Assembly (NCBI GenBank): GCA_963785725.1
Contig: CAWAWS010000016.1
Coordinates: 224,001-288,000 of the forward strand
From: an uncultured delta proteobacterium
GTDB lineage: Bacteria; Myxococcota_A; Polyangia; Palsa-1104
Direction of reading: 5' to 3'
Length of the DNA: 64,000 nucleotides
This document shows, one piece after another, positions 1 to 64,000 of this stretch. A model generated the notes under the pieces. That model did no database searches, was not told the origin of the DNA, and was given only the letters and a program-made list of their open reading frames with translations. Made by a program: the position numbers and the translations under genes. Within the stretch, counting starts at the first letter, position 1. Each line of letters starts with the position of its first letter.

Positions 1-444
1 CCGGAGGCCATCAAGTCCTCGAGGTGCGCCTCGAGCTCGTCGGGCAGTTTGAACCCGTCGGCGGCGAAGATCTTGATGCCGTTGTCCTCGATACGGGTTG
101 TGTGAGGCCGAGATGACGACGCCGGCGTCGGCGCGCATCGACGACGTGATGAAGGCGATGCCGGGCGTCGGCAAGCGGGCCGCAGAGCATGACGTCGGCG
201 CCCATCGAGCAGATGCCGGAGGCCAAGCGCGGTCTCGAACAGATAGCCCGATAGGCGCGTGTCCTTGCCGATGACGATGCGACCGCGACCGCTCTTGTGC
301 TTCGAGCGAAAGTGGTAGGCGACGGCGCGTCCGAGCCGCAGCGCCATCTCGGGCGTCATCGGATCGTACGTTGGCGACGCCACGAACGCCGTCGGTGCCG
401 AAGAGTTGGCGTTTGGCGGGCGGGGCTTTATCGGCAGCGGACAT
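1..444 (-). CDS. glmM: Phosphoglucosamine mutase, 5' part (runs off the window; several apparent 1-bp frameshifts)
   Basis: Manual translation from ATG at 444 gives [14 protein letters not shown]; shifted frames give [22 protein letters not shown] and VISASHNP (catalytic Ser loop). Lies downstream of cdaA-cdaR. Confidence 0.9.
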
Positions 445-461
445 GGGCTCCTCGGGCGTGG

Positions 462-1392
462 TCAGTCGTGCTTGCGACGGGTTATAAGCATGGTCGTGTC
501 CGGCTGCACCTCGGCCGCGACGCCCGCCGGCAATCCGGTGACGGTGATATTGCGAACGTAGCGCGCCGGCGGCCGCGTATCGACGAGCGCCGCGTCGACC
601 TGCAGCCCCGGCTCGCCCAAGCCCTTGAGCAGCACCGACGGACCGCGCAGGATGAGCCGGCCGGCCGCCGGATCGACGGTCCCCTCCAGCCGCGTCAGGC
701 CGGTCACCGTGATCGGCACGGCGTCGAAGCTGCGCTCGACCATCGCCGGCATGATCTCGGCCGTCACGGTCACCGCCGTCGCGTCGACGAAGCGCGTATG
801 CAAGGGCGGCGGCTCGAGCGCGGCGCTGCCTTCGACCGGCCCGTGCGCATCGGCCACGCGCAAGGGCCGCGTGGGCGCGCGCAGCATGGCGTCGACCGCG
901 CTCTTGGCGCCGTCGATGCGCACGTGCGCCGGCGCGGCCGTCACTTTGGCGACGCGATAGCCCTCGCCCGGCTCGCCTTCGAGGATCGGCTGCACCGGGA
1001 TCTCGCGCGTCGCCCGCGGCTCGGTCGCGACATGCACCTCCGACGGCACGATCGACGCCACGCGCACGCCCGCCGGCACTTTGATCATGTCCTCGTCGAG
1101 GCGCACGTCGGGCGTCTGTACGCGGGTCAGGTCGATATGGATCGGCTCGAGCGCGCGATCGAGCCGCTGCAGCTTGCTCCACGGCCCGCGCACGCCCACT
1201 TTGACCTCGAGCGGCGGATCGGACACGAGCACGCGATCTTCGGGCAGCGTGTACACGACCTTGACGTAGGCGCCCGACGACGGCGTCCTTGTCGTTGCGC
1301 ACGAGCATGAACAGCGTCAACGCCAGCACCATCGACAGCACCTTGATCGGCAGCTCGTCGACGAATACGCGAACGAAAAAGGGGCGCGCCAT
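462..1392 (-). CDS. cdaR: CdaR/YbbR-like regulator of diadenylate cyclase (frameshift near 1270-1285 separates the N-terminal TM helix)
   Basis: ORF 462..1256 has YbbR-like repeats. The upstream frame from ATG 1392 gives [20 protein letters not shown], a typical CdaR anchor. Sits between cdaA and glmM. Confidence 0.8.
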
Positions 1393-1395
1393 CGG

Positions 1396-2448
1396 CTAGG
1401 ACTCGGCCGTCTTGGCCGCCTCGCGCGCGGCGGCGCGACCCTCGTCGCGATTCTCGTCGTGGGCGCCGGCGCCGGCGTCACGCGCGTCGGCGGCGTCGGC
1501 GGCGCCGCTGGCTCGCTCGCGCGTCGGCGCGGCGGCGTCGGCATCGGCTTCGACGCGCGCGGTGGCGAGCGGATCGGCCTCTTCCGGCGGCTGCGGACGC
1601 TCGAACGGCAGCGCCTCGAGCGCCGTCGGCACTTCGCGCTCCTTCGGCTTCGGCGTCGCTTTGCGCTTCTGCTTCTGGAAGAGGCCGAGCAGCGCCTTAC
1701 GCAGCGTCGGCGAGTCGAGATCGCGGGCGATGTTGCCGCCGAAGCACAGCGAAATCGAGCCGCGCTCCTCGGACACCACGACGACCACCGCGTCCGTCTC
1801 CTCGGTCACGCCGATGGCCGCGCGATGACGCGTGCCGAGCGCCTTGTCGAGCCGCGCGTTGGCCGACAGCGGCAACACCGCGCCCGCCTGCGCGATGCGC
1901 AGGTTCTTGATGATGACCGCGCCGTCGTGCAGCTTGTTCTCGGAGTCGGGCAGGAACAGCGAAACCAGCAGCTCCTCGGACACCTTGGCGTCCATCTCGA
2001 CGCCCGACTCGTTCAGGTAGTCGACCAGATCGGCGTCGCGCTCGAGCACGATGAGCGCGCCGACGCGCGAGGTCGCCAGCCGCTCCGTCGCCTTGATGAC
2101 CTCTTCGAACACCGAGGTCTGCTCGTACGGTCGCGCATAGATGAACAGGTTCTGGCCGACGCGCATGAGCCCGCGGCGAATGTCATGCTGGAAGATGACG
2201 ATGAAGAAGATGATCGAATAATTGATCAGGTTATCGAGCAGCCAAGACAGCGTCGTCAGCTCGAGCAGCTTGGCCGCGAAGAAGCCGGCACCGACGAGCA
2301 CGATGCCGATCAGCATCTGCGCCGCGCGCGTGCCTTTGATGAGCAAGAGCGTGCGATAGATGACGTAGTAGACGATGAGGATGTCGAAGGCTGCCGTCAG
2401 CCACTCGCGCACCGTCAGGCTATGCAAGAGCGACTTCAGCGCGTGCAC
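1396..2448 (-). CDS. cdaA: Diadenylate cyclase CdaA (3 TM + DAC domain)
   Basis: Three N-terminal hydrophobic helices; LHDGAVII and LGTRHRAAIG DAC motifs; VVVSEERG. Confidence 0.95.
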   Translation of the reverse strand: MHALKSLLHSLTVREWLTAAFDILIVYYVIYRTLLLIKGTRAAQMLIGIVLVGAGFFAAKLLELTTLSWLLDNLINYSIIFFIVIFQHDIRRGLMRVGQNLFIYARPYEQTSVFEEVIKATERLATSRVGALIVLERDADLVDYLNESGVEMDAKVSEELLVSLFLPDSENKLHDGAVIIKNLRIAQAGAVLPLSANARLDKALGTRHRAAIGVTEETDAVVVVVSEERGSISLCFGGNIARDLDSPTLRKALLGLFQKQKRKATPKPKEREVPTALEALPFERPQPPEEADPLATARVEADADAAAPTRERASGAADAADARDAGAGAHDENRDEGRAAAREAAKTAES

Positions 2449-3287
2449 GACGCCCTCTTGATCGCGTCGGCGACGATGACGGCGTCGCGTTGGCGGGCGA
2501 CGTCGTGGACGCGGACGACGTTGGCGCCATGCAAGACGGCGGCGGTGTCGGCGGCGGCGGTCGCGAATTCGCGCTCGCCGACGTCGCGGCCGGTGAGCCG
2601 GCCGAGGAACGACTTGCGCGACGCGCCGACGACGATGGGACAGCCGAGCGCGCGCAGCTCGCCGAGACGCGCCAGCAGCGTGACGTTGTGCGCCGCGTGT
2701 TTGGCGAAGCCGAGGCCGGGATCGACGAGGAGCCGCTCGCGCGCGATGCCGGCGGCGACGGCGATGTCGATACGATGGGTGAGCTCGGCCAGCACGTCGC
2801 GCGTTACGTCGCCGTAGTCGGCGCGATCGTTCATGTCGGCGGGCGTGCCGCGCAGGTGACCGATGACGAAGGCGGCGCCCGTCTGCGCGACGACGCGCAA
2901 GATGTCGGCGTCGAGCGCGCCGCCGGCGACGTCGTTGACGATCTCGGCGCCGGCCGCGATCGCCGCCGCCGCGACGGTGGACTTGCTGGTGTCGATGGAG
3001 ACGACGCCGCGCTCGGCCAGCGCGCGCACCACCGGCGCGACGCGCGCCACCTCGGCGTCAGCCGCCACCGCCGCCGCGCCCGGCCGCGTCGACTCGCCGC
3101 CGACGTCGACGATGTCGGCGCCGTCGGCGAACAGCGCAAAGCCGTGGCGAATGGCCGCGTCGGCATCGCCGGCGAAGGCGCCACCGTCGGAGAACGAATC
3201 GGGCGTCACGTTGACCACGCCCATTAGATACGTCCGTCCCCAGTCGAACGTCGCCCGCCGAAATTCAAGCGGACGCAACTCGACCAT
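2436..3287 (-). CDS. folP: Dihydropteroate synthase
   Basis: MGVVNVTPDSFSDGG, DVGGESTRPG, DPGLGFAK, GASRKSF, VRVHDV. Confidence 0.97.
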   Translation of the reverse strand: MVELRPLEFRRATFDWGRTYLMGVVNVTPDSFSDGGAFAGDADAAIRHGFALFADGADIVDVGGESTRPGAAAVAADAEVARVAPVVRALAERGVVSIDTSKSTVAAAAIAAGAEIVNDVAGGALDADILRVVAQTGAAFVIGHLRGTPADMNDRADYGDVTRDVLAELTHRIDIAVAAGIARERLLVDPGLGFAKHAAHNVTLLARLGELRALGCPIVVGASRKSFLGRLTGRDVGEREFATAAADTAAVLHGANVVRVHDVARQRDAVIVADAIKRASCTR

Positions 3288-3384
3288 GGGATGACCTCCG
3301 AATTTAAGCGGTAAGAAAACCTTCTTTACTGTAGGTCGCGAAATAACCGGAGGGAAACAAAAAACGTGAAGGTTTACGCCTTCG

Positions 3385-5320
<1,936 letters not shown>

Positions 5321-5362
5321 AGTGACCTCTCTTCTTCTCACAGGGGCAAAGGCGAGCATTCA

Positions 5363-6649
5363 TTATTGCACAGCACCTTTGCCAGTCAATCGAAGGCCTT
5401 GCACCCACATCACGTCGCTGCCGCGCGCCAACACCGGCGTGCGGGCGCGCTCGGGCCGAGGGACCTTGGCGTCGACCAACACATCTTGCAGCTTGCGCCT
5501 ACGCATGCGATCGCCGGGACGCACGTGCCGCAACGTCAGCGGCGCCGAGCCCAGCGCTTCATACAGACCGCTACTGACTTCGATAGGCATTTCCTCCAGA
5601 AGGTAAAGCCCGGCAGCGCCAACCGCCACCTCCAGTGTAACGTTGGACGCCGATTTTTCGGACTGCGCGCCGAATTGCAGCCGGTCGTAGCGGCGCTCGG
5701 CGGTGCGCGCGCCGGGCAGATCGAGCGAACGCGTGCCGCGACGGTCCGCGCACAGCCGTGCCAGCGCCGCCACGTGCACGGCGCCGAGCGGAACGGTCGC
5801 GGCGCGCCCGACGACACGGGCAAACAGCGCCTCCGGCAGCGCCGCCAGCGCCGCCGCGTCGAGGCTGCCGTCGGCGGCGCATAGGTGTTCATAGGCGTCG
5901 GCGGCGATGGTGTCTAGCGCGTCGGCCTCGGCGCGCAGGCGGTCGCAGGTCTCGGCCAGCGCGCGATCGACGTCGGGCCGCTCGCGCCGCAAGAGCGGCA
6001 GCACCTCGTGACGCATGCGGCTCCGGCGATAGTGCAGGTCCTCGTTCGTCGGATCGCGCACGACGTGCAAATTACGCGCGCGCACATAGTGCTCGACCTC
6101 GTCGCGCGCCACCGACAAGAGCGGCCGCGCCAGCACCAGATCGCCGGTCGCGTCGACGTAGCGCTCGCGCGCCATCGCGCCCAAGCCGCGCACGCCCGCG
6201 CCACGCACCAGCCTGTCGAGCAGCGTCTCCGCCTGATCCGTCGCCGTGTGCGCCACCGCGATGCCCCCCGCACCCACGCGCCTGGCCTCCGCCGTCAGCG
6301 CGTCATAACGAGCGCGGCGGGCAGCGGCCATCGAACGTTTGGGAAGATGCACACGCAAAACGGTCGCCGCAATGCCTCGCCGCAACACTGCTGACACCAC
6401 GGTGGCAGCTTCATCGGCGGATGCTGCCCGCAGACCATGATCGACCGACGCCACCTGCAATTCGAGCCCGTTCGTTGCTGCCAAGGCTTCCAGCGCGTCG
6501 AGGAGCGCCGTCGAATCGGGGCCGCCCGAACAGGCGACGAGCCAGCGCCGCCCGGCCTTTTGCGCCAGCGGACGGGAGAGCGCGAGCGCGACCTCGCGCC
6601 GCAGCCCGGCGATGGGATCGTGGCGATCCCTGCGCTCCTTCGGGGCCAT
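5363..6649 (-). CDS. tilS: tRNA(Ile)-lysidine synthetase
   Basis: VACSGGPDS PP-loop, VDHGLR, AHTATDQAET, RPLL, DPTN; canonical tilS-ftsH order. Confidence 0.95.
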   Translation of the reverse strand: MAPKERRDRHDPIAGLRREVALALSRPLAQKAGRRWLVACSGGPDSTALLDALEALAATNGLELQVASVDHGLRAASADEAATVVSAVLRRGIAATVLRVHLPKRSMAAARRARYDALTAEARRVGAGGIAVAHTATDQAETLLDRLVRGAGVRGLGAMARERYVDATGDLVLARPLLSVARDEVEHYVRARNLHVVRDPTNEDLHYRRSRMRHEVLPLLRRERPDVDRALAETCDRLRAEADALDTIAADAYEHLCAADGSLDAAALAALPEALFARVVGRAATVPLGAVHVAALARLCADRRGTRSLDLPGARTAERRYDRLQFGAQSEKSASNVTLEVAVGAAGLYLLEEMPIEVSSGLYEALGSAPLTLRHVRPGDRMRRRKLQDVLVDAKVPRPERARTPVLARGSDVMWVQGLRLTGKGAVQ

Positions 6650-7774
6650 CTACGCGACGATACGCCGGGTCCGGCGCGCATACCACGCGGCGCACGCCGT
6701 CGCGGCCAGCGCCGCCACTGCCGCGCAGCGATAAAGCAGGCAGCCGCCGCCGGCGTCGAGCAGCGCGCCGGTGACGTTCATGCCGACGAGCGCGCCCAAG
6801 CCGAGCGCGGCGGCCAGGAGGCCTTGGGCGGCGGTCGGCGCGTGATGCCCGCGCTCGCGCACCAGCGTCACGGCGGCGACCCAAAAGAGGCCGAACGTGA
6901 CGCCGTGGAGCGGCTGCAGACACAAGATCGCCGTCGCCGACGTGACATACGAGAGGAGGAGCCAGCGCACGACCGCCGTCGCGAACGCCAGCGTCAACAG
7001 CTGCGCTGCGCCGATGCGCGCGATGATGCGCGACGACAATGCCATGAGCGCGATCTCGGCGGCGACGCCGATGGCCCAGGCGACACCGACGAAGCGGCCG
7101 GCAAAGCCGAGCCGCGCCAGGTGCAGCGAGAAGCCGGAGTCGTAAGCGGCCGTGGCCAACTGACCGAAGACGATGGCGGCGAAGAAGATCCACCAGTCGG
7201 CGCTATCGAGGAGCGCGAGCCAGGCGCCGACGACCGGGCGATGGGCGACGGGCGGCGCCGGCATGACCCAGGCGCAGACGGCGCACAGCGCGGTCGCCTG
7301 GGCCGCGGCGGCGACGATCGACGTCGGCCCCACGCGCTCGAGCAGGACGCCGCCGAGCGCAACAGCGACGAGAAAACCGAGCGAGCCCCACAAGCGCAGC
7401 CGACCATAGCTGCCGCCGTGACGCCGCACGTACTCGAGCGCCACCGCGTCGCTGAGCGGAATCAAGGGCGAGCGAAACAGCGCGAAAGCGATCGTCGTCC
7501 CATAGAGCGCGAGACGGGTGTGCGCGAAGAAGAAGCCCAAGAAAGCGACGAACGTCAGGAGCGAGCAGCCGCGCAGGAGCCAGACGCGGGCACGACGCGC
7601 GTCGGCCCACAAGCCGAACAGCGGCGGCGCCAGCAGCGACATGAGCGGCGTCATGGCCAGGATGCGCGTGGCTTCCGTCGCCGTCAGCCCTTGACCGACG
7701 AGCCACAACGAGAAATAGGGCAGAAAAACGCCGAGCGCCGCGAAGAAGCCGAAATAATAGAGCGCCACCAACAT
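6650..7774 (-). CDS. MFS transporter (HcaT/MFS_1_like type)
   Basis: About 12 hydrophobic segments; YGRLRLWGSLGF and LQPLHGVTFGLF motifs. Confidence 0.85.
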   Translation of the reverse strand: MLVALYYFGFFAALGVFLPYFSLWLVGQGLTATEATRILAMTPLMSLLAPPLFGLWADARRARVWLLRGCSLLTFVAFLGFFFAHTRLALYGTTIAFALFRSPLIPLSDAVALEYVRRHGGSYGRLRLWGSLGFLVAVALGGVLLERVGPTSIVAAAAQATALCAVCAWVMPAPPVAHRPVVGAWLALLDSADWWIFFAAIVFGQLATAAYDSGFSLHLARLGFAGRFVGVAWAIGVAAEIALMALSSRIIARIGAAQLLTLAFATAVVRWLLLSYVTSATAILCLQPLHGVTFGLFWVAAVTLVRERGHHAPTAAQGLLAAALGLGALVGMNVTGALLDAGGGCLLYRCAAVAALAATACAAWYARRTRRIVA

Positions 7775-7799
7775 CGGAAAGCGGTGCAGACTAGCATGC

Positions 7800-7828
7800 T
7801 TGACGAGAGACGGCTCCCTACTTAGCGT
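7800..7828 (+). promoter_or_regulatory. sigma70-type promoter, probably leaderless, for the gene at 7837
   Basis: TTGACG (7800-7805), 17 bp spacer, TAGCGT (7823-7828), then 8 nt to ATG with no Shine-Dalgarno. Confidence 0.55.
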
Positions 7829-7836
7829 GCGGCTTC

Positions 7837-9120
7837 ATGGCTGAATCCGACGAAAGCATCATTCCGCTCAGTCGCTGGCGCGCGGCGTTGGCGCGGGCGC
7901 GTCGCGGCCACAAGGCCGACGCCATCTTGAGCGAGCCCGACGCGGCGCAGCTCGTGCCGCGCTTGCCGGTGCAGGATCTCTTCTACGCCATCAAAGAAGT
8001 GGGCCTCGCCGACGCGCAGGAGTTGGTGGCGCTGGCGACGCCGGAGCAGCTGCAAGGCTTCGTCGATCTCGACGTCTGGGATCGCGATCAGATCGACGAA
8101 GTGCGCGTCAACGCCTGGATGGAGACGCTCGCCGACGCCGGCTTCGAGACGCTCGGCAAAGCCGTCGAAGTCATGGACTCGGAAGTGATCGCGCTGTGGA
8201 TTCAGCGGCAAGCGGTCGTCTACGACTTGACGATCGAGCAGCCGCCCGACGAGCCGCAAGGCCACTACTTTCCGACGCCCGATCGCTTCTTCCTGCTCGA
8301 CATCATCGTCGGTGAAGAGGACGGCAAGGCGCTCGAGCGCTGCATCGATTGGATCTATCGCTTCGACATCGAGCTCGGCCGCCGCGTCATCATGAGCGCG
8401 AAATGGGAGCTCGCCTCCGACCTCGAGGAGCACGCCTATCGCTGGCGCGCCGGTCGCATGGCCGACATGGGCTACGTCGACTTCTACGAGGCGCTCTCCA
8501 TCTATAGATACCTCGATCCGACGACGGTGCATGCGGACGAGCACACGATCCAAGCCTCGCCGCCGGCGACTCCGACCGAGCTGCCCGCGGTCTTGGCCGG
8601 CGCGCTCGACGAGGCCGGCTTCTTCGGCAGGGCGCTGGCGACGCTGCCGTCCGACGCCGACGTCGAGCGGCTGCACGCGTCGCTGCTCCTGCTCGTCAAC
8701 AAGGCGATGGCCGCCGACCTCGTGCCGCCCGGCGACACCGACGCGGGCAAGGTCGCGCTCGTACGCGCCGTGGCCTATCTCGGCCTCGGGCTCGAGTTCC
8801 TGTCGCGCGGTGACGTGGCGCGCGCCGGGCTGGCGCTGTCGTCGGTGGCGCTCGAGCGGCTGTTCCGGCTCGGCTTCTCGCTCACGGTGCAGCTCAAGAC
8901 GCTGGCCGACACGCTCGTCACCAAAGGCGGCGTCGATCCGATCGCGCTCGAGACGCCCTGGGACGACGTGTTACGCGCGTTGCGTCAGCGTCGCCCAGAG
9001 TTTCCGCGTAGCCTCGACGACAAGCCAGTCGAAGGAAATCGCCCGTTTCAGACGCTAGCGGACGTGGCCAAGGCAGCGTCGGCCATCGAAAAGATCGCCA
9101 CCATGCGACCTCGGGAATAG
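7837..9120 (+). CDS. Conserved hypothetical protein, DUF6178-like
   Basis: IKEVGLADAQELVALATPEQLQGFVDLDVW and LEEHAYRWRAGRMADMGY resemble the deltaproteobacterial DUF6178 family. Confidence 0.7.
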   Translation: MAESDESIIPLSRWRAALARARRGHKADAILSEPDAAQLVPRLPVQDLFYAIKEVGLADAQELVALATPEQLQGFVDLDVWDRDQIDEVRVNAWMETLADAGFETLGKAVEVMDSEVIALWIQRQAVVYDLTIEQPPDEPQGHYFPTPDRFFLLDIIVGEEDGKALERCIDWIYRFDIELGRRVIMSAKWELASDLEEHAYRWRAGRMADMGYVDFYEALSIYRYLDPTTVHADEHTIQASPPATPTELPAVLAGALDEAGFFGRALATLPSDADVERLHASLLLLVNKAMAADLVPPGDTDAGKVALVRAVAYLGLGLEFLSRGDVARAGLALSSVALERLFRLGFSLTVQLKTLADTLVTKGGVDPIALETPWDDVLRALRQRRPEFPRSLDDKPVEGNRPFQTLADVAKAASAIEKIATMRPRE

Positions 9121-9183
9121 CTTGCGAAGGCCGTCTGTTCGGCGCTACAAAAATCGGCGCCAAAGGTAGGGAGTATTCCGTTC

Positions 9184-10173
<990 letters not shown>

Positions 10174-10175
10174 CG

Positions 10176-10886
10176 ATGCGCAATACCCTGACCATCGCCA
10201 AACGAGAGTTCGGCGCCTACTTCAACTCGCCCATTCCGTACGTGTTGGTGGCGGGTTTCGTGGGGCTGAGCGGCATCTTGTATTTCCGCGATCTGTTCGT
10301 GAGCCGGCAGGCCGACATGCGGCAGTTCTTCTCGCTCTTGCCGCTGCTGTTCGCGATCCTCGTGCCGATGCTGACGATGCGGCTCATCGCCGAAGAGCGT
10401 CGTGAAGGCACGCTCGAGCTGCTGCTGACGATGCCGGTGAGCGACACGCAGCTCGTCATCGGCAAGTTCCTGTCGGCGCTCGGCGTCACGGCCGTGATGC
10501 TCGGGCTCACCCTCGCCTTCCCGATCACCGTCGCCGGCCTCGGGCCGCTCGACAAAGGCTCGACGACGGCCGGCTACATCGGCGGCCTGCTCATGGGTGG
10601 CGCCTTCTGCAGCATCGGCGTCATGGCCTCGGCGTTGACGCGCAATCAGATGCTCGCCGCCATCGTCGCCTTCCTCATCAACCTGAGCCTGCTCGCCTGC
10701 GACATGCTGGCGCGCATCTCCGGTCCGACGTTGGGGCCGATCTTGTCGACGATCGGAATCGGTACGCACTTCAACAACATCGCGCGCGGCGTCATCGATA
10801 CGCGCGACGTCCTCTACTACCTGTCGATCATTTCGGGCTGCCTCCTCGTGTCGCAGACGGCGCTCGATAGCCGGAGGTGGCGCTGA
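10176..10886 (+). CDS. ABC-2 permease (GldF-like)
   Basis: REFGAYFNSPIPY, TMRLIAEERREGTLELLLT, six TM helices. Confidence 0.9.
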   Translation: MRNTLTIAKREFGAYFNSPIPYVLVAGFVGLSGILYFRDLFVSRQADMRQFFSLLPLLFAILVPMLTMRLIAEERREGTLELLLTMPVSDTQLVIGKFLSALGVTAVMLGLTLAFPITVAGLGPLDKGSTTAGYIGGLLMGGAFCSIGVMASALTRNQMLAAIVAFLINLSLLACDMLARISGPTLGPILSTIGIGTHFNNIARGVIDTRDVLYYLSIISGCLLVSQTALDSRRWR

Positions 10887-12580
10887 TGGCTACGGAACGC
10901 TCGAAGACCAAGACTGGCGCCAATGCCGTGCTGTTCGCGGCGTTGGTCATCGCCGGCATCATCCTCTTCAACATCGCCCTCTATAAGAAGGGCTTCAAGC
11001 GCGTCGACTTCACGGCCGATCACGTCTACACGCTGTCGCAGCCGTCGAAGGATCTGGTGGCCAAGCTGCCCGATCAGCTGACGGTCAAGGCGTTCATCTC
11101 GAACGACTTGCAGCCGCCGTTCTCGCAGACGGCGCAGTACGTGCGCGACATGCTCGACGAGTACGCGCACGCCAACAAAGACGGCAAGTTCAAGTGGGAA
11201 GCGATCGATCCGGGCGAGGACTCGAAGCTCGAAGAAGAGGCGACCAAGCTCAAAGTGCCGAAGAATCGGCGCGGTCGCGTCAGCAACAACAAGGTCGAGA
11301 TCGGCACGAGCTACCTCGGCATCGCCTTCCAATATCAGGGCAACATCGAGTCGATCCCCGAGATCAACGCGACCGAGGGGCTCGAGTATTCGATCGACAA
11401 GATCATCCGCCTGCTGACGCAGAAGAAGACGAAGATCGCGGTGGCGGCGTCGGAGGGTGAGCTGTCGACGCAAGGTCAGCAAGGTCAGCCGGGCGGCCTG
11501 TCCTACTTGAAGCAGAGCGCCGACTTCTTCGATCTCGTGCCGGTCAAGCTGAACGAAGGCGCCAAGCCGATCCCCGACGACGCGGTGGCGCTCATCATCG
11601 CCGGGCCGAAGCAGCCGTTCACCGATCGCTCGAAGTTCGTCATCGACCAGTTTCTGATGAAGGGCAAGTCGGTGGCCTTCTTCGTCGACGGCATGATCCT
11701 CGAGCAGCCGCAGCAGCAGATGAAGATTCCGGGCCAGGCGGAGACGCCGCGCATCGGCCGCAAGAACGACACCGGCCTCGATGACCTGCTCGGCAGCTAC
11801 GGCTTCGCCATTCACGACGACTACGTCATGGAGCCGATCAAGAACGTCGTCGGCCCGATTCCCGTCGCTGGGCAGATGCAGGGCGCGAACTATCCGGCGT
11901 TCCTCGCGACCGACACGATCGCCAAGTCGAGCCAGATCTTGGAGGGCTTGCCGCTCCTGATTCTGCCGTGGTCGTCGTCGGTGGAGCTGCTCAAGGACAA
12001 GCAGGCCGGGCTCGTCATCACCGAGCTGGCGACGTCGTCGGACAAGTCGTGGCGGCAAAAGGGCTTCTTCTTGTTCAACCCCGAGCTGCCGTTGAAGCCG
12101 AGCGACGAGCGCGGTCCGTTCCCGCTGGCGTACGCGGCCGAGGGCAAGTTCAAGTCGTTCTACGCCGGCAAGCCGCATCCCGACGACAAGGGCGTGATGG
12201 TGCCGCCGGGCGACAAGAACGTGTCGCTGCCGCCGGGCACCGAAGTGGCGATCGATCAGGCAGAGCAGCCGGGTCGGCTGCTCGTCGTCGGCAGCTCGAC
12301 GTGGGTGAGCGATCAGAACATCGGGCTCATTCGCTACGTGCAGTCGTATCAGGTCGATCTCATGCTCGGCCTGAACTCGCTCGATTGGCTGGCGCAAGAT
12401 CGCGCGCTGTCGACGGTGCGCAACAAGTCGATGACGCAGCGGCCGATCGCGCTCTCGTCGGACACGACGCCGGGCGTGCTGGAGGCGATCAACGTCGGGC
12501 TGGTTCCGCTGATGTTCCTGCTGTTCGGTGTCGGCCGTTGGCGGTTGCGTAAAGCGCGTCGCGCCCAGGCCAAGCTCTAG
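10886..12580 (+). CDS. GldG-family ABC transporter auxiliary protein
   Basis: RVDFTADHVYTLS, LIIAGPKQPF, LNSLDWL, C-terminal TM; start overlaps the permease stop. Confidence 0.85.
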   Translation: MATERSKTKTGANAVLFAALVIAGIILFNIALYKKGFKRVDFTADHVYTLSQPSKDLVAKLPDQLTVKAFISNDLQPPFSQTAQYVRDMLDEYAHANKDGKFKWEAIDPGEDSKLEEEATKLKVPKNRRGRVSNNKVEIGTSYLGIAFQYQGNIESIPEINATEGLEYSIDKIIRLLTQKKTKIAVAASEGELSTQGQQGQPGGLSYLKQSADFFDLVPVKLNEGAKPIPDDAVALIIAGPKQPFTDRSKFVIDQFLMKGKSVAFFVDGMILEQPQQQMKIPGQAETPRIGRKNDTGLDDLLGSYGFAIHDDYVMEPIKNVVGPIPVAGQMQGANYPAFLATDTIAKSSQILEGLPLLILPWSSSVELLKDKQAGLVITELATSSDKSWRQKGFFLFNPELPLKPSDERGPFPLAYAAEGKFKSFYAGKPHPDDKGVMVPPGDKNVSLPPGTEVAIDQAEQPGRLLVVGSSTWVSDQNIGLIRYVQSYQVDLMLGLNSLDWLAQDRALSTVRNKSMTQRPIALSSDTTPGVLEAINVGLVPLMFLLFGVGRWRLRKARRAQAKL

Positions 12581-12615
12581 TCGCAACTCCCGATCCAGAT
12601 ACGAGGCACGAGACG

Positions 12616-13969
12616 ATGGAAAAACGAACGTTGTACGCGCTCCTCGCGGTGCTGGCCGTGGGCGCGCTGGTGTTGGTCGTGCAGCGCTCGCCGGAAAAGG
12701 GGCAGCGCAAAGGGCCGCCGCCGCGGCCGGTGCCCGAGCTCAAGGTCGATCAGAATCGCCAAGCTCGAGCTGACCAACGAGAAGCAGGAGCACACGACGC
12801 TGGAGAAAGCTTCGGCGACGGAGTGGCGCGTCAAGCAGCCGGGCGATTGGAAGGCCGATCAGTCGGGCATCAAGCAGCTGCTCGACGCCATCGGCAAGCT
12901 CGGCTTCGCCGACACGGTGACCGAGAGCGTCGAGAAGCACGCCGAGCTCGGCGTGGCCGACGGCAAAGGCGCGCATCTCGTCGTCAAAGACGCGGGCGGC
13001 AAGGCGCTGGCCGACTTGCTCATCGGCAAGAGCGTCGGCGGCTTCACGATGGTGCGCGTCGCCGGCAAGAACGAGGTGTGGCAGGCGACGGGGATCTTCC
13101 CGTACACCATCGCGCGCGAGCCGAAGGCTTGGCGCGACCACACGATCTTCGACTTCGCGGCGGCGGACGTGGACAAGCTGACGGTGGAATCGCCCGGGCA
13201 GAAGCTGGTGCTCGAGAAGCTGCCGGCGGACAAGGACAAGCCGAACGACGCGCAGTGGAAGATCGTCGAGTCCCAAGGCGCGGCGCCGAAAGCGGGCGAC
13301 GTGCTCGACATGCACCAGGCGACGGCGACGGCGCAGGGCTTGGCGAGCTTGCACGCGGCCGATTTCGCCGACGACAAGAAGAAGGACGACGTCATCGGCA
13401 AAGGCGAGGCGATGACGTTGACGGCGATGGCCAAAGGTCAGGCGCACACGCTCTATGTCGGCGAGCCCAAAGGCGACGATTTGTATCTCGCGACCGCCGA
13501 TCAGCCGACGGTGTTCACGATCAAGAAGTACTCGCTCGATCGCATCGCGCGCCGGCCGGTCGACTTCCGCGACAAGACGTTGGCGAAGGTCAAAGTGGCG
13601 GATCTCGCGTCGCTGGAGATCACCAACGGCACCGAGACGACGACGCTGACGCAGAAGGACGGCAAGTGGACGGCGGCCAAAGGCACCGTCGACGACGCCA
13701 AGGTCAAGCCGGTCGTCTCGGCGTTCGAGAACTTCCAGGCCGACGGCTTCTCCGACGAGCGCGACGCGGCCAAGACCGGCCTCGGCAAGCCGACCGGCCA
13801 GGTCGTCGTGCGCGGCAAGGACAAGCAGACGATCACGATCAAAGTCGGCGCCGCGACGAAGGACGGCGACTATTACGTCACCAAAGTCGGCTCGCCCGAT
13901 GTCTTCCGCGTCAAGAAGTACGCCGTCGACCGCTGGCTCAAGAAGCCGGCCGACCTCACCAAGAAGTAG
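12616..13969 (+). CDS. DUF4340-domain protein (frameshift near 12752)
   Basis: N-terminal anchor in ORF 12616; removing one A near 12752 joins it to ORF 12917..13969, which has repeated DUF4340-like units. Usual fourth gene of GldAFG operons. Confidence 0.8.
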
Positions 13970-14197
13970 CTATTTTTCGGGAGACGACTCGGCGCGCTGC
14001 ACGATGAGGCCGCGCGTCGGGTCGTAGCTCGCCACCGCCACCGTCACTTTATCGCCGAGCACGATGCGCGTCGCGCGCAGGCTCTTGACGCGCTCGGCGA
14101 TGATCCAGTGTCCGTCTTTGACCTCGACGCGATAGTGGCCGTTGGCCAGCACTTCCTTGATCAGCCCCGGCATCTCCACCAGATCGGCGCGCGTCAC
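13970..14197 (-). CDS. Divergent translation initiation factor IF-1-like protein
   Basis: 75 aa; EMPG..YRVE..GH..IVLGDKVTV..YDPTRGLIVQR aligns with the IF-1 OB fold. Confidence 0.75.
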   Translation of the reverse strand: MTRADLVEMPGLIKEVLANGHYRVEVKDGHWIIAERVKSLRATRIVLGDKVTVAVASYDPTRGLIVQRAESSPEK

Positions 14198-14200
14198 TGT

Positions 14201-14935
14201 TCAGGCTTTGGGCGCGCCGCTCTGGGCGTCGTCTTCGTCGAGCGCGCGCAGCGCCAGCTCGGCGGCGCGCTGCTCCGCTTCCTTCTTGTTCTTGCCCACG
14301 CCGCGCGCCAGCTGGCGGTCGCCGACCCAGGCCGCGATGTCGAAGGTCTTGTCGTGGTCGGGCCCCTCTTCGTGCACGAGCTGGTAGCGCACGGGCTGAC
14401 GGCGCCGCGCGGCCCGCTCTTGCAGCCGCGTCTTGAAGTCGTGCATGCCGGCGGCGCCCGCCGACGCGACGCGCCCGCCGAACAGCTTGCGCACGACGCC
14501 GAAAGACGCCTCGAAACCGCCGTCGAGATAGACGGCCGCGACGAGCGCTTCGCAAGCGTCAGCGAGCACCGACGGCTTGCGCCGGCCGCCCGACTGCTCC
14601 TCGCCGCGACCCAAGAAGAGCCACTCGCCGAGACCGAGCTCGAGCGCGACGTCGGCCAAGCCCAGCTCGTTGACGATGGACGCGCGCGTCTTGGACAGCT
14701 CGCCCTCGTTGCGCTCGGGCGCGGCGTCCATGAGCAGGTGGCCGACGACCAAGTCCAAGACCGCGTCGCCCAAGAACTCGAGGCGTTCGTTGTCGGGCCG
14801 TCCCCAAGTCGGGTTCTCGTTGACGTAGGACTTGTGCGTGAGCGCCGATTCGAGGCGAGAGCGATCGCGGAAGGCGTAGTCGATGATCGCCTCCAAACGC
14901 GCGTACGGGCTGCCGCTCTCGTCGTCCTCGTCCAT
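14201..14935 (-). CDS. rnc: Ribonuclease III
   Basis: ALTHKS, NERLEFLGDAVL, ADACEALVAAVYLDGG, dsRBD (DFKTRLQE, KKEAEQRAA). Confidence 0.97.
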   Translation of the reverse strand: MDEDDESGSPYARLEAIIDYAFRDRSRLESALTHKSYVNENPTWGRPDNERLEFLGDAVLDLVVGHLLMDAAPERNEGELSKTRASIVNELGLADVALELGLGEWLFLGRGEEQSGGRRKPSVLADACEALVAAVYLDGGFEASFGVVRKLFGGRVASAGAAGMHDFKTRLQERAARRRQPVRYQLVHEEGPDHDKTFDIAAWVGDRQLARGVGKNKKEAEQRAAELALRALDEDDAQSGAPKA

Positions 14936-15001
14936 GTGGGTCCACGATATCACAGCGACTCTGTGTTATCGTGAGGCACCCTTTTTGTCAGGAGCGTCGG
15001 C

Positions 15002-15415
15002 ATGAACTTGACGTGCGTGAAGTGCACTTCGGTCCTCGACAAGGCGCGGGTCGGCGACGTCGAGGTCGATCTGTGCCCGAGCTGCGGCGGCTTGTGGCTC
15101 GACCACGGCGAGATCGAGCGGCTCGGACACGGCAAGCCCGAAGACCTCGGCCGCCTGCGCACCGCGCTCACGGGAACGGCGACGCCCGAGGCGATGTCGG
15201 AAGCGAGCACGTCGTGTCCGGCGTGTGCGGGTCAGCTGCTCGAGGTCGAGCTCGGACCGGTGCACATCGAGCACTGCAACAAGTGCTATGGCATCTTCCT
15301 CGACCGGGGCGAGCTCGACGAAGCGGTGCACGCCGTGTCGGGATCGACGGTGCGCCAGGTGATGACGCTCGCCGGCTCGTTCGCCCGCGAGCTCGCCGGC
15401 AGCGCCCGCTCGTAA
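15002..15415 (+). CDS. Tandem zf-TFIIB-like zinc-ribbon protein
   Basis: Two CxxC...CxxCxGxWLDxGE-type units (CPSCGGLWLDHGE; CNKCYGIFLDRGE). Confidence 0.85.
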   Translation: MNLTCVKCTSVLDKARVGDVEVDLCPSCGGLWLDHGEIERLGHGKPEDLGRLRTALTGTATPEAMSEASTSCPACAGQLLEVELGPVHIEHCNKCYGIFLDRGELDEAVHAVSGSTVRQVMTLAGSFARELAGSARS

Positions 15416-15637
15416 GCAGCCGCGAAGACGCCTTCATTCCTCGCTAAACCAACGCAGCGCTGACGTTATCGACGAATCGCGTGCGCCCAATTCGCCGATT
15501 GTAAAGAGCCGCCGCAAATGTGAATTCGGGGAAACCAATCGGACATCTTCGACGTCAAATCGGTGTGGGCGCGAGTCCTCCCGAAGTGTTCTTTTGGTAT
15601 CGCGCGCAACATCAATCCCTAGCCCAAAGACTTTAGT

Positions 15638-15877
15638 GTGATGTCTATGACGCTCCGTGCAGTGGCTTGTGCCTGGTGCGCCGCCGAGATGAAGGTCCCC
15701 GACCCAGTCGCCGGCGCAGATGGCTACTTCGTGCTCCCCCGCCGCTGCCGCGCCTGCGCCGGCAACAACGTCATCGAGCTCGACGGCGCCCGCTCGGTCG
15801 TCAGCCAGCAGCGACGCGGTCGCCGGCGCTCGACCGGCACGCAGCGCATGCAAGCCATCAAGCCGCTCGCCAGCTAG
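15638..15877 (+). CDS. Small putative zinc-finger protein
   Basis: CAWC...CRAC pair; GC3-rich codons; start may be ATG 15647. Confidence 0.55.
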   Translation: MMSMTLRAVACAWCAAEMKVPDPVAGADGYFVLPRRCRACAGNNVIELDGARSVVSQQRRGRRRSTGTQRMQAIKPLAS

Positions 15878-15908
15878 ACCCTAATTTCCCGATCGAAATG
15901 TGAGCGGT

Positions 15909-16970
<1,062 letters not shown>

Positions 16971-16999
16971 CGCGGCGGAAGATGTATTACTTTCATCGT

Positions 17000-18346
17000 G
17001 TGCGCAAGGGCGATCGGTTACGCCTGCACCTGGCCGGGCTCGACGAAGAAGCGGCCGGCTTAGGGCTGCAGGACGACGTGCGCGTACACGTCGCCGGCGC
17101 GCTGCCGGGCGAAGAGGTCGAGGCGGTCGTGGCGCACGTGTCACCGCATCGGCCGGACGCGTGGGCGGAGCTGACGGCGATCGTCAAGCCCTCGTCGCTG
17201 CGCGTGGCGCCGGTGTGCCCGGCGTACGGCGAGTGCGGCGGCTGTACGCTCGAGCACCTCGCCTACGCCGAGCAGCTGCGCTGGAAGTCGGCGCACGTGC
17301 AAGCGGAGCTCGACCGCGTGCCGGCGCTCGGGGGGCTCAAAGCGGCGCCTTGTGTCGCCTCGCCGCGCCCGCTCGGCTATCGCAACAAGTCGAAGCTGGT
17401 CTTCGCCGTCGACGAGGCCGGGCAGCCGCTGCTCGGCGCCTACGCGCCGCGGTCGCATCGCGTGGTCGACTTGAGCGGCTGCCGCGTGGCCGAAGCGCCG
17501 CTCGACGACGTGGCCGTGGCGCTCAAGTCGCTGCTCGGGCAGCACCACATCGCGCCCTATGACGAGCGGTCGCAACAAGGCCTCCTGCGTTATGCGATCT
17601 TGCGCGTCAATCACATCGGCCAAGTGCTGGTGACGCTGGTGACGGCGATGGAGCAGTTTCCCGACGGTGAGACGATCGCGCGGGCGCTCATCCAAGCGCG
17701 GCCGGAGGTGCTCGGCGTCGTGCAGAACATCAACGTCAGCCGCGGCAATACGCTGTATGGGCCGGAAGAGCGCTTGCTGGCGGGCGTCTCGGAGCTCGAA
17801 GAGCGCGTCGGGCCGGTGCATTTGACCTTGTCGTCGACGGCGTTCTTCCAGGTCAATCGCGACATCGCGGCGCGGATTTACGACGACTTGGCGCAGGCAG
17901 CGGCCTTGACCGGACAAGAGCGCGTCGTCGATGCCTATGCGGGCGTCGGCGGCATCGCGTTGACGCTGGCGCGCGGCGCGGGCGAGGTCATCGGCATCGA
18001 GGAGCACGCGCACGCCGTGTCCGATGCGCAGGCGGCGGCGCAGCTGAACCACGCGACGCGGGCGCGGTTTGCCGTCGGTGACGTGGCGCAAGTGTTGACC
18101 GGGCTGGACGCGGCGGATGTCGTCGTCTTGAACCCGCCGCGACGCGGCTGCGCGACGAGCGTGCTGCAAGCGGTGGCGCGTCTGAAGCCGCGGCTCGTCG
18201 CCTACGTCAGCTGCGCGCCGGAGACGCTGGCGCGCGATCTCGGCATTCTGGCGAGCCTCGGGCTGACGACGCGATCGGTGCAGCCGTACGACATGTTGCC
18301 GCAGACGCCGCACGTCGAGTCGCTGGCGCTCCTGACGCCGGGCTGA
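17000..18346 (+). CDS. rlmD: 23S rRNA (uracil-C5)-methyltransferase RlmD/TrmA family
   Basis: TRAM domain, CPAYGECGGC Fe-S motif, YRNK, AFFQVN, NPPRRG, YVSC, DMLPQTPHVE. Confidence 0.92.
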   Translation: MRKGDRLRLHLAGLDEEAAGLGLQDDVRVHVAGALPGEEVEAVVAHVSPHRPDAWAELTAIVKPSSLRVAPVCPAYGECGGCTLEHLAYAEQLRWKSAHVQAELDRVPALGGLKAAPCVASPRPLGYRNKSKLVFAVDEAGQPLLGAYAPRSHRVVDLSGCRVAEAPLDDVAVALKSLLGQHHIAPYDERSQQGLLRYAILRVNHIGQVLVTLVTAMEQFPDGETIARALIQARPEVLGVVQNINVSRGNTLYGPEERLLAGVSELEERVGPVHLTLSSTAFFQVNRDIAARIYDDLAQAAALTGQERVVDAYAGVGGIALTLARGAGEVIGIEEHAHAVSDAQAAAQLNHATRARFAVGDVAQVLTGLDAADVVVLNPPRRGCATSVLQAVARLKPRLVAYVSCAPETLARDLGILASLGLTTRSVQPYDMLPQTPHVESLALLTPG

Positions 18347-18370
18347 CGCCAACGCCTACGGCGGCGCCGG

Positions 18371-19483
18371 TCAAGCTTGCCGAATGCGCGCCAGCAGCGA
18401 CGGCAATCGGGCCAACACGGCGTCGACTTCGGCGGGCGTGTTGCCGCGGCCGAACGAGAAGCGCACGGCCTCCTTCGGATTGTGCCCGATGGCGACGATG
18501 ACCGGCGACGGCGCGCGCGTGCCGGAGCTGCAGGCGGCGCCGGTCGAGACCGCGAAGCCGTCGATGTCGAGCGCCTCCATGAGCAGCTCGCCGTCGACGC
18601 CGGCAAACGCGACGTTGCTGGTGTTGGCCACGCGCGCGCCGCCGCCGCCGTGAACGCGGGCGCCGAGCGCGACGGCGCCGGCTTCGAAGCGGTCGCGCAG
18701 CGCGCCGGACAAGGGCGTGACGCTGGCCGCGGCCGCGCCGAAGCCGACGATGCCGAGCGCGTTCTCGGTGCCCGGCCGCCGCTCGCGCTCTTGATGCCCG
18801 CCGCGCAACAGCGACGGCAGCTGCAGCTCGCGCGCGACATAGAGGGCGCCCGCGCCTTTGGGCCCGCCGATCTTGTGCGCCGACAGCGTCAACGCGTCGA
18901 CACCGAGCGCGCGCACGTCGACGGCGATCTTGCCGGCCGCTTGCACGGCGTCCGAATGCAGATGCGCGCCGCGGGAGCGCGCCAGCGTCGCGAGCTCGGC
19001 GATCGCCTGGATGGTCCCGATCTCGTGGTTGGCGAGCTGGACCGTCACCAGCGCCGTCGTGTCATCGAGCCGCGCCGTCAAGCGGTCGCGATCGACGCGC
19101 CCTTGTCCATCGACGGGCAGCCGCTCGACGACGAAGCCGCGCGCCGCCAACGCCGCGCACGGCGCGTCGACGCAGGGATGCTCGATCGCCGACAGCAGCA
19201 CGCGCACGCGCCGCGAATCGTTGGCCCGCGCGTGCTCGGCCAGCGCCGTCACCGCCCAATTGTTGGCTTCCGTGCCGCCCGAGGTGAACACCAGATCTTC
19301 GCGCCGCGCGCCCACCAACGCGGCCACTTGATCGCGGGCGCGCTCGACGGCATCCCGCGCGCGCCGACCTTCGGCATGAAGCGACGACGGGTTGCCGTGC
19401 ACGTCGAGGAACGCCAACATCGCCGCGCGCGCGTCGGGCGACAGCGGCGTCGTGGCGTTGTGATCGAAGTAGACCCGCGTCAC
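18371..19483 (-). CDS. iscS: Cysteine desulfurase (IscS/NifS family)
   Basis: YFDHNATTP, GNPSSLH, FTSGGTE, HSDAVQ, LSAHKIGGPKG, STGAACSSG; near mnmA. Confidence 0.9.
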   Translation of the reverse strand: MTRVYFDHNATTPLSPDARAAMLAFLDVHGNPSSLHAEGRRARDAVERARDQVAALVGARREDLVFTSGGTEANNWAVTALAEHARANDSRRVRVLLSAIEHPCVDAPCAALAARGFVVERLPVDGQGRVDRDRLTARLDDTTALVTVQLANHEIGTIQAIAELATLARSRGAHLHSDAVQAAGKIAVDVRALGVDALTLSAHKIGGPKGAGALYVARELQLPSLLRGGHQERERRPGTENALGIVGFGAAAASVTPLSGALRDRFEAGAVALGARVHGGGGARVANTSNVAFAGVDGELLMEALDIDGFAVSTGAACSSGTRAPSPVIVAIGHNPKEAVRFSFGRGNTPAEVDAVLARLPSLLARIRQA

Positions 19484-19532
19484 AGCCGTGCACCTTGACA
19501 TGGCGCGCGGCGACGTCAAACATGAAAGCACG

Positions 19533-20895
19533 ATGGCCGAGACGCCCGGTGCGCTGCTCCTGCGAGCAGGAGTCCTGCGGGCGAAGGATCTGGCCGCTGC
19601 GACCGTGCTGCACGAGCGTGACGGCGGCTCCTTCGGTGAGTGTCTCGTTCGCCTCGGCTTGATGGACGAGGAGCGGCTCGCCGACTTCTATCAGTCGCGC
19701 CTCATGATTTCGCGGCTGCCCGATCATCGGCTGGTGACACTGTCGAAGGCGGCGCTGGCGCTGGTGTCGGCGGACATGGCGGCGGAGTTTCGCGTCGTGC
19801 CCGTCGATCTCGACGGCGAAGGCGGGCTCGTCTTGGCGATGGCCGATCCGACGGACAATCACGCCGTCGACGAAGTGGCCTTCTTTGCCGATCACTTCGT
19901 CGTGCGCGTCGTGGCGACCGAGAGCGGCATTCGCGACGCCATCGAGCGGCATTATGGCGTGCGCTTCACGTCGCCGCGCGCGGCCGATGCGGTCGCGGCG
20001 CCGGCCGTCAAGACGCCGGCGCCGACGGTGGTCGCGCGGCCGCCGGTCAAGCCGGGACCGACGACGGAGGCGCCGTTGACGCGGCCGCCGAATCCGTCGC
20101 CGCCGCCGCCGAGCTATCGTCGCGTGCCGCCGCTGCCGGCGAATGACCACGATCCGCCGCCGCATCAGAACGTGCACATCGCGCCGCAGCCGGAGCACGA
20201 CGAAGCCGAAGTCGTGCTGCTGACGAAGGTGAAGTACTCGGACCAGACGCCGCTGCCGATGCCGGTGCCGCCGCCCGACGACTACGCGCCGGCGTATCTC
20301 GCCGAACGGCTGCCGCCGGCCGAAGATCCGGCGCACGACGAGCCGATCTTGCTGACGGAGCCGAAGATCGCGGCGCCCAATCGACCGCGACGCGACACGC
20401 TGCAGGGCCTACAGCAGATGACGGTGCCGGATCCGCCGCTGGCGCTCCTGCGCGCGGCGCAGCACCGCGACGAGATCGCGCACGCCGTCCTCGACTACAT
20501 GGCGCTCTTGTTGCGGCGCGCGACGTTCTTCGTCATGAAGAAGAAGATCCTGGCCGGCTATGACGCGCGCGGCGGCGAGCTGGAATCTGGCGCAAGTGCG
20601 CAAGCTCGTCATCAGCGTCGAGGCGCCGAGCCTGTTTCGCGACGTGATCGCGTCGCGGCTGCCCTATCGCGGGCCGCTGCCGGAGACGCCGGCCAATCGC
20701 GCGTTCGCCTACGCCATCGGCGGCATCGACAGCGACGTGCTGCTCATGCCGATCGCCGTGCGCGATCGCGTCATCGCCGTGCTCTTCGCCGACGGCGCCG
20801 CGCAGCCGCTGCCGGACGCGGCGCTGCACGCGACGGTGCGCGAGGCCGGGCTGGCGTACGAGCGGCTGCTGCTCGAAGCGAAGCGGTCTACCTAA
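19533..20895 (+). CDS. MshEN/T2SSE_N-domain protein with Pro-rich linker and C-terminal GAF-like region (frameshift near 20580)
   Basis: PGALLLRAGVL..FGECLVRLGLM, LAMADP; C-terminus continues in ORF 20560..20895 (LMPIAVRDRVIAVLFAD). Confidence 0.7.
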
Positions 20896-20912
20896 GCTCG
20901 ATCTCCGCCCCG

Positions 20913-22851
20913 TCAGACCAGATAGAACGTGTCGCTCTTGCGCGCCTCGCCCGTCAGGATGGCGTGGTTCGCCATCTCCCGCCGCTCGGCCTCGGTGCGC
21001 AGCTGATCCCACAGCACCGGATGCTGCGACGCCATCTCGTAGAAATCTCGCGGCGGCAGCTGCACCGCCTCCGTCATGCGCGTCGCCCGCACCGTCGCCG
21101 ACGCCACGCCGCCGCGCAGGAGCGACATCTCGCCGAAGTAGCTGCCTTCGCCGAGCATGCCGAGCTTGACGACCGCCGGCTCCTTGTCGCCCGGCTTCGG
21201 CTTGGCCGCGCGCACGACCTCCACTTCACCGACGAGAATCAGATACAGCCCACCGCCCGGCGCGCCCTCTTCGATGATCTGCGCGCCGCGACCGAAGCGC
21301 CGCGGACGAAACCGCTCGGCGATGCCGGCGCGCTCCTCGTTCGTCAGCCGCTGAAAGAACGGCGCCGTCGCCATCAGCGTCGCCAACAGCCGCTCGCGAT
21401 AGAACGTCCGCAGCGTGCGCGCCACGCCCGGGATGCTCCGCCACCAGCTCGTCGATGAGATCGCGACGAATCTCGAGCAGCTCCGTGGGCTCGATCGTCT
21501 GCACCGACGCGTGGCGCCGCTGATCCGACAGCACCGCGAACTCGCCGAAGAACGCGCCCGGTCCGAGCTGCGCCACTTCGACGCCCGCCTTGGTCACCCG
21601 CACTTTGCCGGACGCGATGAGATAGCAGGCGTCGCCGGCCTCACCTTCGCGCAACACCGTCTCCTCGGCGCGGAGCTGCAGGACCGAGAGGCGCGCCAAG
21701 AGATCGACGAAGGCCGCGCGCGGCAGCTCCGACAAGAGCGGGAACGGCGGCGGCTCGACGGTCAATTCCGGCCGCGGAAACGGGCCCGACAATACGTCTT
21801 CGAGCAGCGCCGCGCCCGAGTCCTCGTCGCCGAACGTCAGCTCGGCGGGCGGCGCCGGCAAGCGGCCCGACTCGATCGGCCGCGACGGCAGCCGCAATGA
21901 CAGTGCGGCCTCGGCGGCGACAATCTCCTCCACGGCCACCGTCGACATGCGCTCGGTGTCGCGCCGCAGCGCCGCGTCGTGCTCGGCCAGCGTCTCCGGC
22001 GCCGGGTCCGACAGCTCGAGCAGCATGTTGCCGCGCGCCAGCCGCTTGGTCTCCTCGGGAAAATCGAGCGCCTGGCGCGCCGTCAACGCCTCCGCCGCTT
22101 TTAGCGCGCGCCACTCGGGCGAGCTCTGCCGGCGCTTGCGCTCGATCGATCCAGCGCGCGTCGCCTCGGGATCGCCGCCCGTCAAGGTCTGCTCGCGATC
22201 GGCGCCCGTGCGCGTCGGCTCGATTTCGGCGGGCTCGACGTCGGCCTCGCCAATGCGCGTCACCGGCTCGGGCGCGTCATCCTCGTCGTACACCGAGCGC
22301 ACGCGCCAGCCGAGCGGATGATCGCCGACCGGCGTCTGATCCCCTTCGGCGATGGGCGCATCGGCGATGACGTCGGCCTCGAAGTCGAGCTCGACGTGCG
22401 CCTCGGCCGGCGTCGCCTCGTCGTCGAACAGCGTCGGCAGCGGAGCCGGTGGGCCCAAGCCCGACTGCGTCTTGCGCACCGACGCGTTCCAGCCGACCAC
22501 CGGCGCCACTTCCGGGACGGCCGGGCGGCTCGGCTCGCGCGGCAGCGGAATCGGCGGCCGCCGATCGCCCTCCAACCGCCGCGCCGCCAACGTCGCCAAC
22601 ATCTCCAGCGTGTCGCGATGCGCCGGATCGATGTCGAGGATCCCCTTGCAAACCGCCATCGCCTGCACGAGCCGGCCGTCTTCGGCGTACGCCTCGGCCA
22701 CGCCGCGATAGAGCTCGATGGCGTCGCCGGCGCGGCCCGCTTCACGCAGCGCCGCCGCCAGCTCCAACCGCTTCGGAATCGAGCCCGGCTCGGCTTTGAG
22801 AGCCGCGGCCAGCTCCTTCAGGCGACGCTTGATGTCGCGCGGCCGCTCCAC
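20913..22851 (-). CDS. TPR-like plus two cyclic-nucleotide-binding domains (frameshift near 21430)
   Basis: LGPGAFFGEFAVLSDQRRHASV and LGEGSYFGEMSLLRGGVASATV; N-terminal helical repeats. Confidence 0.85.
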
Positions 22852-22858
22852 GTGTTGG

Positions 22859-23395
22859 CTACTTCGCCACCAGGTTCACGGGCTGCTCGAACGCCACCGG
22901 GTCGCCTTGGAACGCCGGGAACTTCCACTTCTCCATCGTTCCCGCCATGCACTTCTCCATCTCCGCGTCGGTGTGCGGCGTGAAGCTGACGCCGCGCGCC
23001 ACGCCCACGTTCTCGACCGAGAAGTGTGCCGTCACCGTCGAGACATACTGCAAATCGGGCTTCCGCTTGAGCGCCTTTTCGTAGCACGCGCGCAGCCCGC
23101 CCGAGTTCTGCCGCACGACCTTGACGACGGCCTCGGGCGCGACGTTGCCCTCCATGTGCTTCTGGCCCGCGTTCGACGCCTTCAAGTCGAGCGGCTCCAG
23201 CTGTGTCGTGTGCGCCTCTTGCAACTTGGTCAGCTGCGCTTTGGCTTCGGCGAGCTGATCCTTCAAGTTGCTCAAGTCGTTACGGCACTGCACGAGCTCG
23301 GTGGCCAGCTTGGCTTTCGACTGATCGTTATCGGCGCCGCCCGAACAAGCCGACAGACCGAGACCCAGACCCAGGACCAGGAACGATATCCGCAT
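22859..23395 (-). CDS. Lipoprotein with AgmX/PglI-like (TonB-C-like) C-terminal domain
   Basis: Lipobox LSAC, coiled coil, LRACYEKALKRKPDL..CM..WKFP. Confidence 0.75.
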   Translation of the reverse strand: MRISFLVLGLGLGLSACSGGADNDQSKAKLATELVQCRNDLSNLKDQLAEAKAQLTKLQEAHTTQLEPLDLKASNAGQKHMEGNVAPEAVVKVVRQNSGGLRACYEKALKRKPDLQYVSTVTAHFSVENVGVARGVSFTPHTDAEMEKCMAGTMEKWKFPAFQGDPVAFEQPVNLVAK

Positions 23396-23418
23396 GATGG
23401 TCCCTGATTTTACCACAG

Positions 23419-23766
23419 TCACTTACGTTGCGTGAGCTCGACGAGCGGTCGCCCTTTGGCGACGTGCTCTTCGAGGATGCGGCGCGCTTCGGCCGGCTCG
23501 ACGCGGTGATAGAGCGACGCGCGCCCGCCCGACGTCGGCATGAGCTTGAGCATCATGGCGTTGTCGGTCGGTAGATTTTCGCGCACCAGGACGTTGACGC
23601 CGCGCTGACACTTGCCGAAACAGCTGTAGAGATCGAGCGTCACCGAGTTGCCGTCGAGCGGGCAGGTGGCGAGCTCGCGTTTGAAGGCGGCGTGCACGTC
23701 GGCCGAGTGGCGCTTGTCGCCGCACTCGGGTCCGCGGCAGACCAGGATCGTGTACTTTTTCGGCAC
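23419..23766 (-). CDS. Thioredoxin-like [2Fe-2S] ferredoxin
   Basis: CRGPEC...CFGKC..G, Y..V.P.E...I.EEH..G.P. Confidence 0.8.
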   Translation of the reverse strand: MPKKYTILVCRGPECGDKRHSADVHAAFKRELATCPLDGNSVTLDLYSCFGKCQRGVNVLVRENLPTDNAMMLKLMPTSGGRASLYHRVEPAEARRILEEHVAKGRPLVELTQRK

Positions 23767-23789
23767 GGCGGCGCCGACAATGTTAGCAC

Positions 23790-25719
23790 CTATTGCGGCT
23801 TTTCGGTCGCGCCGCGTGGCTCCTCGCGGTCCTTGTCTTTCTCTTTATTTGGCGGGCCCGGATCGGCATTCGCGCCCGGATCGGCCGCCGGCGCGCGTTC
23901 ATGCTCGGCGCGGTCGATCTCGCCCTCTTTGTGCTCGCGCGACGCTTGCAGCGCCGTTCGCAGCTGGCGCGCCAGCGGCGCCAGCGTGCGCGGATCGTCG
24001 GCGACATAGACGGCCGCGCGCCGCGCCTCCACGCCGCCGGCTTTGACGAGCGCCTCGGCCGCGATCGCCAGCGGCGCCGGATCGAGCGCGAAGTCGGCGT
24101 CCGCGTGATACTCGAGCAGGAACTCGGTCAGCGCCTGCGTCGCCTGCGGGCCGCCGAGCGACGCCAGCGACGCCGTGATGTCGCGCAGCGCCGCTTCCGG
24201 CGTCTCGTGGTCGGCGAGCTGCGCGGCCAAGAGCGGCACGGCGTCCTTGGCGTCGAGCGCGGCCAGCGCGCGCGCCAGCACGTCGAGGCCGCGCGGCTGC
24301 TTGTCGTCGAGGAAGTCGTAATGCTCGGCGAGCGCGCTCAACAGCTCGGGCGCGGCCAAGCGATCGCGACGCGTCACCAGCTCTTCGCCGGCCTGCTTCT
24401 GCGCCGCCGGCGGCGGCCCGCTCGGTCCCGGCTGCGCGCGCACGATCTTCAGCAGCGCCATCGACACCGGCAGGCCGCTGACGTCGCCGAGCGCGTCGAC
24501 GGCGAAGACCTTGACGGCGCCGAAGCGCGCGTCGTGATCCCAGACGATCTGCTCGAGCGTGCGCGCGACCTCGGTCGGCGTCGGCTGCGTGGCCGACGCG
24601 CCGGCGACGAAGCCGTCGGCGTCGAAGCTGGCGCCGGCGATGCGCAAGCCCGTGCGCTGCACGATGCGCGCGGCGCCCGACTGCACGTCGACGACGCCGA
24701 GATCGCCGTCGGCGCTGGCGAAGACGATGGCGCTGCCCGCGTCCTCGCTGGCGACGACGTCGGTGCGCGGATGCGCGTAGACCCAGCGCAGCTTGCCGAG
24801 GCGCGCGTCGAAGGCGAAGAAGAAGCGATAGCTGTGCAACACGGCCAAGTCGTCGCGGAAGCCGGCGCCGACGTCGCGGCCGCGCCACAAGAGGCGGTTG
24901 CGATCGAACGCGCCCAGCGCCGCCTGCGCCGGCTGGTAGCCGTCCCACGAATAGGCCGTGCGCACTTGCTCGCCGGTCAGCTTGGCTTCGGCGTACGACG
25001 AGCCGGCGCGGCTGCCGGCGGCGCTCTTGTCGTCGAGCCGATAGACGCCGCGACCACCGCCGTAAAAGAGCCCTTCGGGCATGGCTCTAACGAAGGCGAT
25101 CGCCTCGTCGGTGGCACGCACGCGCGCCAGCTCCTTGCCGGTCAATCCGTCGATGAGCGCCAGGTTCTGATGCGCGAACGGCACGGCCACGAGCCCGCCG
25201 CGCGCGGCCGGCGCGCCGACGGCATCGGCGGTCGCGATGCGCCACAGCGGCTTGCCGGCGCCGTCGATCGACACGACCGCCGCCCGCTTGTCGCTCGTTT
25301 GCACGGCGTAAACTAAGCCGATCGCCATCGAGCGTGAGGCCGACAAAGGTCTCACCTTCAGCGAGCGTCACGCGCGTCCGCTCGGCGCCGCTCGCCTCTT
25401 GCCGCACGACGATGTCGCGATCGCCCTGCCGATACGCCAAAAGGCCGTCGCCGACGACGACGCGCGAGCGCACGTCCGACGACTGCTCCCAGGCGATGTG
25501 CCCTTCGGCCAAGTCATAGCCGACCAGCTTGCCGTCGGTGACGAGGAACGCCATCGGGTGGCCGCTGCGCTGCGCCGGCGCCGACGCATGCGCCAACGCG
25601 CGCGCCAAGTCGCCGACGTCGTTGTCGCGCGTGTGCTGCGAGAACGCCGGCTCGGCACAGCCCGCGGCCAGGCCCGCGAACGCCACGCCGAACGCCACAT
25701 TGATAGGCAGTCGCGTCAC
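23790..25719 (-). CDS. Lipoprotein with PQQ-like beta-propeller and HEAT-like C-terminus (frameshift near 25315)
   Basis: GTG 25719 with lipobox LAAGC; G..W propeller repeats; Ala/Leu helical C-terminus in ORF 23790..25355. Confidence 0.7.
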
Positions 25720-26562
25720 TGGCGGCTCCGCTCGTCGACGACCTTCTGCGCTTCCAGCCGCGACGGCCGATTCCTGTCCTTCTCGGTCGCCGCCACGTAC
25801 TCCAAGAGCGCCGTCGTCGAATCGGCGCCCGGCACCTTGGCCAGCGTCCGCACCACTTCGACGCGAATGGGCTCGGGCCCGAAGTCGTTGCGCTTCAACA
25901 TCTCGCCCAAGGCCGAGCACAAAATCGGATCGGGCACGCTGCCGAGCATCTCCGACAGCCGATGCGCCAGCTGCGGCGTCCCGATGGCGGCGAGCGCGCC
26001 GGCCGCCGAAGGATCGCGATGCTCGAGCAGCTTCACCAGGCGCTCCTCGGCGCCGCTCTCACGCCGCGCGCCGATACACTGCGCGGCCTCGGCGCGCACG
26101 TCGACGTCGGAGTCGCCGAGCGCGGCCTCGAGCGCCGGCAGCGCGCGCTTGTCGCCCGGCGGCAGCGCGCTCAGCGCCGCCAGCGCCGCCTTGCGCACCT
26201 CGGGCGTCCGATGGTGCGCGTAGCGCTCGAGCATCGTCACCGCGCGCGAATCCGTACGACCGGCCAGCGCTTGCAAGAATCGCCGCGTCGACCTTGGGCG
26301 CCGCGCCGTGGCCGAGCGCGTCGACGAGCGCGTTCACCGCCGCCGTGTCCGTCGGCGCCGCTTGGCTGAGCGCGCGCGCCGCGTCGATGGCGCGCGGCTC
26401 GTCATTGGACTCGAGATCCTGCAGCCGCTCCGGCGTCGCCGGCGACGGCACCGGCGGCGGCGGCGGCGCGACCAGCTTGGGCTTCGTCTTCTCCGCGCGT
26501 GCCATCCCCGACGTCAGCGGCATCGTCGCCGCCAACGCTCCCCACAGCGCCCAGATTCGCAT
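25716..26562 (-). CDS. HEAT-repeat protein (frameshift near 26270)
   Basis: Signal peptide MRIWALWG; EVRKAALAAL and DVRAEAAQCIG repeats. Confidence 0.75.
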
Positions 26563-26570
26563 ATCGCCTC

Positions 26571-27125
26571 TTATTTGCTGTCGCCGTCGGCGGGCTTGTC
26601 GCCACCGCCGGCGGCCTTGGTCTCGTCGTCGCTGAAGTTGACCTTGCCCGAGTACTTCGGCCCTTCCTCGCGCAAAATGAACGTGCCCGAGGCGATGACG
26701 CGACGGCGATCCTCGATCGTCATCAGATACTTCTTGTTGCCCTCGATATCCTCTTTGTCGAAGACGACCGAGTTGAAGAGCACCCGATCGCCGCGCGTCA
26801 TGAACTGCTCCGTCGAGACCTTCTGCTGATGCGCGCCGGCGGTGATGTCGTAGAGCACCAGCATGACCTGCACGTCGTTGACCGGCTGCGCGAAGAAGGC
26901 CGCATACTGCACCGTCAGCTTGCCCGACTTTTTGTCGTACCACATCGAGCCCTTCGACATGCCCTTGAGCTGCGACACGTACGACGACACCGAGTTCCAG
27001 CTCGTCGGGATGTGCTTGTCGGTGATGATGATGCGCCCCTTCAACGAATCTTCGGGAGCGGCGCCTTTGGCGTGGGCGCTGCCGGCGAGGAGGAGCGCGA
27101 AAATGAACGCGGCGAGCTGTCTCAT
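26571..27125 (-). CDS. Secreted hypothetical protein
   Basis: Signal peptide ending AHA; strong GC3 codon bias. Confidence 0.8.
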   Translation of the reverse strand: MRQLAAFIFALLLAGSAHAKGAAPEDSLKGRIIITDKHIPTSWNSVSSYVSQLKGMSKGSMWYDKKSGKLTVQYAAFFAQPVNDVQVMLVLYDITAGAHQQKVSTEQFMTRGDRVLFNSVVFDKEDIEGNKKYLMTIEDRRRVIASGTFILREEGPKYSGKVNFSDDETKAAGGGDKPADGDSK

Positions 27126-27272
27126 GCGCCGCAGGCTACCGCACTCGCGCGCGCCCGGTAAAGCGCCAGAACATCGACAAATGCAGGTTCACGCGCGGCG
27201 CAAACTGCGGTTTGCAGCTGGTCAGCCGCCGTCGATCGAGGGCGGCTTGGCTGCCGTCGATACGAGGCGGCT

Positions 27273-28136
27273 TTAGCCGCCGTCAACCAAGAGCGCGGCG
27301 ATGCGCACCAGCGCGTCACGCCCGGCGCGCCCTTTTTCGACGGCGACCTTGGCCACGCGCCGCGCCGTCGCCCGATAGAGCGCCGCCAGCTCGGCGTGCG
27401 ATCTGAGCGCCAGCAAGTGGCGCGCGACGACCGCGACGTCACCGCGCGCGATCGGCCCCGTCAGCGCGTCGGGTAGCCCGACCGAGCCCAAGTTGCGCGC
27501 CGTCGACGCCAGCAGCGACGCCAACGCCCCCGTCGCCTGCGCGCGCGGCAGGCCGAGCGAAGCCAACAGCTCGACGCCGGCATCGACGAGCGCCACCGCG
27601 TGGTTCGACACCAGCGCCGCCGCCGCGTGGTACTTCGGCAGCTGCGCAGCGTCGAGCATGAGCGGCACGGCGCCCAGCCAATCGGCGAGCCTGAGCGCGG
27701 CTTCGCGACCGAGCACGTCGCCTTCGATCGCGAACACGACGCCGCCGAGCTCGCTGTCTTCGGGCGCGCCGGCGAGCGAACGCAGCGGATGCAGGACGCC
27801 CATGCCGAGCGGTCGCCGCGCCAAGGCCGCGAACGCCTCCGCCGACGGCAGCGCCCCCGAGCAGTGCAAGAGAATCGGCGGCGTCGCCTCGTCGGCCACG
27901 CCCGCCATCACCAGCGCCGCCACCTCGGCAATCGCTTCGTCGCGCACGGCCAAGACGACGACGTCGGCCACCGGCAGCGGCAAGCCCGCGCGTCGCCACC
28001 AGCGCTGCGGCGCGCCGCCCGTTCGCGTCAGCCCCGTCGCCAACGCGCGCGCCACCGGCCCGTCGCCGACGATGAGCAGCCGCTCGAGACTCGGCGGCCG
28101 CAGCGGCAGCGGCTGCGTGCGCGAGCTCTCGCTCAT
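27273..28136 (-). CDS. Rossmann-like/DUF2520 oxidoreductase (PanG-like)
   Basis: IVGDGPV, LAVRD, LHCSGA, HPL, YHAAAALVSN, LTGPIARGD; ATG overlaps the nadD stop. Confidence 0.88.
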   Translation of the reverse strand: MSESSRTQPLPLRPPSLERLLIVGDGPVARALATGLTRTGGAPQRWWRRAGLPLPVADVVVLAVRDEAIAEVAALVMAGVADEATPPILLHCSGALPSAEAFAALARRPLGMGVLHPLRSLAGAPEDSELGGVVFAIEGDVLGREAALRLADWLGAVPLMLDAAQLPKYHAAAALVSNHAVALVDAGVELLASLGLPRAQATGALASLLASTARNLGSVGLPDALTGPIARGDVAVVARHLLALRSHAELAALYRATARRVAKVAVEKGRAGRDALVRIAALLVDGG

Positions 28137-28690
28137 GGCCGGCTCTCGTCGCGATAGAGCCGCTGTTCGACGATGTACTGCAGAACGTCGGCATCGACGA
28201 TGTCGTCGACCGGTTTGCCGCGCCCGATCCACTCGCGCACCAGCGTCGACGAGATCGCCGGCAGCTCCAGCCCGCCCGTCGCCGGCGCGCCTTGCCGACC
28301 GACGACGATGAAGGGGACGAGCTCGCGCAGCTCCGGCCAACCGTGCCAACGCTCGCGCTCCGCCACCAAGTCGGCGCCGATGACGATCGCAAACGCGTGC
28401 GTCGGATGGCGCGCTTGCAACGCGCGAACGGTCCTGAGCGTGTAGCTCTCGCCGCTCAATTCCTCTTCGATGCGATTGACGCGCACCTTGCCGGCCGCGA
28501 ACGGCGCCAGCGCCAGCTCGCACATGCGCGCCCGATCGGCGAACGGCGCCAAGGCCTTGTCGAACGGATGCTTGAACGTCGGGACCAGCCACACTTCGTC
28601 GACCCGCGCCGTCGCCAGCACCCACGTGATGGCCAGCTGGTGCGCCAAATGCGGCGGGTTGAAGCTGCCCCCATAAATCGCCACGCGCAT
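28133..28690 (-). CDS. nadD: Nicotinate-nucleotide adenylyltransferase
   Basis: YGGSFNPPHLAH, SYT..T, IGAD, ISST.VR. Confidence 0.95.
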   Translation of the reverse strand: MRVAIYGGSFNPPHLAHQLAITWVLATARVDEVWLVPTFKHPFDKALAPFADRARMCELALAPFAAGKVRVNRIEEELSGESYTLRTVRALQARHPTHAFAIVIGADLVAERERWHGWPELRELVPFIVVGRQGAPATGGLELPAISSTLVREWIGRGKPVDDIVDADVLQYIVEQRLYRDESRP

Positions 28691-28748
28691 CGACGCTCGA
28701 CGCTAGCACGATTTTGCGCGCCTCGTCTGCGCGTGCGATCGTCGCCGC

Positions 28749-29405
28749 ATGCCTCGACGGCTCCGCGCGCGCGCCAGCGGCCAGCTCGATCTGGCCGTCG
28801 CCGGCCACTTTCAGGCGACGCTCTTGAGCGGCCGCGCGCTGTACGACGAGGTCATCGCCGACGGCATCGCGCGCGCCAAGAAGTCGGTGTGGATCGCGAC
28901 CGCCAACGTCAAAGAGCTGTTCGTCGAGCGCAAGGGATCGCGCGGCGGCGTCGGCAGCATCGTCGGCATGCTCGCCGAGCTGCACGACCGCGGCGTCGAG
29001 CTCAAGCTCTTGCACGCCGAGGTGCCGTCGCGCCGCTTCCGCGCCGCGTTCGACCGCCATCCCGCGCTCGTGCAGGGTGGCTTGCGCATGAAGCAGTGCC
29101 CGCGCGTGCACATGAAGGCCGTCATCCTCGACGGCACGCGGCTCTACTTGGGCTCGGCCAACTTCACCGGCGCCGGCCTCGGCATGAAGGGCGACGACAA
29201 GCGCAACTTCGAGCTCGGCTTCTTGACCGAGGATTTCGAGCTGCTCGACCGGGTGCAAGGGCTCTTCGACGCCATCTGGCGCGGCGAGCCCTGCCCGAGC
29301 TGCGCGCTCAAAGACGTGTGCCCCGATCCCGGCGGTTACGGCGCGGGCCGCGTCATCGCCAGCGCAAATTTAGTGAAGGTAAAGGCGAAGTCGAAGGCGA
29401 AGTAG
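28749..29405 (+). CDS. Phospholipase D superfamily protein (single HKD) with C-terminal Cys cluster
   Basis: VHMKAVILD..LGSANFT..NFELG; CPSCALKDVC. Confidence 0.85.
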   Translation: MPRRLRARASGQLDLAVAGHFQATLLSGRALYDEVIADGIARAKKSVWIATANVKELFVERKGSRGGVGSIVGMLAELHDRGVELKLLHAEVPSRRFRAAFDRHPALVQGGLRMKQCPRVHMKAVILDGTRLYLGSANFTGAGLGMKGDDKRNFELGFLTEDFELLDRVQGLFDAIWRGEPCPSCALKDVCPDPGGYGAGRVIASANLVKVKAKSKAK

Positions 29406-30860
29406 CTACTGAATCGGATAGGGCTTGAGCGTCGTCTGCCCGTTCTTGACGACGACCTTGAAGCGCACCAGCCGCGCGTTGTACTTCTTGCGCAGGCCGA
29501 GCTCGTTCTGCTGCAGCTTCTGCGCAAAGCCGTCGAAGTTGAGCCCTTCGGCGCCCTCGCCCGTCTGCAGCCGCGCGGCCACGTACTCGTCGTAGACGCG
29601 GCGCAGATACGTGGCTTCCGGCTCTTCGGCGAGCGCCAACACCTCGGGCGTCGTGTGCGGCCCCGTCGCCGACGGGTCGACCGTCAGCTCGCCGCCCCAC
29701 CGCTGCTGCTGCCCGCTGTCGTCGCCGGCATCGCTCGAGCCGAGCTCGTCGTCCGACGGATCGGGCCGGCCCAGCAGACGCGCCAGCATGACGTTGAGCG
29801 CGTTGGCCAAGCCTTCGAAGTCCTTCGACGGCGTATCGAACGAGTAGTCGCGATTGCCGTTGATGACCTCGGCGACGCCGCCCTCGATCTTGTCGAGCGG
29901 CGACAAGAAGCGCAGCGCCGTCAACACCGCAGCGCCGACGGCCACGAGCAGCCCAACCAGCCCGAGCACCGCCACCAGCATCGCCACCGAGCCGATGTTG
30001 GCGTGTGCCGCCGTCAGCGACGCCAGCACGACGAAGCCCGACTTGCCGCGCGTCAGATTGCCCGGCAGCGGACCGGCCGCGGCCAAGAACTCGTCGCCGT
30101 TGATGCGCACGACGGTCGGCTTCGTCATCTGCCCCGTGCCTGCCGCGTCCGCCAAATGCGCGCCGTCGAACAGCTCCTTCGACAGATCGACCTCTTCTGC
30201 CGACTGGCCGCCCTGCTTCGAGAAGCTCGACGCGCGAATCTTGCCGTCGAGGAAGAAGGCCACTTCGGTGCCGAGCTTGTCGCAATCGGCCGCCGCCTCC
30301 ATGCCCGACGCCACGAAGCCGACGATGAGCGCGCCCGCGACCGCGCCCGTGCGCGCGCGAATCGGCGCCGCGCCGACGCGATAGAGGTGCCCGTCGAAGT
30401 TCCACACGTCCTTGTTGGCGACACCGTCGAGCGCCTTGCCCACCGACGGATAGCGCGCCTTCAAGTCGTCGTCGTACATGGCGTTGATGTTGAGATCGCG
30501 CGCCACGACGTGCCCGTTGGCGCTGACGACGGCCACCAGGTCCGGCTTGTGCCCGTCGTTCTCGAGACGCGCCGAGCGCGCCGACACGGCTACGAACGCC
30601 GCTTGGCGCTGCTCGTCGCCGCCCGCCTTCTGAAAGACGGTGCCGAATTCGTCCTCACGCGCCAGCTTCGCGGTCTCGTTGGTGAGGTCGATTCCGCGTA
30701 ACAGATCGAGGGAGGGCCAAGTCGCCTGCGCCCGCTCCACGCGCTTCTGGACTTCCGACTCGGCGCTGCCTGACAGCGTCGAACGGACTGAAACCAGTAC
30801 GAAAATCGTGATGACCGCGATGAGGGCCGCGGCGGCGAGCGGGATGCGAGCACGGTACAT
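29406..30860 (-). CDS. MXAN_5187-like membrane protein (Cache/HAMP-like plus C-terminal domain)
   Basis: Two TMs; C-terminal YVAAR..GE...F.KL...VRFKVVVKNGQTTLKP typical of the myxobacterial family. Confidence 0.7.
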   Translation of the reverse strand: MYRARIPLAAAALIAVITIFVLVSVRSTLSGSAESEVQKRVERAQATWPSLDLLRGIDLTNETAKLAREDEFGTVFQKAGGDEQRQAAFVAVSARSARLENDGHKPDLVAVVSANGHVVARDLNINAMYDDDLKARYPSVGKALDGVANKDVWNFDGHLYRVGAAPIRARTGAVAGALIVGFVASGMEAAADCDKLGTEVAFFLDGKIRASSFSKQGGQSAEEVDLSKELFDGAHLADAAGTGQMTKPTVVRINGDEFLAAAGPLPGNLTRGKSGFVVLASLTAAHANIGSVAMLVAVLGLVGLLVAVGAAVLTALRFLSPLDKIEGGVAEVINGNRDYSFDTPSKDFEGLANALNVMLARLLGRPDPSDDELGSSDAGDDSGQQQRWGGELTVDPSATGPHTTPEVLALAEEPEATYLRRVYDEYVAARLQTGEGAEGLNFDGFAQKLQQNELGLRKKYNARLVRFKVVVKNGQTTLKPYPIQ

Positions 30861-31136
30861 CCAGACCCCTCCCAAATGACGGAATTCGTAGACTTGCCGC
30901 GCGGGACTATCGCACCCGACCCAGGCTAAGTCAAAGGAAATGCCGGAACCGACTTCCTCACAAGTTATCCCCAGCTTGGGTGCGGCGCCTGCCCCGGTTC
31001 ACCTACAGCTTGCGACACTGCGAGTTAACCACCTGCAGTCACTGACGAATTCGAGCCCTGCGCGATCTCTCCAGCGTCGTCCACAGCGACGGTGAACGAT
31101 TATTTACGGTCCCGTCGGAGAGCGGCTGTGGATAGA

Positions 31137-32690
31137 TTATTTGGGGTGTTTGAGATTGTAATAGCCCTCAAACTTTTCAGCGAGCTGAAGTATGTCGTCG
31201 TTGGAAAGCGACTGCACCGGTGTCAGCACGTGTAGGGCGACGCCGTACGGCAGATCGCGGTGGGCAAAGCCCGTCGAGTCGTTGACGAACAGCGTCCGCT
31301 TGGCGGGCAAGTAGCGCGAGGCGTAGGTGCTGTTCGCCGAGAGCTTGAAGTCCGGCCACAACGACGGCGTGTCGAGCGTGGCCTGCGGGACGACGACGAG
31401 GTTGAGCGGCGGCGCCGAGAACTTGGCCGCCAGCGCGCGCGCGGCCGGCACGTCGCTCGCGGCCAAGAACGTCCGCAGCTCGCCGAGCACGCTGCGATAG
31501 GCGTCGCGCACGAGCGCCGGATCGCGCCGCGCCGTCGACTGCACGCGCACCCCGTCGGCCTTGAACGTCTCGTCGGTGGCCAGCGTCTCGCCGGCCACGG
31601 CGTGCGGGACGAGCCAAGCGGCCGGCTTCGGCGGCGCCGGCTTGACCGGCGGCGCTTTCGGCGCGGCGGAGCCCGAGCCCGCGCCGGTCGTGACCGCAGG
31701 CTTCGTCGGGTGCGCCATCTGCCGCGCCAGCAAGAACGTCGCGCCCGTGCCGCCGGCGACGAGCACGGCCAAGCCCAACGCCGGCGCCACTCGGCTCTTT
31801 CGCCCCGCCGCCGCCGCGCCCGCGTGCGCCGGCGTCACGTCGGGCAGCACCGCCTCCAACGCCTGTCGAAACGCCGCCGCGTCGACATACCGGTCGTCGG
31901 CGTTCTTCTCCAGCGCCACGAGCAGCGCCTTTTCCAGCGACGCCGGCACCGCGACGCCCATCTTGGCCAGCGCCGGGGGCTTATTGCGCAGGTGCTGCTG
32001 CATGATGTCGAAGTGATTCTCGCCGTCGAACGGCGTCGTCCCGCACAGCGCCTCGTACAGCGTGATCGCCAGCGAATACAGATCCGAGCGCGCGTCGGCC
32101 ATCTTGCCGCGCACCTGCTCGGGCGACATGTAACGCACGGTGCCCATCGTCTGCCCCGTCGACGTCAGCCGCGAGTTGCCCATCATCTTGGCGATGCCGA
32201 AGTCGGTGACCTTGACCGCGCCGTCGCTGCGCACGAGCACGTTCGACGGCTTGATGTCGCGGTGAATGACGCCCTGCGAGTGCGCGTATTCGAGCCCTTT
32301 GCAGACCTCGATCGTCACGCGCAGCGCCTCGTCGGCCGGCACTTTACCGAGGCTGACGATCTTGGATTCGAAGGTGACGCCCTCGACGTATTGCATCACC
32401 AGGCACATCCGCCCGCCTGCCTCGGTGAAGTTGTTGAGGTGGACGATGTTGGGGTGCTCGAGCTTGGCCAGAACGCGCGCCTCCTCGACGAAGCGTGCCT
32501 TGAGCTCCTCGTGCACGGCGAGCTCGGGCGGCAGGATCTTGATGGCGACTTCCTGACCGGTTACGCGATGTTGACCCCGATAGACGACGCTCATGCCGCC
32601 CGACCCGAGGATCGCCTTGAGCTCGAAGTCGAGCACGCGACTGCCGATGAGCCGTTCCGGTCCTTCCAAGGCTTTGGCGTCGTCGCTCAT
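31137..32690 (-). CDS. Hanks-type Ser/Thr protein kinase with TM and extracytoplasmic domain
   Basis: LGSGGMSVVY, VAIK, HRDIKPSN, DFGIAK, GTVRYMSPEQ. Confidence 0.95.
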   Translation of the reverse strand: MSDDAKALEGPERLIGSRVLDFELKAILGSGGMSVVYRGQHRVTGQEVAIKILPPELAVHEELKARFVEEARVLAKLEHPNIVHLNNFTEAGGRMCLVMQYVEGVTFESKIVSLGKVPADEALRVTIEVCKGLEYAHSQGVIHRDIKPSNVLVRSDGAVKVTDFGIAKMMGNSRLTSTGQTMGTVRYMSPEQVRGKMADARSDLYSLAITLYEALCGTTPFDGENHFDIMQQHLRNKPPALAKMGVAVPASLEKALLVALEKNADDRYVDAAAFRQALEAVLPDVTPAHAGAAAAGRKSRVAPALGLAVLVAGGTGATFLLARQMAHPTKPAVTTGAGSGSAAPKAPPVKPAPPKPAAWLVPHAVAGETLATDETFKADGVRVQSTARRDPALVRDAYRSVLGELRTFLAASDVPAARALAAKFSAPPLNLVVVPQATLDTPSLWPDFKLSANSTYASRYLPAKRTLFVNDSTGFAHRDLPYGVALHVLTPVQSLSNDDILQLAEKFEGYYNLKHPK

Positions 32691-32753
32691 AGAAAACTTG
32701 CGCTCCTCGATTCCCTACTTTAGCCTACATTTAACTACAGACTGGAGGCGTCG

Positions 32754-33098
32754 ATGTTCACGAAGGATAACCGAGGCGACCGACGGATGGCGGTCGACAT
32801 CCTGCTCAACAAGTACATCGACGGGGAGCCTCATACTTGCCGCGCCGTCAATATTTCACGCGGCGGAATGTTGCTCTACAAAATTTTCGAGCCCGATTGC
32901 GAACAGGAAGGCGAAGTCTCGCTCGAGTTCCAGCTGCCGGGCTCGATGCGGATCCTGCGCGTCGACGGGATTACTCTGTCGGAGCATCGCTGGGCGCGCG
33001 CACACGGCGTTCGCTTCACGCGCATGAGCGACGACGATCGCGACCTGTTGCAGCAGTATCTGCGCGGCGAGCTAGTCGAAGAAGCCGCGGTGATGTAG
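32754..33098 (+). CDS. Stand-alone PilZ-domain protein
   Basis: RGDRR (RxxxR), NISRGG (D/NxSxxG), GVRF. Confidence 0.85.
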   Translation: MFTKDNRGDRRMAVDILLNKYIDGEPHTCRAVNISRGGMLLYKIFEPDCEQEGEVSLEFQLPGSMRILRVDGITLSEHRWARAHGVRFTRMSDDDRDLLQQYLRGELVEEAAVM

Positions 33099-33195
33099 CT
33101 GAAAATGAAGTCGCCCGTCGCGGACGCACAGCTGCGACCACGCGGGCGACCGTCCTGCCTTTTGCGAATTAAGTTAAGCCAAGCCTAAGTCAGAG

Positions 33196-34110
33196 CTAGA
33201 AATAGACCGCGACGCCGAGGCGGAATTGACCGCCGACCTCGTCGCCGAGCGCGTGCACCGGCTTGCCGTCGATGGAGGTCGTGGCCGCGACGTTCTCGGC
33301 GACACCGTTGGCGCGCTTCTTCGCGTCGAGGCGCGCGTCGGCGGTGATGGCGACGTGCTGGCCGAGCCGCAGCTCGAGACCGCCGCCGATCTGACCGTCG
33401 AGGTAGATGGCGTCGTCGTGGGTGAACTTCAGGTCCTGCGACGCGAAGTCGGCGCCGGCGGCGACCACGAAATACGGCGACACGACCCAATCGGGCCGGC
33501 CGATGTGCATGCGCAACCCGAACGTCACCGGCACGTCGGTGCGACCGAGGGCGTTGGCGGCCGAATGGTCGTATTCGGCGGCGAGCTCGGTCGTCAGATG
33601 CGGCGTCGCTCTATATAAGAGCTCGCCACCGATGCCGAGGTTGTTCCAGCCGTCGTGCTCGACGGCGCCGGTGCCGCGCACGCCGAGGCCGAGCCGCGAC
33701 GTCCATTGCGGACCGGGCGGACGCGCCGGCTCGACCACGACTTCGGGCGCCGCCAGCTGCGGCGCGCAACAGCACGGCGGCGGCACGATGACCGGCGGCG
33801 GCACCGCCGGCAGCGGCATGATCGGCGGCTCTTGGTATTGCGGAACCTGGACAACGACCGGCGGCGGCGCCTGAACGTAGATGACGCGCGGCCGACGACG
33901 CAACCACCAGCGAATTCGTTCACGAATATAGACATGTGGCGGCATCGCGCCGGGCGTTGCATAGATCATCGGCGGCGGTCCGGGCGGCGGCGGCGGCGGC
34001 ATCGGCGGCATGGGCGGCATCGCCGGTGCCTGGACGTACACGACTTGCGCAGCCGCAACGGAGGGCGCCGCGAGCACCACTAAGGCCAGCAGCCGATAGG
34101 CGCGAATCAT
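33196..34110 (-). CDS. Pro-rich secreted protein with C-terminal outer-membrane beta-barrel
   Basis: Signal peptide, poly-Pro segment, amphipathic strands, terminal GVAVYF. Confidence 0.7.
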   Translation of the reverse strand: MIRAYRLLALVVLAAPSVAAAQVVYVQAPAMPPMPPMPPPPPPGPPPMIYATPGAMPPHVYIRERIRWWLRRRPRVIYVQAPPPVVVQVPQYQEPPIMPLPAVPPPVIVPPPCCCAPQLAAPEVVVEPARPPGPQWTSRLGLGVRGTGAVEHDGWNNLGIGGELLYRATPHLTTELAAEYDHSAANALGRTDVPVTFGLRMHIGRPDWVVSPYFVVAAGADFASQDLKFTHDDAIYLDGQIGGGLELRLGQHVAITADARLDAKKRANGVAENVAATTSIDGKPVHALGDEVGGQFRLGVAVYF

Positions 34111-34123
34111 GGGTGCGGCACCT

Positions 34124-34139
34124 AGCAACCTATGCGCCA
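34124..34139 (-). promoter_or_regulatory. sigma54 (-24/-12) promoter
   Basis: Minus strand TGGCGC-ATAGG-TTGCT, exact GG-N10-GC spacing, just upstream of ATG 34110. Confidence 0.7.
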
Positions 34140-34242
34140 TCACGTAACGTCATACGGATCAATAGCTTACGAAGTCATCGAGGACGTTCGTTCACAGCTT
34201 GTTTCGTGAACGGCGGGCTGTAAGTGCAAACTGGCGTACTCC

Positions 34243-34271
34243 TTGACAGCCCTACACTCGATTGCTAGGCT
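34243..34271 (+). promoter_or_regulatory. sigma70 promoter with extended -10
   Basis: TTGACA (34243-34248), 17 bp, TG-n-TAGGCT (34266-34271); GGGAGG RBS before TTG 34301. Confidence 0.75.
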
Positions 34272-34300
34272 CCGCGCGACTATCGGGAGGAAAATTCCCC

Positions 34301-35539
34301 TTGGACGACAATAAGAAGCCGGGCCCGCGCGACATCAGTGATCTGAAAGCGCGACTTGGACTGAAAAAGACAGGTGTGATGCCGGCCACAGCGCCAGCCT
34401 CGCACGCTACTCCCCCGACGGGTCAGCCGGCTATGCCGGTTGCGCCGTCACCCGTTCCGGCGCCGTCGGGCTTTGGTCCGCCTGCGTCAGAACCGCCGCA
34501 GCAGCAAGCGCCGCGGTCGATTCCCTCGCCCTTCGCGAGGCAGGAACCGCCAGCTCCGGCGCCACAGCCGCAAGCGCCGCCGGATCCACGTCGCGATCCG
34601 TTCGCGGCGCAGCAGCAAGCGGCGGCGGCGAACTTGGCGGCGTTCTACGGCATGGGCCAGGCGTTGCCGGGCTCTGCGGACGCGAGCTCGGAGGCGCCGA
34701 TCTCGAAGCCGGCGATCACCGGGACGCTCATCAAGATCGCGGCCATGGCGGCGATTCCGTTCATCGTCGGCGCCGGCGTGGGCGGCATCTCCAAGAGCCG
34801 CAGCGAGTACAACGTCACCACCGATCAGGCCGGACAGATCCGCGAGGAGGTCGAGAAGATCTCCAAGCAGCTCAATCTGTTGTCCGACACGATCATGAGC
34901 TCGGCCGAGACGCGCAAGGGCGGCGTCGACATCGACATGTCGGCGAAGCTGGGTGCGCTCGATCTGAAGAAGCCGGACACGAACAAGATCTTCCATACGA
35001 ACTATCAAAATATGGAACCGGTGATCGTCGAGCGGCTGATGCAGTACTACGACGGCACGGTCAAGCTCTTCGACGAGGTGCAGGCGCACTCGAAGAAGAC
35101 GGACAACGACAAAGACGCGCTGCTTCGCATGGGCAAAGAAGGCGCGAAGTCGGACAAGAACTACGGCGTCATCGTCGAGCCGCAGGGCGGTCTGATGCTG
35201 GCGAAGTTCGTCGAGGTCGGCGCGCCGGTGTGCAACGATCCGGCGAAGACCGATTGCAGCGCGGCGGACCTGAAGGGCTTTCAGTATCGGCTCGATTCGG
35301 GTAGCGGCTGGGGTCAGCGTCCGGTGAAGGGCAAGCCGGAGGCGATCGTGATGCCGTTGCAGCAGACGCCGCTGTTCAAGGCGGTGGCCGCGGGTAATCC
35401 CGACTTCCTGGCCGTGAAGGATTACGCGCGCCGGATCGCGGAGATCCGCACGCAGTTGGCGCTGTTGAAGAATCAGGAGAAGGACGTTCTGTCGGATCTG
35501 AAGAAGACCGAAGAGCGGCCGAAGCTCCTCGCGTTCTAA
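34301..35539 (+). CDS. Hypothetical membrane-anchored protein with Pro-rich N-terminus and coiled coils
   Basis: DLKARLG N-terminal motif, Pro/Ala linker, one TM, strong codon bias. Confidence 0.8.
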   Translation: MDDNKKPGPRDISDLKARLGLKKTGVMPATAPASHATPPTGQPAMPVAPSPVPAPSGFGPPASEPPQQQAPRSIPSPFARQEPPAPAPQPQAPPDPRRDPFAAQQQAAAANLAAFYGMGQALPGSADASSEAPISKPAITGTLIKIAAMAAIPFIVGAGVGGISKSRSEYNVTTDQAGQIREEVEKISKQLNLLSDTIMSSAETRKGGVDIDMSAKLGALDLKKPDTNKIFHTNYQNMEPVIVERLMQYYDGTVKLFDEVQAHSKKTDNDKDALLRMGKEGAKSDKNYGVIVEPQGGLMLAKFVEVGAPVCNDPAKTDCSAADLKGFQYRLDSGSGWGQRPVKGKPEAIVMPLQQTPLFKAVAAGNPDFLAVKDYARRIAEIRTQLALLKNQEKDVLSDLKKTEERPKLLAF

Positions 35540-35572
35540 GTCTTTCGCCTCTACTCCACTTCGATAGTCACG

Positions 35573-35614
35573 ACGATGAAGCGCCGACGGGAAACCGCCG
35601 GCGCTTCGTCGTTT
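35573..35614 (+). terminator. Intrinsic terminator-like hairpin
   Basis: ACGATGAAGCGCCG-ACGG-GAAA-CCGC-CGGCGCTTCGTCGT followed by TT, 34 nt after the stop codon. Confidence 0.7.
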
Positions 35615-35904
35615 GGGCGGCGGCTCGTCGTTTGACGACCATTCGGCTAGCGCACAGGAGAAGAAGCACGACGATCGATTCCGGAGGATGGTGGGCTCGG
35701 CGTCATTTCCCCCGACCGCCCGCCCCATGTCATCGGCAACTCCGCCCAAAAGTTGCCTGCCAAAGCGTACGACTCGCGCGCACGAAGTTGCGCAGCGGCT
35801 CGGGGCCATGCGCAGACGAGCGCCGCGCCGCGCCGATTCCAGTCACCTGATTCCAGAGAGAAGCGGCGCGCGCAGAGGGCGCCGAAGATCGAAGCGAAGG
35901 CGCG

Positions 35905-36741
35905 CTAACGCTTTTGCGGCTGCTTGCCGGTGATCTGATCGACGATGTTCTCGTTGCTGTCGTTGCTGTTCTTCTCCGGCTGCGTCACGGCGTCGATGAG
36001 CGCCGAGCCGGCATGCGGCTTCGTGTTGTGCTCCGTCCGCGCCGACTCGACCTGCTTGGCGACGCCCGGATTGAACAGCACGAGGCAGAAGTTGCCGTAG
36101 AAGTCCGACTGATCGATCGCGTACAGCTGGAACTCGCCCGCCGCCGGCCACTCCAAGTGGTGCAGCGTCATGTCGTCGCTGGTCCGCTTCTGGGCGAACT
36201 TCATCTCCGCCTGGCCGTACCGGTTCTGAATGATCTTGGCGAAGTCGTCGAACGTCTTGCCCGCAAACACCGGGTGCTCGTTGTTGAACGCGATGTACTG
36301 CTTGTAGAGCCGATCGTGCCAGAAGAACAGGAAGCGCCGCTGATCGCGCTCCCACATCGTGACCATCGACTCGTCGTTGCGCGGCGCGAACTCCGCCTGC
36401 ACCAGCGACGTCGACCACTCTTTGTTGCCGGCGGCGACGCCATCGAACTTGATGTACGAGTCCTTGACCTTCTGGATCTCGTCGCCCTCGTCTTTGCGCA
36501 GCTGATCCTGCTTGTAGACGTCGGGCTCCTTCTTCGCCAGCTCGACATATTTGGCGTGGATGCCGTCGCTGATGACCTTGATGACTTCCTCGGGCGACGT
36601 GCCCCACTTGAACTTGCCGGCCAGCTCTCCGATCGCGCGCGAGTTCGCCGGCGCCGCCTTGGGCGCGGCCGCCTTCTTCGACTTGGCGAGGGCGGGCGTC
36701 GTGATCGCGAGCAGCGCCAGAACGGCACAGAACCGCTGCAT
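35905..36741 (-). CDS. Secreted hypothetical protein
   Basis: Signal peptide ending ALA-K; strong codon bias. Confidence 0.8.
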   Translation of the reverse strand: MQRFCAVLALLAITTPALAKSKKAAAPKAAPANSRAIGELAGKFKWGTSPEEVIKVISDGIHAKYVELAKKEPDVYKQDQLRKDEGDEIQKVKDSYIKFDGVAAGNKEWSTSLVQAEFAPRNDESMVTMWERDQRRFLFFWHDRLYKQYIAFNNEHPVFAGKTFDDFAKIIQNRYGQAEMKFAQKRTSDDMTLHHLEWPAAGEFQLYAIDQSDFYGNFCLVLFNPGVAKQVESARTEHNTKPHAGSALIDAVTQPEKNSNDSNENIVDQITGKQPQKR

Positions 36742-36817
36742 TCGGGCCTCCTTGCGCGCCGTTATACCACGCGTGCAAGGATTGCTAGCCGCTGTTTCAG
36801 GTCAAATGAGGGCCAAA

Positions 36818-39800
36818 TCAGGGCCCGATCGTCTGGATCTTCGACGCGTCGCGCGACAACGAGACCGAGGCGCTCGTGAGCGCGTCTTGGTCGAGCGCGA
36901 TGTCGAGCTCGAGGCCGGAGACCGAGCCATGGCAACCGGCGCAGACGCTGTTGAAGAACTTTTGCGGCACGCCGCGCGAGATGAACTCGCCGGGACCGAG
37001 CTGATCCTCCTCGGACATCGTGAAGATCTTGCTGCCGCTCGCCGACTGCAGCTCGAGGATGACCGGCGTCAGCGCCGGCAAACGCACCTGCACCGAGCCG
37101 TCCGACGCCAGCGCCGCGCGCCCGAGCTCCATGCGGTTCTGATAGACCATCTGCGAACCGGTCAGCCCCGCCATCGCCGCCGCCGGATCGCTCGGCGGCG
37201 CCTGATCTTGGTAGACGACGAGCTCGGTGCCGGCGCGCATCATGTCGACGAAGCGACCGGTGCGCAGGTTGGCGCCGAGCAGCGTCGCGATCATCGGCAG
37301 GTCGGGATAGTGCACGGTGCCGTGCGCCGGATCGGTCGTGTCGACGTGGCCGCCGAAGACCAGCTGGGTCTCGTTGTGGAACAGCGGCCGCGGCTCTCGC
37401 CGGTAGACGAGCACCGACTCGACGTGCGACATCGCGCCGCCCGAGAACGCCGCCAGCGACTGGTGCGTGCCGTCGACGGGATTGACGATGACGAGATCGT
37501 AGCGCGGCGTCTGCATCGACAGATCGGTCACGGTGCCGTCCCAGCTGGCCAGATAGTTTCCGTCGGGCAGCGGGAACGGCGAGCGATAGGCGCCTTGCGT
37601 GGCGCCCGCGCGGCCGGTGGCATTGGGATCGAGGATCTCGACCGAGCGCAGGAATTGGATGTCGGTGCGATCGGACTCGAACGGACCGACAGAGCGGTTG
37701 AACGTCGCCAGCGTGCCGCCGCCGCCCTTGGCGCCGACGTCGGACAGGACGAGCACGAAGTTGCGGTCGAGCCCTTCGCGGATCTCGGTCGCCTGCTGAT
37801 AGTCGACCGACGGATGCATCGCCAGCGTCTGCGTATCGACGGTGTAGCCTTGTGACTGCGAGCGCTGCGCCAACAACGGGTGATAGTCGGTCAGGTCCCA
37901 ATTGATGCGGCGGCCGCTGAGCTGATAGAAGTCGGCGCTCGCCTTCTCGGCCGTGAAGGTCATTTGGCCGTTGAGCATCATCGCCGGCGACAGCTCGGAG
38001 CCGAGCAGCGCCGTCATCTGCGTCGGCGCGCCGTAGCCGCCGCTGCCGTTGGGCGACATGCGCCACAGATCGGTTTGCGGCAGCAGATACTTGAGCGATC
38101 GCGTCGGACCGGCGGCGCCGCCGCGCGTGGACGCGAAGACGAGCGTGCCGTCGGACGCGTACATGGGATCGAGGTTGTGGCGCAGGATGCCGTTTTGCGA
38201 CATGCCGTTGCCGTCGGTGACTTTGGTGCACGTGTGTGTGGCGTCGAGCGTGACTTCGTAGATGTCGAGCGTGTCGGTGGCCGACAGGCGCATGGCGAAG
38301 GCGAGCTTGGACGTGTCGTAGCTGACGGCCGGATGGCGCACGTCGACGTTCGAGCGATCGGCGGCGACGCCGGCGCAGTTGCCGATGAGGCTCACGCCGG
38401 CGGTGGTCTTCGTGCCGTCGATGGCGCCGAGCACGCCGACGCCGATGGTGCCCATGACGAGGTCGGCGCCGGGGCGATAGGTGTCGAAGTCGATGTTGCG
38501 ATCGGGGTCAGGCGGGCGCACGACGCTGACGAGGGGCAACGTCGAGCCCGACGCCATCGCGTCGACCGTGCCGGCGGTCAAGAGCGCGGCGCGCTCGCGG
38601 CGATGCCACTCGACGAAGGCGCAGAACGGCGTGGCCGAGCCGTCGGTCGGGAACGGCTGCGCGCACAGCGTCGGGTCGAGCGTCTCGCCCGCGGTCTGCA
38701 GCGGCGGACCGCCGCGATGGACGAGGCCGAAGCCACCTTCGAGCGCCGACACGACCGGCTTCTTCACGAGGCGGCTTTGGCGAACGTCGGGCACATCGGC
38801 GACGAGGAACTGATTGCGCGCGACGTTGTAATTCTCCTGCAGCGAGAACGTCGAGAAGAAGCCTTGCGAGCCCGAGCGCAGCTTGAAGTCGTTGGTGGAG
38901 CCCGGCGAATGGCAGGCCTCGAGCGCGCAACCACGCTTCAAGAACACCGGCATGATGAAGTCTTGGAAGAACTGCTGCCCGTCCGACAGCATCACGGTCG
39001 ACTGCGCCGCGCCGACCTCCGCCGCCCACGCCGACAGCTTGAGCCACGTCGGATCGGTCTTGGTCTGGAAGAAGCTGCCGCCCGTGTGCGCCAGACCGCC
39101 GCCCGACGGCGCCAGCGGCTTCAACAGGATCTCCGACGTCTCCGGCGGATTGCCGACGTAGGCTTGCGCTTCGAGGTAGTTGAACTTGTCGGCGTCGTCG
39201 GTGCCCGAGCCTTTGCAGGTGAGGAAGAAGTCGGACTGCTCGCCCGAGTGGCAGGTCGAATAGGTGCAGCTCTTGGCCAACACCGGCTCGACGTTGGCCT
39301 GGAAGTCCTTGTACGCCTGCGTCGTCGTGTCGACGGTGGTGAGCTGCGCGGCGACGTCGGGCCGCACGGTCGCGAAGTCGGGATTGCACGGACCGGTGCC
39401 GACCTGCGACGGCCGCACGGTGACCGAGCCGTCTTCGTTGGCGCCGTCGTCGAGCCACTTCTGCAGCGTCGTGAACGCCGCCGACGTGACGGTGATGCTG
39501 TTGCCGCCGACGTGCTGAATCTCGGACGTGTAGAAGTGCGTCGTGCCGTCGCTGTTGCCTTTGTACGGGAACTGCGGCACATCGGCGCCGGTGGCCTTCA
39601 AGAGCAAGAGCGGCACCGAGAACGAGCCGAACGTGCGCGTCACGTCCTTGCGGCGAATGAGGTTGGCGTAGCTGGTGAGATCGAGGTTGCCGAGCGCGTT
39701 GCCGTTGCCGTCGTCCTTGTGGCAGGCGCCTTGATTGAACACGCAGTTTTGCGTCAGGATGGGCTGGATCGTGCGCTCGTAGAACATCGGACCGGCGGGC

Positions 39801-39877
39801 GCGCTGTCGTCGCAGCCGACCGCCGCCAGCAGCAGGAGACCGATGCTCGTCGTCGTCGCCTTCAACCGCCAGTTCAT
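36818..39877 (-). CDS. Large c-type cytochrome lipoprotein with HzsA-like (hydrazine synthase alpha-like) propeller/middle domain
   Basis: Lipobox AVGC; CX6CH, two CX4CH and one CXXCH motifs; TolB-like propeller; DGSVQVRLPALTPVILEL. Confidence 0.7.
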   Translation of the reverse strand: MNWRLKATTTSIGLLLLAAVGCDDSAPAGPMFYERTIQPILTQNCVFNQGACHKDDGNGNALGNLDLTSYANLIRRKDVTRTFGSFSVPLLLLKATGADVPQFPYKGNSDGTTHFYTSEIQHVGGNSITVTSAAFTTLQKWLDDGANEDGSVTVRPSQVGTGPCNPDFATVRPDVAAQLTTVDTTTQAYKDFQANVEPVLAKSCTYSTCHSGEQSDFFLTCKGSGTDDADKFNYLEAQAYVGNPPETSEILLKPLAPSGGGLAHTGGSFFQTKTDPTWLKLSAWAAEVGAAQSTVMLSDGQQFFQDFIMPVFLKRGCALEACHSPGSTNDFKLRSGSQGFFSTFSLQENYNVARNQFLVADVPDVRQSRLVKKPVVSALEGGFGLVHRGGPPLQTAGETLDPTLCAQPFPTDGSATPFCAFVEWHRRERAALLTAGTVDAMASGSTLPLVSVVRPPDPDRNIDFDTYRPGADLVMGTIGVGVLGAIDGTKTTAGVSLIGNCAGVAADRSNVDVRHPAVSYDTSKLAFAMRLSATDTLDIYEVTLDATHTCTKVTDGNGMSQNGILRHNLDPMYASDGTLVFASTRGGAAGPTRSLKYLLPQTDLWRMSPNGSGGYGAPTQMTALLGSELSPAMMLNGQMTFTAEKASADFYQLSGRRINWDLTDYHPLLAQRSQSQGYTVDTQTLAMHPSVDYQQATEIREGLDRNFVLVLSDVGAKGGGGTLATFNRSVGPFESDRTDIQFLRSVEILDPNATGRAGATQGAYRSPFPLPDGNYLASWDGTVTDLSMQTPRYDLVIVNPVDGTHQSLAAFSGGAMSHVESVLVYRREPRPLFHNETQLVFGGHVDTTDPAHGTVHYPDLPMIATLLGANLRTGRFVDMMRAGTELVVYQDQAPPSDPAAAMAGLTGSQMVYQNRMELGRAALASDGSVQVRLPALTPVILELQSASGSKIFTMSEEDQLGPGEFISRGVPQKFFNSVCAGCHGSVSGLELDIALDQDALTSASVSLSRDASKIQTIGP

Positions 39878-40037
39878 CGCGCTTCACCTCTCCGCTTCCG
39901 ACTTGCCGCGCCCACACGCCCGAAAGGCGGACGCATAGATCGCTGCCGCACCATTTTATACTGCGGCGCGACGACGGCGAAGCTCATTTTGGGAGACGTT
40001 CGAGACTTCGCTTGGGGATTTGCAGTGGAGCTGCGAG

Positions 40038-40886
40038 CTAGCGGAGGTTGGCGAGCGCGGTCGTGGCGACCGAGCGAACCAGCGGATCGCTGTCGCTCTG
40101 CGCCTGCTGCAGCGCGGCGCGACCGGTGCCGTCCTTGAGCTGACCGATGGCCCACGCCGCCGACTTGCGCACGGCCGGCGCCGCGTCGGTGTTGACGATC
40201 GCCGTCAGCGCCGCCAGCGCGCCGGTGACGTCGCCGCCGGCGCCGCCGATGAAGCCGATGGTCACCGCCGCCTGATGGCGCACGTTGGCGTCGCCGTCGG
40301 CGAGCAGCGGCAGGAGCGGCGCCACTTGCGCAGCGACCGGCGAGCCCTTGGGCGCGCGCAGATCGCGCAGCGACGCCGCCGCTTGCGCGCGCACGCCGGC
40401 CAGAGGAGAGCCGAGCGCCGTCGCCAGCGTCGCCACGCTCGACGGATGCCCGATGGCGCCGACCGCCAAGACGACCGCGACGCCCGAATCCTCGTCGAGC
40501 GGATGCGTCAGATAGGCGCTCAAGGTCGGCAGCGTCGAGTAGTCGCGCATCGCCGCCAAGACGTCGCCGGCGTTGCGCGCCGCAATCGGATCGCTGCCGG
40601 TCGTCAAGCGCGCCGTCATGGCCGCGATGACCTCGGTGCGCACGCCGCGGCGCGTGAGCCACCAGCCGGCCGCGTCACGCACGCGCTGCTGCGGATGATC
40701 GACGAGCTGCTGCACGACGCCGATGCAGCCCAAGCAGGCCAAGTATTCGGCGCGCTCGATCTCGGCCACGATGGCGTCGGTCGATCCCGACTCGACGGCC
40801 GACTGAATGGCGATCTGCGAGCCACCACGTCCCGCCCATGCCGACGACGACAAGAGCGCGACCATCACGAACGTTGCCGTACGCAT
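40038..40886 (-). CDS. Secreted HEAT-repeat protein
   Basis: Signal peptide AWA; VRAQAAASL, VRHQAAVTIG, VRKSAAWAIG. Confidence 0.85.
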   Translation of the reverse strand: MRTATFVMVALLSSSAWAGRGGSQIAIQSAVESGSTDAIVAEIERAEYLACLGCIGVVQQLVDHPQQRVRDAAGWWLTRRGVRTEVIAAMTARLTTGSDPIAARNAGDVLAAMRDYSTLPTLSAYLTHPLDEDSGVAVVLAVGAIGHPSSVATLATALGSPLAGVRAQAAASLRDLRAPKGSPVAAQVAPLLPLLADGDANVRHQAAVTIGFIGGAGGDVTGALAALTAIVNTDAAPAVRKSAAWAIGQLKDGTGRAALQQAQSDSDPLVRSVATTALANLR

Positions 40887-43105
40887 TAGTAGACCCTCCC
40901 CGGCGAATTCTCGCGGAAGTAATATTGTCCGCCGGTGTCGGCGTTCAGGATCATGAGGTAGTACTCGTCGGCCGACAGCTGGTACTTGGTCGACGTGCCA
41001 TCGAAGCCGTTGTACGTGCCGACCTCGGCCGGATGCACCGGCGTCGTCGGGTAGGCGCGCGTCGTCATGTCGACGGCCGGGAAGCGCACCGGCGGGTTCA
41101 ACATCTGAATCGCGACCGAGTCGTGCGCCGCGCCCGACGTGATGTACTGCTTGACCTCGCCCGAGATGGTGATCTGCTTCTCCATGAACGCCATCTGCGG
41201 ACCGAGCATCGACACGTACGACGAGTTGTAGGTGTACATCGTGTCGCCCGCGTCGATCGTCACCGGCGTCGACGTCAGGTTGAACGTGAAGCTGAACATC
41301 GTCATGTCGGTGACGTCGGTGATGGTGTAGCTCGGGTTGGCGGCGCCGGCGGTGCCGTCATGGCAGTCGATGCAATGCGCGTCGAAGATCGGCTGAATCG
41401 CCTTGTCCCACGGCGTGCCCATGACTTGCTCGTAGGTGAACGTGTCCGACAGGCGATCCTGGCGCGGCACCGTCGAGAACAGGTCGACCGCGTCGGTGGC
41501 CTGCAAGAGCGACGAGCCGGGCGCGATGGCGATGGCTTCGGTGCGGCTCTCGTGGCAGCCGCCGCAGACGCGCGATTCGCCGGGACGGCCCTGAATCCAG
41601 ATGGGCTCGGACGCGGTGTCGCCGCCCGGGCTCGAGCCGGCGGTGGTGAGCGCCATGCCGAATTGATCGATGAGCTGCAAGCGCACCGGCGTGTTGGCCG
41701 GGACGAGCGCCTTGAACGAGCCGTCGGGGTTGACCGGGACCTCGCCGAGGCGCGCCTGACCGTCGAACTCCGAGAGGCCGAACATGTTGGGGAAGCCCTC
41801 TTCGGTCGAGAAGCCTTCGGAGACGCGCACCTTGACGGCGGTGCCTTTGGTCATCCCCGGGAACATCGTGGAGTCGTAGACGTTGACGGCGGCGAGCAAG
41901 GTGCCGGCCGTGTTCTGCGTCGGGAAGAGCGGCGTCAAAGTCGGCGGCTCGGTGCGCGGGGCGATGGCGATGGGCGAGTGCTCCCACGTGCCGATGCCGT
42001 TGACGACCGGGTAGCGCGTCTGCGACTTGGAGTCGAAGACGTAGATGCCGAAGTCGGGCGACGTCTTGGCCATCGACAGCGTGCCCGTCTCGACCGGACC
42101 GTCGGCCCAGGTGACGAGGAAGCGATCGGTCGTGCCCGGCAGCGGCGCGACGTCGTAGTAGCGGCCGACGCCGGCGAACGACGGCGTGCGATCGGCGGGC
42201 ACGAGCGGCGTCAGATCCTCGGCCGACGACAGCGCCTCCGACTGCTTGGTGATGTCGGTGCCGCCCAAGTTGATGCGCAGGATCTTGCCGGCCTGATAGG
42301 TGCGATCGCGCGAGGTGCCGATCGCCAGGATCATGCCGGGCGAGACCTCCTTGGCGCGCAAGTAGGAGTTCGTCAGGCCCTTGCCTTCGCGACCGAAGCC
42401 CTCGCGCACGCCGGTCAGGTCCTGCTGCATGATCGTGAGATCGCCTTCGTTGGTCTCACCCAAGTGGCGCCACTCGGTCATGAGCACGCGGCCGTCCGAC
42501 AACAGCGTCGGCTTGACGCGGTGCGAGACGTTGCGCGGCGCCAGCGTGATGTCGGAGCCGTCGAGGTTCATGCTGCCGGCCTGCGCCGTCGTCGCGCGCT
42601 CGTACTCGTCGCGAAACTGCGGCACGGCGGCGCCTTCGACGTTTTGGTTGGTGCAGAAGAAGATGCGACCGGCCGGCATGTAGATGGGGTCGACCTCGTC
42701 GTTGGCGCCCATCGTGATCTGACAGGGGCCTTGCGAGACCTTGCCCAGCGCCGCGTCGCACGGGTTGGTGCCGTCGACGTTGACGCGGAAGATGTGATAG
42801 TGGTCGTCGCTCGGCGCGCGGCCGGAGAAGACGAGCTCGCGGGCGTCGAACGACAGGTCGACCGAGTTCACGTCGCCGCCCGACCAGTTGGTCAGGTTCT
42901 TCTTCACGCCGTCGGCGGTCGGCGGCGTGAGCGTGAACAGGTTGCCGTCGTTGCCGTTGCCCGTGTAGTCGAACACGTTGCCGGTGTCGACGGGTGAACG
43001 CGAGATGTACGCGATCGCCGGCACACCCCCGAGCACGTTGGACTGTCCGCTGTCGCATCCGAGCGGCAGCGCGGCAGCCATGGCCAGCGTCAGGATCTTG
43101 CGCAT
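40886..43105 (-). CDS. HzsA-related diheme cytochrome c lipoprotein
   Basis: Lipobox LPLGC; propeller repeats; LGEVPVNPDGSFKALVPANTPVRLQLID..WIQGRPGESRVCGGCHE; second motif CIDCH. Confidence 0.8.
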   Translation of the reverse strand: MRKILTLAMAAALPLGCDSGQSNVLGGVPAIAYISRSPVDTGNVFDYTGNGNDGNLFTLTPPTADGVKKNLTNWSGGDVNSVDLSFDARELVFSGRAPSDDHYHIFRVNVDGTNPCDAALGKVSQGPCQITMGANDEVDPIYMPAGRIFFCTNQNVEGAAVPQFRDEYERATTAQAGSMNLDGSDITLAPRNVSHRVKPTLLSDGRVLMTEWRHLGETNEGDLTIMQQDLTGVREGFGREGKGLTNSYLRAKEVSPGMILAIGTSRDRTYQAGKILRINLGGTDITKQSEALSSAEDLTPLVPADRTPSFAGVGRYYDVAPLPGTTDRFLVTWADGPVETGTLSMAKTSPDFGIYVFDSKSQTRYPVVNGIGTWEHSPIAIAPRTEPPTLTPLFPTQNTAGTLLAAVNVYDSTMFPGMTKGTAVKVRVSEGFSTEEGFPNMFGLSEFDGQARLGEVPVNPDGSFKALVPANTPVRLQLIDQFGMALTTAGSSPGGDTASEPIWIQGRPGESRVCGGCHESRTEAIAIAPGSSLLQATDAVDLFSTVPRQDRLSDTFTYEQVMGTPWDKAIQPIFDAHCIDCHDGTAGAANPSYTITDVTDMTMFSFTFNLTSTPVTIDAGDTMYTYNSSYVSMLGPQMAFMEKQITISGEVKQYITSGAAHDSVAIQMLNPPVRFPAVDMTTRAYPTTPVHPAEVGTYNGFDGTSTKYQLSADEYYLMILNADTGGQYYFRENSPGRVY

Positions 43106-43158
43106 CGTTCGAGCCTCCACGGCTCGCTCGTAGAGCAAGCAGCGGGCCGAAGCGAAAC

Positions 43159-43890
43159 CTAGGGATTCCGAATAATTGGCGTGACGCCTGCAGGAACGCT
43201 GGGGGTCGGCGCCCCCGGCGCGACGGGCAAGTGAGGGTCACCGCCCCCCTCTTGCTCCTGCACCGACTCGGCTTCGTCGGCGCCCTCCTCGGCCGTCTTC
43301 TCGGCTTCGAGATCGCCTTTGACGTCCTTCGAATAACGCGCGCGCTCGCCGGGACCCGAGTAGTCGATCCAGAACGCGTTGTGCCGCAAGCGCGACGGAT
43401 CGACGTCGAGGTGCACGAAGTCGGAGTTCGGATAATAGCCGACGCCGACGCGCGGCAGCGTGCGCTCGAAGTCGCGCAGCTCGGTGTTGGCGATGCCCTC
43501 GACGCGGAAGTCGCAGGCCACGCCCTTTTTGTGCGGCGACTTCGGGTTGCCCTTCTCGCGCGCGACGCGTGGCGCGCGATAGCCGGCGACGACGACGATG
43601 CGCTTGAAGTCGAAGTGCTGATCGACCTGGTAGATGAGCTGCGCCAGCCGCGTCGACATGTAATGCACGCGGCCCGTGTGATGACAGCGCAGGAAGCGAT
43701 TCCAGCCGTGCAGCTGCGCCTTACTGAAGCGACCGTGCGCGTCGGGCCGCAGCGTGAAGGTCTCGTGCGTGTTGATGGCGTAGAGCTCGGCCGCGGGCGG
43801 CGGCGGCGGCTTCGGCTTGCGCGGCGGCTTGGCGTGCGCGATGGCGCCGGAGAGCCCGACGACCAACGTGGCGACCAGCGCGCGTAGCAT
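43159..43890 (-). CDS. YcbK/DUF882 family peptidase M15 (MepK-like)
   Basis: FLRCHHTG, GYR, SPHKKGVACDF, GVGYYPNSDFVHLD. Confidence 0.88.
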   Translation of the reverse strand: MLRALVATLVVGLSGAIAHAKPPRKPKPPPPPAAELYAINTHETFTLRPDAHGRFSKAQLHGWNRFLRCHHTGRVHYMSTRLAQLIYQVDQHFDFKRIVVVAGYRAPRVAREKGNPKSPHKKGVACDFRVEGIANTELRDFERTLPRVGVGYYPNSDFVHLDVDPSRLRHNAFWIDYSGPGERARYSKDVKGDLEAEKTAEEGADEAESVQEQEGGGDPHLPVAPGAPTPSVPAGVTPIIRNP

Positions 43891-43971
43891 CGCCTTCAGT
43901 GTTTTCGGCGCAGCCTTCGCTGTCAATGCCACTGTCTATAATAGACGCGTTGCCGTGCTACTTTGTTCGCC

Positions 43972-44409
43972 ATGACCGTGCTGTTGCTGCTGGCGACGCT
44001 CGTCGGTGCGCTCTTCGTCCTCCGGCAGCTGGTGACGACGCGAGCGGCCCAGCGGGCGACGCCGGCCTTGCGCCTGGCCGGCGGGCCGCCCGACGACGCC
44101 CGTCACGGCGACAGTGACGGCGATGAAGCCGGCGCCGGGCGACCGCTGCTCGACGCCATCGCGCTGGTGCTGCGCGCGCAGGGCGCCGAGGTCGCCGCCG
44201 TCGAGGCCGACGACTGGGGCTTCGCGGCCGCGGCGATCGTCGACGGGCAGCCGTTGACGCTGAAGCTCGGCGCCCACGGATCGAACGGCGTCGGGCCCGA
44301 GTGGCTGCTCGTGCTCGACGGCGCGCACGACTCGGCGGCGCTGCGGCGCGCGATCGAAGCGGCGGCCGCCGCCGTCACCGGGGTCAAGCTGCTCGGCTGG
44401 GACGACTGA
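43972..44409 (+). CDS. Small hypothetical membrane-anchored protein
   Basis: N-terminal hydrophobic helix; DDWGF motif; TGn-TACTTT -10 element 7 nt upstream. Confidence 0.6.
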   Translation: MTVLLLLATLVGALFVLRQLVTTRAAQRATPALRLAGGPPDDARHGDSDGDEAGAGRPLLDAIALVLRAQGAEVAAVEADDWGFAAAAIVDGQPLTLKLGAHGSNGVGPEWLLVLDGAHDSAALRRAIEAAAAAVTGVKLLGWDD

Positions 44410-44421
44410 CCGACGCCCAGC

Positions 44422-46020
44422 TCAGTCGCATTCCTGCTCCCACATGCGCTCGCTCTTCCATTCGCGCTGCGTGTGGCCGGGAGCGGGCGTGAGGCTGTAG
44501 TCTTCGTAGAGCGCGAAGTGATCGAGCGGCTGACCGTCGACGCCGCCGGCGGTGCGCCAGCTCGCGCACAAATAGCGGCCCAAGGCCTTGAACAGCCGCG
44601 TGCGCCGCGGGCTCGGCTGCTCTTTGGTCAGCGCGAGCGCGTATTTGGTCCAGCGATGGTTGCTGTCGATGCCGTTGAACGAGACGGGGCCGCCGTCGAT
44701 TCCGTGCAAGCGCGTCGACCTTGCGACCGTCGATGAGCACGCCCTCGGCGCGCACGGTGCGATCGGACGGCAACGGCCGCGGCGCGAACATGTCCCAGCG
44801 CTGCCACAGCTCGATGACGCGCATGACGCTCGAGAGCGGCCGCGGCAAGTGCGCGCCCGCCTCGCCCGGCAGCGAGTAGAGCATGGCCATGACCAGCGTC
44901 GCCGCCAAGAGCGCGCGGCCGACGGAGCGGTAGCGCGGCCGCCACGAGAACGACCGCAGCGGCTCCGGCCCGACGAGCTGCGCACGCCACGGCACCAGCA
45001 GCCGCTCGCGCCAGCTCGCCGGCAAATCCGACGCGCGCGCGCCACCAGCGCCTCGGCCCAGCGCGGCTCGAAGAGCAGCGGATACGAGGCCAGCATCATG
45101 AGCGAGAAGTTGCCGACGTTCATGGTGAGGGCGATGCCGACGTGCAGCCCGAGGCCGGCGAGGAGCGCCAGCTTGCGCAGCCGCGACTGCTGAATCGGCG
45201 CGAAGACCAGCAAGACGAAGGCGGCCTCGAACGCCAGCGTGCCGTAGGTCGCCGGCACGGTCAGCCAGCCGGCATTGAAGAGCGCGGCGCCGAGGCGACG
45301 CGTGAACAGGTGGTCGAGGCCGAACGCGTAGTGCAGCGCGGTGCCGTTTTCCCAGGTGCGATCGCCGATCTTGCATAAGAACGTGCACACGTAGATCCAG
45401 CACAGCTGCAGCTGCAAGAGGCGCACGACGAAGGGAGCGCCGTGCATCGGCAGCGGGCGGCCGGCGGCGCGCGCCTCTGCGGCGTCAACCGAGTAGGTCG
45501 CGCCGATGGGCAAGAACAGGCACCAGAAGAGGAAGACGCGCGCCACGCTGTCGGAGCCGTCGAAGATCATCGGGTTCCGCTCGTGCAGGCCGGAGACGAG
45601 GACGAAGGTGGCGATGGCGGCCCACCGCGTGCGCCAACCGGCGACGAAGGCGAGCGTCGCGACGACCGCGAGCAGCCACAGCGCCCACGTCATCGCCAAC
45701 GGACCGGCGAGGTCGAAGACGGAGAAGCGGTCGGCGCGCGCCACGCCGCCGAGCAGCACCGAGCGCGGCAGGACGCCTTCGTCGGACAAGAGCGCGCGCA
45801 GCACCGGCGCCACGGTCGCGAGCGACCACAAGACGACGGTGCCGAGCGTGATGCGCATGAGGCCGAGCGGCCGGAGATCGAGCGGCGCCGTCCAGAAGCG
45901 ACGCGTGAACGGATGGTCGCCCTCGGGCGGCTGTGCGACCGTCGCCAGCGCATCGCGCGCGGGCACGGCAACGTCGGACACATTCACGAGCTGGAGCGCG
46001 GAGCTCGACATGGAGGTCAT
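44422..46020 (-). CDS. HTTM-domain (vitamin-K-dependent carboxylase-like/SdpB-like) membrane protein with C-terminal QxWxMFAP domain; two compensating frameshifts near 45030 and 44710
   Basis: DLRPLGLMRITLG, SDEGVLPR, RNPMIFDGSD, YSVD, QLCWIY..K..W.NGTA, LHVGIALTMNVGNFS. The alternative frame carries LWQRWDMFAPRP. Confidence 0.85.
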   Translation of the reverse strand: MTSMSSSALQLVNVSDVAVPARDALATVAQPPEGDHPFTRRFWTAPLDLRPLGLMRITLGTVVLWSLATVAPVLRALLSDEGVLPRSVLLGGVARADRFSVFDLAGPLAMTWALWLLAVVATLAFVAGWRTRWAAIATFVLVSGLHERNPMIFDGSDSVARVFLFWCLFLPIGATYSVDAAEARAAGRPLPMHGAPFVVRLLQLQLCWIYVCTFLCKIGDRTWENGTALHYAFGLDHLFTRRLGAALFNAGWLTVPATYGTLAFEAAFVLLVFAPIQQSRLRKLALLAGLGLHVGIALTMNVGNFSLMMLASYPLLFEPRWAEALVARARRICRRAGASGCWCRGVRSSSGRSRCGRSRGGRATAPSAARSWRRRWSWPCSTRCRARRARTCRGRSRASCASSSCGSAGTCSRRGRCRPIAPCAPRACSSTVARSTRLHGIDGGPVSFNGIDSNHRWTKYALALTKEQPSPRRTRLFKALGRYLCASWRTAGGVDGQPLDHFALYEDYSLTPAPGHTQREWKSERMWEQECD

Positions 46021-46457
46021 TCCTTTGTTGGATCGCGACCGCGGGTGGGAGGCAGGCCGGCGCGCGCCACGCCCGTCAGGACCGCGACGAGGCAAGCGGC
46101 CAATCCCGCGCCCAGCCCGAGCGAGCGGTAGACATCGCCCGAAGTCGCGCCGAAGAAGAGGCCGGCGTAGACGATGAGGACGCCGGTCGGCAAGAGCATG
46201 CGGATCGGCGTGAACAGTCGCGTGCGCCGCGGCTCGGGGCGCACGACGGCGAGCACGGTGAAGACGAGGTAGAGCGCGGCCGCGACCAGCGTCGCTTCGA
46301 CGAGCGCGTGCAGCGGCGAGACCGCGCGCACGCCGTCGGCGCCCCACTGCAGCGTCACGGCATGCGGCCAATGCGCGCGCGTCAGCCAGGCGCCGCCGTA
46401 AAACAGCGCCAGCGCGCTCGCGGGGACGATGATCGCCGGCGACGACGCGGTCCTCAC
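46017..46457 (-). CDS. Small 4-TM membrane protein, DUF1648/SdpI-like (candidate immunity)
   Basis: GTG 46457 overlaps the upstream stop and its stop overlaps the next ATG; WPHAVTLQWGADG resembles the DUF1648 LP..VP.HW...G motif. Confidence 0.6.
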   Translation of the reverse strand: MRTASSPAIIVPASALALFYGGAWLTRAHWPHAVTLQWGADGVRAVSPLHALVEATLVAAALYLVFTVLAVVRPEPRRTRLFTPIRMLLPTGVLIVYAGLFFGATSGDVYRSLGLGAGLAACLVAVLTGVARAGLPPTRGRDPTKE

Positions 46458-47977
46458 GGCCGCACCGTAGCCACGATCGCGTCGACGAGCGCGGGCGCGA
46501 TCGGCAGCTGCGGATCGCGGTAGCTCGCCTGCGGCGACGACGTCGACGGATCGACCTTGAGCGCGTGGCTGACGCCGGCGAGGATGGTCAATTCGACGCC
46601 GGGACGCGCCGCCGCCAGCAGCCGCGCGTCGCCGACCGTGACCTGCAGATCGTGGTCGCCTTGGATGACGCGCGTCGGCAAGGTCAGCCGCTTCTGCAGC
46701 GCGAGGGGATCGGCGAACAGCCAGCCTTGACGAAAGCGAAACATCGCGCGCGTAAAGAGCGCCGCCAGCGCCGGATCTTGCGGCGCGACGAAGCGGCCGG
46801 CGCGCTCGCCGGCGACGAGGCGGTCGTACTCCTGCAAGGTCGTCGCCGAGGCCAGCGCGGCCAGCTGCTCGCGCAGGAGCGTCGCTACCGGACGTCCGCT
46901 CGTCGACAGCAGCACGAGGCCGTCGAGCGGCAGGTGCTGCGCCAGCATGAGCGCGATGAGGCCGCCTTCGGAGTGGCCGCAGACGTAGAGCTTGGAGACG
47001 GCCGGATCTTTGCGCGCGAAGGCGACGACGGCGGCCGCGTCCTGCACGAAGTCGTCGAAAGAGACGGCCTCGAGGTCGCGCGGCCAATCGCTGGCGCCGA
47101 CGCCGCGCTTGTCGTAGCGCAGGCTGGCGATGCCGCGCGCTGCCAACGCCTCGGCCAGCAGACGATAGCTGGCGGACGTGACGCCGAGCGTGCTGTTGCC
47201 GTCGCGATCGGTCGGGCCCGAGCCGGCGACGAGGACGACGGTGGGAAACGGGCCCGCCCCTTCCGGTCGACGGATGGCGCCGCGCACGGTGACATCGGCG
47301 CGCTCGACCGCGAACGGCGCCTCGCTTGCCGGCGACGGCGACGCCGGCTGCGCCGACTGCCGCACGCTCACCTGCCGGTCGACCGCGTGCGCGACGAGGC
47401 CTTGGCTGGGCACGCCGCCGGCCACGACGACGCCCGCCGCCGACAAATCGACCGCGACGGTCACCGCGCCGATGACGACCGCGACGTGGCGACCGCCGTC
47501 GGGCCGCGCCGTCACCTGGATCGTGCCCGGCACGACGACCGCCCGCGACGGCACCAGCACCTGCACCGGCGTCGGCGTCGCGGCAGCGGCGAAGTCGTCG
47601 GCGGCGACGAGATAGGCGCCCCAGTGAAAATTCTCGAGCGCGAGCCCGCCGGCCGGGATGTCGCGCTCGAGCCGCTCGCCGCCCTGCTCCAGCGTCACCC
47701 GGCGATGATCACGATCGATGCGAATGGTGACGTCGCCGCTGCCTTCGAAGCGCAGCTGGCTGGTCACGACATGGCCATCGTCGCTGAACTCTTCGCGCCC
47801 GATCTCGCGGTCGCCGATCGTCGTCGCCAGCGCGCCCTGGCGCAGCGGCCGCGCCGGCGCGACGGGCGCGGGCCGAACGACCACCGGGCCCGCGACCGGC
47901 GTCTGCGCGCGCGGCCCGGCGCAGCCGAACCCGACCAGCGCAAACAAGAGCGTCCATTGCGGCGGCTTCTTCATCAT
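46454..47977 (-). CDS. Lipoprotein alpha/beta-hydrolase (serine peptidase/esterase)
   Basis: Lipobox VGFGC; AGSGPTDRDGN, RYDKRGVG, GHSEG nucleophile, QGDHD, VSH. Confidence 0.88.
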   Translation of the reverse strand: MMKKPPQWTLLFALVGFGCAGPRAQTPVAGPVVVRPAPVAPARPLRQGALATTIGDREIGREEFSDDGHVVTSQLRFEGSGDVTIRIDRDHRRVTLEQGGERLERDIPAGGLALENFHWGAYLVAADDFAAAATPTPVQVLVPSRAVVVPGTIQVTARPDGGRHVAVVIGAVTVAVDLSAAGVVVAGGVPSQGLVAHAVDRQVSVRQSAQPASPSPASEAPFAVERADVTVRGAIRRPEGAGPFPTVVLVAGSGPTDRDGNSTLGVTSASYRLLAEALAARGIASLRYDKRGVGASDWPRDLEAVSFDDFVQDAAAVVAFARKDPAVSKLYVCGHSEGGLIALMLAQHLPLDGLVLLSTSGRPVATLLREQLAALASATTLQEYDRLVAGERAGRFVAPQDPALAALFTRAMFRFRQGWLFADPLALQKRLTLPTRVIQGDHDLQVTVGDARLLAAARPGVELTILAGVSHALKVDPSTSSPQASYRDPQLPIAPALVDAIVATVRP

Positions 47978-48019
47978 GGCCTCGTCATACCGCGACTGCG
48001 GCGGGCGCAACAACGGCGC

Positions 48020-48982
48020 TCACGCCGCGTGCTCGGCCGCGACCGGCGCGACCACCAGCGCCAGCTGCGGCGCCGGCCCGCGCCGCGACAGCCGCATGCG
48101 CAGCGCGTCGATCCAGGCGAACGGCTCGTCGACCGGCTGCAGAAAGAGGATGAGCGCCGCCGACATCGAGCCGAAGAAGCTGACGAGACCGTGGATGAAG
48201 ATGATGGCGGCGTGGAAGGCCAGCCCCAGCGGCAACAGCCGACGCCGCCAACGCCGCTCCATGAACAGCGCGCCGAACAGCACGACCTCGAGCAGCAGCG
48301 TGCCCCACGTCAAGGCCACGACGCCCGCCGACTTCGACAGGATCGGCATCGCCCAGCGCTCCAGCGTCGGCGACAGACCGATGGTGGAGTTGGTGAACCA
48401 GTAGTAGCAAGCGGTGCCGTCGCGCCACTCTTTGACGCCGAGCTTGGCGGTGCTGGCGTGGAAGTAGATGCCGGCCACCTGCAGGCGGACCGTCCACAGC
48501 ATGAGGCGGCTCACGAACGCCGCCAGCTGCGCGCCGACGCCGGGGCCGATCGCCGGCGGCGCATCCCAGTGCCAGCGGCGGCCGTCGGTGAGCGTGACGG
48601 GCACGAGCAGCAGCGCCAACACCGCCGCGATCTGATCGCCGCCGTCGATGACGATGCACGACGTGGCGAAGCTGGCGGCCACGTACCAATGCAGGATGCC
48701 GGTGAAGCGCGGCCGCCAGCCCGACACGACGAGCGCCAGCACGGCAATCGCGATCGCGCGCGCCAGCCCGAGGTGCGCCGGCGCGAGGAGGCCGAACAGG
48801 CTCAGCCGCACCGGCAAAAAGTCGCCCGCCGCGTCGAGCATCGTCTGATTCGCGGGCCGAAACAGCATATCCGACGAGTTGACGATCAGCGTCAGCAGCG
48901 TGCCCGACGCGACGACGGAGCGCGCCAGCCCGACGACGTTGGTCCAAACCGGGCGTTCAGTCGTGTGCTCGATCGATTTCAT
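48020..48982 (-). CDS. sdpB: SdpB-family peptide maturation membrane protein
   Basis: PVWTNVVGLARS, SGWRPRFTGILHWY, DGGDQ, TDGRRWHW, QVAGIYFHAS.AK..EW.DGTA.YY, FHAAI..HGL.SF. Alternative start at 48994. Confidence 0.9.
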   Translation of the reverse strand: MKSIEHTTERPVWTNVVGLARSVVASGTLLTLIVNSSDMLFRPANQTMLDAAGDFLPVRLSLFGLLAPAHLGLARAIAIAVLALVVSGWRPRFTGILHWYVAASFATSCIVIDGGDQIAAVLALLLVPVTLTDGRRWHWDAPPAIGPGVGAQLAAFVSRLMLWTVRLQVAGIYFHASTAKLGVKEWRDGTACYYWFTNSTIGLSPTLERWAMPILSKSAGVVALTWGTLLLEVVLFGALFMERRWRRRLLPLGLAFHAAIIFIHGLVSFFGSMSAALILFLQPVDEPFAWIDALRMRLSRRGPAPQLALVVAPVAAEHAA

Positions 48983-48990
48983 CGTGTCCC

Positions 48991-49530
48991 TCATTTCCAG
49001 ATGACGTTGAGCTTGACGACGTCCGACGGCATGTAGACCCGATCGCGCGCCGCGCTCCAGGCCCACGGCACCGGCTGCGCCGAGGCAATGACCACTTCGC
49101 CCGCCAGCGAGCGCACGAGCATCGGGTTGACGACGCGCGCCACCGGCAGCTTGGGATTGGCCAGGCAGGCGTCGAGGCTGCCCTCGCATTTGAAGTGCTT
49201 GGACGCGGGCACGAGGCTCATCAGCTTCTCGATCTCGGCGCCCTCGACGCGGTCGTTGCGCTTGAGGCCGAGCCAGACCCGCGACTGCGCTTGGCTGTGC
49301 CGCACCCAATGGCCGTTCTCGCGCAGGTAGACCGACTTGCTCGACTCGCGCGGGTCGCGCGTGAAGAAGGCCCAGCCCTCGGGCAAGATCGAGACGAGGC
49401 GCGTTCGCGTCGCGACGCCGGCGGACAGCGGCATCTCCGTGATCGAGCCGCAGGCGACGAAGACGATCAGCGCCACCCAAACGGCGACGATCGCGCCTTT
49501 CATGACGAGCAAGAGACTACGAGCGCTCAT
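48991..49530 (-). CDS. sdpA: SdpA-family peptide maturation protein
   Basis: N-terminal TM, LPEGWAFFTRDPRE, GLKR..R..G.E, PVPWAW; GGAGG RBS. Confidence 0.9.
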   Translation of the reverse strand: MSARSLLLVMKGAIVAVWVALIVFVACGSITEMPLSAGVATRTRLVSILPEGWAFFTRDPRESSKSVYLRENGHWVRHSQAQSRVWLGLKRNDRVEGAEIEKLMSLVPASKHFKCEGSLDACLANPKLPVARVVNPMLVRSLAGEVVIASAQPVPWAWSAARDRVYMPSDVVKLNVIWK

Positions 49531-49620
49531 GGTGCTTCTCCTCCGTGAAAACCGTGGCCAAACTGCCGCCTCCATCCGCGCCGGCCGGCGGCGACCGCGC
49601 GCGGATGGAGGCGCTTCGAG

Positions 49621-50436
49621 CTACTTCGCCAAGTGCACGGCGATGGCGTCGACGAACTGGTCGTGCGACACGCCCGCCGCCCCGTTCACCGCCCGACTGG
49701 AGGTGGCGATGTGCAGGTAAAAGATCGGCGGATACACCGGGATCACGACGGCAACGAAGATCGGCTGGACGATGATCGGATCGACGACGATCGGCGCCGG
49801 CGGTGCCGGCGGAGTGCCGCCGGTATCGCCGCTGTCGGCGCCACCGCTGTCGCCGCTGTCGGCGCCGCCGCTGTCGCCGCTGTCGGCGCCACCTTCGTCT
49901 CCAGCGCCGTCGTCACCGCCGCCGCCGCCGTCCTCGACGCACGTCGCGCAATAGTCGTCGGCGTGCACGCCCGCGCCCTTGTGCGCCTGCGCCGCCCGCT
50001 TCTGCAGCTTGCGCGCCGAGGCCTGCGCCAGCTTGCCCGCCGCGTCGAGCGACCGCTCGATGCGCAGGCGATCCCCGCTCTCCATGTCGGCCTTGAAGTC
50101 CGCGAAGAACGCCGGCTGCTGCGCGCGCATCTGACGCACCAGCCCCATGAGCTGCGTCTTGGCCTTGGCCAGCTGCTGCGCGTCCGGAACCGCGTGCTCG
50201 AGCTTCTGCGCGCTACCGATCTCGGGCAGCGCGTCGGCCACGCGGCCGCTACCGAACGCGATGCCGAGAAAGAGCTCTTCGCCCGTGTAATCCGGCCGCG
50301 CCGTCGCCGGCTGTGCCGCCGTCGCCGCCGCCTGCTGCGCGACGACCGTGCTCTCGGAGCCGCCCGGCGCCACGCCGCAACCGAGCGCGAACGACAGCGC
50401 CAGCGCGCCGAAGGTCCATTTATAGCTTCTCTTCAT
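49621..50436 (-). CDS. sdpC: SdpC-family precursor 2 (lipoprotein, 271 aa)
   Basis: Lipobox ALGC; YTGEELFLGIAFGSGRVADALPEI; PAFFADFKADMESGD; C-terminal DQFVDAIAVHL. Confidence 0.85.
   Translation of the reverse strand: MKRSYKWTFGALALSFALGCGVAPGGSESTVVAQQAAATAAQPATARPDYTGEELFLGIAFGSGRVADALPEIGSAQKLEHAVPDAQQLAKAKTQLMGLVRQMRAQQPAFFADFKADMESGDRLRIERSLDAAGKLAQASARKLQKRAAQAHKGAGVHADDYCATCVEDGGGGGDDGAGDEGGADSGDSGGADSGDSGGADSGDTGGTPPAPPAPIVVDPIIVQPIFVAVVIPVYPPIFYLHIATSSRAVNGAAGVSHDQFVDAIAVHLAK
49822..49893 (-). repeat. 3 x 24-bp in-frame tandem repeat encoding GGADSGD(S/T)
   Basis: Units at 49822-49845, 49846-49869 and 49870-49893, differing at only a few positions. Confidence 0.9.
49924..49971 (-). 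repeat. 48-bp perfect repeat, copy in precursor 2 (second copy 50792-50839)
   Basis: gccgccgtcctcgacgcacgtcgcgcaatagtcgtcggcgtgcacgcc occurs identically at both positions. Confidence 0.95.
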
Positions 50437-50440
50437 TGAC

Positions 50441-51400
50441 TCAGTTCCCCTGATTCTGGTTAGCGACGAGGTGCACCGCGATCGAGTGGACGAGCTGCTC
50501 CTGGATGAGCGACGACTCGGGGACGCCGTTCTTGTAGGCCGGCAGCGCCACCACCGCCGCCAGCGCCGCCGCGACCACCGACGCGACCGAGATGTTGTGC
50601 ACGAGCGCGATGTGGACCGCGGCCGCGACCGCCACCCACAGCACGACCGCCGCCGACTTGTAGATGAGCGACAGGCCAGCCACCGGGCCGGTGCCATCGT
50701 CGCCGCCGCCGCCGTCGTCGGCCGTGCCGTCGTCGCCGCCGTCGTCGGCGCTGCCGTCATCGGCGCCGCCACCGTCGTCGCTGCCGCCGCTGCCGCCGTC
50801 CTCGACGCACGTCGCGCAATAGTCGTCGGCGTGCACGCCGCCTTTGCCGTGCATCGCGACGAGGTGCTCCTGCGTCTTCGACTTCAGCTCGGCGAAGGTC
50901 TGCGGCTCCTTGCCGTCCAAGCCCAGCTCCGCCGGCGACATCTTGGCCAGCCGCGCCTTGGCCGCCTTCGTCCCCGGCAGCCCGTCGACCGCCGCCTGCG
51001 TCACCAGGCCGGCGTCCCACAGGCCCTTTTGGATGACCAGGTGATCGCCGCTCTCCATCTGCGCCTTGAACGCGTCGAAGAACTCCGGCTTGGAGCTGCG
51101 CACGAGCGCCACGATCTTGTCCTCGGCGCGCCGCACGGTCGCCAGCGTCTTCGGCGAGGTCTGGAAGTTCTCCAGCTTCAGGTTGTCGCGAATCTCGGGG
51201 ATCGCGTCAGCCACCGGGCCGTGCAAGAGCATGATGCCGCGATAGAGCTGCTCGCCGGTATAACCCGACGTCGCCGCCGTCGTCGCTGCCGCCGCCGTGG
51301 GCGCGACCGCTGCTGACCCGGAGCCGGGCTGTCCCACGCATCCGACCATGACGACCGCCAAGATGGGCGCCGTCAGTGCTGCTACTTTCCAATGTTCCAT
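50441..51400 (-). CDS. sdpC: SdpC-family precursor 1 (lipoprotein, 319 aa)
   Basis: GGAGG RBS; lipobox MVGC; YTGEQLYRGIMLLHGPVADAIPEI; PEFFDAFKAQMESGD; long Ala/Val core; C-terminal SSLIQEQLVHSIAVHL. Confidence 0.88.
   Translation of the reverse strand: MEHWKVAALTAPILAVVMVGCVGQPGSGSAAVAPTAAAATTAATSGYTGEQLYRGIMLLHGPVADAIPEIRDNLKLENFQTSPKTLATVRRAEDKIVALVRSSKPEFFDAFKAQMESGDHLVIQKGLWDAGLVTQAAVDGLPGTKAAKARLAKMSPAELGLDGKEPQTFAELKSKTQEHLVAMHGKGGVHADDYCATCVEDGGSGGSDDGGGADDGSADDGGDDGTADDGGGGDDGTGPVAGLSLIYKSAAVVLWVAVAAAVHIALVHNISVASVVAAALAAVVALPAYKNGVPESSLIQEQLVHSIAVHLVANQNQGN
50792..50839 (-). repeat. 48-bp perfect repeat, copy in precursor 1
   Basis: Identical to 49924-49971; encodes GVHADDYCATCVEDGG. 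Confidence 0.95.
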
Positions 51401-51462
51401 TCGTCCGTCCTCCGCTTTGCGTTGCGCGCGCGGCTGCATTCGCCGCGAGCGTGCGACCGCAC

Positions 51463-51478
51463 TTCAACCGCCGTGCCA
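51463..51478 (-). promoter_or_regulatory. Putative sigma54 promoter of the sdp-like operon
   Basis: Minus strand TGGCAC-GGCGG-TTGAA (perfect -24; -12 is GA instead of GC), about 60 nt upstream of ATG 51400. Confidence 0.55.
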
Positions 51479-51714
51479 CGACGCGTTTACCGTCGCTGAC
51501 AGCGGCCGAGCAGCGCATACGCGCGGGTCCACGTGCGCAAGATCACACGCGCTGCCGCCGCGGCTCGAGCAGGTCCGATTCGTCGACGGGAATGGCCGCA
51601 GAGACGCGGCGCGGATGGGGCGACGGCGAACGAAGACCCACCGTCCCATGAGACTGTCGCGGGACTGTCCCGCGTCAGCGGTCGCGCGCGCCCCGGACGA
51701 TCACGCTGAAGCGA

Positions 51715-52587
51715 CTAGAGCGCGCGCAGCAGCCGCTCGAGCTCGACGCGCATCGCGGCCGGCGACTGCGCGTGGAAGCGGCGGCCATGGCCGGGCAAGA
51801 TCGTGTGGAACGAATACTGAAGTAACCGCTTCAGTGATTGCAGCTGCTCCGTCCACGAGTACCAGCAGACGTCGCGGCCGGCGTCGAGACGGCCGAGCTC
51901 GTCGTCCCACCAGACGTGGTCGCCGGTGAAGAGCACGCCGTCGTGCAGGAGCGCCAGCGAGCCGCGCGTGTGGCCGGGCACGGGAATGAGCAGCAGATCG
52001 TCGGCGAGCGCGATGGGATCGGCGCCGTCGACGCGCTGCTCGATGGCGAGCCGGCCGGCATCGGCGGCGTGCATGACGCGCGTACAGCCGAAGCGGCGCG
52101 CCAGCTGCTCGTGGTCGGCGACGTCGTCGCGATGGGTGAGCACCAGCTGCGCGACGCCGCCGAGCGCCGCCAGTCGCGCCATGAGCGGACGCGCGGCGCG
52201 CGGCGAATCGACGAGCACATTGCCGCGCGCGCGGACGATGAGGTACGAGGCGGCGCCGTAGGAGTCGGCGCTGTGGTAGCCGCAGTAGTAGATGTCGCCG
52301 TCGCCGATGCGCTCGGGAAAGCGGGCGGCGGCGGCGCGCGCGGCGCCGGCTTTGGCCAGCGGCTGCGCGCCGATGCTGGCCGTCGGGCAGGCGACGAGCG
52401 CCATGAGCGCGCGCTCGGTGGCGGCGGCGTCGCCGTCGTCGGGCTGCGCGGCGACGATGGATTGGTCACCCGCGCGCGCGAAGACCTGCGGCGCCAGCTG
52501 GCGGCAGGCGTCGCAGTCGATGCAGCTGTCGTCGACGAAGAAGCGGCCGGGCGCATTGCCAAAGAGCCGATGAGCGACGCGCGCCAT
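51715..52587 (-). CDS. Ferredoxin-fused metallo-beta-lactamase-fold protein
   Basis: CIDCDAC...CP N-terminus; LTHRDDVADH, PGHTRGS, FTGDH, LPGHG. Confidence 0.88.
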   Translation of the reverse strand: MARVAHRLFGNAPGRFFVDDSCIDCDACRQLAPQVFARAGDQSIVAAQPDDGDAAATERALMALVACPTASIGAQPLAKAGAARAAAARFPERIGDGDIYYCGYHSADSYGAASYLIVRARGNVLVDSPRAARPLMARLAALGGVAQLVLTHRDDVADHEQLARRFGCTRVMHAADAGRLAIEQRVDGADPIALADDLLLIPVPGHTRGSLALLHDGVLFTGDHVWWDDELGRLDAGRDVCWYSWTEQLQSLKRLLQYSFHTILPGHGRRFHAQSPAAMRVELERLLRAL

Positions 52588-52635
52588 CTCCCGAATGTAG
52601 CGCCGGGCTACGCGTTGCGCACGTCGAACGAGCCG

Positions 52636-53412
52636 CTACTTCTCGACCACCGTCCCATGGGCGCGCTTGACCAAGGTGTCGACGATGTAGCTCGCCACCT
52701 GCGACGGCTTCGTCCCGGGACCGAACCCCGCGTCGTAGCCGAGCTCGCGCGCCAGCTTGTGGTCGATGCGCGGCCCGCCGAGCAGGAAGATGAGATCGCG
52801 CATGCCGTTCTTGCGCGCCAGCTCGATCAGCTGCTGCGAGTTCTCGATGTGCAGATCGCGCTGCGTCATGATCTGCGACACCAGCACCGCATCCGCGTTC
52901 AGCTCTTTGGCGCGCGCCAACAGGGCCGCGTTGTCGACCTGCGCGCCCAAGTTGTAGGCGTCCATCCACGGATAGGCCTCGAGGCCCTTGTCGCCGGCAT
53001 AGCCCTTCATGTTCAAGATGGCGTCGATGCCGACGGTGTGCGCGTCCGAGCCGGTGCAGGCGCCGACGACGACGACCTTGCGATGCAGCTCCTCGTGGAT
53101 GAGATGGTTGATCTCTTTGAAGCCCCACGCAGGCACCGTCACCTCCGGCACCTCGATCTCGCTGTAGTCGAGCTGCACGTCGGCGTTGGCGTAGACGACG
53201 AAGAAGCTGAAGCTGGCGCCGGCCTGCTCCATCGTCGCCACCAGCACGTTCTTCAGGCCCAACTCGACGGCGAAGCGGCGCGCGGCCTCTTTGGCGCGGC
53301 CCGACGGCGGCACCGGCAAGGTGAAGCTCAGCTGGATGCGGCCGTCGTCTTTGCGGTCGCCGTAGGCGCGGATCATCTCCGGCGGACGCTTGTGCGGCGC
53401 GGTGTCAGACAT
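52636..53412 (-). CDS. kamE: Lysine 5,6-aminomutase beta subunit (cobalamin-binding)
   Basis: YGDRKDDGRIQLSFTLP dimerisation domain; SDAHTVGIDAILNMKG (DxHxxG and PLP Lys). Confidence 0.93.
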   Translation of the reverse strand: MSDTAPHKRPPEMIRAYGDRKDDGRIQLSFTLPVPPSGRAKEAARRFAVELGLKNVLVATMEQAGASFSFFVVYANADVQLDYSEIEVPEVTVPAWGFKEINHLIHEELHRKVVVVGACTGSDAHTVGIDAILNMKGYAGDKGLEAYPWMDAYNLGAQVDNAALLARAKELNADAVLVSQIMTQRDLHIENSQQLIELARKNGMRDLIFLLGGPRIDHKLARELGYDAGFGPGTKPSQVASYIVDTLVKRAHGTVVEK

Positions 53413-54961
53413 GGCGGCCCTCCTCCAGCACGTCGAGGATCGGGTTGACGTAATCGGCCGCCTTCTCGACGACGCCGGCCAAGCCGCGCCCGCCCTTCTC
53501 CGGCCGCTTGACGTCGGCGAAGGCGCCGCGACCGATGGCCGCGAACATGCCCTCGGCCTGCACCTCGCCGAGCAAGGTCTTGGCCTCGTCGAGCACGAGC
53601 TTGGCGCGCGCGACGATGCGACCCGCCGGATTCCAGATGATCTCTTCCGACAGGTGGCGCGCGGCGTTGAAGACGTACTCGGCGCCTTTGATCGCGCAGA
53701 AGCGATCTTGCAGGAGCGGCGTGTGAATCGACTCCGTCATCATGCCGAGCAGCTCGATCGACTGCTCGGTGGCGACGCCGACGAGATCGTACAGACCGTC
53801 GACGCGATGGCTCCAGAAGATGTCGCCCGATTTGTGCTTCGTCGACGGCATCCACTTGATCGGATGCTTCGGGAAGATCTGCCGCACCAGCTGCGCCTGC
53901 GCCATCTCCATCAAGAACGAGTCTTCGATCGACTTGTCGATCTCGAAGGCGTGGCCGAGGCCCATTTGCTCTTCGGGCAGGCCGGCGCGCAGGGCGAAGG
54001 CCTCGTTGATGAACTGCGAGGCGAAGACCGTGTGCGCCTTGTCGATGGCGTCGGCGGTCGTCAGGTAATTGTCCTCGCCGGTGTTGATGATGATGCCGGC
54101 GCGGGCGATCATGCGACGCGAGAAATATTGATCGCAGAGCGTGCGCCGCGGGTTGATGTCGCGAAACAGGATGCCGTACATGGCGTCGTTGAGCAGCATG
54201 TCGAGCCGCTCGACCGCGCCCAGATAGGCGATCTCCGGCATGCACAAGCCGGACGAGTAGTTCACCTGCATCAAGTAGCGCCCGAGCTTCTCCTGCTCGT
54301 CGTCGAGGGCGCTGCGCACGATCTTGAAGTTCTCCTGCGTCGCCCAGGTGCCGCCGAAGCCTTCGGTGGTCGCGCCGTAGGGCACGTAGTCGATGAGCGA
54401 CTGCGCGGTCGAGCGGATGACGGCGATGACGTCGGCGCCCGCCTGCGCCGCGGCGCGCGCTTGATCGGCGTCGTCGTAGATGTTGCCGGTGGCGACGATG
54501 ACGTACTTCCACGGAATGGGCCCGGTGCCGAGCCGCTCGCGATCGCTCTTGCGCTTGTCGCGCGCGCGGTCGATGCGCTCGATCGCCGCTTTGGTGTGCG
54601 GCGCGAGCGCGGCGTGCACGTCGGCGAGGCTCGGTCCGCCGGCGCCGGAGTCGACTTCGCTGCCGTAGGCGAGCGCTTCGGCGGCCTCTTGCGGATCGGC
54701 GGCGCCACGAGCGAGCGCTCGGCCGAGCCACCAGGCGATGCCGTGACCGAGGCCGCCCGAGGCCAAGTAACGGTCGACGCAGCTGTTGACGAGCGGCACG
54801 CCTTCGGCGTCGGCACCGTCGATGCCGTAGGCGCGCAGGACCGTGCGTTCGATGGAGACCGTGGTGTGAGCGTCGATGAAGCGCTGCACCCCGCCGGCGA
54901 TATCTCCGGCGAGGCGGCGACAGTCGTCGACAATCGCGTTATCGATGGGGAGCGGATGCAC
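53405..54961 (-). CDS. kamD: Lysine 5,6-aminomutase alpha subunit
   Basis: YVIVATGNIY, IRSTAQSLIDYVPYG, NYSSGLCMPEIA, NDAMYGILFRDIN, INTGEDNY. Confidence 0.95.
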   Translation of the reverse strand: MHPLPIDNAIVDDCRRLAGDIAGGVQRFIDAHTTVSIERTVLRAYGIDGADAEGVPLVNSCVDRYLASGGLGHGIAWWLGRALARGAADPQEAAEALAYGSEVDSGAGGPSLADVHAALAPHTKAAIERIDRARDKRKSDRERLGTGPIPWKYVIVATGNIYDDADQARAAAQAGADVIAVIRSTAQSLIDYVPYGATTEGFGGTWATQENFKIVRSALDDEQEKLGRYLMQVNYSSGLCMPEIAYLGAVERLDMLLNDAMYGILFRDINPRRTLCDQYFSRRMIARAGIIINTGEDNYLTTADAIDKAHTVFASQFINEAFALRAGLPEEQMGLGHAFEIDKSIEDSFLMEMAQAQLVRQIFPKHPIKWMPSTKHKSGDIFWSHRVDGLYDLVGVATEQSIELLGMMTESIHTPLLQDRFCAIKGAEYVFNAARHLSEEIIWNPAGRIVARAKLVLDEAKTLLGEVQAEGMFAAIGRGAFADVKRPEKGGRGLAGVVEKAADYVNPILDVLEEGRHV

Positions 54962-55017
54962 GAGCGCAATCTATCCTCGCCTTGCCGAAGACTCAACCTC
55001 GGCCACAATTTCCGACG

Positions 55018-55533
55018 ATGGACGTCTCTACGGCGCTGCCCTTACTGCGCGAGCACTATGGCAAGGTCAACGGCGAGAAGTTCGATCGCATCTTGCCGGC
55101 CGACTACGACATCGCCTTCAATCCGCTGTTACGCCGGCTGACGGGGCGCATCACGTACAGCCAGCGGCTCATCGAGATCTCGGCGTTTCACTTCCGCGAA
55201 TATGGCTTCGCCGACGCCGTGCAGACGCTCGAGCACGAGCTCTTGCATCTGTATTTGCACACGCTCGGCAAGCCGTCGGGGCACAACGCGCTGTTCAAGG
55301 CGGCGGCGCGCGATCTCGGCATTCGCGTGTTTCACGCCAACCCGTATCCGCAGAATCGCTCGCCGCGGCACCGCTATCTGTACGAGTGCCCGTCGTGCCG
55401 GCGCATGGTCTTTCGCAAGCGGCCGCAAGATCGCCACGCCATCGCCTGCGGCGTCTGCTGCCGCGAATTGGCGGGCGGCGTCTGGGATCCGCGCTTTACG
55501 CTGCAGCTCGTCGAGAAAGTGAAGCTGGCTTAG
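55018..55533 (+). CDS. SprT-like zinc metalloprotease
   Basis: TLEHELLH, GH..F, YECPSC..CGVC. Confidence 0.85.
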   Translation: MDVSTALPLLREHYGKVNGEKFDRILPADYDIAFNPLLRRLTGRITYSQRLIEISAFHFREYGFADAVQTLEHELLHLYLHTLGKPSGHNALFKAAARDLGIRVFHANPYPQNRSPRHRYLYECPSCRRMVFRKRPQDRHAIACGVCCRELAGGVWDPRFTLQLVEKVKLA

Positions 55534-55536
55534 CCG

Positions 55537-56370
55537 CTACGTCCGATTGCGCGGCAGGCCGAGCTCGTCGAAGCGCGACATCACCTGCTGCAGATCGTTC
55601 CACACTTCGCGCTTGGCCGACGGCGTGCGCAATAGGAACGCCGGATGGTACGTCGGCATGAGCGGGATGCCTTCGTACTCGCGCCAGGAGCCGCGCAGCC
55701 GCGAGATCGGCGCGTCCGAGCGCAACAGGCACTGCGCCGCGAACTTGCCGAGCGCGACGATCATGCGCGGGCGAATCGCCGCCAGCTGCTTCTTCAGGAA
55801 CGGCTCGCACTGCAAGATCTCGTCGGGCTCGGGGTTGCGATTGCCCGGCGGACGGCACTTCAAGATGTTGCAGATGTAGACGTCCGAGCGACCGAGCCCC
55901 ATCGCTTCGATCATCTTCGTGAGCAGCTGACCGGCGGCGCCGACGAACGGCTCGCCGGTGCGATCCTCGTCGGCGCCGGGCGCTTCGCCGACGAAGACGA
56001 GCGCGGCATCGGGGTTGCCGACGCCCCAGACGAGGTTGGTGCGTTTGGGGGCGAGCTTGCAGCGCTGGCAGTCGCCGAGCTCGTCGCGCGCGACCTGCAA
56101 CGCGGCCGCGCCGACGCCGAGCGCGCGCGGCTCGTAGACAATGCGTGGCGCCGGTGCCGACGCCGGCTCGCTTGGCCTGGCCGGGGCCGACGTCGGCGCC
56201 TCGGCCGCACGCCTCGTGGCGGCGACCGGCGCCGGCGCGACCGACGGCGGCGCCGGCGGCACACCGACGACGCCGCCGCGCTCGAGCCAGGCGACGTGCT
56301 CTTTGACCTGCCGGGTCAACGCCAGCAGCTCGGCGCGCGCGCTCGGCTGATTCGCGTCGTCGGCGCTCAC
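55537..56370 (-). CDS. udg: Uracil-DNA glycosylase family 4
   Basis: [32 protein letters not shown]. Confidence 0.93.
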
Positions 56371-57578
56371 GCCACGGCCTCGGTCGGTCCGAGGAGGCGC
56401 GCCGCGCGATCGAGGATGCGATCGGCCACTTCATCCTTCGTCAGCTGCGGCAACGACTCGACCGCGCCGTCACGCCCGACGATGAGGACGCGATTGGTGT
56501 CGGTGCCGAAGCCGCTGCCCGCCTCCGAGACGTCGTTGGCGACGATGAGATCGCAGCCTTTGGCGCGCAGCTTGGCCGTGGCGTGGCGCTCGACGTCTTC
56601 GGTCTCGGCCGCAAAGCCGACGACGACCGGCGCGCGGCCGGCCAGCTCGGCGAGAATGTCGGGATTGCGCGTCAGCAGGAGCGACGGCGCGTCCCCGAGC
56701 GCGTCCTTCTTCAGCTTGTGCGGCGCCACGTCCGCCGGTCGATAGTCGCCGACCGCCGCGGTCATGACGATGAGCGCCTGCCCCTCGGCGTGCGCCAGCG
56801 TCGCCTCGCGCATCTGCAGCGCGGTCTCGACGTCGACGCGCCTGACGCCCGGCGGGGTCGCCAGCGCGACCGGGCCGGCCACGAGCGTCACCTGCGCGCC
56901 CCGCCGCGCCGCCTGGCGGGCGATGGCGAAGCCCATCTTGCCCGTCGAGCGGTTACCCACGAAGCGCACGGGGTCGATGGGCTCGAACGTCGGTCCGGCG
57001 GTGACGAGCACGCGGCGCCCCTGCCAATCGCGGCGACCGAGCGCCTGCACGCAGGCGGCGGCGATGTCGGCCGCCTCCATCATGCGCCCCTGCCCGACCC
57101 AGCCGCAGGCCAGCTCGCCCGCATCGGGGCCGCACGTCGACACGCCGCGCTCGACGAGCACGCGCAGATTCGCCTGCGTCGCCGGGTGCTGCCACATGTT
57201 GACGTTCATCGCCGGCGCCAGCAGCAGCGGCGCGCGACAGGCCAGCGCCACCGTCGACAAGAGATCGTTCGCCAGCCCGTGCGCCAGCCGCGCGATGATG
57301 TCGGCCGTCGCCGGCGCAATGACGAGCAGCTCGGCCCAATCGGCCACTTGGATGTGCCCGATCGTCTGCTCCTGCGACAGATCGAACGTGTCCGTCGCAA
57401 CCGGCTGCTGCGACAGCGACTGCAAGGTCAACGGCGTGATGAACGCTTGCGCCGCCTCGGTCATGACCACGCGCACCGACGCGCCCAGCTTGACGAGCGC
57501 GCGCACCAGCTCCGCCGCTTTGTAGGCCGCGATGCCGCCCGCGACTCCGACGACGATGCGGCGCCCGTTCAGCTCCAT
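56367..57578 (-). CDS. coaBC: Phosphopantothenoylcysteine decarboxylase/ligase
   Basis: [45 protein letters not shown]. Confidence 0.97.
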
Positions 57579-57602
57579 ATGCCGAACCTAGCATCGGCGC
57601 GG

Positions 57603-58523
57603 TCAACGCGCGAGGCCCAAGCCGCCGCGCGCGACCACGAAGACGCGCCACGCGGGCGCGCCGACATCGCGGTCGAGCCCGCCGCCGGCGCCGGCGTCGA
57701 AGGCGACCCAGCGCGACGTCACGCGCAGCGCGCCGCGCAGCTCGGCCGGCCGCGTGTACGTGAACTCACCGACGGCGCCTTCGGCTTCGAGGACGGCGGC
57801 CAAGCCCGCGCGCGGCCGCGTCACGATCGCCACCGCCGCCGCCGCGCCCCAGGTCAGCTCGTCGCCGAATTTGGTGGTGAGCAGCGTGCGATCGGGCGCG
57901 AAGCGCACGCCCAACGTCGCGCCCAAGGTCAAGCGGCCGCTGCGCCAGTCGACGACCAGGCGCGGCTCGATCGTCGCGCCCGCCGTCGCCGCGAAGTCGT
58001 GCTGGCCCGACGCCGGCGCCGTCAGCTGCAGCTGCAGCGCCGCGTGGAAGCCGTCGGCCGCGGGGTTGCCGGCCAAGAGCGCCTTCACCCGCAGGCGCAC
58101 GTCGCCCGCCGCCGCCGCCGCCAGCGGCGTGTCGTCGACGCCGAGGCCGCGCAGCCGATCGCCGTCTTGGAACAGCACGACCGGCATGCCGATCGCCACC
58201 GCCAGCCGCTTCCAGATGCCGAACTCGAGGCCGACATCGAGCACCAGCGCGTCCTTCACCGGGTAGGTCACGATCCCGGTCGCCGGCGAGAGCCGAATCG
58301 GATCGCGGCCGAGATCGAGCGCGACCACCCACGACACGGCGCCGGCGGCGGTCGTGGGCGCGCCTTCGATGCCGACGAACGAGCCCGGCCCGACGGCGGG
58401 CGTGAAGCGATCGGCGACGATGCCGGTCGAGGTCGTCGCGGTCGTCGACGGCGGCGTCGTTTGCGCGCGGACGCTCGCTGACGCCGCGCACAAAAGCAGC
58501 GCCACCGCCAGCGCGCGCGTCAT
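57603..58523 (-). CDS. Secreted putative outer-membrane beta-barrel protein
   Basis: Signal peptide; GDVRL..K and amphipathic strands like myxobacterial OmpA-associated barrels. Confidence 0.6.
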   Translation of the reverse strand: MTRALAVALLLCAASASVRAQTTPPSTTATTSTGIVADRFTPAVGPGSFVGIEGAPTTAAGAVSWVVALDLGRDPIRLSPATGIVTYPVKDALVLDVGLEFGIWKRLAVAIGMPVVLFQDGDRLRGLGVDDTPLAAAAAGDVRLRVKALLAGNPAADGFHAALQLQLTAPASGQHDFAATAGATIEPRLVVDWRSGRLTLGATLGVRFAPDRTLLTTKFGDELTWGAAAAVAIVTRPRAGLAAVLEAEGAVGEFTYTRPAELRGALRVTSRWVAFDAGAGGGLDRDVGAPAWRVFVVARGGLGLAR

Positions 58524-59149
58524 CCGTCCTTGTAGATCTTGTCGGCGGCGACGTGCTGATAGCGCAGCGCCTTCAAGTGCAGGCGCAACAGGTGAAACAG
58601 CAGCTCGGCCCGCGATTCACCGGCTTTGCGCGCCAGCTCCGCGTGTCGCTTGAGCTCGGGTCGTGCCTCGCGCGGGTGAAACTGAAAGGCGCGCGTGAAC
58701 AGAATCTGCGGCGGCGTCACCGGGTTGGCCACGAGCCGCACTTCCAAGATCTCGCTCGGCTCGACGCCCGGCAGCCGCCGCCGCTCGGTGACCGAGAAGG
58801 CGCCGCCACCGACGAGATCGTCGAGCAGAATCTCGCCCTCACGCACCTCGCGCACTTCGAACAGCGAGCGATGCGTGGTCGCCAGCGCGTGCACCCACGC
58901 GCGGTCGAGCTCGTCGAGCGGCTTGTCGGCGTGGGCCTCGGTCAGAAAGCGCGTGGCCGGCAATTTGCCGTCGCTGGCCGGCCGTTCGAGCGCGTACCAC
59001 TCGAGGAACGCCGTCGTCCGCTCTTCGTAGAGCGCGTCGTCGTGAAAGACGCGGCCGGCCTTCTCCGCCCACTCCTCGCGCGCCCGCACCAGCTCGGCCT
59101 CGTCGCGCGCCGCGAAGGCGATGACGCGGTCGAGCATGTCGGCGAGCAT
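58520..59149 (-). CDS. Conserved hypothetical protein
   Basis: FLEWYALER, SLFEV, FHP; coupled to carA. Confidence 0.75.
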   Translation of the reverse strand: MLADMLDRVIAFAARDEAELVRAREEWAEKAGRVFHDDALYEERTTAFLEWYALERPASDGKLPATRFLTEAHADKPLDELDRAWVHALATTHRSLFEVREVREGEILLDDLVGGGAFSVTERRRLPGVEPSEILEVRLVANPVTPPQILFTRAFQFHPREARPELKRHAELARKAGESRAELLFHLLRLHLKALRYQHVAADKIYKDG

Positions 59150-60307
59150 CAGCCGGTCCGCTGGCGGTCGATCATCGCCAGGAAGCGATCGAACAGGTAC
59201 GACGCGTCGTGCGGCCCGGGCGAGGCCTCGGGGTGGTACTGCACGCTGAAGGCCGGCTTGTCGGCCAAGCGCATGCCCTCGACGGTGTTATCGTTGAGGT
59301 TGACGTGCGTCAGCTCGGCCTTGCCGCGCAAAGAGTCGACGTCGACGGCAAAGCCGTGGTTCTGCGACGTGATCTCGACCTTGCGCGTGCCCAAGTCCAT
59401 GACCGGGCAGTTGGCGCCGTGGTGGCCGAACTTGAGCTTGTAGGTGCTGCCGCCGAGCGCGAGGCCGAGGATCTGATGGCCCAAGCAGATGCCGAAGAGC
59501 GGCACCTTGTGCTCGACGATGGTGCGGCACGCGTCGACGGCGTAGGTGACCGCGGCCGGATCGCCGGGCCCGTTCGACAGAAAGACGCCGTCGGGGCGCA
59601 GCGCCAGCGCCTCGGCCGCCGGCGTCGTCGCCGGGACGACGGTGACGCGGCAGCCGGAGTCGACGAGCATGCGCAGGATGTTGCGCTTGATGCCGAAGTC
59701 GTAGGCGACGATGTGCTTCTCGGCTTGCCGCCGCTGCGACGCGTCCTGCGCGTGCCGCCAGCTGCCTTCGGCCCACGGATAGGTCGCCGCCGACGTGACC
59801 TCGCGGACGAGGTCGCGCCCTTCCAAGCCGGGCGAGCGGCGCACGCGCTCGATGAGCGCCGCGTCCGACAACTTATCGACGGGCGTCGACGGTGATGATG
59901 CCGCGCATCGCGCCTTGGTCGCGCAACTTCTGCGTCAGCGCGCGCGTGTCGACGCCGGCGATGCCGGGCACGCCCGCCTCGGCCAGCACCTTGTCGAGGT
60001 CGACCGTCGCGCGCCAGTTGCTGACGACCGGCGACAGCGCGCGCACGACGAAGCCGGACAGCCAGGCGCGGCTCGACTCGAGATCCTCGAGGTTCCAGCC
60101 GACGTTGCCGATCTCGGGCGCCGTCATGACGACGATCTGCCCGCGATACGACGGATCGGTGATGACCTCTTGGTAGCCGGTCAGCGCCGTGTTGAACACG
60201 ACCTCGCCGGCGCCGCCGTCGCCATGGTCGATGGCGACGCGGGCGCCGAACGCGGTGCCGTGAACGACGGTGCCGTCTTCGAGCGCCAGTCGCGCGCGAT
60301 CAGCCAT
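59149..60307 (-). CDS. carA: Carbamoyl-phosphate synthase small subunit (frameshift near 59875)
   Basis: [43 protein letters not shown]. Confidence 0.95.
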
Positions 60308-61625
60308 GCGCGTCCTCCTCGTGGACCAGCTTGCCGGCGACGAACGTGTGGGTGACGCGCCCGCGCAATTCCCAGCCGCGGAACGGCGAATTGCGCGACT
60401 TGGAGCGCCAGCGCGTGGGATCGACTGTGTAGATCGTGTTCACATCCAAGATGGCGACGTCGGCGGGCGCGCCTTTGGCGAGCGTCCCTGCGCGCAGGCC
60501 GAAGATCCGCGCCGCGCCGCTGGTCATGCGCCGAATCAGCGTCGGCAAGGTCAGCAGCTTCTCGTCGACGAGCTTCAGGCCGAGGCCGAGCGCCGTCTCG
60601 AGGCCGATCATGCCGAAGGCCGCTTGATCGAACTCGACGTCCTTCTCTTGCGCGGCGTGCGGCGCGTGATCGGTCGCGATGCAGTCGATCGTGCCGTCGG
60701 CGAGCGCCTCGCGTACGGCCTGGCGGTCGGCTTCGCCGCGCAACGGCGGCGCGCACTTGGTCGCCGTGTCGTACGAGCAGCACGCGACGTCGGTCAGCGT
60801 CAGATGATGCGGCGTCACTTCCGCCGTCACCGGCAAGCCTTGCGCCTTGGCGCGCCGCACCGCCGCCACCGCCGCCGCCGTCGAGATGTGCGCCACGTGA
60901 TAGCGCGCGCCCGTCCAGGCGACCAGCTCGAGATCGCGCGCCACCATCACCGACTCGGCCATCGGCGGCTGACCGCGCAGGCCGGCGCGCGTCGACGCCG
61001 GCCCTTCGTTCATGACGCCGCCCTGCGCCAGCTGCTTGTCCTCGGCGTGCTGCACGACGGTGAGCCCGAACGTGCGCGCATATTCGAGCGCGCGGCGCAT
61101 GAGATCGGCGTTCATAACCGGCATGCCGTCGTCGGACACGGCGATGATGCCCGCGTCCTTCATCTCGCCCATCTCCGCCAGCGACTCGCCTTTGAGCCCC
61201 TTGGAAATCGCGCCCACCGGCAACACGCGCACGACCGAAGCCTCCCGCGCCCGCCGCACGATCAAGTCGGTCACCGCGCGGTTGTCGTTGGGCGGATTCG
61301 TGTTCGGCATGCAGCAGACGGTCGTGAAACCGCCCGCGGCCGCCGCGCGCGCGCCCGACGCCAGGTCCTCTTTGTACTCGTGACCGGGCTCGCGAAAGTG
61401 GACGTGCAGATCGACGAAGCCGGGCACGACGACGCGACCGGCGCAATCGATGACGCGCGCGCCTTCGCGGTGTGCGCCATTTTCGACGGCGGTTATGACG
61501 CCGTCCTCGATCAATAGGTCGGTCGTGCGGTCGAGATCGGCGGCGGGGTCGATGACTCGCCCGCCCTTCAAAACGAGTGCCTGCGGCACGGGCAATGGTG
61601 TAGCGACTCGCGGACGAAACTGCAA
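60300..61625 (-). CDS. pyrC: Dihydroorotase (start uncertain, may be up to about 40 nt downstream)
   Basis: DLHVHFREPG, MPNT, EVTPHH, IATDHAPH, SRNSPF. Confidence 0.95.
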   Translation of the reverse strand: MQFRPRVATPLPVPQALVLKGGRVIDPAADLDRTTDLLIEDGVITAVENGAHREGARVIDCAGRVVVPGFVDLHVHFREPGHEYKEDLASGARAAAAGGFTTVCCMPNTNPPNDNRAVTDLIVRRAREASVVRVLPVGAISKGLKGESLAEMGEMKDAGIIAVSDDGMPVMNADLMRRALEYARTFGLTVVQHAEDKQLAQGGVMNEGPASTRAGLRGQPPMAESVMVARDLELVAWTGARYHVAHISTAAAVAAVRRAKAQGLPVTAEVTPHHLTLTDVACCSYDTATKCAPPLRGEADRQAVREALADGTIDCIATDHAPHAAQEKDVEFDQAAFGMIGLETALGLGLKLVDEKLLTLPTLIRRMTSGAARIFGLRAGTLAKGAPADVAILDVNTIYTVDPTRWRSKSRNSPFRGWELRGRVTHTFVAGKLVHEEDAHG

Positions 61626-61655
61626 GCGCCTAACGCAGCGCGCGGTTATTCGCGA

Positions 61656-62381
61656 CTATTCGACGCGAACGACGGCCGGACCGAGCGCGCGCACCAGATC
61701 TTCGCAGGCGGCGGCGACGGCCGTCGCGTCCTTGCCTTCCAGCGTCAGCTTCACCTTATAGTCGGGCGCGCTGAACGTCGGATAGCTGCCGACGGCCACG
61801 GCGCCATAGCGGGCGACGATGCGATCGAGCTCGCCGGCGATGAGCCCCTCTTCCGACGTCGTGTAGACGTTGCGCAAGATATAGGGCGCTTCGCGAAAGC
61901 GTTCTTTGATCGAGTCGAACTTGCGGCGGAAGAGCTCGGGGACGCCGGGCAAAATATGGACGTTGCGCATGGCGATGACGGGCCAACCAGGGCCGCCTTC
62001 GCCGATGACGAAGTGGGCGCCTTCGGGCACGTCGGCCATGCGCAGGTCGCGCTCGCGCAGCCGCTCGCCGTAGTGGCCGCGCAGCATCTGCTCGAGCAGC
62101 GGGTGGCGGATCACCTTGCCGGCGAAGGCGCGCGCGACGCCTTCCATCGTCAGATCGTCGTGCGTGGGACCGACGCCGCCCGACGTGAACACGAGATCGT
62201 AGCGCGCGGAGAAGTCGGCGACGGTGGCGGCGATCTCGTCGAGCACGTCGGGGATGACGGTGATGCGCCGCAAGGCCACGCCCAGCTTGCGCAGCTCGTC
62301 GACGGCGTGGCGCGCATTTTCATCCTGCACCTTGCCCGAGAGGATCTCGTCGCCGATGAGGATGATGCCCGCGGTGGACAT
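61656..62381 (-). CDS. CinA-N/molybdopterin-binding domain protein
   Basis: IGDEILSG..D.N, SGGVGPTHDD.T, LPGVP, GSYP. Confidence 0.88.
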   Translation of the reverse strand: MSTAGIILIGDEILSGKVQDENARHAVDELRKLGVALRRITVIPDVLDEIAATVADFSARYDLVFTSGGVGPTHDDLTMEGVARAFAGKVIRHPLLEQMLRGHYGERLRERDLRMADVPEGAHFVIGEGGPGWPVIAMRNVHILPGVPELFRRKFDSIKERFREAPYILRNVYTTSEEGLIAGELDRIVARYGAVAVGSYPTFSAPDYKVKLTLEGKDATAVAAACEDLVRALGPAVVRVE

Positions 62382-62500
62382 GGCGGGGGCAGTGTAGTAC
62401 CAAAGTCCGCCGTGAGCGAGCGCCAGCGAGCGAACGTGAGCGTGGCCCGTCGGGCCCGCGGATCAATTTACGAGCGCCAGCCCGTAGCGAGCCCGCGGCC

Positions 62501-63066
62501 ATGAGCGAGCGCGACGGTTCTCTCGAGGAGCTGCGCGAGCTGCTCGATTCCGCCGGCATCGGCCGCGCGCTCAAGCGCATCGCGCACGAGATCGTCGAGC
62601 GCAACGCGGCGGCGGGCGCGGTGCTGCTCGTCGGCATTCGCACGGCGGGCGTGCCGCTGGCCGAACGCTTGGCGGCGATCGTCAACGCCACCGGCGAGCT
62701 GACGGCCGAGCTGGGCGCCATCGACATCACGCTCTACCGCGACGATGTCTTCGAAGGGCTGCCCAAGCCGGAGGTCGGCTCCAGCGAATTCCCCGGCCAC
62801 ACCATCGCCGGCAAGACCATCATCCTCGTCGACGACGTGCTCTACACCGGCCGCACCATTCGCGCCGCGCTCGACGCGCTCATGGATTACGGCCGGCCGC
62901 GCGCGGTGCAGCTGGCCGTGCTCGTCGACCGCGGCCATCGCGAGCTGCCGATTCAGCCCGATTACGTGGGCTCGAAGGTGGAGACCACGCGGCAGCAGTC
63001 GGTGAAGGTGATCCTCGACGGACGCGATCGCGCCGTGTTGCGACAGCGCAAAGCCGAGGGCAAACG

Positions 63067-63070
<4 letters not shown>
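62501..63070 (+). CDS. pyrR: Bifunctional pyrimidine regulator/uracil phosphoribosyltransferase
   Basis: [37 protein letters not shown]. Confidence 0.95.
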
Positions 63071-63996
<926 letters not shown>

Positions 63997-64000
63997 TTCT

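What the first reader, a model, noticed from the sequence alone, without database searches (positions are those of the whole stretch)
44422..51478. Expanded SDP-like peptide-toxin (RiPP-type) operon: two lipoprotein precursors, two HTTM enzymes, a hydrolase and a candidate immunity gene
Seen: seven co-oriented genes in the order sdpC1-sdpC2-sdpA-sdpB-hydrolase-small 4TM-HTTM. Several junctions are ATGA/GTGA overlaps or a 4-nt gap, and a sigma54-like promoter lies upstream. Established: in Bacillus subtilis, SdpC is a secreted precursor matured with SdpA/SdpB into a hydrophobic, disulfide-containing membrane toxin, and SdpI gives immunity. Differences here: a Gram-negative myxobacterial host, lipobox rather than SPI signals, two precursors with unrelated cores, an acidic insert before the core, an extra HTTM enzyme and a dedicated serine hydrolase. 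Inference: an undescribed surface- or vesicle-delivered antibacterial (predation or kin-killing) system making two different or two-component peptides.
Basis: partly seen in the sequence, partly recalled or inferred. Interest (0 to 1): 0.88.

Follow-up and report, generated by a model that had tools for sequence, protein, structure and literature searches.

The report
Expanded myxobacterial SDP peptide-toxin island
A soil myxobacterium carries a seven-gene insert of the known SDP peptide-toxin family that likely makes two membrane-attacking peptides, and it adds a second vitamin-K-carboxylase-shaped enzyme (out of frame in this assembly), a hydrolase and a likely immunity protein whose roles are untested.

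Summary
The seven genes are real and co-oriented. They form a 7.3-kb island missing from the same site in 4 of 4 congeners. SdpA and SdpB pass curated cut-offs. Both precursors match the SdpC pro-domain below cut-off. Much of the claimed novelty is ordinary. An SdpC in Myxococcus xanthus is in print, and sdpA occurs in 24 of 151 genomes of the Myxococcus family. 26 of 31 other myxobacterial precursors have a lipobox, and one other locus has two precursors. Uncommon features: a CxxC plus Gly/Asp spacer (4 of 151 SdpC-like proteins) and a second, single-chain HTTM enzyme (0 of 35 other sdp loci). An intact orthologue of that enzyme folds like human gamma-carboxylase residues 32-490. A ~96% identical soil relative keeps the gene order, and C1-like, SdpB and second-HTTM orthologues share one 22,544-base contig length in another organism. 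Best reading: an SDP-family cluster that gained linaridin-like parts (hydrolase, extra HTTM) and an SdpI-like gene. Chemistry and killing are untested. The scan noted related HTTM/SdpA pairs on other DNA. New variant of a known kind.

The parts
51464..51478 (-). sigma54-like motif, -12 element non-canonical, 63 nt before the C1 start; function not shown
   Evidence: pattern not enriched at this spacing genome-wide
50441..51400 (-). SdpC-like precursor C1 (P0001, 319 aa): lipobox-like Cys21, pro-domain, CxxC (195-198), Gly/Asp spacer, Ala/Val-rich His-containing hydrophobic core (about 240-292), conserved C-terminal helix
   Evidence: TIGR04032 56.6 bits, below cut-off 99.2, model positions 2-105; alignment; hydropathy
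49621..50436 (-). SdpC-like precursor C2 (P0002, 271 aa): lipobox-like Cys20, pro-domain, CxxC (163-166), Gly/Asp/Ser spacer, Pro/Ile/Val-rich core (about 208-250), conserved C-terminal helix
   Evidence: TIGR04032 77.8 bits, below cut-off
49924..49971 (.). 48-base block identical to 50792-50839, covering the CxxC motif of both precursors
49567..49613 (-). 21-pair GC-rich hairpin between the precursor genes and sdpA; likely stabilises or partly ends the precursor transcript (inference)
48991..49530 (-). SdpA (P0003, 179 aa), one N-terminal TM helix
   Evidence: PF17418 94.4 bits > 25; TIGR04034 90.8 > 53.1
48020..48994 (-). SdpB (P0004, 324 aa; a start 12 nt further in is also on record), HTTM/GGCX-type membrane domain; Lys184, His261, Phe273 invariant
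   Evidence: TIGR04033 241 > 178.4; model pLDDT 93, top Foldseek hits GGCX
46454..47977 (-). alpha/beta serine hydrolase with lipobox-like N-terminus and an unassigned N-terminal domain (P0005)
   Evidence: PF12146 76 bits; GHSEG motif; N-terminal domain gave only Atlas leads under 0.9
46017..46457 (-). small membrane protein (P0006, 146 aa), DUF1648/SdpI-like candidate immunity protein
   Evidence: Atlas score 0.90, 203 shared features, 10 of 10 best family hits agree; no Pfam or NCBIfam hit
44422..46011 (-). second HTTM enzyme (P0007): single-chain HTTM plus DUF5819-like domain; out of frame between about 45040 and 44712 in this assembly
   Evidence: PF05090 29 bits; intact orthologue P0157 aligns to GGCX 32-490, Z 27.4, 412 residues, rmsd 6.4
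44410..51714 (.). whole island, lying between the stop codons of two convergent flanking genes that are neighbours in congeners
   Evidence: empty-site joint 44407-51761 in runs X1 and X3

Best explanation
This is an SDP-family ribosomal peptide cluster on a 7.3-kb island, and it likely exports two lipid-anchored precursors whose hydrophobic cores would be matured by the SdpA-SdpB membrane enzyme, likely cut free by the neighbouring lipoprotein hydrolase, and likely used to damage competitors' membranes, with the DUF1648-like protein predicted to give immunity. Shown: family membership of SdpA and SdpB, the precursor layout (signal, conserved pro-domain, variable core, conserved C-terminal helix), the GGCX-type fold of both HTTM proteins, and the island. 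Inferred: lipidation and periplasmic anchoring; that SdpA supplies the soluble domain that the second HTTM protein carries in one chain; and that the chemistry is linaridin-like rather than Glu carboxylation. The best guess is mass-silent epimerisation of the Val/Ala/Ile cores, because the GGCX Lys218, His287 and Phe299 positions are kept, His160 is not, and the C1 core has no Thr or Cys. The second HTTM enzyme is inferred to be an added tailoring enzyme of this small clade, intact in relatives and probably in the living strain.
For: SdpA and SdpB above cut-offs; SdpC pro-domain hits. Empty site in 4 of 4 congeners. Run X1 has contigs about 93-99% alike that cover parts of all seven genes and bridge C1-C2, C2-sdpA, sdpA-sdpB and sdpB-hydrolase-TM-HTTM2. 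The nearest non-Logan relatives of C1 (P0009, 47%), SdpB (P0191, 67%) and HTTM2 (P0158, 67%) each come from a JGI contig of 22,544 bases. GGCX-type folds and residue mapping (roles from bioRxiv 2025.02.09.637231). Linaridin clusters pair an HTTM protein, an alpha/beta hydrolase and LinL, and yield Dhb and D-amino acids. L146 also has two precursors beside a hydrolase of this family. B. subtilis SdpC homologues have group-specific hydrophobic C-termini and need SdpA/B (PMC6818787).
Against: No separate HTTM2 in 0 of 35 other sdp loci, and no sdp gene in 0 of 80 HTTM2-family loci. The hydrolase family has two more members elsewhere in this genome and members elsewhere in congeners. HTTM2 is out of frame here. 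SdpA versus the HTTM2 C-terminus was not significant (HH E 0.13). P0006 has no HMM hit, and its Atlas recognition score (2229) is below the 2300 mark. The 22,544-base contig itself was not retrieved, so that linkage rests on equal contig length and source. No activity or expression data.
Confidence: 0.5

Rival explanations
1. An ordinary sdpC-sdpC-sdpA-sdpB locus with passengers: the hydrolase, TM gene and second HTTM gene were picked up at the same spot, share a transcript at most, and do not act on the peptides. HTTM2 may be decaying.
For: 0 of 35 sdp loci have HTTM2, 1 of 35 has the hydrolase, 0 of 80 HTTM2-family loci have sdp genes. HTTM2 is a separate subfamily, not a copy of local SdpB (100/100). 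Two frameshifts. The site lies between convergent genes.
Against: All seven genes are missing together in 4 congeners. Order is kept in X1. C1, SdpB and HTTM2 orthologues at 47-67% identity share a contig length. A GTGA overlap and a 5-nt gap couple the last three genes. 42 of 3176 long ORFs in this assembly show a similar out-of-frame block, which points to assembly error.
Confidence: 0.27
2. HTTM2 is a menaquinone-dependent carboxylase, like GGCX or MloH, that carboxylates Asp/Glu in the Gly/Asp spacer behind the CxxC, giving the precursors a metal- or membrane-binding segment.
For: Intact orthologue matches GGCX 32-490 over its whole length; the Lys218 equivalent is kept. CxxC plus spacer occurs in 4 of 151 SdpC-like proteins, and 3 of those 4 lie here or on the 22,544-base contig with HTTM2. 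MloH carboxylates Asp and has the fused layout (bioRxiv 2026.08.19.745780).
Against: His160 of the GGCX Glu pocket is Ala/Ser in HTTM2. The HTTM2 family stands without such precursors in 80 of 80 loci. DNA like the spacer matches many places in congener genomes, so it is a common low-complexity stretch. The co-occurrence rests on one small clade.
Confidence: 0.1
3. The products are not antibacterial but are signalling or surface-structural peptides released from, or displayed on, lipoproteins.
For: Cores in the family are very varied, including tandem repeats and Asn-rich stretches. The cores here lack the SDP disulfide. Toxicity is shown in the papers I read only for Bacillus members.
Against: Island location, patchy spread (0 of 41 other genomes of the order), variable hydrophobic cores and an SdpI-like neighbour fit a toxin-immunity locus.
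Confidence: 0.13

Closest known systems
Bacillus subtilis sdpABC-sdpIR and yitPOM (TIGR04032/04033/04034)
   Same: SdpA and SdpB above cut-off; precursor with signal, conserved pro-domain and variable hydrophobic C-terminal core; candidate SdpI-like immunity gene.
   Different: Order C-C-A-B; lipobox; two precursors; CxxC and Gly/Asp spacer before Cys-free cores; no SdpR-like repressor among the seven genes; extra hydrolase and second HTTM enzyme.
Myxobacterial sdpC-sdpA-sdpB loci (M. xanthus Q1CXZ2 noted in PMC3924187; loci L021-L023, L034-L056, L139-L147)
   Same: Gene order C-A-B, lipobox (26 of 31 precursors), tails mostly with fewer than two Cys (31 of 33), conserved C-terminal helix.
   Different: Only 1 of 35 has two precursors and a hydrolase (L146, divergent); 0 of 35 have the second HTTM gene; none seen with CxxC plus spacer.
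Linaridin clusters (LinG HTTM + LinE alpha/beta hydrolase + LinL; LinH fusion)
   Same: Same kinds of parts: HTTM membrane protein, small partner, alpha/beta hydrolase.
   Different: Long lipoprotein precursors with a folded pro-domain rather than short leader-core peptides; no Thr in the C1 core; no methyltransferase, decarboxylase or ABC transporter in the island; direct homology to LinE and LinL not tested.
[quoted passage not shown]
   Same: SdpB matches the membrane domain; the intact HTTM2 orthologue matches residues 32-490; Lys218, His287 and Phe299 positions kept.
   Different: His160 replaced (DGGD / DG[AS]D in place of NNHS); GGCX beyond residue 490 has no counterpart.

Membership tests
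SDP family (sdpABC) | SdpA above curated cut-off | tested here: met
   TIGR04034 90.8 > 53.1; PF17418 94.4 > 25
SDP family (sdpABC) | SdpB above curated cut-off | tested here: met
   TIGR04033 241.1 > 178.4
SDP family (sdpABC) | SdpC precursor above curated cut-off | tested here: inconclusive
   TIGR04032 56.6 and 77.8 bits, E 3e-15 and 9e-22, under 99.2; only the pro-domain aligns because of the spacer; PF26137 precomputed for both
SDP family (sdpABC) | Export signal plus hydrophobic C-terminal core | tested here: met
   lipobox-like signals by pattern, no SignalP available; hydropathy
SDP family (sdpABC) | Cys pair inside the core, as recalled for B. subtilis SDP | tested here: not met
   0 Cys in either core; also absent in most relatives, so it is not family-wide
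SDP family (sdpABC) | SdpI-type immunity protein | tested here: inconclusive
   Atlas DUF1648/SdpI lead 0.90; no HMM hit
SDP family (sdpABC) | Processed peptide that lyses cells | not testable with these tools
   needs expression, MS and assays
Linaridin | HTTM protein (LinG type) and alpha/beta hydrolase in the cluster | tested here: inconclusive
   both folds present, but no LinG or LinE model or sequence was available to compare
Linaridin | LinL homologue | tested here: inconclusive
   HTTM2 C-terminus hits DUF5819 weakly (E 0.015-0.03); that DUF5819 holds LinL is recalled, not tested; SdpA vs HTTM2 not significant
Linaridin | Short Thr-rich core giving dehydrobutyrine | tested here: not met
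   C1 core 0 Thr, C2 core 2 Thr at its edges; precursors 271-319 aa
GGCX/MloH carboxylase | GGCX fold with catalytic Lys218 | tested here: met
   (HTTM2 folded as intact orthologue P0157)
GGCX/MloH carboxylase | His160 of the Glu pocket | tested here: not met
   Gly in 117 of 117 SdpB rows; Ala/Ser/Cys in 30 of 30 HTTM2 rows; placed by sequence alignment, one column from an invariant Asp

The most novel reading that the evidence does not exclude
A small clade of myxobacteria has built a two-enzyme SDP pathway: the split GGCX-like SdpAB epimerises two unrelated hydrophobic cores, and a dedicated single-chain GGCX-like enzyme modifies the CxxC-acidic module that both precursors share. This would be the first peptide cluster using two vitamin-K-carboxylase-fold enzymes on a lipoprotein precursor, and would tie SDP and linaridin chemistry together.
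Probability: 0.13. Interest if true: 0.82.

Novelty: new variant of a known kind. Interest (0 to 1): 0.5.

Why it matters
The papers I read say SdpA and SdpB are required to make SDP but give no chemistry. This work shows SdpB has the GGCX membrane fold with the catalytic Lys but not His160. The island places it beside a linaridin-type part list and a single-chain enzyme of the same fold. That makes a plain test possible, in B. subtilis SDP as well: look for D-residues. If the second enzyme acts on the CxxC-spacer module, it would be new peptide chemistry. If the extra genes are passengers, the locus is one more myxobacterial SDP cluster.

Tried and rejected
Myxobacterial host, lipobox and two precursors as novelty: rejected. 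HTTM2 as a duplicate of local SdpB: rejected. General co-conservation of the downstream trio: rejected. Retrieving the 22,544-base contig: the first metagenome scan found nothing; in the second, no locus had sdp genes. The genome-contig scan with SdpB gave only L023. SdpB single-sequence search of PDB: 0 hits. SdpA vs HTTM2 profile: not significant. No RNA holder listed. sigma70 promoter scan: 0 sites; 3 terminator-like sites against 3.2 expected. P0006: no match in 41 other genomes of the order with this query. Hydrolase N-terminal domain: Atlas leads under 0.9. My first lipobox tally used a wrong window and gave 0; it was corrected. L057 was dropped from the locus count because no sdp gene was confirmed in it. 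PMC3697648 and PMC2941286 are not held. Earlier-finding look-ups by sequence, place and two word sets returned nothing.
Full report
Observation. SdpA (TIGR04034 90.8 bits, cut-off 53.1) and SdpB (TIGR04033 241, cut-off 178.4) pass curated thresholds. C1 and C2 match TIGR04032 over the pro-domain only (56.6 and 77.8 bits, cut-off 99.2). The hydrolase matches PF12146, the last gene PF05090, and the small TM gene nothing. Junctions are tight except C2-sdpA (90 nt, with a 21-pair hairpin) and sdpB-hydrolase (42 nt). The sigma54-like site is non-canonical at -12, and its pattern is not enriched at that spacing (19 against 7-25). The genome has 20 MYXO-CTERM matches, which fits a myxobacterial host; I could not name its taxon.

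A missed defect. In the last HTTM gene the GC3 signal leaves the frame between about 45050 and 44715. The other frame there matches intact homologues P0157 (80%) and P0158 (67%). So two compensating frameshifts scramble about 110 residues. Assembly error is the likelier cause (about 3 in 4, my estimate). 42 of 3176 long ORFs in this assembly show a similar block, although I did not validate those individually. One contig crossing each site has a single gap (the indel table was cut, so the gap positions were not shown).

It is an island. In 4 of 4 congeners the two flanking genes are neighbours, 45-400 bases apart. The empty-site joint also appears in runs X1 and X3. SdpB above cut-off was found in 12 of 401 genomes of the class, counting this one, and in 0 of 41 other genomes of the order. 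SdpA was found in 3 of 401 sampled from the phylum. Run X1 holds eight contigs about 93-99% alike that cover parts of all seven genes. They bridge C1-C2, C2-sdpA, sdpA-sdpB and, in one 2.5-kb piece, sdpB-hydrolase-TM-HTTM2. This is one close relative, not distant conservation. More distant: P0009 (47% to C1, with CxxC and spacer), P0191 (67% to SdpB) and P0158 (67% to HTTM2) are each recorded on a JGI contig of 22,544 bases. I infer they share one contig but could not fetch it.

What is ordinary. PMC3924187 (passages) already assigns an M. xanthus protein to the SdpC family. NCBI names SdpB proteins in Pyxidicoccus, Corallococcus, Archangium, Gemmatimonadaceae and Aquimarina. SdpA matched 24 of 151 genomes in the family of Myxococcus sp. 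1LA, 20 above cut-off. I examined 35 other sdp loci with flanks of roughly 6-9 kb, several cut by contig ends. 26 of 31 scorable precursors have a lipobox-like Cys (two pieces left out), and 31 of 33 have fewer than two Cys in the last 75 residues. One locus (L146) has two precursors with different cores. In 151 SdpC-like proteins (the best 150 of 476 hits plus C1), 60 of 146 that start with Met have a loose lipobox and 71 of 151 have no Cys after residue 130. Group-specific hydrophobic C-termini are known in B. subtilis homologues (PMC6818787, passages), and sdp islands are known in Brevibacterium (PMC5719810, passages).

What is uncommon. CxxC followed by a Gly/Asp spacer occurs in 4 of 151 (C1, C2, P0008, P0009; P0073 partly). 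C1 and C2 share an identical 48-base block over this motif, although C1's own orthologue P0008 differs there. That suggests recent copying between the two genes. A separate HTTM2 gene occurs in 0 of 35 sdp loci, the hydrolase in 1 of 35, a P0006 homologue in 0 of 35 (a weak single-sequence test). Sdp genes occur in 0 of 80 HTTM2-family loci. One hydrolase neighbour in 35 loci is weak evidence, as this genome has three family members.

The enzymes. The SdpB model (pLDDT 93) has GGCX structures as its top 15 Foldseek rows (best E 9.5e-4, TM 0.51). The HTTM2 family profile hits human GGCX at E 9e-10. The intact orthologue P0157 (pLDDT 87) aligns to GGCX 32-490 with Z 27.4, 412 residues, rmsd 6.4; the next unrelated row is Z 7.7. 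So HTTM2 is a single-chain membrane-plus-soluble-domain enzyme whose C-terminus hits DUF5819 weakly, while SdpB has the membrane part only. That SdpA supplies the missing part is an inference. The profile comparison lined up the TM helix and W-x-x-F motif but was not significant, and no complex could be predicted. The two HTTM proteins belong to separate groups (100/100 on a tree of 20 SdpB and 15 HTTM2 rows chosen). Both keep the Lys218, His287 and Phe299 positions (117 of 117 SdpB rows; 29-30 of 30 HTTM2 rows) and replace His160. In GGCX, Lys218 is catalytic and His160 lines the Glu pocket (bioRxiv 2025.02.09.637231, passages). A preprint models HTTM plus DUF5819 as a split GGCX and notes the fused layout in MloH, which carboxylates Asp (bioRxiv 2026.08.19.745780, passages).

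Mechanism. An earlier scan note pointed me to linaridins. Their clusters hold an HTTM protein, an alpha/beta hydrolase and LinL (PMC9927463 and bioRxiv 2020.07.09.196543, passages). Their products carry D-amino acids, with grmL proposed as an epimerase (PMC10373908 and PMC10849128, passages). Xue et al. 2023 I saw only as a reference title; that the hydrolase domain removes the leader is recalled. The island has the same kinds of parts. The C1 core is Ala/Val/Leu-rich with no Thr or Cys, and His160 is absent. So I favour mass-silent epimerisation by SdpAB, release of the core by the lipoprotein hydrolase, and immunity by the DUF1648/SdpI-like protein (Atlas 0.90; SdpI role from PMC13343845, passages). 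All three steps are inferred. It is not a linaridin by membership. Confidence: 0.95 that it is an SDP-family locus, 0.5 for the whole functional unit, 0.27 passengers, 0.13 non-toxic product, 0.1 carboxylation of the spacer.

Literature. Nine searches listed no paper describing a myxobacterial sdp cluster experimentally, SdpAB chemistry, or this arrangement. The library lacks most subscription papers, and the two key SDP papers were not held. I read no supplements; the linaridin survey's supplementary models would bear on the LinE/LinL comparison.

Verdict. Real, a member of the SDP family, with a rare clade-restricted expansion.

Noticed in passing
L048, L050, L051, L052, L053, L056 (genomes in the family of Myxococcus sp. 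1LA): SdpC-like precursors in sdpC-A-B loci whose region between pro-domain and C-terminal helix is a tandem array of short Asn-Pro-containing units (up to about 20 copies) instead of a hydrophobic core. They look like multi-core precursors and may say more about SdpAB chemistry than this locus.
   Followed up: no
L044; proteins P0046, P0142, P0030: SdpC-like precursors with polar Asn/Thr/Asp- or Tyr/Asp-rich repeat cores rather than hydrophobic ones.
   Followed up: no
L146 (G660): Independent C-C-A-B locus with two unrelated cores and a divergent hydrolase of the P0005 family.
   Followed up: partly
L045, L141, L145: sdpC lies on the opposite strand to sdpAB in these loci.
   Followed up: no
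L022:12133-13698: A protein that reads like an FHA/sigma54-type activator (label by eye, no HMM run) sits just upstream of sdpC in G058; it may bear on the sigma54-like site here.
   Followed up: no
window 50792-50839 and 49924-49971: Identical 48-base block shared by two otherwise 36%-identical precursor genes; suggests recent gene conversion of the CxxC module.
   Followed up: partly
G000 whole genome: Six HTTM matches by Pfam, one a strong GGCX-like hit on C15 (260 bits), plus SdpB; 42 of 3176 long ORFs have an internal out-of-frame GC3 block, a sign of indel errors.
   Followed up: partly
L086, L126, L131, L132: Loci with two or three HTTM-family genes close together and no sdp precursor.
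   Followed up: no
window 43963-44409: Conserved 148-aa gene flanking the island (54-61% in congeners) with no Pfam or NCBIfam hit.
   Followed up: no
window 51715-54961: Ferredoxin plus metallo-beta-lactamase-fold gene, a lysine 5,6-aminomutase beta subunit gene and its likely alpha partner flank the island on the promoter side.
   Followed up: no
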